63,958 nucleotides of DNA, filler included, from Octopus bimaculoides (GCF_001194135.2; 7 parts of 7 records of this genome joined end to end with filler, not necessarily neighbours in it); one strand, 5' to 3'; positions 1 through 63,958 are shown, numbered from the whole stretch's first letter. The notes: a model not told the origin generated them from the sequence alone. Translations and numbers: made by a program.

Positions 1-149
1 GCACATACAAAACGAATTCGTTGAAAATATCAAAGAAATTGAAATTTTTGAAATGCCGGGGGTTTCTGTAAAAAAAATAAAAAATAAAATAAAGATTTAA
101 AAATAAAGGGGGGTTTTGGGGGGCGGACAAAAGGAAGTCTTGCCCATTT

Positions 150-375
150 GCTCCATTTCATTCAGATGTAGAAATGAGTTGCGACATCACTGGTGCCACG
201 TTATATCGACCTTTGCCTTTCCCTTGGATAACATCGGTGGAGTGGAGATGGGAGACTGGTATGCATGGACGACTGTTGGTCTTCCATAATCAACCTTTTC
301 CTGGATTCGTGCCTAGAAGGGGAATTTTCTAGGTGCAATCCCATGGTCATTCATAACCGAAGGGGATCTTTACCC
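150..375 (+). mobile_element. SINE body/3' part without tRNA head (family C in this report)
   Basis: Reverse-complement match to 20049-20260 (…ctaggtgcaatcccatggtcattcataaccgaaggggatctttaccc). Confidence 0.7.
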
Positions 376-1763
376 TGTTACGAAAATTATGAGTTGGATC
401 TGCATTATAAGTTGGATCTGCAACATGGCTTCGAAAGTTTCGATTTTTCCCTTAGGTATGTTTCTTAACGTTATCAATTACTTAAGTGAAGTGCGTTTGC
501 TTCAATTATGTTTGCTGATAACTTAAGAAAAGGCATGAACTTCTCAGTTCTCCTTTCTCAATATTTTTTTATCTTTCAAAACATAGAGCCTTGTTCTTTA
601 CTCATATTTAGGTATAAGTAACCGTTATAGAGTGAGTTCTCAACGAACACAGTTGCCGACTCGGCTTCAATTTCAGCTTTAAATTATTTCTCTTCATTCA
701 TGATCACTGATATCACTTCGTAAGTTACGAATATTCAATTTGTAACTTTTTATTCTAATGTATATGCAATAAAACGATGTTTTGCATCACTTCAAGCCAA
801 CTAAGGTCTGTTTTAAGTAGTTCTACAGAAATCATGATACAATACATTCCGTGTTAAGTTATGACCACAGTAAGTGACAATCGTTAAGGAGTGGTCCAAA
901 TCCGAAAAACTTTTCTGCAATGGAGAACAGATAAGTCATCCTTCAGGAAAGGAACCATCACTGATACGAGTTGATTTTTATTTATTTCTTTATAGAATTT
1001 CCACTCAAATTTGATTTGCTATAATGTTGATGGCCAAAATTATGTACTAATGAGTTCCGTTAAAGTGTATATGACCACATCATGATGTATAACTGAGAGT
1101 GCGTGTTTGATATGTACGTGATCTATTACACATCATAATATGGTAATAAAATAGACAATAACTTTGAGGTATTACTTCAGTCTTTTGCTTATAACCCTTT
1201 ACATACCAGAGCTGTCTGTGAATGTGGATATTAGTAACTTTTTGCAGCCATTGGTAACAAAATGGAAGCCAAGAAGATAATAGTTGCGATTACTTTAACA
1301 AATCAAGAAAATTCACGAAACCGTTTTCAAAGTTTGGCTGGAAGTTTTGATCTAATTATTTATGATGTTATGTTGCTGGATGGTCATGTCATCAGCTGAA
1401 TCAATGTGTTGTCAGATTTTTCATTCTTTAACCCGAAACGAAACATTTGACGATAAACCTGGTCATTGACATTAAACAAGTATAACTAAAAGTTTTAGGG
1501 AAAAAAATTATACTTGCAATGTTGTTTGAAGTGATGAGCCTTTTGCTGGTCATTCAGTTACTTGATAATTAATAATCCGTCTGCTCTAACGATTTTTGTT
1601 GATCAACTAATTATTCGACAAAAGCAATAACATCGTATTACTCAATGATATAATAAGGGACTGGCAATAAAATTTCAATTAATATCATCGGGATTGACAA
1701 TAAAAATTCAATTAAGCATTCAATGTATGAGTTCATTGTATTGGGACACACTTATTAAATACG

Positions 1764-2090
1764 TTCTGGAATCAAAAATTTATGTAGTGTCATCGAAAAA
1801 TTTTAACTGGAAAATGAAGAATTATCGGAGTTATGGGCATTGAAAGTGTACATACATCAAGAAAGTGCAATAATAAAGTTTAACACTTCAAAACTGAGTA
1901 GTGAAATGCAGAATTAGGTCCGCTGAACCTGGAATCAAAATTTGGGTACTGTCATCGGAAATGTTTAACTGGAAAAATGCAGAATTATCAGAGTTATGCG
2001 CATTGAAAGTGTACATGCATCAAGAAAGTGCAATAATAAGGTTTAGCCGTTGGAAACTGTGAGTAGCAAAATGCAGAATTAGGTCGCTGA
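1764..2090. repeat. Tandem direct repeat, 2 x ~165 bp
   Basis: ctggaatcaaaa…gcattgaaagtgtacat…aatgcagaattaggtc(c)gctga occurs twice, head to tail. Confidence 0.85.
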
Positions 2091-2225
2091 TCGTGAGAAT
2101 CAAATATTGATCGCTTCGCTAAAAACTAACAACTGTAAATGCAGGTGCTATGGGTTATTTCCTTTGAGTGTTTAAAAAGATATTGTTCAGATGCTATGGG
2201 TTATTTCCCTTGTGTGTTTAAAAAA

Positions 2226-2378
2226 TGGCTGTGTGGTAAGTAGCATGCTTACCAACCACATGGTTCTGGGTTCAGTCCCACTGCGCAGCACCTTGGACAA
2301 GTGTCTTCCACTATAGCCTCGGACCGACCAAAGCCTTGTGAGTGGATATGGTAGACGGAAACTGAAAGAAGCCCGTCG

Positions 2379-2417
<39 letters not shown>

Positions 2418-2590
2418 GTGTGTGTATATGTTTGTGTATCTGTGTTTGTCCCCCCTCCCATTGCTTGACAACCGATGGTGGTGTGTTTACATCCCCGTAA
2501 CTTAGGGGTTTGGCAAAGAGACCAATAGAATAAGTTTTGGGGTCGATTTGTTTGACTAAAGGCGGTGCTCTAGCATAGCCACACTCAAAT
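2226..2590 (+). mobile_element. tRNA-derived SINE (family A) with internal (TA)n/(TG)n
   Basis: Head ggctgtgtggtaag…gggttcagtccc resembles Pol III A/B boxes. An inverted homolog lies at 59853-60250; the ORFs 2187..2471 and 60025..60264 translate to similar text. Confidence 0.85.
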
Positions 2591-2833
2591 AACTGGAAAA
2601 AAAAAATTGAAGTTGATATAAAGATCCCTTCCAGGGGGCGTAATATCGATTTTTTTCAACAAACTAAATATGTCATGAGCTTTCCAGATATGATTTCTAC
2701 TCATGTGTCTAGTTTTATCAAAATCAATAAAACGATGTAGAAGTTAGCTAACAACGCCACAAACACACATCGATTTTCCACATATGTAGTGTGTATATAT
2801 ATATATGTGTGTGTGTGTGTGTGCGTGTGTGCG

Positions 2834-2866
<33 letters not shown>

Positions 2867-4037
2867 AGTATGTATGTATGTATGTATGTATGTATGAATT
2901 GAAATGTTTTGTGTCCACCGTTATTAATGAGAAGACAGTACTGAGTTAGTATTTATGTAATTCATCTTCGTTAATTATGGTGTGGGACAAGTTAAAAAGT
3001 TTAAAATCATATTAATTTTATTAAATAGCCAATTCGTCTGCTCCCCCACTACGAGAATCACTGCCCTATGCAACTGCGTTAGTGATTAATAATAACAGGT
3101 ACAGCAATTAAAATAAGCTTAGCAATTCATCACTCCCTATACAACATGGGTGAGTTCATTTAGGATCAATTATGACTAGTTAAACAACTTGAACTGATTT
3201 ATTCTCATTAGTGGCTAATTAATTGCTGTTGCAATATGAAACAGAGACCATTTATGCCTTGTGTCGACCGAAGTAAGTTTGTTCTGTCAGTAGAGAGTGT
3301 GATTGATGGAAGCGATAACTTGGTTGTTTATTTAAGAGTGAAATCACGTCACTGGTCGTTTGCTTTTATGATGTAATGTTCTTTTTATGAGACATGCATG
3401 ACGACACACAAATACGCTGTCATTCAGTCAGTCAGCTACTCACTCACTCACTCACTCACTCACACANNNNNNNNNNNNNNNNNNNNNNNNNNNNNNNNNN
3501 NNNNNNNNNNNNNNNNNNNNNNNNNNNNNNNNNNNNNNNNNNNNNNNNNNNNNNNNNNNNNNNNNNNNNNNNNNNNNNNNNNNNNNNNNNNNNNNNNNNN
3601 NNNNNNNNNNNNNNNNNNNNNNNNNNNNNNNNNNNNNNNNNNNNNNNNNNNNNNNNNNNNNNNNNNNNNNNNNNNNNNNNNNNNNNNNNNNNNNNNNNNN
3701 NNNNNNNNNNNNNNNNNNNNNNNNNNNNNNNNNNNNNNNNNNNNNNNNNNNNNNNNNNNNNNNNNNNNNNNNNNNNNNNNNNNNNNNNNNNNNNNNNNNN
3801 NNNNNNNNNNNNNNNNNNNNNNNNNNNNNNNNNNNNNNNNNNNNNNNNNNNNNNNNNNNNNNNNNNNNNNNNNNNNNNNNNNNNNNNNNNNNNNNNNNNN
3901 NNNNNNNNNNNNNNNNNNNNNNNNNNNNNNNNNNNNNNNNNNNNNNNNNNNNNNNNNNNNNNNNNNNNNNNNNNNNNNNNNNNNNNNNNNNNNNNNNNNN
4001 NNNNNNNNNNNNNNNNNNNNNNNNNNNNNNNNNNNNN

Positions 4038-4566
4038 CTTATGCATTCAAAAACTGAGTTGCCAATTTTGACGCGTGGGGTATGAACATATTCAGTAATC
4101 TTTCGGCTACCAAATAAACTTTATTTTCATTTACATATTTTCTACGTTATCTCAACAACCAGTTTTAGTTATTTGGAAAACACTGCTCTACAACGACCAG
4201 GCTTCATTAGAGATTGAAAATAGTTTTACACTTTCAATCTGAACCAAAATTACAAAGTGTTGCATTACGAGAGTGATGATGTGTGAATAAAGAAAGTAAT
4301 GTTTCTCCGAATTAGTCAAATCTGTACTATAATAAAGAAAGCTGCTTCCTATTTATCTATATATTGGGTCATCCCATAAGTAGTGCGGTTTTTTCAATTG
4401 CATGAACTAAAAGTCGGAGGGGGACGGGATAAACTATCTGAAACAACTTGCTATAAAAGCAGGTAGTAATTTTACCTTTGTCCTTATTCTTAGTGCAAGT
4501 TTTGAAGAGTGCAGTTAGATTTTAACATTATTATATAAAAGAAAGAGAGAGAGAGTGTGTGTTTGC

Positions 4567-4601
<35 letters not shown>

Positions 4602-4770
4602 TGCGTGCATATGTGTGTGTATGTGTGTGTGAGTGTGTGTACACGCTAGATTCCTTATGGATTCGAAAACTAAGCTGCCGATTTTGACGTATAACGTATC
4701 AAAAGATTCAGTAATCTTTTGGCTACCAAATAAACTTCATTTCTATTTACATATTTGCATTACAAAAATT
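4038..4770. repeat. Two ~105-bp direct repeats (4040-4145, 4660-4765) around a (GT)n tract
   Basis: aaaact(g/a)ag(t/c)tgcc(a/g)attttgacg…attcagtaatctt(t)ggctaccaaataaactt is repeated. Confidence 0.7.
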
Positions 4771-6169
4771 TAACATTTTACTCCTTCTATAAGTCACCTA
4801 TCGTAAACGACATTTTATACCACGACGACGGCGACGACGACAACGATGTCACATTTTCTTTATGAGTGTGCATGTGTCTGTCAGTATATGTGTGTTTGCA
4901 CTTCGTTACGTACGTTAGGCCGACGACTGATAAGTATATGTGTGTGTATGTGAAGGTGTATGTGTCTGTCAGTATGCATACGCTTTTGTGACGACTGATA
5001 CAAACACACATAAACACACATATCTAAAGACAGATTCAGACATACAGCCGGACAGAGATAGGCCTGAGGCGTGCGTGAATGTATGTCTGTGTGTGTCTGT
5101 CTTAGTATATGTATGTAAGTGTACCGTCCAACAGTGAAACGCGCCGATTTTGAAAGTTTAGTTTAATTGTGGCCTGAACGTTGAACGAACAATAACATTC
5201 AGTTTGAAGTACCACAGTTTAGATTTTCCTTTTCATCATGAAGAGTTGCAGTTTAAACAGCATTAATGATTATCACTACTTATGTGCTGAAATATTATTC
5301 TGGTTTTTATAACCAATATGAAGATTTGGCTGATTTGACAGCACTCACCACACTTGCAAATATACCTGAAAAAAAGTTATTCTGGTTATTATAACAAATT
5401 CGGAAACTTGGCGAAGTAGAAAGCCTTAGCGGCTCTTTCAATATAATTATAAAAATGTTATTCCAGTCCTTATAAGCATTTTGAAGATAATGTTTTTTTA
5501 ACATTCCTAGAGTCCTTATCGTATTCTTGCTATGCTGTTTTATCAGTGTGAGTATTCAACGCCGCGCAACCGTTTTACTGTGTCAGTCAGTATTTATTCT
5601 ACAGCCTATAACCTTACACAGTTAAGATATATAGCAAGTGATGTCAAATTAATTTATGTCTTCCTACATACATCCTCCAGCAAATGTTTTAAATTAATTA
5701 ACGTTCACAACAGCAACATATTCCTTTGTACACAGTTTGTTCAGCGTTCGTTTAAAAATAATAAATTATTTTTGCAGGAAAAATTGAATTATGCCTTCTG
5801 AATTTTCTTGGAGCTTAACTAACTTCACCGTCACATTCAATCCCAAATTTTATAACATTTAATACATGTCCCAAATAAATGTTGACTTTCTGTACTTTGT
5901 TACATTGGTGACACATAGTAATTTTTACTAAATTGGTGACTTTCCGACGCTGGAATATTTCTTTTAGAAATATTCCTTAAAAAAATTTTTTATAGCATAA
6001 CTATGTTACAGAAAGTATGGTTTGCACCTATATTGACTATATTTCGTTTCGCTTGAACTTCGTGTGTGTACGTTTTGCTGTTTTTAATATCATCAATTGT
6101 ATGAGTGTCTGTGTGTCTGTGAGTGAGTGTGTTTCCGAGTTCGTTACTTCTGTAGTAAACTATAGTAAA

Positions 6170-7394
6170 GGATATTTTACACCGTTTTAATGAGCCCACA
6201 TTTAACGAAGTAGCCATCCTTATGGTAGGTGATCCCCATGAAAATCGTGATATTCTCATTCGTGCTCGAGATAACAACTTTAAACGTGTTTCAAAAACTC
6301 ATCCCTCTTATGATGCTCTCCAGTATCCTCTTATTTTGTGGAATGGACAAGATGGGTATCATTTCAATATTCCACACATTGAACCTGCAACAGGAGAGCC
6401 AATTACAAACAAAAAGGTGTGGTCAAATGACTTCTATTCTTAACAATTGATGTTAAGACCAGAACAATCAAATTAATTACACATGTATCGTGATCTATTT
6501 CAGCAATACTTGGTTGATATGTATGCTAAAGTTGAGAGTCAGCGTCTCCTCAAGATTCGTAACAATCAAAAAAAGTTAAGGGCTAAAAATTATGTTCATC
6601 TCCAAGATGATCTGAGGACAGATGGTGATATTCAAAACATGGGGCAACTTATAATCCTCCCATCATCATTCACAGCTGGTCCTCGATACATGCACGGACG
6701 AACACAAGATGCTATGACATGTCAGGACATACGGAAAACCAGGTCTTTTTGTCGCTTTCACCTGCAATCCTAAATAGGAGGAAATAAAATCTAACCTTTT
6801 TTCAGTGTTGCATCTCCTGGTTTTGCAACACTGCAATACCACTCAGTGGGGGAAAGAACCGCTCATTCCATGTTCAAGCTCCCTCTAAACCTTGAAAATG
6901 AAGGAATCTCAAATGTGCTACATTTCCAAAACCTCTGTAATGGCAACAGTTCGCCAACAAACTTACTTCATTGTTTGGGATGAGTGCACTGTCGCATCGT
7001 GGAGCTCCAGAGTTACTTGACCTACCCTCCAAGACATAAAAAATAGCACGCTCATAGGAGGAGTTACAGTTCTTCTTGCAGGAGATTTTCGTCAAACGTT
7101 GTCAGTTATCCCCAAAGGATCATAAGTTGATGAGGTCAGTGCATGCTTCAAAAAATTGTACCTTTGGAGACACATGAAAAAACTTCATCTTACAAGCAGC
7201 ATCAGAATACTTCTACAAGATGATCATACGAGCTTCTTAAGATTGGTAATAGGATATTAACTTTCAAATCAAGACTTCAGCTACATGAAATTACATGCTA
7301 TCAAATGATAGTTTCTCTTTAGGGATCTTATAGATAAAGTATTTCCTAATTTATCTGTCAATTACACTGACGTAAACTGGTTATGTGAAAGAGC
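6170..7394 (+). mobile_element. Helitron RepHel pseudogene fragment (Rep N-terminal part fused by deletion to the Pif1 helicase part)
   Basis: Translations: RFNEPTFNEVAILMVG, HPSYDALQYPL, LFQQYLVDMYAKVESQRL, LPSSFTAGPRYMHGRTQDAM, then RTAHSMFKLPL, WDECT, GGVTVLLAGDFRQTLSVIPKG, NYTDVNWLCERA. Frameshifts and stops are present. Confidence 0.9.
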
Positions 7395-8140
7395 TTATAA
7401 ATCTAATATTTTCCTATCCTTCCTTAATACTGGTTCCCATATGCAATTCCTATCTGCACTAGGTCTGCTTAGGAGGTTGTTGTGTCCTAGCATATGTGCT
7501 GCTTCTTTTAGTTTTCGTTTTTTCCAGTGGTGTTCTCTGTCTATTATTTTAACTTCATCCCACAGGGGAGGTGGTCTCCATTTTTTCCATACATGATCAG
7601 CTATACCCGATTTATCAATATCTCCTCGTGTCACAGCTTTGCGTTGTTCGTCTACCCTTATTTCGAAGGGGGCGGTATGTTTCACCTTTGTATAACCTAC
7701 CACAGCTGCATGGGTGGAGTACACGCTGTCTTTGGTCATATTCTCTTCTACTGGTGGTTTTACTTGAAGGAAATATTTGCGAAGTGTTGTATTGCTCTTG
7801 AATACTGTCCTGATGTTATATGGGCCGCATATCTTTTGTATCTTTTCGGAGAGGCCTTTCACATAGAGTAGACAGACTGTGGACAGTTTATTGGTTTCAT
7901 CTTCTCTTTGCTTCATAATTGGAGCGGATAGTATGTTTTTGGGGTAGTTGTTCTTAATAGATTGTTATTGAGTTTGATCATTTCTTCGCGGTTTGTATCA
8001 CGATCGCTACTTATATTTTTTGCACGATGTTTTAGGCACTGAGCAATCCTTCTCTTTACACTGTATGGATGGTAGGAATTGAAGTTGAGGTATCACAGTC
8101 AATCCTTGAAGGTAGTTGCACTTGCTCTCTCTACTACATA
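7395..8140 (-). mobile_element. Penelope-like element fragment (RT C-terminus + GIY-YIG endonuclease), degenerate
   Basis: ORF 7395..7916: LYVKGLSEKIQKICGPYNIRTVFK…SGIADHVW…WDEVKIIDREHHWKKRKLKEA. Upstream, IAQCLKHRAKNISSD…LLR-NYPKNIL resembles the PLE RT thumb region. Confidence 0.85.
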
Positions 8141-8209
8141 CTTCTCCACGGTGAAAAATTTGTGGCGGTGTATTGAACAGATTTTCACCAAATTTGGCGA
8201 AGATACTCA

Positions 8210-8306
8210 TAACCCTAGCCCTTACCCTAACCCTAATCCTAAAACCCTAACCCTAACCCTAACTCTAAAACCCGAACCTTAACCCTAAAACCCTAAAGCT
8301 AAAACC
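8210..8306 (+). repeat. Degenerate telomere-like (CCCTAA)n array
   Basis: taaccctagcccttaccctaaccctaatcctaaaaccctaaccctaaccctaa…. Confidence 0.9.
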
Positions 8307-11249
8307 AGTACAAACGCACGAACGATGTCATAAATAACAGTACCACCGTTAGTTGTTGTTGACAAACAACGGCACTAATGTTATTCAGGGGAAAAGATCC
8401 CATTACACTACCACAACGTGTTGTTGACAATCCACAGCAGTAATTGTTTTCACCTCAATAGACGTCAGTGATTGGTTGAAATTACCGAAATACGACAACT
8501 TTTAACATGAAATAACTTCGAATATAAAAAATTTTTCTCTGTTCTATAAGACAAAATATACAAGTATTCGAAGTTTTAAAGTGTTCCGGTTGAAAACATA
8601 CTAAATAAAAACTAAATAAAAAATGGTGTCTGCCAAATCAGAAAGATCCCAGAATTCCACCTTTGGTGATAAACAATGACACCTACTATAACCAGCATCG
8701 TATGGGATGGTTGTTTAAGTTTCGAGTCGTGTCACTTATTGATGTAATTAAACTGATCTCTTAAATTATTTGATGACACTTGAAAGTTTCCCCTTCGTGC
8801 ACGCCCTATCCAACAATAACAACAGTCTCTAACTGTTTCTCTCTTTAAAGGCGGAAACTTCTTATTTCCACTTCATAATGTGTATGTTAGTAAAGGATCA
8901 GAGATAGGTATGATCCTCTTTGATAGCAATAATTTTCATGAAATACAATTTATATAAGAAGTAGTAGTAGCAGCAGCAGTCGTAGTTTTTATTGTATTTG
9001 ATGGCAGTTGTAGTGTTGTTGCTGATGTTTGATGTTTGCAGCAGAAGTACAGACGAACTAAAGGAACGGTAATGTTTATGATGATGAAGATGATGTCGTT
9101 GTTTTATCTGAGGTCAGCTTTGAATGACCAGATATATGATGAAAGGCATTCTAGCTGCCTTTTTTTTTTCATGTATTTTGTCATTTGATATTCAGGAAAC
9201 AAAACTCTTACAGCATTGGTTTAACACCACAGCGCTCAGCATGTTGGTAACGGAGTTGTTGAGAACCACATGGAAGGTCCTTATAATTGATGCAAGGCCA
9301 CAAGTTTAGAGTGCGTATGTTATGTATAAGTGTGTGCGTGAGAGGATTTATTGTATAATTAACAACCTTCAATACATATAAATGGTATTTCTTTTATAGA
9401 TGTGGAATGGATTAGATCTCAAAAGTCGGAGGTACAAAACTATATAATGGATGGCATTTAATTCAATACTTTGAAGCAGACAGTTCAGAAACTGGGGTAA
9501 ATTTCTTCCCACTGTAGATTTTCGTTTACTCAGGGAATAAATATACTAATTCTGGAACTGTGTATATTTTTTCAGTTATGTTGTGTCTCGGGAGGGTCAT
9601 TATGCCAATCATAAACATACGCACTGGTTTTTCTTAGCTTCTTTTAATAGTATCTGTAAATCAGTTAAACATTTAACCAATTAGTTAATTGATTGTTTGA
9701 TTAATCGTTTCGCCAATCAATCAGCAAGCCACCAAAGTCCTTTCGTCCCCATTCGTGACTTCATCAGTGACATGTCCTCTTTACTCCAGATCTATTTAAA
9801 GTCGAGAAGAAAATTTGAAGTAGGACAGCTTTGTGAAAAAAATACTAATTTTCTTTCTTTCTTACCACTTTGGATTTAACGATTTGTATTGTATCCTTCT
9901 TAATTACTGTATTACTAATGGAATAATAGTCTAATTCAAAAGACTGGGTTTAGTTATTACTTTTGTGTCGAATGTTTTACTATGGCAAAAGCATAAACTC
10001 TATTATTGAATAAAAGAAATTGAGGATAAATTTACTTAAAAAAACTTGCTAGGATGGGGTGGTAGTAAATTGTACGAAAAAAGTAGGGAACCACTCCAGG
10101 CACAATACTACTACTACAACTACTACTACAAAGCAAGATATAGTAGCCAAATTTTCTTTAAATCTACTCTGCCGATTTAAGCTGTTATTTTAGATTATGT
10201 TGGATAATGCAGTAGTAGGAAACGTGACAAGGAAACCTTTACGTGGTTGCTTGTAAGAAACTGTTGCAAAATCTTCCTTGAATACTTCACTGCTGTTTTT
10301 AAAAAATTGTTCAATGTACAGGTCTTTGCTATGTAGTCCGTGGGCCTATGATATAGCTAGGAAAATTCATCTACGACTCACGCCTCATCGTTTACATGCG
10401 TGCTCAGTCAGGACATACCTGGGGTGGGGGGCTACACAATAGTAATGATGTCAACACCAACGAGAGAGGCTATGCATGGTTGGTGTGACCTATTAGAAAT
10501 AACTGACAAATTTCCCTCAGATTATATCCAACCGTCAGAATAAGGGAAATGACGCATTAGATAATCATATTATAAATTTACACAAAAAGGTGAGATGGTC
10601 ATAACTGGAATAACTTTGATCATAGATATGCGTAACCATGATTGATATGAAACTAAGCATCAATAACTGTTTTAGACTAGACAACAATATATCGAGAAGG
10701 TTGTACATTTAAATTTCATATATTTCTACTTCATAAAAGATAAAAGACACATTTAATCATGAAAGAAAGAAATTTAAAATGCAGAGCATTTAGTATTATA
10801 TGAATAAGGATGGAATTTAAAATTAAGATTTAATATTTACACATTTCACACATAAATGAACGCACGCACAAATTATATGCATCGCAAAGAATTGATTTAT
10901 TGAAAATATATGTTTGAATTAACCGCAATATCCGGCCTTGTTAGGATTCATTAATCCATAAAATTAACACAACACGAGCTCATAATATTTTGAATACGTT
11001 GCTTTAAAAAGATACTAATAAACTTAGTTCGGTCCGGGGATGTGGATCAACTCAAAATTGTTGCATCCAAGCTATTCATAAGACGATTCAAAGTCAGCTT
11101 CATAAAAAGGCACGGAAAATGAGATAAGACAAACAACATTTATATTTTATTCCTATATTTAAAAAGATTTCCGGGAAAACGTTTTTTATTTTTTCAAAAC
11201 TGATTTGCATAATCATCCTGAATTATTTTCTCAATCAGTAACATTTTCC

Positions 11250-14200
11250 AATGTCTGATGTAGTGATTGGTGGAATACAATCTTAGTCTTTCTGTCAGGA
11301 GTCAGAAAAGGACAAATTTCTGCTGTTTCTAGCTCTGGAAAAAGTATGTTGAATGTGATACTAAGTTGATTTCAATAACATTGCGCCTTGTTGGTTATCT
11401 TTGAAATGAAAGGCGTACTGGAAATTGAAATAGTTTAAATTCGAATGTCACACCTGTCAAGATCAATTCTAAGAATGAAAACATCTTCAATGTTGATGCA
11501 ACCAATTCAAATTGTAGGTTTTGTGATGTGGAAGGATTTTCACGCCACTAGGCGAGTGTCAATGCTCTGTCGTAGGGTATCTAAATTTCTAAGAATGATA
11601 GAGGAGGATCCTTTCTTTTAGACGATGTAGTAGGATTCTAGAAGAATTCAAAGAATTCAATGAATTTAGAGTAATGAACTATCCTAGAAGATACAAACAC
11701 TTAAAATTCATCTCACCGTTTTATTTACAGAACCTAGTATGCGAGAGGCACCCAAAAGTAACCGGAAACGTTCTCTGTGGGACAAGCTCGTTGTAGTTCA
11801 GACTTTCTGCCGCCAGAACCACTTGATGCGACCCTCAGGCATCAGTCTGCCGACCGGCGTCGTCTGGTGTTGTCGTACTTCCACGTGGTGCATCTTTGTT
11901 TTGCAGTGCTTCTCCTCTGTTCGTCGATTTTTGCGAAGGCTGAAACGAAGGAACAGCGTGCTTCCGTGAAATTTTGTTTTCTGTTGGAGAAACCGGCGGT
12001 CGAAACAGTTGTCATGCTTCAAACAACTCACATAGCTGTTACCAACCAAGTGCGAAACAAGTTTACGAGTGGTTTTCACGCTTTAAGAATTGTCATTTGT
12101 CGCTTGAGGACCAACCTCGTTCAGAGCGACCGTTGACCTCCCGAACGAATGAAAACATCCTGAAAATTCATGAACTGATCTTGGAGGACTGTCATTGAAC
12201 AATTGACGAACTTGTTGTTATGACAGGTATATCCTGGAGCTCCTGCCATCGAATTTTGAGTGAGGAATTGTGAATAAAAAGAGCTGCAGCAAAATTTGTG
12301 CCTCGCTTGCTCACGGAAGATCAAAAGCAGTCACGACTGAATGCGTGTTGAGAACTGAGAGTACAGTTGGAAGTTGATCTGGACCTTTTTTCGAAGGCCA
12401 TCACAGGTGACAAAAGTTGGTGCGACGGAATTTGTAGATGTGGAAGATATGAAGAAAAAATGACGGTGACGTTAAAAGGCATCGCTTCGCAAGAGTTTCA
12501 GCACTGTTTTGAATAGGGGAAAGCGCGTCTGGACTGATGCATTGCTTCAAATGGAGAATACTTTGAAGGCGATAAAAGTGTAAACTAAGTGAATAAAATA
12601 ATATTGCAAAATTTCAGTTTCTTCTGAGTACCCCTTCATATCTCTTCCGTGAATACATTTATGATCATTGAAGTCGAAATGGACAGTTCAGCATAGTTTT
12701 ACTATCAATACATTTACATCCCGAGCTTGATTTCCACTATGAGATGGTATTTGAATTAGTGCTTCATTGTCATGACCTTTTCCAATTCGAAGCGATACAA
12801 TTGAATAGTCTCCACCGTTCTTTCTTTTTTGCATCTAGAAGAACAAATTCCTAATTGGTTGACAGCGTTAATTTCTTGACATGTCTTCAGAGAGATGAAG
12901 CTTTAGGGCAGGCATTATGCTCATCTGCTCATAGGAATCACAGATAGAATATTTGACGGGAATCATGTACAAGCAGCAGTGGTATTTCGCCAATGATTTC
13001 GTTTGTATGTCCCTCAAGTGTCCGATTTGGTACTTCTAGAACAAGTCTGTCGGCCAGAATGCATTCATTCCACACTACCATTTGATAACTCTTGAGGAAA
13101 ACTGCCATGCTTCAGTCTCTAATAATGATGCAGAAAAGTGTATGTTAGACTTAAAGGAATGAGCAGTTCTTACAACTGTCAAAGTGTCACAGCTATGGAA
13201 GAGAAGGATGTAACAACGGTAGTTTTCTCTTGATTTCTGACTACCTCAGATCAAGTTGATAAGGAATGCTTTGCCAGTTCCTCCAGGTGTAAGAAAATAA
13301 TTCCATGATTAGTCAGAGATTAATCTGATTCACTTCTTTATAGGTTTCTCTTAGAATTGACATCAATTTTGGTTCAATTTATTTAATGTACTCATTAAAC
13401 TAAACAATGTTACATAATGTTTTTCTGAAAACTTCACTGCTCATTGAGCTTTAACGTTGCCTTTTATGTAACTGCATGCAAAGATACTTTAAGGTTTTCC
13501 CAGACACTGACTGTACCAAATCTATTTTGCAAAGAGCGAAGATGAACATATCCTCTCGAAAACCCAATTGAGGACTGGCTTTGCTGATCCTTGTCTGATG
13601 TAATCTGTCTGTTTTCGCAGATGTATTGGATTGGAGGGATTGTGTGAGGAGATGAAGATATTTTAGTGTCGTATTCCTTCATTTTCCAGAAACCTAAAAT
13701 GTTAGTATCTTTGTCGGAAGGTGCTCAATCAACCTCCGTTTCCTGCTTTTAGGGAACCAAATCAAGTGGAATTTTTGACGTGATAGAAGCAACAAACACA
13801 TTTGAAAAATTACAGTAATACTTGGGTGGATCGTGTAAAAAACACCCAACTATATCTAGGGACAAATTTACCTTACTTTTGTCTTTGGAAGAATTTAATT
13901 TGGCTTTGATTAATAAGCAATCTTGTAGGTTCACATTCTTTGTCCATGAAGTAAAATTTCAGATATTTGTGATCAAAATCTGAAAGAGGAAGATGTGATC
14001 CTGTGCCATGATAAATTTGTCTCTCTATATGAGATAAATTTATCATCATTAAGTATTGGCAGTCACTTTACTTGTCGCACGAACAAACTTCATATAGATA
14101 CTCTCGAAACAATACCAGTTAGTAGGCTTTGTGTCTTCTAAGGGAAGACAACGAATGATCCATTTCGTTTTATTTAACATTAACCCTCTGTATTCTAGCA
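11250..14200 (-). mobile_element. Second Helitron relic, internally deleted and interrupted by a mariner
   Basis: Minus-strand translations in Helitron order: GTGSHLPLSDFDHKYLKFYFM (~14020), GIIFL..PGGTGKAFLINL (Walker A, ~13290), IPLLLV..SRQI (~12950), LNSLNSSRI..ILRNLD (~11620), FEFKLFQFPVRLSF (~11430). Confidence 0.8.
11740..12638 (+). mobile_element. Tc1/mariner element, internally deleted
   Basis: EQRASVKFCFLLEKPAVETVVMLQ, VYEWFSRFK…SLEDQPRS.RP.TSRTNENI, ITGDKSW. Imperfect TIRs (cgagaggcacccaaaagtaaccggaa / ttcagtttcttctgagtaccccttca) with flanking TA. Confidence 0.9.
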
Positions 14201-14466
14201 TTTCTTGTGTGTTTAATGTATAGTTAATTCGGTATTTTACAGATCAGATAATGCGGTTTTCCGACAGTATAATGAACTCCTTCGACAACGAAATCAAATT
14301 TAAATTACGAGTTGAAGTAAAACATATTTCTTATAATTTATCTATTTATAATAGTGAGACGCAAATTTAATTTTCCTCTAGGGGCATGTTCTTCATATCA
14401 TATCAAAATATTCACCTGATGTTTGATAATTCTGGAAGTAAGTGAGTTTAAACTGAAGCATGCTTT

Positions 14467-15476
14467 TGTAGCGTAGACTCGGGTGAAATTCTTCTCTCCC
14501 ATTTATTATATATACGTGCATTCGAACGTAGCAGGGAACAGCTAGCCCTTGGTCGCTATTTGGATCCCTTTGTGTCCACTAATCTGATTGGTTGATATTG
14601 GCGCAATTTGTCTCCACTTGATTGTGCCAACTTGCCGTGTATAGCCAGTCAGAGGCCCTAAATAGGATCGCGTGGGACAACCTGTTCACCACCCTGTTTG
14701 AGCCTTTAGCTCCTTATAAAAACTCAGCTTTTCTTCGTTTCGAAGTCTTTGGTTCCTGACCTTTTAAGGTCTAGCCACTGACCACAAAGACAGCCAGTTC
14801 TAGCGACAACGCTAGACAACACCACTACCACAGCGTAGAGACTCGCCAACTTCGTCCAACAGCATTACAGCAACCTCCTTCTTCGTCGCCACCATCATGT
14901 CCTTAACGTCGTCAACATCATCCCTCTATGTACACAGCTCAGCAAACAGTTCACCCAGGTTCCAACACTTCACTGTTCGTGAATTACTTCACAACGGATC
15001 AACAGCGAATATACAACCTGCAAGAACTTCAGTGTCAAGTGACCCAGGTTGCAGCATCACAACCAAGACTTCACGTACGACATGTACCTGTAACCGGCTC
15101 AGCATCATGGCCACGACTTCGTGATACAGTATTTGGACTGCCGTGTACTATTGACTACGAACTGGTATAATCTTTCTTCTGTTTATGAACTTACCTCTCA
15201 CTTCGATGGCTATACACTCTTTCAATGTCTCCTTCTTCATTGCCATACTCAAATGTTCTTAAAACACGCGCATACATCTATGCATACGAACACATACATT
15301 TTGTTCTCATGACGTTAATCATTCTCACGCGGTTGTGTCTCCTTTTCCATCTGGCATTTATTTGTTCCATTCAATCTCTCTTTATTGTAAGGCCCGTGTG
15401 ATGTGGTGAAAAAGAGAGCCATTCTCCTAACCACACATCGCACGGTCCATTACATTTTCATACATCAGTAACTACA
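14467..15476 (+). mobile_element. LTR (~1 kb) of a Gypsy-type element
   Basis: Termini TGTAG…CTACA, internal tataaaa (~14715), followed directly by TGGC (PBS-like) and a gag-like relic. Confidence 0.65.
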
Positions 15477-15780
15477 TGGCATATAATGAAAGACAGATCA
15501 AACCTAGTATGGAACCATCTGCTTGAGGCTCAATACTGCAGTGCACTCGCTTTACTTCTTTCAGGACATTAGAGGATTGATTTTCTTATCAAAATTTTAC
15601 GAAGCACCCATGAATTACTTCATCATGTAGTCGACCTTGCCACTCGACTCAATCATGTCACGCATCATGATTAAGCGTAGCATTCGGAAGATCAGAAGGG
15701 CAACAACCCTTATCTTTACAGATGAAAGCTTTTGCTAGGCGACTGATTTTTGTGTATCTACGCCTCGGCGCCTATAAAAG
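15477..15780 (+). mobile_element. PBS-like start and degenerate Gypsy gag N-terminus
   Basis: WNHLLEAQY…LLHHVVDLA…NNPYL resembles the gag motif WF.LLEAQF…F.HVV..L…PY..LK. Confidence 0.55.
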
Positions 15781-15784
15781 TGTA

Positions 15785-16055
15785 ATAGGTGGTAGTAGTA
15801 CCAATAATTGTCGGAGCCCTGGGAACAGTGAGTAAAAGTCTTGAGAAGTACATGGAACAAATAGTGACTGCAATAAGGGTAGAGCACTTACAGAAAACAG
15901 CACTGCTTGGAACCCCTCGAATACTCCGGATGGTGCTCGAAAAATAAGGGGTGTTGCTTTAGTTCACTGGTAGTGAACGGCTGACACCGTAGTACACCTC
16001 CAGCGTTAGAAGCTGTGCAAAAACGATAAACTAATAATAGTGATAATGATAATAT
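15785..16055 (+). mobile_element. 3' end of an RLE-type non-LTR retrotransposon (R4/Dong-like)
   Basis: VVVPIIVGALGTVSKSLEKYMEQIVTAIRVEHLQKTALLGTPRILRMVLEK*, then 3' UTR and an (AAT)-type tail. Confidence 0.75.
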
Positions 16056-16059
16056 ATCA

Positions 16060-16598
16060 AGCATTGGCTCTCGTGGCTTCTTATCTTAACTGATTGGAAG
16101 TGTTATCATGTACATTGTTTTATCTTGGTATAAAAGATGGGCTACAGCAAATATTCTGCTCAATACCTCAGGCTTGCTTGTCAGTTGTTTGACCTTAACC
16201 AGTTGAACATATCCTTTGGTGGCTGACGATATGGGCATCTCTGATCACGAGCAGAAGTAGTGGAGGAGCATCATAACTGTGAGTTGAAAGGAATTCTTTG
16301 AGGTTTGAATAATTCACCTTGGGAAACATGGGTGTTTCGTTCAGCATCCATAAAAAACTCTAATACAAGGACCATTTGAGCGGGATGGGCTACTCGACCT
16401 GAAGAAAATTCTAACTGAGCCTCCCTTGCAAGGTCATGCGCTGTTTATCTTGATATGAGATCACGATGTCGCGCACATATGGTTGTGATTCATGTGCCTG
16501 GTGTACCCTTATCAGACGGGTAGTCATAATGGGTATACTGGGCTTCGTATATTTTACTCCAGTGTCACTTTGATGGTATGCACTGCTCTCACTCACTC

Positions 16599-16685
<87 letters not shown>
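16060..16685 (+). mobile_element. Non-coding retroposon-like repeat ending in a long (AAT)n tail
   Basis: About 540 bp of non-coding sequence followed by ~28 AAT units. Family not assigned. Confidence 0.45.
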
Positions 16686-16686
<1 letters not shown>

Positions 16687-16756
16687 GAGACTTGGATCCA
16701 ACTTGTACAAATGCAAAACAAAAGTCAAACATAAAATAATAATAATAATAATAATA

Positions 16757-19010
<2,254 letters not shown>

Positions 19011-19055
19011 ATTGTAAACAGAATCTTGTTTATAATTGTTCTTATTTTATGTTTG

Positions 19056-19144
19056 GAAATTTTTCGTCACACACCTGTGACCTCTTCAGCGACTCTCCAT
19101 CACTGAAGAGGTCACAAGTGTGACGAAAAATTTCTAGACGATGG
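19056..19144. ncRNA. Inverted pair of minimal hammerhead-ribozyme-like cores forming a ~32-bp hairpin (probable PLE terminal-repeat relic)
   Basis: + strand: CTGAAGA(19103-09)-G-GTCAC-aagt-GTGAC-GAAA(19125-28)-aatTTC. - strand (19089 to 19056): CTGAAGA-G-GTCACA-ggtg-TGTGAC-GAAA-aatTTC. The loop between the two is 13 nt. Confidence 0.6.
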
Positions 19145-19241
19145 ACATAAAAAGCAAAATAAATAACAGTAAATATTATCTTTCCCTTTGTAGTCATTGT
19201 TTTGATTAATATTATATTTTTAATACTTCACGCACTGCTAG

Positions 19242-19530
19242 GAAGACAGTACAAGCAGCTCTTGGAAAATGCAGCAATCCACGAGAGAAAACACCAAATC
19301 AACAATGGAATGTTTTCCCCCTGGGAACATACCAAATGGTTACATTATCACCAAGTCTCCATACTATCCGGGTAGCTATATAACATTCACGTGTTCCTCG
19401 GGATTTTTTATGGTAGGTTCACCTTTCTTGAAATGTTCGGTTAAGTCAATCTGGATCGGCAGCATACCACGATGTGTTTCACTGGATTTGTCAACCAAAT
19501 TTAACATCAATTCATCTGATATCACTCTAG
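19242..19530 (+). CDS. Exon encoding a Sushi/CCP (SCR) domain of a cell-surface protein
   Basis: CFPPGNIPNG…YYPGSYITFTCSSGFFMVGSPFLKC…IWIGSIPRC has 4 Cys plus the conserved Trp. Acceptor ctgctag|, donor ctag|gtaggc (phase 1). Confidence 0.88.
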
Positions 19531-20048
19531 GTAGGCTTATTCATGGCTTTCAATAAGCATTCATCATTTTAGGTATGGATATATAAAAAGATAAACTCAT
19601 AGATAGCAAAATTCTGATTACAAAATTGTCGGAGAATATGTAACTTTGAAATCATAATCACTGTGTACTAACCCTCTTGTTGGTACGTGGCTGACCCACA
19701 AGAAGTTCAGTGTTCCAATTTGAGTAATAAGGGGACAAAAGAGCTTCAAGTCGAGTAAACTTGGGATTTGAAACTTCCGAGAGTTTAACTGTGCCTCGGG
19801 AGCGTTTAGTGGAACAATTTGCATCCCATTCGAAGTATGGTCCTACGTTGCAAAAGTTGCTCCAGTAGAACTTAAACCCACTTTTAGATCTTGTGCTACA
19901 TATAGCTTCACGAAAGACCAATAAATAAGAAAACCTAATCGAGTTGTAGCGTTAGAATAGTCATTTACAGAGTATTTGCCGGTGGACTTGATATTAGACA
20001 TTGTGAACAAAACATAGGGCCGTCGCAAATAGATGCTTTAGTTTAAAG

Positions 20049-20357
20049 GGTAAAGACCCCCTTCGGTCATGAATGACCATAGGATGCACCTAGAAAATTC
20101 CCCTCTGAGGTACAAGTCTGAGCAAGGCTGTTTATGAAAGCCAAGCAGTCGCCCATGCATACCAGCCTCTCCTCTTCATACCACTGACGTTATCCAAGGG
20201 AAAGGCAAAGGCCGATACAACTTGGCACAGTGACATAGTTTCTACAACTGAATCAACGTGAAATAAAGTGTCTTGCTCAAGAATACAACACAGAGCTCGG
20301 TCTGAGAATCGAACTCTATCGCATGGTTGTGAGTCCTACGCTCTAACCACTGAACCT
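20049..20357 (-). mobile_element. tRNA-derived SINE (family C) with intact head
   Basis: Minus strand ggttcagtggttagagcg…gagttcgattctc gives A and B boxes; body shared with 150-375. Confidence 0.8.
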
Positions 20358-20759
20358 TTAGTTTACTCAGGGGTTATTTCAGTCGTCTGCGCAAAGTAAA
20401 GTCAAACTTAATATCTATACATTCATTAAATTATTTAATGCATCGTAAAGAAAGGCTAGGTTGCATAAAGCTTTAATGTAAGCTCAATACATTTGTGCTT
20501 TTATATAAGCTCTGTTGAAATGATGACGAAACTATTACACAGATTATATGACTAAAGGAAGATCATTCTAACGTAACTTCAGTTTGGATAAAAGAAAAAT
20601 GATTCAAAGCTTGTATGGAATGTATGTAGATGAAAAGAGAGATGATATTTTAATATAAATCTTCTATAGTCAAAAGAGAGACAATCTCATAAGACAGAAA
20701 ACCTGTTAATCTATTGTTAAAATACACATCGTAGTTATAATCTGTTTATATCATTGCAG

Positions 20760-20850
20760 TTCCACGTTGGCTTCTAATCGCCCTGTTTACAATACTGGGA
20801 TTCTTTCTTACGATTTTGATGATTCTATTATTCTATTACTACTGTTGCCG
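20760..20850 (+). CDS. Transmembrane-helix exon of the same CCP gene
   Basis: Acceptor tcattgcag|, phase 1 as required by the CCP exon. Reads (V)PRWLLIALFTILGFFLTILMILLFYYYCC(R). Donor cg|gtaagt (phase 2). Confidence 0.85.
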
Positions 20851-21109
20851 GTAAGTAATTATCTCGCGCTTTAATTCAACCTTGACAGAATGAATACCAG
20901 TAATTCAGACAGGTCAGTTGAACTGTCGAAATTTGTCCTTTATAAAAACAGTCTTGGAGTTTAATCGAAAGGAAATTAACATTCATTTAAATGAATAACT
21001 TAAGTGTTATGACTAGTCATACATAGATTTAAATATGCAAATACTTGCACACATGCACTTGCGCATGTGCGCGCATGCATGTGTGCATGAGTGTGTACGA
21101 GCACCCGTC

Positions 21110-21300
21110 TTGTATCTGTCTCTCACCAATTGATAGTCAGCGTTGGTTTGTTTACGTCCAAGTAACTCAACGGTTCGGCGAAAACGAACGGAGAGAATAA
21201 ATGTTCGAGTTATGAATGAGTACTGAGGATAAATTCACCGACAAAACCTTCCATGATGAGATTCCATTTTAGCCGTTGTTCATTGACTGAAACAAACAAA
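21110..21300 (+). mobile_element. 3' half of a family A SINE
   Basis: ttggtttgtttacgtccaagtaactcaacggttcggcgaaaacg…gactgaaacaaacaaaagaata, then (TA)n. Confidence 0.7.
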
Positions 21301-21301
21301 A

Positions 21302-21336
<35 letters not shown>

Positions 21337-21375
21337 NNNNNNNNNNGGTCTCTTTTGCCAAATATCTATATATAC

Positions 21376-21407
<32 letters not shown>

Positions 21408-21987
21408 ATATATTCTCCAAATATATGTATATGTATGTATGTATGTGTGTGTGTATTTATGTATATATATGCATATATATATACATATTTATATGTACAT
21501 AATGCACAAGTATTATATATATGTGTGTGTGTATACGTAGCCATATGTATGTGTGTATGTTTGTTTGTATGTATGTAGATATGTATGTATGTATGTATGC
21601 ATGCATGTATGTATGTATGTATGTATGTATGTATGTATGTATGTATGTATGTATGCATGTATAGCAAAACACGAAAATGGAAGTGTTGGGGGTATTATTT
21701 ATTCACCATTACACATGTTACATTTGTTAATAGGAATTACAGAGTTTTACATATTAGATAGACATATAAGAAATTTCCTATTAGAAATTTTTCCGAGAGA
21801 ATTTTTTTTATACAGTAACTCTGCAAATAGCATTTCTATAATTCTCGGATTTAATATGTATTTTGACTAACGTAATATATATTTTGACTAACAGCAGCAA
21901 TTGAGGCTACATATTGGATTGTAATAATGGAATAGGCAAATGTTATTTAAGATGAAACAGTTAGGATTCACCTTAACTATCTACATA

Positions 21988-22051
<64 letters not shown>

Positions 22052-22052
22052 A

Positions 22053-22535
22053 GTTAAAAAAGTAAATAAAGTTGGAAAAGCACAGAAGTATGCTTTCGAG
22101 AATGTTTAATATTTTTTTACAGTGAGTCATTTAAAATATAACCGGTTATCAAATATTGAAAAGAATTTTTGGGGAAACCAAAGTGGAAAAAAATTAGGGG
22201 TTCACGGTTTGTTCTAAGATCATAGNNNNNNNNNNNNNNNNNNNNNNNNNNNNNNNNNNNNNNNNNNNNNNNNNNNNNNNNNNNNNNNNNNNNNNNNNNN
22301 NNNNNNNNNNNNNNNNNNNNNNNNNNNNNNNNNNNNNNNNNNNNNNNNNNNNNNNNNNNNNNNNNNNNNNNNNNNNNNNNNNNNNNNNNNNNNNNNNNNN
22401 NNNNNNNNNNNNNNNNNNNNNNNNNNNNNNNNNNNNNNNNNNNNNNNNNNNNNNNNNNNNNNNNNNNNNNNNNNNNATTAAACATTCTCTAAAATTTACT
22501 TCTGTGCCTTTTCCAACTTTATTTAATTTATTAAC
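22053..22535. mobile_element. MITE-like element with ~58-bp terminal inverted repeats spanning an N-gap
   Basis: taaataaagttggaaaagcacagaagta…gagaatgtttaat is the reverse complement of attaaacattctc…tacttctgtgccttttccaactttattta. Confidence 0.6.
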
Positions 22536-23189
22536 AATAAATTTTTGAAAATGTGTGTGTGCGTGCGTGTGTGTGCATGAGTGGATCTATGTATATCTGT
22601 GTCTATTTATGAGAATTCATGAGCTACAATGAAAGGGCAATAAGATCAACACAGCAGATATTTAGATTGAACATCTGTAAGTCAATATCTACTTGGAAAA
22701 GGAAACTAAAGCCGTAAAAAAAAAGAAAAAAAAAAGAAGAAAACAGGAAAAACCAATCCCGAGATTTTTGTATACGTTTGCACAGTAGAATCATTGTTTG
22801 ACTGCGGAGCCCATCAAAGAATAAGCGAAATACTGAATGAATAACTGGAAAAGAAATAGCTCTTAACCACCACCTGGTCAGTCAGCAATGGAGAGCACTG
22901 GTCGACTCTGTGCATGATGACATATCTGGGATCTCTGGGACCTCTGGGACCCTAACCTGGAAGGATCCCAACCCCATCAAGTAGGAGCATGAAGCAATCA
23001 AACAAGCCAGAGGGGTTATTTAACACTGTAATTTTGGACAGGGAGGTTTACTTCGATTTAGAAGATTACTCCATTTCAAAAGTGGAAGATTATTTCGATT
23101 TGAAAGAGGAAGATATTATGCCGGCCCTATATAAAGTGAGCATACCCACAACATCATGCTCTGGTGGATTTCCGAAACTCCCTTAAAAG

Positions 23190-23760
23190 CATGCACTATG
23201 GTTCTAGCAAGCCACATCAGATACCTTTCGAAGGCTTCCTTGCAAATTCTTCCCAAGTTGCAAAAGTCGATAATGAATGAAATTATTCAAGCAGTTAGTA
23301 AATAAAAAGTCCTCTACATATTGATCACATCTTGTATTAATATATGAGTAGAATATGCTTCGTTGAGGAAGTCATATAATACCAAAAAGAGGTCTATTTG
23401 GCTGTATAGACGAGATCAACTCCACACTGCATAGTTTATTTTTCGATTAACTATACTCATTGGAGTTATCGTTCTTGTTTGTTGGTATTTGATTTCAAAC
23501 ATTCCTAATGAGTGAGTAGATGCACGAAGAATGGTGAAAATAAACAAGGACCAGATCAAATATGTTTGAGAGATTTTTGAACTAGTAAAAGGCTTTTCAC
23601 TGTAGCTTTTCTCGGATAAAAAAATTATCGCTTGAGACAAAAAGCTAAAAGTACCATTGTCAGCACAGGGCTTCCCTGTCTAGATCTGATGAAAACTAGG
23701 AGTTCGGAATGCATGCATCCATCAGTCCCATAGGGGGCTCCTGAACTGACAATAGTGTTT
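23190..23760 (+). pseudogene. Possible PIF/Harbinger DDE transposase relic
   Basis: LFGCIDE (~23395; compare GAIDG), FSIN.. (compare FSI.L), DARR (compare HDARI), LSAQGFPV (~23660; compare LADxAFPL), in the correct order but heavily disrupted. Confidence 0.35.
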
Positions 23761-23989
23761 TTACATCTTTTTGTCGCAAGTGAAATTTTTTTTCTCCATG
23801 ACACGAAAGTGAAAGCTTTTTACAGGTTCAAATATTCCCCAAAACTTGTTTTGAACTGGTCTTAAGTTTATTCTTAACGAATATTTTTCCTACCAATAGC
23901 ATGAAAAATCGCAGTTAATAGAAGTCTTTCAAATTACTATTTTATATACGTGACACTCGATTGTATCTGAGCATCCACACGCCTCACCC

Positions 23990-25430
23990 CTACATACGTA
24001 TATGTATGTATGTCTGCAAATATACATATACATGATGCATCGCTGTTCCAGAGTTTGAATACGAATTTAGAATCTGGTAGAGGCACCACAGATGTGATCT
24101 TTAGTGACAGAGAGTTGCAAGAGAAGTGCACAGAGCAGAGACTTCCCCTATACAAAGTTTTCGTTGATATAACGAAAGTCTTTGACATGGTGGCTAGAAA
24201 TGCACTGATAAGAAAATCTTGGAAAAGTTGAGACTCCCTCATCACCTAAGTTTGTTGACTTGTTTGTTCATCTACACACTTGTATGAAGTCCTACTTATT
24301 TCAAGTGGTGCTCTGTCGAACATGATCCACCTGGACAATGGTATTAAACAAAAGGATATATCTGCACCATTAATGATCTCGCCACTTTGTTCACTCTAGT
24401 CCAGGAGGCAACATGCTTAATCTAAATCGTTTCAAAGATAACTCAAAGATCTCTATAAGTCATATTCACAATTTATTGTATGTTGACAACTGTGCACTTG
24501 AAGCTCATTCTGAGTAAGTTATTCAGAAAATAATAAATCTCTTCTTCAGTATCTCTTCTGTTTTGGGACTTACAATAACCTGAACAAAAGTAAGGTAATG
24601 TTTGCTCCTGCTCCAGGGAAGACCTTTGTGAAATTGTAGGGATGGATAACTAAATTCCAAAATCAACTTCAGGGTTCAAAAGCTTTCAGTAGCTTTTGGG
24701 ACTTTGGAAAAACAAATTTGGCCAGACAGGAACTTGAAACTATTCACCAAGCTTTGCATCTGTGATGCTTACATCATTACATCTCTGCTTTACTCATCTG
24801 GGGCATGGACCCTGTAATGATGACGTTTCAAAATATTTGAGAGACTTCATCAAAAGTATCGAAGATATATATAAGACATTAGTTGAAAATCTTCCACACT
24901 TGAGACGGAAATGCGGATAAAGGCGGACTGTTTTAGTACGAAAATCTTGCTCCATCAAGTACCATATACGATAAGTCGGACATGCAATCCATCTTGTTGA
25001 TTTAGGCTTTCAAAGAGATTACTTTATGAAGGATTAGTTCTTGGAAAGTGCCTCTAGCACAAACAGAGAGAGAGGGGGAGGGGGAGAGTGAGGAGGGAGT
25101 GAGAGAGAGAGAGAGAGCCTGTGACATCAGAATAAAACAATCTCAAGTCCTGAAACATCAGTGCCGTTCATTGGGAATATGTTGCACTGAATAGAAGGAA
25201 AATAGACGACTATAACTAAGAAAAGTAGTCACCAATTTGAGAAAATTCAAATTTCCCATCCAACAAGGAAATGTAATGCTTGAAAACAAGAACATTATTA
25301 AAGCTCTATGTAGTAGAGGGGCAAGAGATATCCTCGCTTGCACAGTCTATCGCTGCATTATAATTTCAAAAGCCGGGTTTGTCATCCATAACAGGCTACA
25401 TATCAGAGACCAGCATGGGATGCTTATATC
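23990..25430 (+). mobile_element. RTE-clade LINE, RT to 3' end, degenerate
   Basis: GRGTTDVIF..RELQEKCTEQRLPLYKVFVDITKVFD, YVDNCAL (~24480), and the C-terminal C..Y.C..ISKAGF..H.RLH zinc-finger-like end. Confidence 0.85.
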
Positions 25431-25818
25431 CATACAGTTCCAATAATCTCAGCAGAGCACTAGTGTCCTTTATGTCCAAAAAACGTGCTCAACTACTGCA
25501 GGATTGAAAATCAATTTTGAACGAATGCACAAGGGTGGGGCTGTTGTTGCAGTGATTCTTAACGTATTTATGTGCTACATTTGACACGGAAAACTTTAAA
25601 CAAAATCAAGGTTAGGTGTTACAGGCATATATATATATATATATATATGCGCGTTCGCACACATACACACACTGTTAACATGCATCCCTGTATATTCATA
25701 CATATGAATAATAATATAGATTTAATCAAAAGATTAAAAGTGGTACTTAAAATGTTTGTGGCACCAGAAATTGGTAGGGTAAAAACCAAAAACAAAGTCA
25801 AGAGATTTGGTGAATCAA

Positions 25819-26183
25819 ATTTGAAGAAAAGCAACAAAAATGTATTAGGTTATAGCAGTACGTACGTTTCGTACAAACTTCATTTATTTATGTAGTGAGA
25901 ACACCACATAAGATGTGTAATGAAAATGTACTCCTCAGCTGCATAATGGAAGCTCTAGACTGTTGATTAACAGCCCAGTCAAGATTGTATTCTCTTCATC
26001 TCCTACTCTTGTATTTGCACACATTTACAAAATGACTTTCTGAAATGAACTACCATTATGCAGCTGAGGAGTACATTTTCATTGCACATCTTATGTGGTG
26101 TTCTCACTACATAAATAAATGAAGTTTGTACGAAACGTACGTACTGCTATAACCTAATACATTTTTGTTGCTTTTCTTCAAAT
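25819..26183. repeat. Near-perfect inverted repeat: 131-bp arms (25819-25949, 26053-26183) with a 103-bp spacer
   Basis: Direct alignment of the left arm with the reverse complement of the right arm shows one mismatch (gtgTaat vs gtgCaat). Confidence 0.95.
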
Positions 26184-26297
26184 ATTCATACATATACAGG
26201 TATTTGTGTGCAAGTGTGCGTGTTTGTGTGCATGTGTGCGTGCGTGCATACATGTGTGTGTGCATGTATGAAAATGCAAATACTGCAGGTTGTTACA

Positions 26298-27591
26298 TAC
26301 AAGCTCTATTCCAGAAATTTTAAAACTTTTTCAGGAGAGACATTTATTAATTTCAAAGAAGTTCAAAATTCTACTCTCCTTGAAAGTAGGATCCTCTGAC
26401 TTAAATGCATTTGTTGTAGCACTCCAGCCACTTTCTAAAAGCCCCATGCAAGTCCTTCAAAGTGAAGGTGCCCAGGACGCTTGTCACAGCCTCCTTCATT
26501 TCAATATCTTCAAAACGATTGCATCTCAGGTTCTACTTCAGCTTGGGAACAAATTAAAAGGAAATGGAACAAGGTCTGGACTACAAGGATGGTGACGGAC
26601 AGTTTTAATGCCCATCTGTGTCAAGTAGTTGGTTACCAGGATGGAATTGCGAACTGGTGCAGGTGTTACTAATCTGAGTTGAAGAGCTCTGGCCTTTTGC
26701 AACGGAATCTACTTCTTAATTGTCCCAAGTCCTCCACAAAGTACTCTTTGTTGACTGTCTGGCTAGAGGGAACCCAATAGATGTACATGACGCCCTTACC
26801 GTCGTAAAATGAGCTTCCCGGCAGGCTTCTTTGCCAGGCTCATTATAGCGGCCAGCTGGTAGAAAGGTTAGCACGCCGGGCGAAATGCTTAGCGATATTT
26901 CGTCTGTCTTAACGTTCTGAGTTCAAATTCCGCCGAGGTCGACTTTGTCTTTCATCCTTTCGGGGTCGATAAATTAAGTACCAGTTGCATACTGGGGTCG
27001 ATCTAATCGACTGGCCCCTACCCCCAAAATTTAGGGCCTTGCGCCTAAAGTAGAAAAGAATCGTTTGCGCGCCGGACGAAATGCTTAGCGGTATTTCGCC
27101 TGTCGTTATGTTCTGAGTTCAAATTCCGCCGAGGTCGACTTTGCCCTTCATCCCCTCAGGATCGATAAATTAAGTACCAGTGAAACACAGGTCGATGTAA
27201 TCGACCAGTCTCCTCCCACCAAATTTCAGGTCATGTGACTATAGTAGAAAGGATTATAGCTGCGTAAAACAGATGCTCGGCACATTCAAATTAATCTGCT
27301 AGCACTCTGGAGTATTTCATCAGTTTCTGTAGCGTTTTTGTCCTGCATAGCAAGCTTCCAAATTGTTTTCATGTCCTGACTGCATTCTGCAAACTCACAA
27401 GCTGTAACACACAGTGGTTAGTAAAGTGTGTTTAAAGTGCTGTTACGGCCGCATCCTGCAATCTCGAATAACAAAAGTTGGCAGGCCAGCTTATTAGATA
27501 TATAGTAATAATATACTAAAATTACGATTATCTTGGAGTCATAGCCATCTGTCCTAAAAAGAAGTCTCAAAACTTCTGGAATGCACACATA
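26298..27591 (-). mobile_element. Mariner element interrupted by two tandem SINEs
   Basis: Minus strand FYDGKGVMYIYWVPSSQTVNKEYF…RFRCKRPELF, N-terminal KNATET. TIRs tacaagctctattccagaaattttaaaact / agtctcaaaacttctggaatgcacacata. Confidence 0.85.
26847..27255 (+). mobile_element. Two tandem family B SINEs nested in the mariner
   Basis: ttagcacgccgggcgaaatgcttagc…gagttcaaattccgccgaggtcgactttg occurs twice. Confidence 0.9.
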
Positions 27592-28116
27592 ATTTAGTGA
27601 TTTGAAAAATTTCAATGAACTGCGATCTTCTATGCAATATTTGTGCATGTATGTATAAGTATGAATGCATGCATGAATGCACGCATGTATGTATGTATGT
27701 ATGTATGTATGTATGTATGTACGTATGTATGTATGTATGTATGTATGTATGTATAGGTGGCTTTTAAGCTAGTTTATAGTTTTTAAGCAACTGACACTGA
27801 ATGGGAAGATCTGCAAACAGATCTCTGATTCGTTTTGGAAAATTTGTTGCAATTACTTCCTCTAGAGTCATATCTCAATGATGATTATATTCGTGGCAAA
27901 AAAATCATGTAAAAAAAATCACCGAAAAAATCGCAGTAATGGAAACATAGGAATCCAAAATTTCAGGATTGCAGGTCCGGATTCGGTCCGGAATGTTTTT
28001 AATTTACTCACGGAGTTAGCCTAATTGCAAAATGGTATGATATGTTGAGCTACGGCCTCTAGGAGTAAAGTTTTTAAAAATGTGACACTGACATTCACAT
28101 TTATTATATTATATAG

Positions 28117-28239
28117 CTGGCAGAATCGTTAGCACGCCGGGCGAAATGCTTAGCAGTATTTCGTCTGTTTTTAGGTTTTAAGTTTGAATTCCGCCGCGGT
28201 CGACTTTGCCTTTCATCCTTTAGGGGTCGATCAAATTAG
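28117..28239 (+). mobile_element. Family B SINE 5' part, cut by a gap
   Basis: gctggcagaatcgttagcacgccgggcgaaatgc…gtcgactttgcc. Confidence 0.85.
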
Positions 28240-28339
28240 NNNNNNNNNNNNNNNNNNNNNNNNNNNNNNNNNNNNNNNNNNNNTTAATTAATTAANNNNN
28301 NNNNNNNNNNNNNNNNNNNNNNNNNNNNNNNNNNNNNNN
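28240..28339. other. Artificial 100-bp scaffolding spacer; identical spacers at 36606-36705, 42491-42590, 54267-54366, 61449-61548 and 62760-62859
   Basis: 44 N + TTAATTAATTAA (stops in all six frames) + 44 N. Confidence 0.97.
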
Positions 28340-28832
28340 TATATATATAATCTTCCCTTTTTGCCAATGTACCCAGAACATCTCAGACCAGCAAAAACTA
28401 AATGAAGAGACAACTTTCAGTAATAAATATCAACGACAGCTTAACATGAGCACACAACGTAATACAAGACAATACCAACTGTACTAATACCAATAATCAC
28501 ACTAATCCTCATACATCCCATATACCATTCATACCCTATAAATCATGTTAGCCAAATTGCATAACTTTCAGAACTGCTTACCTCCCTTGCATACAATCTT
28601 TTCACTCAGGTACTATTAGATCCAACACCGTTTGGAAATCGGTGTTTATTCAAAGTCAGTGAACAGCGATGACGAAACTGGTATGACTTTCTCTATTGAC
28701 TCATGATAATGATTTATATACTTCTGAATTCCACCTCAAATCATTTATTTGTATGTATATATCTTTGTTTTTATAAAAAAAAACATTAATTTTTTACCTT
28801 GTTGGCATTTACTCTGTTTCTTTTTACTTTTC

Positions 28833-28888
<56 letters not shown>

Positions 28889-28929
28889 TTATCTATCTAT
28901 CTATCGTTATCTATCTATCTATCTATCGT

Positions 28930-29200
28930 AGTTTCAATTCCTAGACCCGGTGATGCGTTGTGTTCTTGAGCAAAACACTCCATCTCACTTTGCTCTGCGA
29001 TCATTTCGACACCTGACACGTGGTACATCCTGCAGCTGCGCAGTCAACCTCGACTTGATGAGGGAGCGACCTAATGTACAGCACATACATCTGATTACTA
29101 TAAAACGAATCATTTGTGCTGGTCGTTCGGCAAAAGCTGAACACTCATACGCTGTCTACGACGGGGGAGTCCATCGGTTTTATAACTGTTTATAGACATG
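28930..29200 (+). mobile_element. tRNA-derived SINE (family E-like)
   Basis: gtagtttcaattcctagacc…ttgtgttcttgagcaaaacact, shared in reverse with 18005-18245 and 46170-46452. Confidence 0.65.
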
Positions 29201-29544
29201 ATGTATTAATTATCACGTAATGTTGTTGAAACAATTGTAAAGCATGGAGTAAACATTATTTAATAAACTCCATTCTTCACTTATTTATATGCGAGTATGT
29301 TAGAGAGTGAGCGAGTGAGTGGGTGAATGAGTATCTGTGTATGAGTGGGTGATTGACTCTCTGTGTGGGGGGCGGGGGTGGTACGCGCGCGTACATCTAC
29401 ACAAACGAACGCCTTTTGTCATTTCTGTTGTGTATATAATTCACCATTAGTTTGCCTTCCATTTCTAGCATACAGCCATTTTTTCATGAAAACTGAATTG
29501 CTTTCTTTCACTGTGACTGTTTCTCTCGGTCTGTTTTGGCTCTT

Positions 29545-29563
29545 CTCTTCTTTTTTCTCCCTG

Positions 29564-29627
<64 letters not shown>

Positions 29628-29900
29628 TTCTTTCTTTCTCTCTGTCTTGCTATCTTTCTCTCTTCGTCCATTCCTCCTTTTCTCTCTCCCTGTCTTCTTT
29701 TCTGACCCATCTTGCGCTTTCCGCCACTATCTTTCTCCATGTTTTGCCTTCTTTTTCTTACTATCTCTTTCATGTTCCATCAGTTCCTTTCTCTCTCTTC
29801 CTGTTTTTCCGATCACCTCGTTCCTTTCACATGATCCTAATAAAACCCACAATTCCTTTCTGTCACATTTTGTCCCTCGAGCGTCTTACTCAATGTCTCA
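29545..29900. repeat. (CT)n microsatellite and polypyrimidine tract
   Basis: Long TC/CT runs; these account for ORFs 29363..29989 and 29536..29916. Confidence 0.9.
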
Positions 29901-30148
29901 GGTTGTATCCGTTTAAAAGTCTTTTTTTAATTTTCCATCTATGTTTGTACGTTACTGTCCATCTTTGTCTGAAGTCCAAGGACCTCTGAATTTATGTTCT
30001 GCTTCTGTTTACTTTATTGTTTTACACAAGCTCATACACCTCTGTCCTCTTTCTATTCACTGATTTCTGTTGACTATTATTTTAACGTGGTGTGCATTTA
30101 GTTGTAAGATTTCTCGTATTGTCATCTTTGAATTCGATCGCTTTCAAG

Positions 30149-30209
30149 ACGAACGACGCCAGGTTTTCCCGAGTGCCGAAACCGTATTGATTCTGGATAT
30201 AAATATTAG
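30149..30209 (+). CDS. Candidate terminal (cytoplasmic tail) exon of the CCP-TM gene
   Basis: ctttcaag| with phase 2 gives (R)RTTPGFPECRNRIDSGYKY*. An alternative acceptor cgccag| gives FSRVPKPY*. A scaffold spacer lies between this and the TM exon. Confidence 0.2.
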
Positions 30210-31639
30210 ATTTATGCATATATATTTTCTGTTCTGTATCTATTGCTGTGCAGGTCTGTCACAATTATTTATATGTATAAATGTGTGTATGGATGTGTAA
30301 ATACATACATACATACATACATACATACATACATACCTTCCATTATCTATTGTTTTTCTTGAAACTTTATCCAGTTTTTCATAAATCATTGTGTAACATC
30401 CTTATACACCATTCCTTTTTATATATCCTTTTCTTGTCTTCCTCTCATGTTTTTAGCTTTTATATTTATTGTGGATTGAAGGACGGGCGAGAGCGATATA
30501 GTATTTATTCTGGCATTTTACAGTCTAAATCCAAATCCAGTCTTTCATTCTTATGGGGTCGATAAAATAAACTGTCAATGAAGTACTGGGGCTGACTACC
30601 AGCCTCTCAAACTTTCAGGCTTTGTTCTTACTTTAGAAAGAAATATAATAAAGGATGAATCCAGAACAGTAATAAGATTCCGATTCAAAGTAACCGGGAT
30701 ACTTAGTTACGTCCCTTTAAGAGAACAAGATTGTGGCTGTTCATATTTGAAATCCTACTGAGATCAACATTACTCTCTTGCTTTCAGGATTTCCATAAAA
30801 TAAGTACAATTTCGTACTTGGTCGATTTCATTGACTGCTCCCTTACCCTTGCCCACAAAAAATTGTGGCCTTGCGCCTATGTTAGAAATCATTATTATTT
30901 TAACCAAACATATATTCTTTTATTTTGAGTAAACTACATACAAGTGTATAATAAAATAAATTACTATAATGTAGGCTCCATACACCTGCTCACAATAAGG
31001 GAGCTTGACAGCTTGGCATGGAAAATAAGTAAAAAATAAATCTATGAAAGAACAACATGCATACAAGTCAAAAGCTATACGGTCGTCTGTCAGTAAGTTT
31101 GCCGACATGTTGGCTTATAAAAATATTGACCTGTCGACTTCTAAGAGAACAACCACGCAAGATAAAAAAAATAAAAGAAACGTCAACAATAATGGTGAAA
31201 AATAAAACAATCAATCAAGCAACAAGCAAGAAAGAATTATGTTAAAACGGAGTAGAGGTGGAGGCGGGGAATTGACCGAGGAACGAAAAGAAAAAAAGAA
31301 TTAAGAAAGTAAAGAAATTTCTCATAATACAATTTCTATGTTGATTTTTGCATCGTGCTGTTAGCCACTTGATTTGATCATTGGAAAGTGATCTGTTAAC
31401 AGAGTGAACATTTGCTTGTTAAAAACAAACACACGGTCGTGTAAAGTCGTTAGGAATATATTTTTATAAAGTCAAGCCACCTTGGCATTAAAAAAAAAAA
31501 GATGGATTTGTAGTCATCGTAATTTTAATCATCATCGTCGTCATCACTGTCGTCATCATTGTCGAAGGAACTTTTGGTTTCAGTCGTAGAATTTCAAAAT
31601 TTATGTCAACAAGAGCAGCAATGAATTCACAACAATAAT

Positions 31640-31856
31640 AATGGTTCCAAATTTTGCCACACGGACAGAAATTGTGGGGGAGGGGGTGAGACGTTTACAT
31701 CGACCTCAGTGTTCAACCGGTACTTATTTTATAGACCCCGAAAGGAGGAAAGGCAAAGTTGACCATGGCAGAATTTGAACTCAGAACGTAACGACGGGAG
31801 AAATATCTCCAAGCATTTCGCCCGGCGTGCTAACAATTCTGCCAGCTCGCCGCTTT
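31640..31856 (-). mobile_element. Family B SINE
   Basis: ggcaaagttgaccatggcagaatttgaactcagaacgtaa…gcatttcgcccggcgtgctaac. Confidence 0.85.
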
Positions 31857-32029
31857 CACAACAGCAACAACAACAATAATAATAGTAATAATTATAAGAG
31901 CATTAATAGTTTTTTTTTTAATGGCCTCAAGGGCTTCGAAAGACATTTAGGACAATACACAGATAAAGGAAAGTGGGCATTTTCATTGAGAACGTGTAAA
32001 TGATGAATTATAATTTCCAAAAAAAAAAA

Positions 32030-33240
32030 AAAAATCTCGCAAATAAATTTCCCGGTAGGGAAACGCTACCCAGGGGCCAGCAAGGAGTCCCACAGAACCC
32101 GAGCCACCCTACTCACCAGGAGTACATTGGCTCTCCTCTTCACTCCTCAATCTACAGTCGCCAGCTTAGAGAGGGTTCGCTCACTCAGGCCATTCTTTCA
32201 GCTTTCAACAAATCTATTAGGATGGTGTGCAACACATCCCTCTCAACTCTCACCTTCATTTTCAAATGAGATTTTAAAAAGTCGATGAGAGCTTAGTCAA
32301 AGAGAAATGTACCCCGGCAATGTACCCCGGTAGCACCACCAGACAAGGAAATTATGAAAAAATATCTATAAGCTCTGGCACGCAAGTCCGCCGGAGCAAA
32401 CCAGGCAGTTGATTCACACTGACGCTCAAAGTTTCTCCGGGGACGCCATTGTTTTTAACCACTACTAATCCTCCAGAGAGTGTCATGGTGGAACATCCAT
32501 GGGCTTCATGCCCGATCTGTAATGAGCTATAAGTACCTGAAGGCATTCAAGGCGCCATGTACCCTGCCTTGATGTACGCTTGATCCAGCATCTGTCGGTG
32601 TTTTTGGGCGTCGGGTTTTATTCGACTCACAACGATAGACCACCGTCGAACATGCGTTAACTACCAAAACCACACAGGGACGACGATTTGCTGTTCAGAG
32701 ACCGTGGAAGGTGCTTGGTTGATTTCGCCGCCCGTCCCAGTGAACGATTGCTTGTCCATGGAGTCGTTCCCAACACTGTCGTCGTCATTATGCTGCTATT
32801 GATCACGCTGCTGTTGTTGTTGTTGTTGTTGCTGTTGTTCTCGGCACTGCTGTTGTTGCTATAACTGCTAACTACTGCAGCGTTTGTGGAGGTGATAGTA
32901 GTACACTTGATCTTGTTTATTTTTTTTCCTTCTTTTGCAATAAGGGATTTTGCTTTTGTAGTTGTTGGCGTTGTCGTAGTCGGCAGCGACATTGTCATTG
33001 TTCTCTTTAGTTAGTATGCTCTTGTTGTAACAGTCCTTGCAATTTTTTGTCGTTGCTGTTGTTGCTTCTGACCACTCATCACAGTAGCGGAATGTGACAT
33101 TTGAAAGATTGTACTCCGAGGAGGAGAAACATCTTTGTTCATTGAACGACTGAAGGGAAGAGACTCAAGGGTAGATCCCACACTTTCTCAAAATCACTGC
33201 CGTCCACCTCTTCTCCTTCCAGCTTACTGCCTATGAAAGA
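32030..33240 (-). mobile_element. Tx1/L1-like LINE relic, internally deleted
   Basis: Minus-strand C-terminus HLKMKVRVER.VL…LLKAERMA; low-complexity T/N-rich ORF1-like tract at 32657..32998; 3' UTR similar to that at 34980-35110. Confidence 0.6.
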
Positions 33241-34429
33241 GACAACCATCTTTTAAATTTGTTTTTTCTTAAACAAAAATTTCAAAATGTATTTAATTCT
33301 CTAACCCCAAACACGGCAAGTTAATCAGTCCATCGGGCTCTTGGTTAGCTTTAAAAAATGGTATATAGCATATATCGGCAATGAAAATGTGTCTAGGTAT
33401 AAGGATAAGCAAAGAAACTTAACGGAAAGTGCTCGAGTAACACAATGAAGAAGAACAGCATCAGTGATAATAACTGTAATATAATATCTTATTAACATTG
33501 CTTATTTTATATAAGTACTACTGTCATTCTTGAGCTGATCGAATGAGTAAATCTCATTCCTGCGATGTGGACTCTTACGAAAGAAGTCATTATTAAAATC
33601 ATATCCGTGTTTGTATTTATTCTTTCTATTTGGTATAATATTGCTGTGTATTGGGTGTTAGCAAAGAAACTAAAGTTCATTTATATATTTACCCTTCGAA
33701 AGCTGATATTTGATTTTCACTGTGTATGTGTATGTCAGTGTGTTTGTTTATGGGGACAGAGTATACATGTAAAGCAACTATTGACTGCAGAGTCATATTT
33801 GTTATTCCAGTTATTTTCATCTGTCTCTTTGTTTTTGTTTTTTTTTCTTCTGTAGTTTTTCTTATGTATACTTTGTAAAAATACATTTTGTTGCATAAAC
33901 GGGAATTTGTTTTCTTTTTCCATTATAGTTTTGATTTTCTTTGCTGCTCCATGATAATATTCTTTGGCTGCAAGATCTACAACGATGCCTCAATAGGTGA
34001 AAATTGGTGGAGATGATAAAGTATCGGTTAGAATGCTTTGTGCTTATTCGTTTTGATGCTCTGCACTTTGAACTGAAAATCCCGCCGAAGCTAACTTTGC
34101 CTCTTATAATTTCATGATCGATAAATGAAGTATCTTAACTAGGGTTGGTTTCTCACTTTTTCTCTGGAATACATCGGCTCTAATCGGGCTTTGCGTGGAA
34201 AGAATTCCGTTACGAAAGAAAAAAGATTTTTTGTCTTCAATTTCAATGTATTTTTCTTTAGATTTCGAAATCCGCTTTCATTCTTTTCCTCACGATTATA
34301 TTTCTACACGAAACAGTACATCCAAAATTATGCGAATTTTCCTCTATAAAAATATTTTTGATTTTTCTATTTCTTTTTCTTTTTTCTTTTTTTTTTCCCG
34401 ATACATGGATGAGTGTCCCGTATAATTTC

Positions 34430-35140
34430 TTTTATGTTCTTGGTCTTACAAACAACCCTGCATCAAGTGTCCTCCCCGGTCTGTTTGGATGGGGAAATCC
34501 CAGAGGACTTTGCAGGTTTCCGATTCCGCCACGTTCTGTGGTTTGTGCTCATAACATCTCTTTCCTCTCTCAAGCCCCCACTTTTCTCAAAGTTTCCAAA
34601 GTATCACTTTCGCTACCTCCCCGTGTCGTCACAACTAATAATGGTTTTAGGTAAGTCGAAGGCTTTCGTTCACGATATGGGCAATGATTTTGTCAAAGCT
34701 ATAACAGATTCGGCACTGTGAAGACACTTGCTCATTTTTAAGGTTGACGCTCCAATTTGTGGCCAAATTGATACTGGGCTGCCAGTATAGCGCTCTCGGA
34801 CTTTTTTTCCAGCGGTCCCTTCTTCAATCGTCTATGTTTTCCAACAACTTCAATTGTGGCTATATAGAATTGATTGTAGCATTCATTCTCAAGAGCTTGT
34901 ACAGTGCTTTATCTTTGCAATCTTCCATCCTGTGGATGCTGTGAAAATGGCACGCGTGGATGGGCCTACTCTGAATATTCGTCTATAAGCTGAAGCAGTT
35001 GAGGGGAAGAGGGTGTCCACCTGGCGTGCCCTTGGCAGTCGGGGTGACCAGGATGTATGGGGTGCCTGGTTGGCCCTGGGTGGAACTCCCCCATTGGGGA
35101 ATTTTGTTGTTTTATTTTTGTCGTTAACTGTTTTTTTGTT
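34430..35140 (+). mobile_element. Tx1/L1-like LINE 3' fragment
   Basis: End …AVKMARVDGPTLNIRL*, then a 3' UTR ending in a T-rich tail; homologous to 32030-32270 in the opposite orientation. Confidence 0.6.
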
Positions 35141-35641
35141 TTTGATTTCATTGTTTAACAAAATGTTTCTTTCTTTTAAACTTGCAGGATGCCATCTCAT
35201 ACGAGGTGAGATCACCATCACTGATTACGTCCACAGAAATACATAACAAAAGAAAGAAATGATACTTTATTTATCAAACCTAGAAATATGAAAGACAGGG
35301 ATGACGAAGACGGAATTTGAATTCGGTCAGCAGAAAGCCAAAATGAATACCGCAAAGCTTTCTATTGAGCACTTTCGAGCAACTCTTCCGCTTATGGAAC
35401 AGGCAAAGAATGAGTTTAATCAGAGCTTAACCCCAACAAGAGTGGCTTGGACGCTAACAACAACGATAAACCAAAGAAAATACTGGCCAGTAACACAGCC
35501 CATTTTCCTTTATGATTTTGCCTTAATATTTTAACTTCATTTCCATTCTCCTCTTATTTTATCTCAACTGACGATACGTCTATGTGTACGCGCGTGTGTA
35601 TGTGCACGTGAGTTTGTGTGTGGGTGAGCATATGTGAGTGT

Positions 35642-35676
<35 letters not shown>

Positions 35677-35902
35677 CGTGTGTGTGTGTGTGTAATGTAT
35701 GTTCACTTGACACGTTTGAATTAAAAACATCTACCGTTAGTATTTCAATATTCATTGAGTCTTGTGAACAACTGCAGAAACAGCAAGCAGCGTCCACTAC
35801 CGACACCCACACCGTTCTATGAAGATCATCAGCATCGTTATCATCAGTAGCATTATGACTAAGAGATTTATATACACTCATACACGCATACACATGCACA
35901 CA

Positions 35903-35941
<39 letters not shown>

Positions 35942-36017
35942 ACACACACACACATACAAACTCTTACAAAAGACACGCCTGCATATACGAACGAGTGCAC
36001 TTGCGTAAATATGTACA

Positions 36018-36065
<48 letters not shown>

Positions 36066-36071
36066 CATATA

Positions 36072-36605
36072 TAAATTATAGGGTAGCAAAGAAAATTTTA
36101 GAAATTTTATTTACCACCAATGGTCTAGCGGGAGTAAAAAAACAGTCAATAGACTATGTATTATTCATTAGAAATGTAGAGACGCCTATAATAGGACATC
36201 TACTCGCTAGAAATAGCAGCAAAAATACTACATACCACAAAAGTTAGGGATAATTTCGAAAGGAAATGAAAAATAAAAACTTTTACCAATCTATATTCTG
36301 TACCATGGTTTCAAGTCAAATTTAGTAAGATAAAGATTATATCTTACAAGGTCGGACTATCGTCAGCAGAATTGACCAGACAACATATGAAGCACGAATC
36401 AGTACGCAGCATGGTTCGTGTTCTTATGTCTAATTTTTCAAAATATATTGCGTATTTACGGTTTATCTAATCGGCAGCAAATACAAAAATGCAAAATGCC
36501 GAAATTCCTTCAGAAAATCATCCAAAAAGAATTTTATCATTATTAATAAATTATAGGGTAGCAAAGAAATTTTTAGAAATTTTATTTACCACCAGTGGTC
36601 TAGCG
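36072..36605. repeat. Direct duplication with ~475-bp period running into a gap
   Basis: taaattatagggtagcaaagaaa(a)ttttagaaattttatttaccacca(a/g)tggtctagcg at 36072 and at 36547. Confidence 0.8.
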
Positions 36606-36705
36606 NNNNNNNNNNNNNNNNNNNNNNNNNNNNNNNNNNNNNNNNNNNNTTAATTAATTAANNNNNNNNNNNNNNNNNNNNNNNNNNNNNNNNNNNNNNN
36701 NNNNN

Positions 36706-36723
36706 TATATATATATATATATA

Positions 36724-36774
<51 letters not shown>

Positions 36775-37471
36775 ATATATATATATATATATATACATAT
36801 ATATATACATGTATATATATAAATATATATATATATATATGCATACTTACATGCACGCACCCACACACATATGTTCATGTCACGCTTGTGCCTCCCCGCT
36901 CCATTGTAGCGATTCAGCAAAATGAAACCAATAAAATCAGTAGACAACATATAACACGTCCTGGGACGATTTGATCGACCGAAATACTCACCCAGTATGA
37001 TTACAATCCGATGACTGAACCAAGCATAAAAATAAGAGTAAAAAGAATACCAATCCACCGCCCAATCACATTGTCTATGGTGAAATCAGATGTAAATTTG
37101 CAAATTCACTCCCTTGTCTTTTCGCTTTATAATTTGTACTAAAGCTTATGAATTTCTCATTTGCCACGTTTAAAATTACAATTGACTTAGAACTATTTTC
37201 TGATCGCTATTTTAAGTATGGGAGTTTGCACCTTAATAAGGAGTAGCTGTCACCTTTGCTTCCGCCTTTCCACCTCCCAAATGAACAATAGGACAGTGGG
37301 AGATAGAAACAACTATTCTCAACACCTACGTACGCACGCACACACACACTTTCTCTCTTACCCACCCTCCTCTCATCTGCTCTCTACCTCTTCTCTTTTT
37401 AATACCTTAAATCGGAAACTAAGAGTGAGGTGAGAGATTGAGAGGTTAACATTTCACTTAACTCCCCCTCC

Positions 37472-37517
<46 letters not shown>

Positions 37518-37549
37518 GTCTGTCTGTCTATCTACCTACCTACCTACCC

Positions 37550-37615
<66 letters not shown>

Positions 37616-38024
37616 ATGTCTGTCTGTCTATCTATCTATCTGTTTTTTACATTGACTGTGATACACGATCCCTATTGATCGCCCCCCACCCACGTTTTTT
37701 TTCTTCCCGCGATCCCTTTTGATCGAAATTATCCCCCCCCCCAAGAAAAGCTCTACTTTGTAATTTGTCCATTTTCTGTATTTAGATATCTATCTATCTG
37801 TCTATCTATCTAGCTAGTCAGCTAAGTCAGCTACCTAGCTGTTTAGTTATGTCTATCTCTCATATCTATTCTATTTCTCTTAGTTATTTTCTTTACTCTT
37901 CAGGAAATCAACGGGAAAAAAGGTGACCAACTTCTTTTCCCTGTTTTACTTTCTGTGTTCCACTTTTTTAGAAACACAACACGAAGCACACAGGTAAACA
38001 TTCAAATGCATACACCAAAGTTTT

Positions 38025-38055
<31 letters not shown>

Positions 38056-39030
38056 CGTACATACACGTACACACACACGCACGTGTGCACACACAGACTC
38101 ATTTATAACAAACAACTGAAGGTTACGCAAACTACACAAGTACATCACCACACACGGGAAGATGCACCAGTGCCTACATACACCCCCCCCCACACCAGAA
38201 CCACATAGCTATAGAAGTCATCGCTTCAATATTTGAAACGACGACGACGACCACCACCACCACCACCATCACTGTCATCTTCAGCAGCAACAGTATCATC
38301 ATCATCATCATCATCGTCGTCGTCGTCGTCATCATTATCAGTAACAGTAACATCAACATCATCATCAACATTATGTACAGACCCCCGAAATACGCACACA
38401 TAAACAGATAACGGATATAAATAATTATGTACAACACAGTAGATACATAAACACATATTTACACATTCACGCACATCATGTGTGTGTGTATATATATATA
38501 TATATTTATATGTATATATACATACAAAAGCAAACTTATATACGTGTATTCACATACGCACGCACACACACACACACACACGCCCGCATAATTTCATTTA
38601 TTAGTAAGGTTCCTCATATATTATGTACTGGCGCACACACACACACAGAGCTCCAATGGCTAGCTTTGCTATCCTCTCCACTAGCACCGTAGTAAAACGC
38701 AAAAGGAGCAGCTGACTACGTCTCTTATATGCCATAGTCTTTCATTTTACTCCTCCTCTTCCATTATTACTTCAATACATAATGTTAAAATGGGAGTTGC
38801 CAGTTTTTCTATACTTTACATTCACCGTATTCTCTTTACCTCTTACTTCTCCTCTTTCGCCTCCTTATTTCAAATACAACTTACACACACATACACACAC
38901 ACACACATACACACTTACACGCACACAGCTACACACATACACATACATAAGCTGACACATCTATGACGCACATCCCTATGTATGTGAGCGTGTACGTATG
39001 TGAAATTTGTGTTTGATATATAAGTGTATG

Positions 39031-39069
<39 letters not shown>

Positions 39070-39339
39070 ACACACACATATGTAAGCACACACACGCACG
39101 TAAACACATACACGTACATGAATGTGTGTGTGTGTTATACAACATTCACTGCTTCTACAACCTCCTCCTGCTCCACCTCGTCGTCCTCCTAATTTCCCCC
39201 TCTTGCTCCTCCTCCTCCTCCTGCTCCTCCCTCCTATATCATTCTAATATAAATAACAGAAGGTGGAGTAGCCAGCCAACCTTTTTTTTATTTATTTTTA
39301 CACACCCATTCTTTTTCTTCTCATATCTTCCCCCCTCTG

Positions 39340-39379
<40 letters not shown>

Positions 39380-40460
39380 TCTGTCTGTTCTCTCTCACTG
39401 TTCTTGAGCGTCCCTCTTCTATTTCGATCACAATTTCAATAGGCCAGCTCTGCTTGTCTCTCTCCTCCTCTCACTCTCTCTCTCTCTTACACACACATAC
39501 ACATATACAAACGCTCTCACAAACACACACGCACACACTATCTTTCTCTGTAGTCTGATCTCTGTCTGTCTGTCTCTCACACTCCTGACCTCTCCCGTTC
39601 TCTCTCTCTCTCTTTGTGGGCTCCCTTTCTCTTCTTTTACATGATTTTCTCTCTCTCTCTCTCTCTCACTCTTGCTTTCTTACTCACTCACTCACTCATA
39701 AATGTGCTTTCTTCCTATTCTCATTTCTCCCCCTTTCGTTATACTTCAATAAAACAGCAGAATGTTGATGGAGAAAGGGGAGGAGAAGTAAACTGCCTCT
39801 TTCTCACCGTGTTGTTCATTTACTCTCTATTCCTCTCTCCCTCTACCGTTCCATCATTCACTCAATCACAAACACATTCACACATACTCACGCATACACA
39901 CACACACAAACGTTCTCTCCCCCACCTCTCTCTCTCTCTCTTTTCTCCTTTTCGTTTGTTTTTCCTCCGCCTCTTCTATTAACAGAGACACAAGGCAGTC
40001 AGTCAGTCAGTCACTCAGCAGTCAATCACACGTACACAAAAACATACAGATACAGATATACGCATACGAATATACATTCATACATACATACATACATATA
40101 TATATGTATATACACTCACTAACTATATTTGATCGCTTACACACAGACATACTCACCATACACTCACACACAGTTAACTAACATACACAAGCACATATAC
40201 ATATATGTATACAAATATACACATATATAAAGACACACTCGCTTTCACAAACACGTACACATACATACGCACAAGCACATTGATACGCACAGGTGTACAC
40301 ACATACACACGTGTGCAAGTCCACAGACACCTCGTCCGCGTCGTGGAAAACCACCAACCCTAGTTCAGTCGATTCTTGTCAGCCCAGAGGACTGGTTTTC
40401 GAAAACAACCCTCTCTCTGTTGTTGTTGTTGTTATTGTGGTGTCTGTCTGTGCGTCTACC
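36706..40460 (+). promoter_or_regulatory. Putative Otx upstream/5' region: microsatellite mosaic with unique CpG-containing blocks
   Basis: Directly upstream of the Otx ATG with no recognisable TE. Repeated TCAGTC initiator-like motifs at ~39996-40015; CCAAT, AACAAT and ATTTGCAAAT motifs at 37050-37310. Confidence 0.4.
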
Positions 40461-40461
40461 C

Positions 40462-40585
40462 ATGGCAAGCATGGCGTACCCTAGCGTATCGGCGGCTACG
40501 TCCAAGGCTCCCCCCTACACGGTGAACGGACTTAGCCTATCTTCTCCAAATGTCGACATATTACATCCCGCAATGGGGTACCAAG
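40462..40585 (+). CDS. otx: First coding exon of an orthodenticle/Otx homeobox gene
   Basis: MASMAYPSVSAATSKAPPYTVNGLSLSSPNVDILHPAMGYQ matches the Otx N-terminal motif PPYAVNGLSL…DLLHPSVGYP. Strong donor caag|gtaagt, phase 1, just before where the homeodomain exon starts in Otx genes. Confidence 0.9.
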
Positions 40586-40931
40586 GTAAGTGGTGATTTA
40601 TCACATCAATTTTTCACATTATTTTTACTGTCCTTTTCTTTACGGGTTGGGGACATATTATATTTTAACATGAAATATGTCGTCATTTTTCATTTGTGTT
40701 TGCATTTTATTAACTTGTAACTAAAATTTGTAAATGATATATATATATATATATATATATATANNNNNNNNNNNNNNNNNNNNNNNNNNNNNNNNNNNNN
40801 NNNNNNNNNNNNNNNNNNNNNNNNNNNNNNNNNNNNNNNNNNNNNNNNNNNNNNNNNNNNNNNNNNNNNNNNNNNNNNNNNNNNNNNNNNNNNNNNNNNN
40901 NNNNNNNNNNNNNNNTATATATATATGTAGG

Positions 40932-40968
<37 letters not shown>

Positions 40969-41500
40969 CTTGTACGCATTTCTACACATGCATACACGTA
41001 TGTATAAGTATATATTATTTAAATTTCCATTTTATTACTTGTTTCAGTCGTTGAACTGCGGCCATGCTGTGGCATTACATATACGTGTATGTGTGTGTAT
41101 ATGTATGCATAGAACCTATATATGTTGAAGTCTTTCTGCAAAAGTGTGATTCTTCAAATACACACATATATGTATGACTGTGTATACATTTTATGTATAC
41201 ACAGACATACATTTATACATGGATGTATCCACCCCCGCACATACTAACCAAATAAATGCCAAATTGAATTATTTATTTATACCACATGTAATTATATTAT
41301 CTATGTTTTTATTCATCGATTTAGAGTTACCTGTCAGTATGCACACACACATATATACATTCTCACACACACACACTCACACACATATAGGCATACAGCT
41401 ACAGTACTGCTTATATACATATTGCTATATATAATGTACATATATACATATACATATATATGTATATGTATGTATGTATGTATGTATATATATATATATG

Positions 41501-41585
<85 letters not shown>

Positions 41586-42457
41586 GTATATAGATATGTA
41601 TATATATATGTGTGTGTGTGTAAGTGTGTGCACGCGAGTGTATATATATATGTATGTATGTAGATATGCCTTGAGTGTATGCGTTTGTAGGCATACACAC
41701 AAAAGCGCAATGAAACGTATCTATGTATATGTACATACATGCATATATATACGTATGTTTATACACACGTATACACACACACACTCATACATATACATAC
41801 ATATACACGCACATAAAATATAAGTGTGTTTATGCAGGTATATACATACGTGTGTGTGTGTATGTTTTTTGTTTGTGTGTGTACAAGTTAAAATATACGC
41901 ATGGAGAGGAACGGATCGGTCTTTGAACACATATAAGTATAATATACACAACGACTACATGAACACGTATATACATACCTAACACTGAGGTATATACATA
42001 CCTAATACTAATTTTCAAACGGATATATATAAAGGTAGTAAGATGGCTTTGAAATTGTACAATTAGTAAAGAAGACAGTTATCTGGGCTCACCTGACATA
42101 TGTGTAATTTAGTAGATACGCACCTACCTTCTTTTATATTTCGCACTATTTCTGTCTCACACAAACACACTCATTATCCTTCTCTATTTCTCTCTCTCTC
42201 TGTCTCTCTCTCTCTATCTACTTTCGTATTGTAATTTACTTGCGGAAGAGTTTGCATTCGATGAATCTGCCACGGAAGGCTTTCCATCCGTGATCATTGC
42301 ATCGTTCTGTATACTTAGGAATTACAATAAGTGAGGACGTACATTTAAGATGAAATTTAAGTGAAATTTTACTGTAATTTTCTAACAAGGCATGCGACTG
42401 TGTTGTAGATCCCTCGTTTACTGTGTAGTATGTATATCCATACACAAACACACACAC

Positions 42458-42490
<33 letters not shown>

Positions 42491-45400
42491 NNNNNNNNNN
42501 NNNNNNNNNNNNNNNNNNNNNNNNNNNNNNNNNNTTAATTAATTAANNNNNNNNNNNNNNNNNNNNNNNNNNNNNNNNNNNNNNNNNNNNATCTAGATAT
42601 ACATGTATATATATATAATATATAATATCATCATCGTCATTTCTTCAAATCATCTAGCCCATGCTATCATATTACTATATTCATATATACATGAAATCAT
42701 ACTCCTTTGTAAAGATTTTATTTATATTTTTATTTTTGCTGTTGTTGATATCTGAAGCACTTTATTTTCTCTTCTGTTATCCATATTTCCATGAGACATG
42801 TGAAGATAATCAATATAGCAAATCTTATGTTTATAAAAAAAATTATCAAAGTTTGAGATGAAAATCTGGTTAAAGAAGAAAGAGAGGTAGAAAGCAAATA
42901 CTTCCAGAAATAACTTCAAATACACGAGATTATATGAATACACAATATTTTACAACATATATGGATAAAACAGGAAGACATTTGAATGTCTATATCACAA
43001 ATACATATATTTATACAGAAATTCTTATTTGGTAACTTAATAGCACTAAATTTTGAGATCAGTCTAGTTATCTTGCAGTTTGCTTTTTGTCAGCCAGAGA
43101 AGTTAAGCAAGTATGCATTTAATCAGTAAACCAACAAAAGAGAATTATTACCCATTACTCTTACATGCCCTTTTCAGACTGGTAAGATTAATATTGTATA
43201 TCTCTGGGGCAACATCCACATGGTAAATATGAATGAGAAAATATTAGAAGGCTGCAACTCTGACAATGGATGATAGGGGTAAAAGTGTGGGGTTTGTGAT
43301 ACATTTAAAATGATCAAAGGGAAAGAAGATAATTTTATTGGGTGGTTTGAGGTGGAGGAATAGCTACATATTTTTTTTATCTAGACCCACAGGAGCATAG
43401 ACTATTTAATCACAACAGAAGAGAGAAAAACATCAGTGAGATAGTGAGTTAGTAGTGAATGCTAGTAAATCAGCTCGATGGCCTTCCTTTGAAAGCAATC
43501 CAAGATATTTGTGTATATAGCAGCTGTAGAATACCAAGCATGTTAATTAGGTTCTGAAAGATGGAGGCTTGTTTGAGCTTTGGAGAGGTTTACTATTGAT
43601 CAGTACTGAAATAATTTTTTGCCCATGAATATGAAAGCTAGGTTTTTTTATTATGCGGTTTTGGGAAATGTTATATATGTGATGTTGAAGTTGTAATGCT
43701 TATACTATCATTCCGTTTTCAGTTCATATTCAAATCTTTGTGCATCGGCTTAAATATGGATATGCACTACTCTACACACATTTACATAATGTGAGCATTA
43801 CTTTGTCAGAGTGTATATAGTTTATTTTACTATGATGTTTTTGAAATGAAAAGTGGAAAAAGTAACATCTTATTAACTGCAATCCTGCTTGAAAATACAC
43901 TTATTTATTGTTTTCAGACATGCCACAACTAATATCATATCCACTAATCAGCCAATTTTCCTTTCTTATAATATAAGATATAAGTCGCTCTATAAATCTG
44001 AATAGTTCTGTAGCAAATTTACAAATAATGATTTACCCTGTTATGAAACTAGCTTTGCAGCACTTGCATGATCTACCAAACATCACAATTCTTGTCGCTA
44101 ATTGACAAAATACACAATCATAACTATATTTATATGTTTACCTGCAGGGTATAGAATCTCTATCTATAAATCTGTGGATGATATTACAGCTCACTTTTCT
44201 CTCTCTCAGCATTTAGGCTTTTAAAAATTATTACTCAAAACTTATTTGAATGCAAGTAGATTACATTTGATACTCTTATCTCTCTTTGCTAATGCTGTGC
44301 ATTCTTTTGTATAAAGAAGTATGGGAATGTAATAAAGTTTTCAAAGTATTAGAAATAGCAGTAGGCACTAAGGCACAAATACATCAAGATAAATAATGAC
44401 GAGGAAAGTAAATATAAACAAATTTATACTGTATCATGGAAAATGTAATGCAATGAAGAATAATATATTTTGAAAACTAAATAACTATTTAAAGATGAAA
44501 CTGCTGTAATTGGTGGATTTGAAATAATGTAGACTGAGGGTTTATTTGTTGCTATTATATTTATTTTCCCATGTTTCCAAAAGAGAGGAGATATATTTTC
44601 TGGAACAGTTGTTTCTACAGGTAAACAATTACTTAAAACTGTGAAATAGGTATGAAACCTAATTTTCATACATTTAATCAAACTGAAGCAAGCAGAGTTC
44701 ATTTCCAGCTTCAAGTATAAAACATATATATGACTCTGTTTTCTTGCTATTATGCAAGAACTGTTCATGCCCATGTAGTCAGTATTCCATTTTGATATCA
44801 TGGCTACTAAGTTTGAAGAATCTTCCATAGTTGTTTCACTGCTGTTTTAAACAAAACACTTCATTGGATAATGTTTCAGTTCATCTTGATGTGGAAAATA
44901 GAAACTAAAAGTTCTGGGAAATTTACCTACAATAAATTTTATACTTATTTCTGATATGCTTATTACTATGTAAGCTTAAGTTAGTAGTCCAATAGTTCAT
45001 ATAGATTTTTGAGATTTGTGAATAAGTTTATAATTTGTCGTTGCTTTCATAAAGTGAGACACTATTGGCTATTGACAGTGTGTTATTTATTGTGCCGTCA
45101 GAAAGGAAACAAAATACTCATGATCATTTACATGGCTGGTGAGACAGGTGGGAGGGAGAGGGGAAAGAGCCCTCAAACCAGTGACCAGATTCCAAATGCT
45201 TGCAAACAGTGTGAAATCTACTAAAGATGCCCAATGGCTAGGTGGTGTGGACAGTATTTGATCTCAGAACATAAAGAGCCAAAACAAATTCTGCAAGGTA
45301 TCCTTTTAGATACTTTAATGATTTTATCAGACCCCTGTTCTAGACTGCTACGTTATTGAATGTGGAGTCATTGACAAAATTGATCTTGGTGACATTTGTA

Positions 45401-46169
45401 CTTAGAATGCAAGGATAAATAAAAGACATTTTGTCCAATGCTTTAGCAATTTTATTAATTCACTGCCCATAATATTACTGCTTACATTATAACATCATAC
45501 TAATCTGAGTGTTCATAATGTTATAACATAATAATAATCTGGATGTTTATAATGTAGAGTTTATAATGATATGCTGTTACTGTTCAGAATGCTACTGTTT
45601 ACAATATGACTGGTTGACCAAGTCAAACAAACTTTATGAGATCTATTAAACCCCTACCCTTTTTTTTTTTTACAAATTATTCATTTGCGAGTGAAAGTAT
45701 ATTTTAAAGGTATATAAAAAATTTTTATTCTGAACCTGAAATTTAATATCAATAAAACTGACATTTTCATAAACAAAACTTGTGCAAAGAAAGGATGAAA
45801 TGTAAGATATAAAATTGAATCTTCCATCATTATTCAATAAAATGTTGGGGAAGGGACTAGTTCAAATAAAATTCTAATATTTTCTGAATTGTAATTCAAG
45901 TTTAAATAACAATTTCATTATATAAAAAATCACTCAGTCTTACCTCTCAAACTGATGTAAATTTATAAAATCATATCAATTTTATGAATTTTAAATTTTA
46001 AATCCAAAAAGGAAACATGGGAAAATGAAAAATATAGAAACAAGTCTTAGGTTGATGTGTTCATATCTATAATGGAAACACAGCAACCACAGTCCCAAAA
46101 TGTATACTAAAACTACTGTTTTAGTAGGAGCATTCTGTCGGTTATGATGATGAGGGTCCCAACTGATAT

Positions 46170-46452
46170 GATCAACAAAACAGCTTGCTTGTGAAATTAA
46201 CATGCAAGTGGCTGAGTAATCCACAGACACGGGTACTCCTAATGCAGTTCTCAAGGAGATTCAGTATGACACAGAGTATGACAAGGCTGGCCCTTTGAAA
46301 TATGGGTACAACTCATTTTTGCCAGCTGAGTGGACTAGAGCAATGTGAAGTAAAGTGTCTTGCTCAAGAACACAACACGTCACCGGGAATTGAACTCACA
46401 ATCTTACAATCATGAGTCAAATGCCCTAACTACTAAGCCACATGCCTTCACC
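46170..46452 (-). mobile_element. tRNA-derived SINE (family E)
   Basis: Minus-strand head gtggcttagtagttagggcatttgactcatg…gagttcaattcccgg. Confidence 0.75.
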
Positions 46453-49400
46453 CTACAAATAATAGTAAATTGTCATATTGGTCTCAGTAAAATGGAAGTA
46501 ACACAGCTTTTTTACTTGCTCTCCATAACTGTCTTGTAGGTTCCATTCTATTATTTTCACTCTACTTTCCTTTACAGGCTGAATAATTTGGCCATGAGAT
46601 ATATAGAATTTGCACCTTGAACTATCTTTAGTGATGTAAGATTAATACTATTGAATTTCTTTCTTAAAGTTTTATGTATTTAAAATAATGTGTGTAACAT
46701 TTTCAGTAAATTAAATCTAAAATACAACCAAAATAGACGATATAAAAAAACTGGACTCTAGATGAAATCCTGAAATTCATGGTTGAATGAAGTAAATACA
46801 AATGGTGATGTGATTTGTTACATTAATTCCTTAAGTCATTCTTGAACATTTCAGTTCTATAAATGTAGGACATTTGCTGTGATTTATGCTTTTGAACATA
46901 AAAGAAAATATATTAAGAAGACTTAGTCAGGAATCAACTTATATAATACTTTTCCAAAACTAATAGAATTATTTTCTAAAGAATCAATGGAGCAAGGTTG
47001 AGAAAAAGAAATGTAGTGAGAAAGAGAAACATAATTGGTTAGAGCAAAGACAGCTGAAAAGAATGGGAAGTATATATTCTGCTACATTTTTGCTCTTTAG
47101 TAATGCTTTTACAGGTTCCTCAATTGATTTTACTTAAAAAGCTGAACTTCTCTATTATGAAAATGACAAATGTCTTCTCATAAAGCATTTCCAGAAATAT
47201 GTTTAGTAAATTTAATTTTCAGGAAATGCTAAATTGGGTACCATCACTCCAAGAATTCTGATGTCTACCCTGCAATCAGATTACTGAAAGTACAAAAGTT
47301 TTAACAGCTGCACTATCATCATGTATATTTCTTTCTTTCTGTTTGTAATAGAATATCCCGTCTTATTGTCAGAGTTCCACTGAAGACCATCATCATCATG
47401 CCAATGCACAGGTCTCTATATGGATGTCTGAGTTGCTAGAAGTTGTGCTAAATCACCATCAAATTACATCTGGCCATCTTAAATGGTAAAGCAAACATTA
47501 GATATTGTTACTTATACTTTGCCTAAAAATGACACCCAAGGTATTGGGCAATGAAATTACAGGTTCTGATTTCAAACCTACTCCTCATATTTATTGTATT
47601 TCTGAGTAAGACACATTAATCTAGATGACATAGCAGTCAAAAGTAGATATCAAACAAACTGTGTGTAGTTGGCTGGCTTCTTATCCAATGGGATTTCAGA
47701 CATTTCACTCAATGCTCATCAAAGATTAACCCACCTGTAAACCACAACCATGGGGTTGTGGTTTACAAAGAATTGCAGATGTGACATCTATTTTCTCAAT
47801 AGAATGGGAATTGGCAAACCCCATAGATCCATGTGACTATCAATTTGCACAGCACCCAAGAACATCAACCATTTCCACGTCTATTTACCATGAATCACTT
47901 CCACCCTTTTTTGACCATCACACTTTCCCCATTCTCTTGCAATCTTTGCTCTTCCTGGTTCTTCTCTCGCCACTCTTTCTTCTAAACTAAAAATGGATCA
48001 GAATAAAGATACATCATCAGTGCTTGTAGTGTTATTTAGGTGTTGTTTTGAGGAATTGTTTTCAGTTTTTTCAATCACGAAGCAACTGAACACTTGCAAT
48101 GAAAACCAAATGTTTAGGTTGTTTATAATGTACTGTAATTTCTAAATTATTTTGTTATAAAAGAGGTAAAAATCAAGACTATTCTGATTATGATGTAATT
48201 CTCATCTTGCCATTGTGCAAAGTGTTATTATTGTCTTTGTGCAATGAATTGTCAGAAAGGATAGCACCAAACTAAATGGTGTTTATTGTTTAATCATTCT
48301 TTACTTTGAAATGAGATGCTGTTGTACATAGACCCACCAGACACTGGTAAAGATAAAATTATTACTAGAAGTATGTTGAGATTGATTTTATTTACAACAC
48401 CTTTTCCTTGAAAAAAAAAAATTACACCTGTATCTAGTCAAAGAAAACTTATTGGAAAGTACGTTGAAGATCAACCGTACACCATACTGCTTCATGGGAA
48501 AAGAAGACTTAAAACAACAACAACTACTACTACTACTACTACTACTGCTATTGAAAAAAACTGTATTTTTTTAGAAAATCTAATTAGTATTGAATATATA
48601 ATAGGAAGTTAGAATTTCACTCTTACAAATTTTGGTAACCATTTTTATATAAAAAAGAAAGAGATAAAACTATGAAGAAGCGATGTAAATCCTAATAGCA
48701 AAAATGTTATCAGTTGAAAATTGTATCCAGTAATTTGTGGATGTTTGTATTTATTAAGATTAGTCTGCTTAATTTTAACTCTTAATATCTCACCTGTATT
48801 ATATTCAGAAATGACATAAGGCACAGTAAAATCCGTTTTTTTATGAAACCTGATCTGTCATCAGAAAATATAGTCAGTCCTGAAGTAAATGTGGAAACAA
48901 CAAATATTCTAGATGAGTGACATGGTCTCTGAATAGTTTAGGATCAATATGTAGACATTTTCTAATTTCAGTGCTAGCAGCATCTTATTGGACCATTGTG
49001 TAGAACTTGGTTTAGATGTTTGAAAGACAGTGTTCTTGGATGTTTTGTAAACTGATAGTCATGTGGAGTTGATCCAAATTGACTCTTTGTATGATTTACT
49101 GTCAATGTATTGTTGAGCTAACTTAGTTTTGGAATTCTGTAAGATTGCCAGTTAGCTTACTGATAGCTTTACATTGTTAACATGTTACCAATAATGTATT
49201 GTAGCCGTGACTCCACTGACTGCTTGTACTTGATTCCTCGTCATTAACATCATCAACTTCAATAAATGTTAACATCATTAGCAAAGTGCCAGGATCAATT
49301 AGTCTCAAAGCAGAAAACACATAACTCTCAGAATACATTAATGGTATTCCTAGTTGGATTAGCAGAAGTGACAGGGTGTTGGAAAAAATGCCCTGTAATA

Positions 49401-51714
49401 TTTGTTTTGGTGCTTTGCATTCTGGGTTCAACCCTAAGATCGATAAAATAGAATACAAGTTTAGGTAGTAACTTGAAAAAATTATTAGAACAATGGGAAA
49501 AATCATTGCCATCATCATCATCTATCACCACCACCACCACCACCACCACCACCACCACCACCACTGATTTTTCCATGCTCCCATGGGTTGAACAAGCTGT
49601 TACAATCCTAAGTTCTTATTCAAAGTTACTGCCCTCCAAAATGGGTTAGGGAACCATAGGTTTGGTTTCTATGACTGAACAGGGGTATTTAATTATCTAT
49701 GAAAAGAATATTGCATCTCCCTCTGTCTGCCCCTCTCTCTTATAACACATGTGGTATTTGTTCTGGCCCATTACATTTTGAGTTTGCCAGTGATGAGACT
49801 AGTGCCAAGCTGTATTGGTCCATACCATTTTTTTGGACAATACCAGCAGTGTAGAAAAAGGTGACTTGCTGCATAAACAACTGCTGGTCTTCTTTAAAAT
49901 AACCTTACATGGGCCTTTACCCTGGCAAGGAAGATTTTAGAGATAGATACATGGTCAACTCTGATGGCAGAGACTCATAGTTGGTTTCCTCATAAGAACC
50001 AAGCTGGTATGGCTTTTATAGTATAAGTCTAGAAAGCCTCAACAACAGTAACACTTAAAAGTTGATATATGTAAATGTTTCAGAAACCCCAGAAATGTTT
50101 TAGAAGCTAATGTTTACCTCTATTTTGATTGTGTCAAATATTAGCCAAGTCTCTTGATCAGGATGCCAGGCTAGCATAGGCATCATTCTGAAATGATCTT
50201 CTATTTATTTCTGACAGCTAGTTAATCAGACATGATATTATAGAATAAAGCTCTTTGTCTAGAAACACCCAAAAATACAATGAGCAATATTTGTTTATGA
50301 TCTTCAAACAGGTTATCCAAACATTATCTACTTGGCCATTTTGCTGCACCAGTTTACAGAGCTGGTGGATAAAGTTAATGGAATGATGAATAAATTCAAT
50401 TGCTGTAAGGGATTGAAATTCTAACATTATAGACTCTTACGTTTCACCAGAATAGAAGACAATTTGTTGCTTGGCCAAAGTTACATGAAGTAGACAGCAA
50501 CGACTTCCTTTTCTATTTCTTGTTATCATTTTTGACCCTCATCAGTTCCCTCAGATTCCATATACTATCATAGATGAATGGTTGGTTCAGGATAAACTCA
50601 TTTGTGAAAGCACTTTATTTATATTTCTACACTGAAATAAGAAAATATTTAAAAAAAAACGATGCAAACCATAACAAATTCCATTACCATTTTGATGGTA
50701 TTACTGCTAACACTTGTTTTTTATTTGAGGAAGTCATTGAACAGTGAATAATAAAGAGCAACATAAAAATTTTATCAGTAACATAAAAATTTTATAAGTT
50801 TCTTTATTCAAAGAGTTGATTGTGAAAATTGTTCAATTTTCCACCACATATAAGAATCAGAATGATCAGTTCAGCCACATGATTTAAGTCTAGAGGCTGA
50901 GATGGTCACTGAAAACACACTTATTAAGATTATGATCTAAACAATTATGATAAATATATATGTCTGCTTTGTGTCAAATGTGTATGTCGGTGTATTGGAT
51001 ACACAAAAGAATGGCATCTACGGTTGAACTGTGGGAATGACACATTGTCTTTCAAGATAGCAGTTGTGTGTAGGATTAGCAAATCAACACATAAAAACTA
51101 CAAGAAAAACATACCCACTTATTTTGAACAGAGGATTTTCTCCCACAGAGACTGATGATATTTTCATATCACAACAGAAAAACAGAGGTGACTTTTGGCA
51201 TCAAGAAACATCGTAAAATTAGACAAGAACTCTCAAGACAAAAATGAAAGAAGGAAAGAAAGAATTTTATGAGGTAGAAGGGTTTAGAAGGCCCAGGGAG
51301 CAAGAATGTAAAGAATAAATCTTGACAAGACATAATCAACCCAACACCATAGCTAAGGTGAAATCCCAATACCCAGGTGGTTCATAATGATTAATGGATT
51401 CTTCTCTGAGTCTGAGTATTGTCTTCAAACATACTCAGGGAAGTATTAAACTCTATGCTGAATGATAAGCTATTCTTTAAATTTATAATGCTGATGCTCT
51501 AACAATTTCAAGATATTCATACTTTGTTGAATGAAATATATTGGTCACTTTGAGTTATGTCTGTGGACCCTAGACACAATACACTGGGTATGATTATATA
51601 AACTACTGTTAGCCATTGTCCTTATGACAGTGCAATAATGTTTAGGGTATGAGCAGTGAGGAAGGATTAATTTATAGATGTGTAATAGTAAAGAGAAAGT
51701 CCACTTTCTTTACT

Positions 51715-51915
51715 ATGTGTGCTCATGAAGAGATTAGTGAGAGCATCTGTTAAATGGAAACCAGAGGGCATTGGATGCAAAGCAGACCTAGCTGACGACA
51801 ATGGAGGAGGACCTAGTGGATATGGGTCTGAGCTGATAGTAGGCTTGTGATATGGCTTGCAACCTGTTGGTTGGAGGAGTCTTGTAGTCCAATGCATTAT
51901 GGGAAGTGAGAGGAA
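51715..51915 (+). mobile_element. Degenerate 3' end of an RTE-like LINE
   Basis: RLVRASVKWKPEG…GWRSLVVQCIMGSERN resembles RTE C-termini. Confidence 0.45.
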
Positions 51916-53065
51916 CCAAGATCACCTTCAATGAATATAAAACTTGCTTCCTGACACTTCAGCTAAAATTCATTTGCAGCTTCTGTATATGTTTGTTCAA
52001 ATTTTTATTTTGATAAGAGAATTACTTTCTTTGTTCTTCAATGTAACGACTTCTAGAATGGGGGTCAGGCAGACATTTATAACAATACAAGTAAACAGAG
52101 ATGAAGCTATGAATGCAAAACATCAGTAAAACGATCTGTTAATAGAAAAGAAAAAAAAAAGAAAACAGATAAATGCCTAGAGCTATAAAATAACTAATTC
52201 TATTAAAACAAAATCTATGGAAGTATTTCAAAGGAATCAAAAGAGGCTTTTACAAATATTCAGCAGGTTTTAATTAGATTATTTTTCAAATCAGTATTCC
52301 TAGAATCTTCTAAATGTATTTTAAGGTGTGCACCATCTGTCTACTACTGCTGTTATAAATAAGTTTTTGCTATTTCCATCACTGTTTGTTTACATATCAG
52401 TATAGGTGATTTCAATATACTTTTGAATCAATTTGGCAGAAATTATGAAGCCAACAAAAATTAGGCAATCTTGTTCAATTTGGAAAGAGAATTAAGAGTT
52501 CATATATTGTATCATGAAGTAAACTACAATGTGGAATATATATCTTTCAGTCCCTAACTTGAAGTTCATAAATGGGTAATGCAACCAGTGTAAACATGAA
52601 GAGTTATATGTCAAATAAGTCTCAGTAATAGGTGTCACTCATAGTGTTGTACATTAAAAACAGTTTTCCACAACAACAACTATCACTATACGTTATGTAT
52701 TAAAGAAAACTTGCTCAGTGATAGATATTTAATAATTGATGGAATGCTGCAATTAATCAACCACATCTTTAGAAGTATGTCAAAAATCAGGGCATATTTT
52801 AGTCTTATTAGCTCTCATCAATAAAGCATAAATTAACTGTACTGAAAGACTGCATTGTATTCCTTTTTCTTTTTTACTGGTTTCAGGACAGCAGTGATAT
52901 TAGTGTACAATCTTCAACAGTCTTAGTTGATTTGATTACCTCCAATACTTTGTTCAGTATTCTATCAATCTGTTGAAGGTCATCTGTTAACCTAAGAACT
53001 CATATTTTTGTTTGACACAACAGTTTATCAGTAATATAATGATCAATATACACAAACACATACTC

Positions 53066-53136
<71 letters not shown>

Positions 53137-53144
53137 CATCAACA

Positions 53145-53320
53145 ATCATCATCATCATCATCATCATCACCATGCTGGCATGGGTTGGATGGTTTGATAG
53201 GAGAATCTGATGAGCTGGAGAACTTGAGCTCTAATCTCTGTTTTGGTATGGTTTCTATAGCTGGATGCCCTTTCTAACATCAGCCACTTTACAGTTTGGA
53301 TTGTGTGGGGTTTTTTTTCA
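53145..53320 (-). mobile_element. Retroposon 3' part with (GAT)n tail (family D)
   Basis: catcatcatcaccatgctggcatgggttggatgg…agctggatgccctttctaac; homologous to 60518 and 63750. Confidence 0.7.
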
Positions 53321-53953
53321 TGGTACCAGCACTAGTAGAATTGCATGCAGCTTGGAAAATGAAAATCCCCTTCAAGCGACTAGGATTACAGCAGAATGAG
53401 GAGTAACTTTAAGCATGGAGATGAATAATTAATGCATGAGAAAAGGTACCTGAATAGAACAGATTCCTTCTTGTAGTTGAGCTATATGGCTACTTACATT
53501 ATAGAAGAAATAGTAGGTGTGGCTGGGATAGAACTGAAAAGATATAAAAATAGTGGCGATGGGGTATCAGAATGATGTCTCAAGATATGAGGTGAGTAGA
53601 AGTGAGAAGGGACAGGAAAACAGGGAGTGTTAGTGAGTAGAGGTTGCAAGAGTGCATGGAAGAGTGAGGGATGATTAGGAATAGTAAATGGGTGAGTTGG
53701 AAAGGTAGAGAAAAGTCGATAATGACGGTAGAGATCAGTTAGGGTTGAGTAATGGATATAGTGATTGGTGAATAAGGGATAAAGATGATCTATGGCACAT
53801 ATGAGTTGAGGGAGGTAGGAGACAGTAGAAGATAACTGACAGTGCAGTAGGGTTGAAGAGCAACAGAATAGTAATAATGATACAATAGATAGGGAAAGGT
53901 TGGGTAGGTTGCAAGAGTGGATGACTGGGAGGCAAGTACAGTCAGTTAGAAGA

Positions 53954-53995
<42 letters not shown>

Positions 53996-54972
53996 TGTGG
54001 TGGTGGAGAAGGAGAAATGATATGGTGGCTCAGCAGGGTAATCAATGTAAAATGTGGATCAAGAGAACAATATCAAGAATGAAGGATGAATATCAAGTGA
54101 AATGATTCCGGCTAATGAAAAAGATAAGTGGCATCAAGGAACAGCTGGTGAAGTATGCAGTTCTACTTACATTTAATTCCAGCTCCAGAATACTGCAGTT
54201 TGAAAGATTATGATGGTGGTGATATCTTGAAGAGAGAATTAGGTCCAGTTATATATATATATATATNNNNNNNNNNNNNNNNNNNNNNNNNNNNNNNNNN
54301 NNNNNNNNNNTTAATTAATTAANNNNNNNNNNNNNNNNNNNNNNNNNNNNNNNNNNNNNNNNNNNNAGATCTCTTCCACATGAAATCATTAGTTGTTTAC
54401 TTATTCTACAAATGAAGAACATTTATCAATCAATGTAATATTGAGCACTGAATTTTGGTGTTTGACACTAGTGTATATATGTATGTGTATATATTTCATG
54501 TAATGCTAAGAAGTGATGCACAGTACCAGAATTTTTTACTTAAGTCAAATGTACAAACAGCTTCAAATTGTTGTTAGAGTATCTGCATAAGTGGGTTCTA
54601 GACTGGCCCCTTTGTACTGGCATCAAGTTGTATTAGTTGTAATAATGAAGTCAAACTGAATAGTGATATCTTGAAATCATTTAATATGTATGTTTCAGGT
54701 TTTCGTAATATATAACAGGAAGTGTATCCATTACATAAACCTTCCTCAGTTAAAGCATTTTGAGATACCAATGTAATAGATGCATTTCCTATTATATATT
54801 ATGCAAACCTGAAATGTACATAGTGAATGATTTCAAAATATCAGTCTTTAGTTTAACTTCATTATATATACATACATACATACATACATACATATGCACA
54901 CATGTACATACATACATACATACATACATGTATATATACACGCAAACACACACACATACACACACGCACTGG

Positions 54973-55003
<31 letters not shown>

Positions 55004-55263
55004 GTTTATACTATTTGGTAAAGTTGATTCAAAGATCATGTGGAACAGTATTCACAAAGAATTCAATATGTGGTGCACAATACAAGGAATCACTAATTCA
55101 CCTTCACTTCCCAAATATAGTTATCAGTTACCTTTAATTGATATATAATATCTTCATCACCATTTTCCTTTTTCTCTTTTCCTTGTTGTCATGGTTGGGT
55201 TTTTTCATTTATTATTTCACTTGTTTTGCATTACTTACAGAGGATGTAAACTTTCATGCACAA

Positions 55264-55297
<34 letters not shown>

Positions 55298-55359
55298 ACA
55301 CACACACACACACATGTACATACATACATACATACATACATACATACATACATACATAC

Positions 55360-58300
55360 TGTGGAGATGCAATGAGCCGGAAGGAAAGGGCTATGACATC
55401 AAAGGTCAAAGAACCTGACTGGAACAGAAAGGGAAGAGAGAAGTGAGGAAAGCAAGACCAGGGTTGTGCTCTTTCAGCGTGGGGCACTCGCAGTGAACAG
55501 ACATCAACGGAGAAAGCTAGTGGGATTGGTAGTAACAGCTGCTAACATTAGGTGCGATGGGTAGGGCACATGTTTTGGACTTAGTACAGCTGGACAGCCA
55601 GCAACAAGAAGGTAGGTGAACCATATCTTATTTCCCCCACATTACAGTTCCCTCATACTACAAACTATTTTGGCACTCATGTATACATATATTTCTCCAT
55701 TGTTGTTGTCCCCTTCCACAAGATGGCAGTGATGCCATCAGTCCTTTCTATGGCAAAGGAAATGTAGTGGCCTGGATCCGTAAGATCAAGGTAGTGGCCA
55801 GGCTACAAGGCTCTGATGATGTACTTGGTCCCATGGCCCTGTACCTAGAGGGAAGCGCACTGGTGCTGTACCTTGAGATGGACGAGGAAGACCAATTGAG
55901 CATAGCAAAGTTTAAGCAGTGCTTGAGGGAAGCTTATATGGAGGGAACGTATGCCGTGTTTGCTAAGATGGGAATGGTCAGATGGGTAAGAGAACAGATC
56001 AATGAATATGCCACAGAGGTTTGGAGACTGGCCATGCTATCCAGTTTTATTGGAGAGGGTTTGGAGAAGGCAGCATGACTGGCTTTTGTAAATTGCTTTC
56101 CAGATGACATATCGGTGCAACTGCAACAACTGCCAGGCAGTGAGAAAATGCCAATGAGCTCACTTATCACTCAAGGCTGCGAGTCGATACAAAACACTGA
56201 GTGGAAAGCAGTGGTGATGGCAGCTGCAGAAGCCTGCAATGTAGTGAAACAACTGGTAAAGAACGGGGAGAAGAAAACTTCCATGGAGTGACAACGACCG
56301 TTCATGGGCTGGTGCTTCAAGTACCAGGGACTACACATGACAAGAGACTGCATGGAGATGAAACCTGGACCCATTTGCTACTGGTGCAGACAGACTGGGC
56401 ATATCACTCAAAATTGCAGCCAGGGAAAAGGCCACAGGGAAGTTGCTGCCTCTCAAACTTCCCCCACGAGCAAGTAGAGGCACTTGTGCAGTTGCTACCT
56501 GTAGTTGGAGTCATGGTTGGGAGAGAATCATTCAAAGCCCTCATGAATACAGGCTGTATGACATCTCTCATGACCCCAAGGGTGACAAAAAATGGAAGGG
56601 GACAAGTAGGGTTCAGGCGGTCAATGGCAGCAAAATTGGATGTAAGTGTACCAGCGACATGGAGATAGTGGTTTGGGGCACAATATTTTGATTTACCATG
56701 TGGTAAACAGAATTGACATGGTGACGAGAATGGATGCAATCAACTGCTTTGGTGGTGTCAGTATTAGTGGAGGCATGGTTTCATTTGGTGGTGCAGGGGC
56801 ATCATGCACCTTGAGTTTGCAACATGAGAGGGAGCAGTACTCCATGAGGGACTGTACTACTTACACCATTGAGGACAAAGATTTTCAAGTGGTGCTCTAC
56901 AGTCAGTGGTGGACAGTAGAGCAGTGCTGAAAAGGGGAGCCTCTGATGCTGAAGAACAGGCTGAGCTGCTACCAGCATACCTTGAAAGGACATGCCAGGA
57001 GTGAGTTTGAAAGAGAGGCAAAGAGTCAGATTAAAGAGGGTGTCCTTATCCTGTGGAAGGAGGAGGTGGTGAGCAGAGTACTACCACTAATGACAGTGGT
57101 GTAGCCAATAAAGGGCAATATCAGGCCGGTATTGGACTTTCAAGAGCTGGTATTAGACTTTCATGGGCAATGAGGTGACTGACATCTGCAGTGAGATGCT
57201 GTGTGAATGGAGGCAAACAATGAGGGTGGCAATGATTGTCAACAAATTAGCATATTTGCAGCTCTATATGAGTGAGAAATTGTGGCAGTATCAGCTGGTG
57301 CAATATAAGGGTCAGAAATTCTGTTTAACTAGGCTGGTTTCAGGCTAAATTCTGCATAAAAAATCATGCAACAGTGCTCAAGTTTATCCTGGGAAAGGAC
57401 AAAATAAGAAGGGCCACCAATTCCTAAATAGACGAAATCTTGGTAGACTAGACTGTGGTGTCTACCACAGAGGTTGTAAGTCATCAAAAGAAGTTTGGGC
57501 AGATTGCAAAGCCACCAGAGCCAATAGTTGGAGGAGTTACACAGGGGTTCAAACCTCAAAGACATAAAACAGGCTTGTTGGTGTTTCGAAGGAGGAATGA
57601 GATCCTGGGACTGGGTACCAGCATCAGCAAGAGAGAACTATTCAATGTGTGGGATATTAGTGGGTCACTACCCAATCGCAGGATGGCTACAAACAGTGTG
57701 CAGTTACATCAAGAGATGAGCAGAGAGACAAACTGAGAGAGAGTGTGATGGTGATGATGCAGGAGATCCTAGAGAGGACAAGAGCAGAAGACCCAGTAAG
57801 AGGAAACTGGCACATGCCCAAATTGGAAAATGGGACCGTATGGTGTGATGCTAGCAGCATAGCAGTAGGGATTGTACTGGAAATCGGAGGCCTGGCTTTG
57901 AAAAGTAAACGGTTACAACCATATCAACATGGCTGAGTTGGACACAGTGCTGGAGTGGGTGAATCTGGCCCTGAAATGGGGGATGCACTTTATTGAAATC
58001 TGAACCGATTTGGCCACCATGCGTGGCTGGATAAGGATCAGTGATCACTGATGAAAATGCTGCCTAGGGGTTCTAAGAGAACTAGCTGCCAAATTTGGTT
58101 TGAAGCTGAGCATGGTCTTTGCGCTTTCAGAAAGGAACAAAGCAGACATTCTATCCAGGGTGAGAAAAGCCTGGTTGGAGGAGCCAGAAGATTCAAAGCA
58201 GGGGATTGCTGCAGTGTGTCAGTTAAGTGACTTGAAACTGAGGAGACTGCCTGTCATGCATCATATGGGTGTGGATAGAACCCTGTATCTTGCCAGGAGG

Positions 58301-59479
58301 GTTGACGCTGACATTACTAAACAGAACATCCAAAAGGTGGTTGGAAACTGTGATAGGTATCAATCCTTCAACCCTGCTCCAGGTGTGCATGAACAGGGAA
58401 ACATCTCAGTAGCACACAACTGGAGACGATTGGCAGTGGATGTGACACACTACTGGCAGGGAATGTATCCTTGATGGTCGACTGTGGGACAGGTTGGTTG
58501 GCCATTTAGAGATTACACATATCCTGAACAAGATATTGTTGGAGCGGGGCCCTGTGGATGAATTGCTGATGGACAACAGCACTGCATTTCATTTGGATAT
58601 ACTGAAAGGGATGTTTGATAAGTGGAACATGTGCCACTTCTTCAGAGCAACATACAGACTGAATGGAAATGGGATCGTGGAAAGACATGAATGAATGATC
58701 AAGGCCATGGTAGAGAGGGGTGCATCTCACCATCAGAAGCAGTATTCTGGTACAATATGCCGCCCCAATGAGGACAGGCCAAAGTGTCTGTGCCACACAG
58801 CGTGATATTCAGATATGAATGATGGCATCTGAGTAAACCATCAGAATGCCCTGCAGAAAAGAGAGGGCTTGTCTTTGTGGAGGTAGGAGATGAAGTGTGG
58901 GTCAAGCCTCCGAAGGCATGTTGCATATCTCAGTGGTACAGAGGAAGTGTCGGCTGTTAATTACAAAAGTAATGTTTTTGTGAATTGAATATTGCATCAC
59001 CTCTTGAATGTTCACAGAACTGTCGCTTTGTTGGATGATGAAGATGGAGGAGAGGAAGAGATTGAGGCTCCCTCCCTATGGAGATCATAGCATGTGAGGT
59101 GTCCATCTGGGTAGATGGCAGATTTTGACATGGAGTAAAGTGAGGAGGTGATCTTTGAGATCAGAGGATGCACGTGGGGGAATGAGATGAGCCAGAAGGA
59201 AAGAGCAGTGACGTCAATGGTCAAGTGGCCTGACCGGAGCAGGAAGTGGCGAGAGAGGAAGTAAGGGAAGCAAGACCAGGGTTGTGCTCTTTCAGCGTGG
59301 GGCACTCGCAGTGAACGGACATCAGTGGAGTGAGCTAGTGGGATTGGTAATAACAGTTGATAACATCAGGTGTGACAGGTAGGGCATGTATTTTGGACTT
59401 ATTACAGCTAGACAGTCAACAACAAGAAGGTAGGTGAACCATATCTTATTTCCCCATGTTACAGTTCCCTTGTACTACA
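55360..59479 (+). mobile_element. Near full-length degenerate Gypsy LTR retrotransposon; LTRs 55360-55662 and 59173-59479
   Basis: Both LTRs end in …tactaca. Internal order is gag, CCHC knuckle (CYWCRQTGHITQNC), protease (ALMNTGC), RT, RNase H (VWCDASSIAVG), integrase (HHMGVDRT…C..Y, LAVDVTH, LLMDNSTAF, NGIVER). A purine-rich tract precedes the 3' LTR. Confidence 0.93.
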
Positions 59480-59619
59480 AAGACATACATACATACATAC
59501 ATACATATATATGTGCATATGTTCTTTTCTTTAAATGATGGTCTCTCAAGTCTGATAATCATGGTTCAGCAATTTCTTGTTGAACAACCTGCACAGATGA
59601 TGTGTTTGTAATGATTAAA

Positions 59620-59790
59620 TGTATGTGCTGTTCATAAACTTACTCCCTGCATCAAATCGAATTTACCTGTACAGGTTCTCTGCATGCCATACAGCAGGTG
59701 TCAAAATGATTGCAAAACAATGTGATATAACGCACTGCCCAGTTTAGGAATCAAACCCACAATCTTGCAAAGTCTCTATCTACACAGCCA
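59620..59790 (-). mobile_element. Degenerate tRNA-derived SINE
   Basis: Minus-strand head ggctgtgtagatagagact…gggtttgattcctaa. Confidence 0.5.
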
Positions 59791-59852
59791 TGCCAATATT
59801 TCTATGTATGTTTGTGTACGTATATATACACATACACACACACACATACATA

Positions 59853-60250
59853 TACTCTTTTACTCTTTTACTTGTTTCAGTCACTTGACTGTGGCCATGC
59901 TGGAGCACCACCTTTAGTCGAGGAAATCGACCCCAGGACTTATTCTTTGGAAGCCTAGTACTTATTCTATCGATCTATTTTGCTGAACCGCTAAGTTACG
60001 GGGACATAAACACACCAGCATCGGTTGTCAAGCGATGTTGGGGGAGGGGACAAACACAGACACAGAAACACATACACACATACATATATACGACGAGCTT
60101 CTTTCAGTTTCTGTCTACCAAATCCACTCACAAGGCTTTGGTCGGCCCGAGGCTATAGTAGAAGATACTTGCCCAAGATGCCACGCACTGGGATTGAACC
60201 CGGAAACATGTGGTTGGTAAGCAAGCTACTTACCACACAGCCACTCCTAC
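59853..60250 (-). mobile_element. Full-length family A SINE
   Basis: Reverse complement of the 2226-2590 family; tail ttactcttttactcttttac. Confidence 0.9.
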
Positions 60251-60517
60251 GCCTACAAATATAAATATATATATGTGTGTGTGTGTGTATATGTATATGT
60301 ACAAATATTTATATACACACACACATACACATATACAAACTCTTTAGAAGGGCTGAATCCTGGAAGTACTGTAATACCAGGACAACCCATGGTAAAGGTG
60401 GAGCAAGCCCCTAACTCTTTGCCTCATTCTAAAAATCAGTTTAATATTGATGGCTCCCACGCAGGCAACTTGGGTTTAATTCCCAGTCAACTGATGCAAT
60501 GTTAAAATATAAATATA

Positions 60518-60705
60518 CATCATCATTTAACATCCGCTTTCCATGCTATCATGAGATGGACGATTTGACTGAGGACTGGTGAACCAGATGGCTACACCAG
60601 GCTCCAATCTGATTTGGCAGTTTTTTTACAGCTGGATGCCCTTCCTAACGTCAACCACTCTGAGAGTGTAGTGGGTGATGTTAAATGATGATGATGATGA
60701 TGATA
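60518..60705 (-). mobile_element. Family D retroposon fragment with an inverted copy of its own tail
   Basis: catcatcatttaacatc at 60518 and its reverse complement gatgttaaatgatgatg at 60677. Confidence 0.8.
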
Positions 60706-60883
60706 ATAAATGTATGTCAACTATACATAATAAATGTTTAATTACATACATCTATATATAAATACATGCATGCTTACATACTCACACACACATGCACACA
60801 CACATACATGCACACACACACATGCACGCGCGCGCGCGCACACGCACACACACACACACACATACAGACCTTGAAGAGAGGAG

Positions 60884-60932
60884 GCTTGACACTGATGAGG
60901 TCACAAACAGTGATGAAAGGGCTTTGACAAAC
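60884..60932 (+). ncRNA. Degenerate minimal type I hammerhead-ribozyme-like motif
   Basis: gcttgaca-CTGATGA(60892-98)-G-GTCAC-aaaca-GTGAT-GAAA(60915-18)-gggCTT-tgacaaac. Stem I 6/8 paired, stem II 5 bp with one G-U pair. Confidence 0.5.
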
Positions 60933-61339
60933 TGAAAACTGATTGATTGTTTAACAAACACATTAAACAAATGATCGAGTAGTTAGCTGGTTAGCTATTT
61001 AGCCAATAAAGACTAACAATAAAGAGGCATAATGACCCTCCCAAGACACAAGATTTATTTCAACACACAAATTCACATCAAGAACCTTGCAAGCCAAACA
61101 CAAAACTGAGGTAAGATATATATACATATATATACATATATATATATATACCCCCTCCACCGGAAGCTCATTCTTCTGTCATCCTGTCATCCTGTCATCC
61201 TCGGCTGTCTCCCGGAACCCATCTAGTGGCCTTGGCCATCCTCTCCCCTACCTCTGGGTAGTGCATTAAGTTTGAGAAATGTTTGCAGGTTGTAGGTACT
61301 GTTTTGCTTATGAATTCTTCCAATTGCAAGTTTTCTTTT

Positions 61340-61448
61340 CAGGTACACGACACTGCTTTTCCCCTTCCCAGGCTACAGGCCCACACCCCCAACACCCATA
61401 CTGTTAGGATTGGCACTCTCAACGTCGGCACGCTGAAAGGTAGATCTG
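61340..61448 (+). mobile_element. RTE LINE 5' end (start of the APE endonuclease), cut by a gap
   Basis: TVRIGTLNVGTLKGRS. Confidence 0.8.
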
Positions 61449-61548
61449 NNNNNNNNNNNNNNNNNNNNNNNNNNNNNNNNNNNNNNNNNNNNTTAATTAA
61501 TTAANNNNNNNNNNNNNNNNNNNNNNNNNNNNNNNNNNNNNNNNNNNN

Positions 61549-61934
61549 CTCCAAGCCTGTCTAATTCTGGGCACCCATTTTGCCTTGATCCCAAAGTCGC
61601 TAACTACTAATCTATGTTGTGGGGTACATTCTTCGCCAGGGTAGGTTTTGGCATTTATAAGCCGCCCTCTTTCCCTATTTCTGGCGAGGATGTAGTCAAT
61701 TTGGCTAGAGTGTCTGCCGGAGCGGTAGGTGACTAGGTGACTGGCAGGTTTCCTGAAGTTGGTATTGCAGACCATAAGATCGGTTGCATCACAGAACTCC
61801 AGCAGTCTGGTTCCCTCCTCGTTGCGGGAACCGAAGCCATAGCCTCCATGTATGCCATGGAAGCCTCCAGCACGACATCCGACATGACCGTTGAAGTCTT
61901 CAAGACGTCCGACATGACCGTTGAAGTCTCGCAA
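61549..61934 (-). mobile_element. RTE LINE APE endonuclease C-terminal half with a ~30-bp internal tandem duplication
   Basis: DFNGHVG (duplicated)…GYGFGSRNEEGTRLLEFC…NTNF…QIDYIL…QHRLVV. Confidence 0.92.
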
Positions 61935-61953
61935 GGGAAGTGTACTGGAACAG

Positions 61954-62421
61954 TCACTCTAACTCATGAGGCTTGCATTTATGTATAGCCATCTCCACCC
62001 TGGTGAGCAGGGATATGGTCAGTGAGCCAAGAACACCAGATGCCTCCACTGCCACAGGCTCAACCATAAACCTGTCAGAGAGCAACCAATACTTCGACAG
62101 TTCACTTTTCTCAGCCTGACAAGCAAGGGAGCCTGGGCTGGTAGCTGAACACACCAAGTTGCTGCTGGAGAAGGTGTCACAGTTTGTGACATCCCAAATA
62201 AAGGGCCTACTGCCATAGAAGAGGAAAACTGTCATACCATCAAACTTTTTATTGTCCCCTTGGTCTAGCCCTATCAGCTTCAGCAGGGAAGGGAAGCCTG
62301 CAGCATCTAGTCCATACTTTATGTTTTCATTAAGGGTGGCATGGCATGGAAGGGGGCCACCACTATAGTGACATGACAATAGTTGGAGGATCTGCAGTGA
62401 CAGTTGGTGCTGTCCACTCAT
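61954..62421 (-). mobile_element. CRE-clade-like non-LTR fragment (restriction-like endonuclease domain)
   Basis: HATLNENIKYGLDAAGFPS…GLDQGDNKKFDGMTVF…IWDVTNCDTF…AEKSELSKY…FMVEPVAVEASGVLG resembles the PD-(D/E)xK RLE of CRE elements. Confidence 0.75.
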
Positions 62422-62689
62422 GATGGAGGAAAACTATAACTGACTATTAAGAGCATTGTGCAAGGAGACAAATTTATACTTTTCAGTTGTGGCTACACTA
62501 GTGACTAATGAGCCCAGCCTTTGATATACATATATATCCACATATTATAGACCAAGCTTTCACAATCACTGTGTTAGCTGTTTTTTTGAGCAGTTTGCTT
62601 AAATTCTGCCTGAAAAATACATGCCTTCTTGAAAACACCCAGTCCTTTCCGTATTTGTTCCTTTCACCGGAGTGTGCGTGTGCGCGCGC

Positions 62690-62759
<70 letters not shown>

Positions 62760-62859
62760 NNNNNNNNNNNNNNNNNNNNNNNNNNNNNNNNNNNNNNNNN
62801 NNNTTAATTAATTAANNNNNNNNNNNNNNNNNNNNNNNNNNNNNNNNNNNNNNNNNNNN

Positions 62860-63192
62860 GAAAGTTGACCTCAGCAACTTTCGAACGCAGAACGTAAAGC
62901 CAGAAGAAATGCTGCTAAGCATTTTGTCCGACGCTCTAAAGATTCTGCCAGCTCACCACCCTAATAATAATAATCTTTTTTTTTCTACTCTTGGCACATG
63001 GCCCGAAATTTTGGGGGAGTGGGACAGTCGATTAGATCGACTCCAGTACGCAAATGTTTCTCAATTTAACGACTCCGAAAGGATGAAAGGCAAAGTCGAC
63101 CTCGGCGGAATTTGAACTCAGAACGTAAAAACGGACGAAACGCCGCTAAATATTTTGGCCAGCGTGCTAAGGATTCTGCCAGCTCGTCGCGG
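62860..63192 (-). mobile_element. Two family B SINEs
   Basis: ggcaaagtcgacctcggcggaatttgaactcagaacgtaaa. Confidence 0.9.
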
Positions 63193-63214
63193 TAACAATA
63201 ATAAAAATAATAAT

Positions 63215-63660
63215 TTTATGGCATGCACAGCTCTCTCACTCAACCACCTTGCAAAATACTCATTCAAGGAGGTTAGCAGCTCCCTCTTCATTAACTTGAG
63301 AAAATAATCAATGATATCTCTACTGAAGAAAATCTCTGTCTTCAGACCTTTCAAGCTCGTACACTACACTTTTACTGTAATTTTCTGGGATAAGAAATCT
63401 ATCTTCTCAGTCCGGTTAAAAGAAGGTGACAGATAGCCATCTCGATGGATTCAGCGAATAACCGGATCCCTCCCACAAGTGACAGCTGCTGTTCAACACA
63501 ACCCCACGTGTCAGCAATGTCCAGGCACTGAATAAATGTATGCAGAATGTGCGCATTTCGGATAGACTCATTTGACGGCACTTCAGCGTCGGTTAAGTTT
63601 ATCTTGAACCGATAAAGCCTCTCTTTAGCGCTGCCAGATCGAAGGCTTCTGGAAGTTATT
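63215..63660 (-). mobile_element. Tx1/L1-like LINE C-terminal fragment
   Basis: ILHTFIQCLDIADTWGCVEQQLSLVGGIRLFAESI…YFLKLMKRELL…FARWL. Confidence 0.6.
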
Positions 63661-63749
63661 AAATTATTTATTTCTTTATTGCCCACAGGGGGCTAAACAT
63701 AGAGGGGACAAACAAAGACAAAGGGATTAAGTCGATTACATCGGCTCCA

Positions 63750-63958
63750 TCATCATCATCATCATCATCATCGTTTAACGTCCGCTTTCCATGCTAGCAT
63801 GGGTTGGACGATTTGACTGAGGACTGGTGAAACCGGATGGCAACACCAGGTTCCAGTCTGATTTGGCAGAGTTTCTACAGCTGGATGCCCTTCCTAACGC
63901 CAACCACTCAGAGAGTGTAGTGGGTGCTTTTACGTGTCACCCGCACGAAAACGGCCAC
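63750..63958 (-). mobile_element. Family D retroposon, runs off the window end
   Basis: catcatcatcgtttaacgtccgctttccatgctagcatgggttggacg…. Confidence 0.85.

What the first reader, a model, noticed from the sequence alone, without database searches (positions are those of the whole stretch)
19056..19144. Back-to-back hammerhead-ribozyme-like cores forming a hairpin ~100 nt upstream of a host exon
Seen in sequence: the + strand reads CUGAAGA-G-GUCAC-aagu-GUGAC-GAAA-a-au-UUC with a partial stem I (ccauc-a pairing with u-[agac]-gaugg). The - strand of the adjacent 34 nt carries a second, nearly identical core. Established: CUGAnGA-stem II-GAAA…UH is the hammerhead catalytic core; PLE terminal repeats carry minimal type I hammerheads with a tiny, often palindromic stem III (here AAAUUU) thought to act as dimers; PLEs often leave inverted terminal copies; one extra base after A9 is tolerated in natural hammerheads. 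Inference: in the CCP gene pre-mRNA the two cores can either pair into a ~32-bp hairpin (ribozyme masked; a Dicer/ADAR-type substrate) or refold to cleave after C19134, just upstream of the 3' splice site at 19241. That would be a possible self-cleavage versus hairpin switch affecting inclusion of the CCP exon. It may equally be an inert TE scar.
Basis: partly seen in the sequence, partly recalled or inferred. Interest (0 to 1): 0.78.

Follow-up and report, generated by a model that had tools for sequence, protein, structure and literature searches.

The report
Retrotransposon hammerhead pair in an intron
The hairpin is a decayed head-to-head pair of tail fragments of a very abundant Penelope-like retrotransposon, each carrying that element's minimal hammerhead ribozyme motif; this is a known kind of feature, and this copy is almost certainly an inert scar rather than a splicing switch.

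Summary
About 1,900 exact copies of this core plus helix II occur in the window's 2.34-Gb genome, against 0 for a reversed-pattern control. [quoted passage not shown] Closest named relatives are Octopus vulgaris proteins.

The motif has the published traits of PLE minimal hammerheads: an extra base after A9, a G10.1-C11.1 pair, a 6-bp helix II, a short helix I and a tiny palindromic helix III. Two PLE subfamilies keep the core and helix II identical. They differ only at N7 and in loops 2 and 3, and helix I co-varies. Head-to-head 5'-truncated copies are the usual PLE insertion structure.

The proposed switch between self-cleavage and hairpin is not supported. The hairpin (-59.5 kcal/mol) outcompetes any hammerhead-compatible fold (-18 kcal/mol), each transcript carries only one sense core, and the + strand helix I is a by-product of the foldback. 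Verdict: an ordinary transposon scar, a new member of a known kind.

The parts
19025..19101 (-). Left arm. It is a fragment of the PLE 3'-terminal unit (unit positions 46-129) in reverse orientation, about 88-89% identical to the subfamily A consensus, with a 7-nt gap (6 + 1 nt) relative to the consensus TCCATTGTC.
   Evidence: blastn and local alignment against the family consensus; family consensus.
19100..19173 (+). Right arm. It is the same unit (positions about 55-133) in forward orientation, about 82% identical to the consensus, with a 2-nt deletion in loop 2.
19103..19134 (+). Hammerhead motif of the right arm: C3-A9 at 19103-19109, extra G at 19110, helix II 19111-19115 with 19120-19124 (5 bp, loop AAGU), G12-A14 at 19125-19127, palindromic helix III strand AAAUUU at 19128-19133, and C17 at 19134.
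   Evidence: Read directly. The core positions and the G10.1-C11.1 pair are intact. Published traits are in PMC4209133.
19056..19089 (-). Hammerhead motif of the left arm, read on the - strand: C3 at 19089, extra G, a 6-bp helix II GUCACA/UGUGAC with loop GGUG, then GAA, AAAUUU and C17 at 19056. Helix I is essentially absent: only G2.1-C1.1 pairs, and the downstream sequence is CAAACAUAAAA.
   Evidence: descriptor hit at 19089 on the - strand.
19051..19139 (.). Hairpin formed by the two arms in any transcript of either strand. The stems are 19051-19092 and 19100-19139, with a loop of about 7 nt at 19093-19099.
   Evidence: the repeat finder pairs I1 and I2, 91% complementary. MFE is -59.5 kcal/mol on the + strand and -58.7 on the - strand, z -12.2 and -10.0.
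19242..19539 (+). Context only: a Sushi/CCP-domain exon of the host gene, with an AG acceptor at 19240-19241 and a GT donor at 19540. The hairpin ends 102 nt upstream of the acceptor.
   Evidence: Open frame 19242-19556, translation, Pfam Sushi PF00084 with E = 2.2e-9 and 38 bits against a cut-off of 20.7. The splice sites are read from the sequence and were not confirmed with transcripts.

Best explanation
The feature is a fossil of one insertion event of a Penelope-like retrotransposon (PLE). [quoted passage not shown]

PLE proteins nick and extend both DNA strands. This commonly leaves two 5'-truncated copies head to head. Here only about 75 bp of each copy survives.

Each copy carries the element's own minimal type I hammerhead, which lies about 520 nt after the ORF stop and about 200 nt before the element's 3' end. 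Within the active PLE lineages the hammerhead is a selected motif. It presumably works as a double hammerhead on multimeric or tandem PLE transcripts, possibly assisted by the PLE protein.

In this intronic remnant the motif is inherited baggage. Both cores are still intact by sequence. In any transcript, however, the two arms zip into a hairpin of about 40 bp that masks them, no second sense copy is available to build helix III, and helix I is missing or fortuitous. The locus therefore most likely does nothing beyond placing a long hairpin in the intron.

Shown here: the family membership, the link to the PLE, the pattern of motif conservation and the energetics. Inferred: insertion by priming on both strands, and the lack of cleavage in vivo.
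For: - Copy number in the window's genome is high. The hairpin query gave at least 951 candidates, most matching one arm at 92-96% identity. The outer part of the unit gave at least 3,952 candidates. There are 1,899 exact core plus helix II motifs against 0 for the control.
- Single-arm copies (L024, L039/L061, L009, L060) run without a break from an ORF end through an A/CA-rich spacer into the hammerhead unit.
- The ORF is a reverse transcriptase followed by an endonuclease. It contains ..DVVSLCPSI.. and YSRYVDDINLV. A profile of 20 homologues hits solved reverse transcriptases at E = 2.3e-7 and 6.5e-4 over the G..AG..A / YxRYVDD block. Pfam RVT_1 is only weak.
- The C-terminal NVVYSIRC..YVGETARSIGERANEH aligns column for column with the Pfam GIY-YIG domain of the full-length homologue P0105, which scores 25.1 bits against a cut-off of 22.6.
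- A C-x4-C-xx-C linker precedes the endonuclease, as described for Neptune/Nematis PLEs (PMC8557442).
- The ORF 3' end gave at least 3,220 candidate copies, most of them 5'-truncated.
- Many copies abut (CA)n, (TA)n or (GATA)n microsatellites, a bias known for PLEs.
- The motif matches published PLE minimal-hammerhead traits: a base between A9 and G10.1, a G10.1-C11.1 pair, a helix II of 6 bp or more, a 4-5-bp helix I, a palindromic helix III, and dual motifs on opposite strands 100-700 bp apart (PMC4209133).
- Subfamilies A and B are identical at all core, helix II and extra-G positions. From C3 to C17 they differ at only 5 sites, all at N7, in loop 2 or in loop 3. Helix I changes from GUCG/C-A-GAC to ACCA/UGG, and the 5' flank cannot be aligned.
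- Among the first 100 genomic motifs there are 4 head-to-head pairs, 99-168 bp apart, always '-' then '+' as in the window.
- The PAc PLE protein cleaves and extends both strands (PMC11167929). Inverted 5'-truncated copies are typical of PLEs.
- The hairpin is -59.5 kcal/mol, against -18.0 for the best fold that keeps the hammerhead helices. The double-hammerhead conformations of the window's arms are only -13.6 and -8.4 kcal/mol.
Against: - No hammerhead model in Rfam matches, either at gathering thresholds or at E <= 10 on 301 nt. The same models also miss the PLE-linked copies and a third, textbook-looking minimal-hammerhead family, so this says little.
- I could not show a full-length PLE copy with the motif in both flanking pseudo-LTRs.
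- Pfam does not detect GIY-YIG directly in the octopus ORF. The assignment rests on alignment to a homologue.
- Both arms of the window copy also end at about unit position 130 instead of the element's true 3' end, which simple double-strand priming does not explain. Possible causes are later deletion or internal initiation.
- Both catalytic cores are intact, so residual activity cannot be excluded by sequence alone.
- Nearest-neighbour energies ignore tertiary contacts and proteins.
Confidence: 0.87

Rival explanations
1. In the host pre-mRNA the right-arm hammerhead alternates with the hairpin, and when it is unmasked it cleaves after C19134. This would destroy the intron upstream of the 3' splice site and tune inclusion of the Sushi exon.
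For: The core nucleotides of the + strand motif are all intact and helix II pairs. AAAUUU is a perfect palindrome, better than the family's AGAUUU. The motif lies in the sense orientation of the gene, about 107 nt upstream of the acceptor.
Against: The gap to the hairpin is 41.5 kcal/mol, and the complement is transcribed first. Helix III cannot form in cis, and there is one sense core per transcript. The + strand helix I is borrowed from the left arm, so unmasking the core by removing or unpairing the left arm also removes helix I. Minimal PLE hammerheads show low activity even as dimers (PMC4209133), and the PAc hammerhead needed its protein (PMC11167929). The copy is one of thousands of fragments, 11-18% diverged and truncated.
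Confidence: 0.02
2. The hairpin itself, not the ribozyme, has a secondary effect. As a near-perfect intronic duplex of about 40 bp it could be edited by ADAR or diced into small RNAs. It could also change splicing kinetics of the nearby 3' splice site, as happens with other inverted transposon pairs.
For: The hairpin is very stable. Generic miRNA-precursor models score it below threshold purely for its shape: mir-3804 at 44.9 bits against 90, mir-1295 at 43.5 against 100. The host is an octopus, by the named homologues, and from my own knowledge A-to-I editing is unusually pervasive in this lineage.
Against: There is no match to any curated miRNA family at threshold. Family foldbacks elsewhere give the same kind of sub-threshold hits. 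No expression, editing or small-RNA data can be consulted here. Head-to-head pairs of this family recur in the genome (4 pairs among the first 100 motifs listed), so nothing singles this one out.
Confidence: 0.08
3. The element is a foldback or MITE-type DNA transposon with long terminal inverted repeats, and its resemblance to a hammerhead is coincidental.
For: Many copies are palindromic with arms of up to about 270 bp and centres deleted to varying extents. Long palindromes are typical of foldback elements.
Against: Single arms continue inward into the ORF with reverse transcriptase and GIY-YIG. The inner ends vary, which is 5' truncation, while the outer ends are fixed. The motif's free positions vary and its constrained positions do not between subfamilies, with compensated helix I changes. 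A third hammerhead family with different helices but the same architecture exists in the same genome.
Confidence: 0.02

Closest known systems
Minimal type I hammerhead ribozymes (min-HHRs) of metazoan Penelope-like elements (Cervera & de la Pena 2014, PMC4209133)
   Same: Both have the CUGANGA...GAAA core, an unpaired base between A9 and G10.1, a G10.1-C11.1 pair, a long helix II (6 bp), a short helix I (4 bp in the family) and a tiny palindromic helix III that implies a double hammerhead. Both occur in thousands of mostly solitary, truncated copies per genome, with some pairs on opposite strands 100-700 bp apart, and are linked to a PLE with reverse transcriptase and GIY-YIG.
   Different: The host lineage is a cephalopod, and the helix sequences are new. 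I found no paper in the held library that describes octopus PLE hammerheads. Helix III here is AGAUUU in the family and AAAUUU in the window, that is 2 bp plus a palindromic AU loop, so it lies between the loop-less 'min' form and the canonical form. The window copy pairs with its inverted twin only 7 nt away, so it is permanently masked.
Head-to-head (inverted, 5'-truncated) insertion structures of PLEs (Evgen'ev & Arkhipova 2005, cited from my own knowledge; Craig et al. 2021, PMC8557442; PAc biochemistry, PMC11167929)
   Same: Two copies lie in inverted orientation with variable inner (5') ends. The element's 3' ends face outward. Insertion next to microsatellites is frequent.
   Different: In the window both arms are also cut at their outer ends, at about unit position 130 of about 250. 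This is not the standard picture and remains unexplained.
Animal non-LTR retrozymes (Cervera & de la Pena 2020, PMC7229834; Li et al. 2026 preprint, 10.64898/2026.07.22.740005)
   Same: Both are non-coding repeats that carry hammerheads and are related to PLE pseudo-LTRs.
   Different: Retrozymes are direct tandem repeats that yield circular RNAs. No tandem direct arrangement of the unit was seen in the 85 loci examined. This locus is an inverted pair, which cannot give a double hammerhead in cis.
Rfam Hammerhead_1 (RF00163) and the other Rfam hammerhead families
   Same: They share the same catalytic core and type I topology.
   Different: There is no match even at E <= 10. I infer that the models expect a closed helix III hairpin, which these dimer-type motifs lack.

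Membership tests
Hammerhead ribozyme, PLE-type minimal type I | Catalytic core C3 U4 G5 A6 N7 G8 A9 ... G12 A13 A14, an A15.1-U16.1 pair, and H17 at the cleavage site | tested here: met
   All core positions are present in both arms, with C17 at 19134 (+) and 19056 (-). The same core is found in about 1,900 genomic copies.
Hammerhead ribozyme, PLE-type minimal type I | Helix II closed by G10.1-C11.1, usually 6-8 bp in PLEs, with one unpaired base between A9 and G10.1 | tested here: met
   The + arm is G + GUCAC/GUGAC (5 bp). The - arm and the family are G + GUCACA/UGUGAC (6 bp). The traits are listed in PMC4209133.
Hammerhead ribozyme, PLE-type minimal type I | Helix I of about 4-6 bp flanking the core and the cleavage site | tested here: inconclusive
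   In the family, subfamily A has GUCG/C(A)GAC (4 bp with a bulge) and subfamily B has ACCA/UGG, so the pairing is compensated. In the window, the + arm pairs only through left-arm bases (CCAUC/GAUGG), and the - arm has a single G-C pair.
Hammerhead ribozyme, PLE-type minimal type I | A very short, palindromic helix III or loop 3 that allows a double hammerhead | tested here: met
   The window has AAAUUU in both arms and the family has AGAUUU. This region cannot close in cis. The predicted double hammerhead is marginal: -13.6 and -8.4 kcal/mol for the window arms and -15.0 for the family consensus.
Hammerhead ribozyme, PLE-type minimal type I | Match to a curated covariance model | tested here: not met
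   There was no hammerhead hit at gathering thresholds or at E <= 10. PLE-linked family copies and a third hammerhead family are missed as well, so the test lacks power for this subclass.
Hammerhead ribozyme, PLE-type minimal type I | Site-specific self-cleavage | not testable with these tools
   This needs in vitro transcription and cleavage assays, or cleavage-end sequencing.
Penelope-like element (source of the unit) | Reverse transcriptase domain | tested here: met
   The ORF contains YVDD and upstream RT motifs. A profile of 20 homologues hits solved reverse transcriptases at E = 2.3e-7. Pfam RVT_1 is weak, at E = 0.004-0.02.
Penelope-like element (source of the unit) | GIY-YIG endonuclease, C-terminal in canonical clades, with a CX2-5CxxC linker in Neptune/Nematis | tested here: met
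   NVVYSIRC..YVGETARSIGERANEH aligns with the Pfam GIY-YIG domain of homologue P0105, which scores 25.1 bits against a cut-off of 22.6. C-TDRN-C-TV-C lies upstream. Pfam gives no direct hit on the octopus ORF.
Penelope-like element (source of the unit) | Pseudo-LTRs (partial tandem copies) carrying the hammerhead on both sides of the ORF | not tested
   Only the 3' side was shown.
Penelope-like element (source of the unit) | Heavy 5' truncation and adjacent inverted 5'-truncated copies | tested here: met
   The inner ends vary and the outer ends are fixed. Head-to-head pairs recur genome-wide.
microRNA precursor (Rfam sub-threshold hits) | Score at or above a family's gathering threshold | tested here: not met
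   The best hit is mir-3804 at 44.9 bits against 90. The hits reflect hairpin shape only, and other foldback copies give the same kind of hit.
Foldback / MITE DNA transposon | Terminal inverted repeats as the element's true ends, with no coding retroelement continuous with an arm | tested here: not met
   The arms are the 3' ends of a retroelement, and single arms continue into the ORF.

The most novel reading that the evidence does not exclude
The most novel reading the evidence leaves open concerns the duplex rather than the ribozyme. Head-to-head PLE tails, of which several inverted pairs were seen in this octopus genome, could systematically create perfect intronic duplexes of about 40 bp. 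In a lineage with exceptionally active RNA editing, these might be used as ADAR or Dicer substrates that influence splicing or editing of neighbouring exons. This copy, about 100 nt from a Sushi exon acceptor, would be one example.
Probability: 0.05. Interest if true: 0.45.

Novelty: new member of a known kind. Interest (0 to 1): 0.15.

Why it matters
It matters little for the biology of this locus. It is a correct sequence-only recognition of a known class, the minimal hammerheads of Penelope-like elements, in an octopus genome for which I found no published description in the held library. Three by-products are useful. First, they define two abundant PLE subfamilies in an octopus genome, with about 1,900 intact motifs, whose pattern of substitution shows that the hammerhead is under selection in the active elements. 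Second, they show that the Rfam hammerhead models miss this whole subclass, so annotation based on covariance models under-reports it. Third, they show that PLE head-to-head insertions are a recurrent source of long intronic hairpins.

Tried and rejected
- Rfam scans of the window at gathering thresholds and at E <= 10, and of five family loci, gave no hammerhead hit. The only hits were generic miRNA-shaped ones below threshold. I rejected these as evidence either way.
- I first read the family as a MITE or foldback element, or as a SINE, because of its symmetric arms and a seemingly fixed inner end. I dropped this when single arms were seen to continue into an ORF.
- Pfam on the ORF fragments gave nothing or only a weak RVT_1 hit. 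This was resolved through homologues, a profile search against PDB sequences, and alignment to a homologue with a Pfam GIY-YIG hit.
- I tried to obtain a full-length element with both pseudo-LTRs.
- My first dimer model kept helix I within each molecule, which makes a pseudoknot and could not be evaluated. I corrected it to the true double hammerhead with intermolecular helices I and III.
- An alternative parse of subfamily B, with helix II as GGUCA/UGGCC enclosing 22 nt, was rejected because subfamily A cannot form it, whereas the shared parse fits both.
- A test of whether the window ORF 7395-7964 belongs to the same PLE profile was not significant.

Full report
**Observation.** On the + strand, 19103-19134 reads CUGAAGA-G-GUCAC-AAGU-GUGAC-GAA-AAAUUU-C. 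On the - strand, 19089-19056 reads CUGAAGA-G-GUCACA-GGUG-UGUGAC-GAA-AAAUUU-C. The two arms, 19051-19092 and 19100-19139, are 91% complementary. They fold into a single hairpin of -59.5 kcal/mol, z = -12.2, with 0 of 200 shuffles folding as well; the - strand gives -58.7 kcal/mol. Rfam finds no hammerhead, either at gathering thresholds or at E <= 10 on 301 nt. It gives only sub-threshold hits to generic miRNA hairpin models.

**A repeat family.** The window lies on a 200-Mb contig of a 2.34-Gb eukaryotic genome. The hairpin gave at least 951 candidate matches there, most of them to one arm at 92-96% identity, often with a second, inverted arm 60-130 bp away. Aligning the copies gave a unit of about 250 nt. 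In hammerhead sense it reads ...GGGAUGGAGAGUCG CUGAAGA G GUCACA GGUG UGUGAC GAA AGAUUU C CAGACAAUGGACAU..., followed by about 200 nt to a fixed outer end (...CUUGCAAAACAAAUUCAUAAAC). That end very often abuts a (CA)n, (TA)n or (GATA)n microsatellite. The outer 133 nt alone gave at least 3,952 candidates. The inner ends of the arms vary and the outer ends do not.

**The unit is the tail of a Penelope-like element (PLE).** In single-arm copies (L009, L024, L039/L061, L060) the similarity continues inward. It runs through an A/CA-rich spacer of about 520 nt into an open reading frame. That ORF 3' end gave at least 3,220 candidates in the genome.
- The longest clean pieces (L079/L085, L073) show reverse-transcriptase motifs..GSMDVVSLCPSIDVDF....GAAIGVSIAGDVANLFMVWWD.. 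and ..YSRYVDDINLV... A C-x4-C-xx-C linker follows, then NVVYSIRC...YVGETARSIGERANEH...LYQH..EQEH.
- Pfam sees only a weak RVT_1 match (E = 0.02 and 0.004) and no GIY-YIG directly.
- A database search found 106 homologues. The named ones at 80-86% identity are Octopus vulgaris proteins, some of which UniRef calls 'Reverse transcriptase domain-containing'.
- A profile of 20 homologues hits solved reverse transcriptases at E = 2.3e-7 and 6.5e-4 across the palm motifs.
- The Pfam GIY-YIG domain of the full-length homologue P0105 (25.1 bits against a cut-off of 22.6) aligns column for column with the NVVY...YVGET...R...EH block.

[quoted passage not shown] Heavy 5' truncation, adjacent inverted 5'-truncated copies and a bias toward microsatellite targets fit as well (PMC8557442). 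I could not show the pseudo-LTR arrangement with the motif on both sides of an ORF.

**The motif is a real, selected hammerhead in the element.** Cervera and de la Pena (PMC4209133) list the traits of metazoan PLE minimal hammerheads:
- a conserved G10.1-C11.1 pair;
- a long helix II of 6-8 bp;
- a short helix I of 4-5 bp;
- a palindromic 15.2-16.2 region or loop 3, implying a double hammerhead;
- thousands of mostly solitary copies;
- some dual motifs on opposite strands, 100-700 bp apart.

The octopus family shows all of these. The exact pattern CTGANGAGGTCAC-N4-8-GTGACGAAA occurs 948 + 951 times, against 0 + 0 for the reversed pattern.

Two PLE subfamilies, A (the window's) and B, have ORFs about 67-70% identical. 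Their 3' regions are largely diverged. From C3 to C17, however, they differ at only five sites: N7, two bases of loop 2 and two of loop 3. All 13 core bases, the extra G and all 12 helix II bases are identical. The 5' strand of helix I lies in a region that cannot otherwise be aligned, yet pairing is kept: GUCG/C(A)GAC in A and ACCA/UGG in B.

A third, unrelated family in the same genome has the same architecture with different helices: CUGAUGA-A-GGCUGG...CCAGCC-GAAA-CG-U. Rfam misses all three families.

**The window copy.** Homology to the unit spans 19025-19101 (left arm, unit positions 129 to 46, 88-89%) and 19100-19173 (right arm, unit positions 55 to about 133, 82%). The locus is thus a head-to-head pair whose inner ends lie only about 10 nt upstream of the cores. 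It also lacks the outer 120 nt or so of each arm. That symmetric outer truncation is not explained by the standard model.

Both arms share the G15.2-to-A change that makes helix III a perfect AAAUUU palindrome. This fits both arms having come from one source RNA. It exists because the unit contains GAUGG upstream and AAUGG downstream of the core as direct near-repeats. It is not the family's helix I. The - strand core has essentially no helix I.

Among the first 100 genomic motifs listed there are four head-to-head pairs 99-168 bp apart, always with the cores reading outward. The arrangement is therefore routine for this element. It is consistent with the finding that a PLE protein cleaves and extends both target strands (PMC11167929).

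**Function of this copy.** The exon beginning at 19242 is a genuine Sushi/CCP exon. The hairpin is therefore plausibly intronic, and its + strand core lies in the gene's sense orientation. Five points argue against cleavage.
1. The best structure that keeps the hammerhead helices is -18.0 kcal/mol, against -59.5 for the hairpin, a Boltzmann weight of about 1e-30.
2. Because the cores read outward, the sense core is always in the 3' arm of a transcript. Its complement is already there when it emerges.
3. Helix III cannot close in cis, and a transcript carries one sense core only. A double hammerhead would need two pre-mRNAs to pair. That conformation is worth only -13.6 (+ arm) or -8.4 (- arm) kcal/mol.
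4. Unpairing the left arm also removes the + arm's only helix I.
5. Published minimal PLE hammerheads cleave weakly even as engineered dimers, and the anole PLE hammerhead required its protein.

The proposed switch between self-cleavage and hairpin is therefore not supported. What remains is a long intronic duplex, which may be edited or diced like other inverted transposon pairs. Nothing singles this copy out, and no expression data were available.

**Verdict.** It is a decayed head-to-head remnant of a PLE, and it carries the element's minimal hammerheads. The kind is well known. The octopus families appear not to have been described in the literature I could search, so I rate it a new member of a known kind with low interest.

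Noticed in passing
window 7395-7964 (-), and window 9767-9729 (-): A 189-aa open frame (..LYVKGLSEKIQKICGPYNIRTVFKSNTTLRKYF..) belongs to another very abundant repeat, with at least 4,938 candidates in the genome at about 70-78% amino-acid identity. It has no Pfam hit and no significant match to the PLE profile. From memory it resembles the linker and endonuclease region of a different PLE clade. About 1.8 kb upstream on the same strand lies ATGUCA-CUGAUGA-A-GUC...GAC-GAAA, a hammerhead-like core with a helix II of only 3 bp.
   Followed up: partly
L016 about 1038-1085 (+) and L058 about 259-305 (+): This is a third minimal-hammerhead family whose helix sequences are unrelated to the window's: CUGAUGA-A-GGCUGG-(8-nt loop)-CCAGCC-GAAA-CG-U. 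Between the two copies, the helix I strands GACAC/GUGUU can be reconstructed. Rfam does not detect it.
   Followed up: partly
PLE 3' end, unit positions about 140-230 (e.g. L061 about 7960-8060; consensus): A second block is conserved between subfamilies A and B downstream of the hammerhead: AAUAUA(U/C)AGUGCGUGUGUUU..UUGGC...AUGACCAUCCC.AAAUA.AACAAUAUCU. It is a candidate recognition or initiation site for the PLE reverse transcriptase and endonuclease.
   Followed up: no
window 19025 and 19173 (outer ends of the two arms): Both arms of the window copy stop at about unit position 130, roughly 120 nt short of the element's normal 3' end. The truncation is symmetric. Later deletions or internal initiation of reverse transcription (PMC11167929) could explain it, but neither was tested.
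   Followed up: no
L061 1904-2935 (+) and 5054-5368 (+): Next to one PLE copy there are other transposon remnants. One ORF has a Helitron/PIF1-helicase-like N-terminal look and another is a mariner/Tc1-like transposase fragment (..HPPYSPDLAP..). I recognised both by eye only.
   Followed up: no
genome-wide (loci L031-L085): Assembly gaps (runs of N) sit inside or right next to a large share of the PLE copies and their flanking microsatellites. As a result, 'open frame' lengths reported by six-frame searches are inflated, and full-length copies are hard to recover from this assembly.
   Followed up: partly
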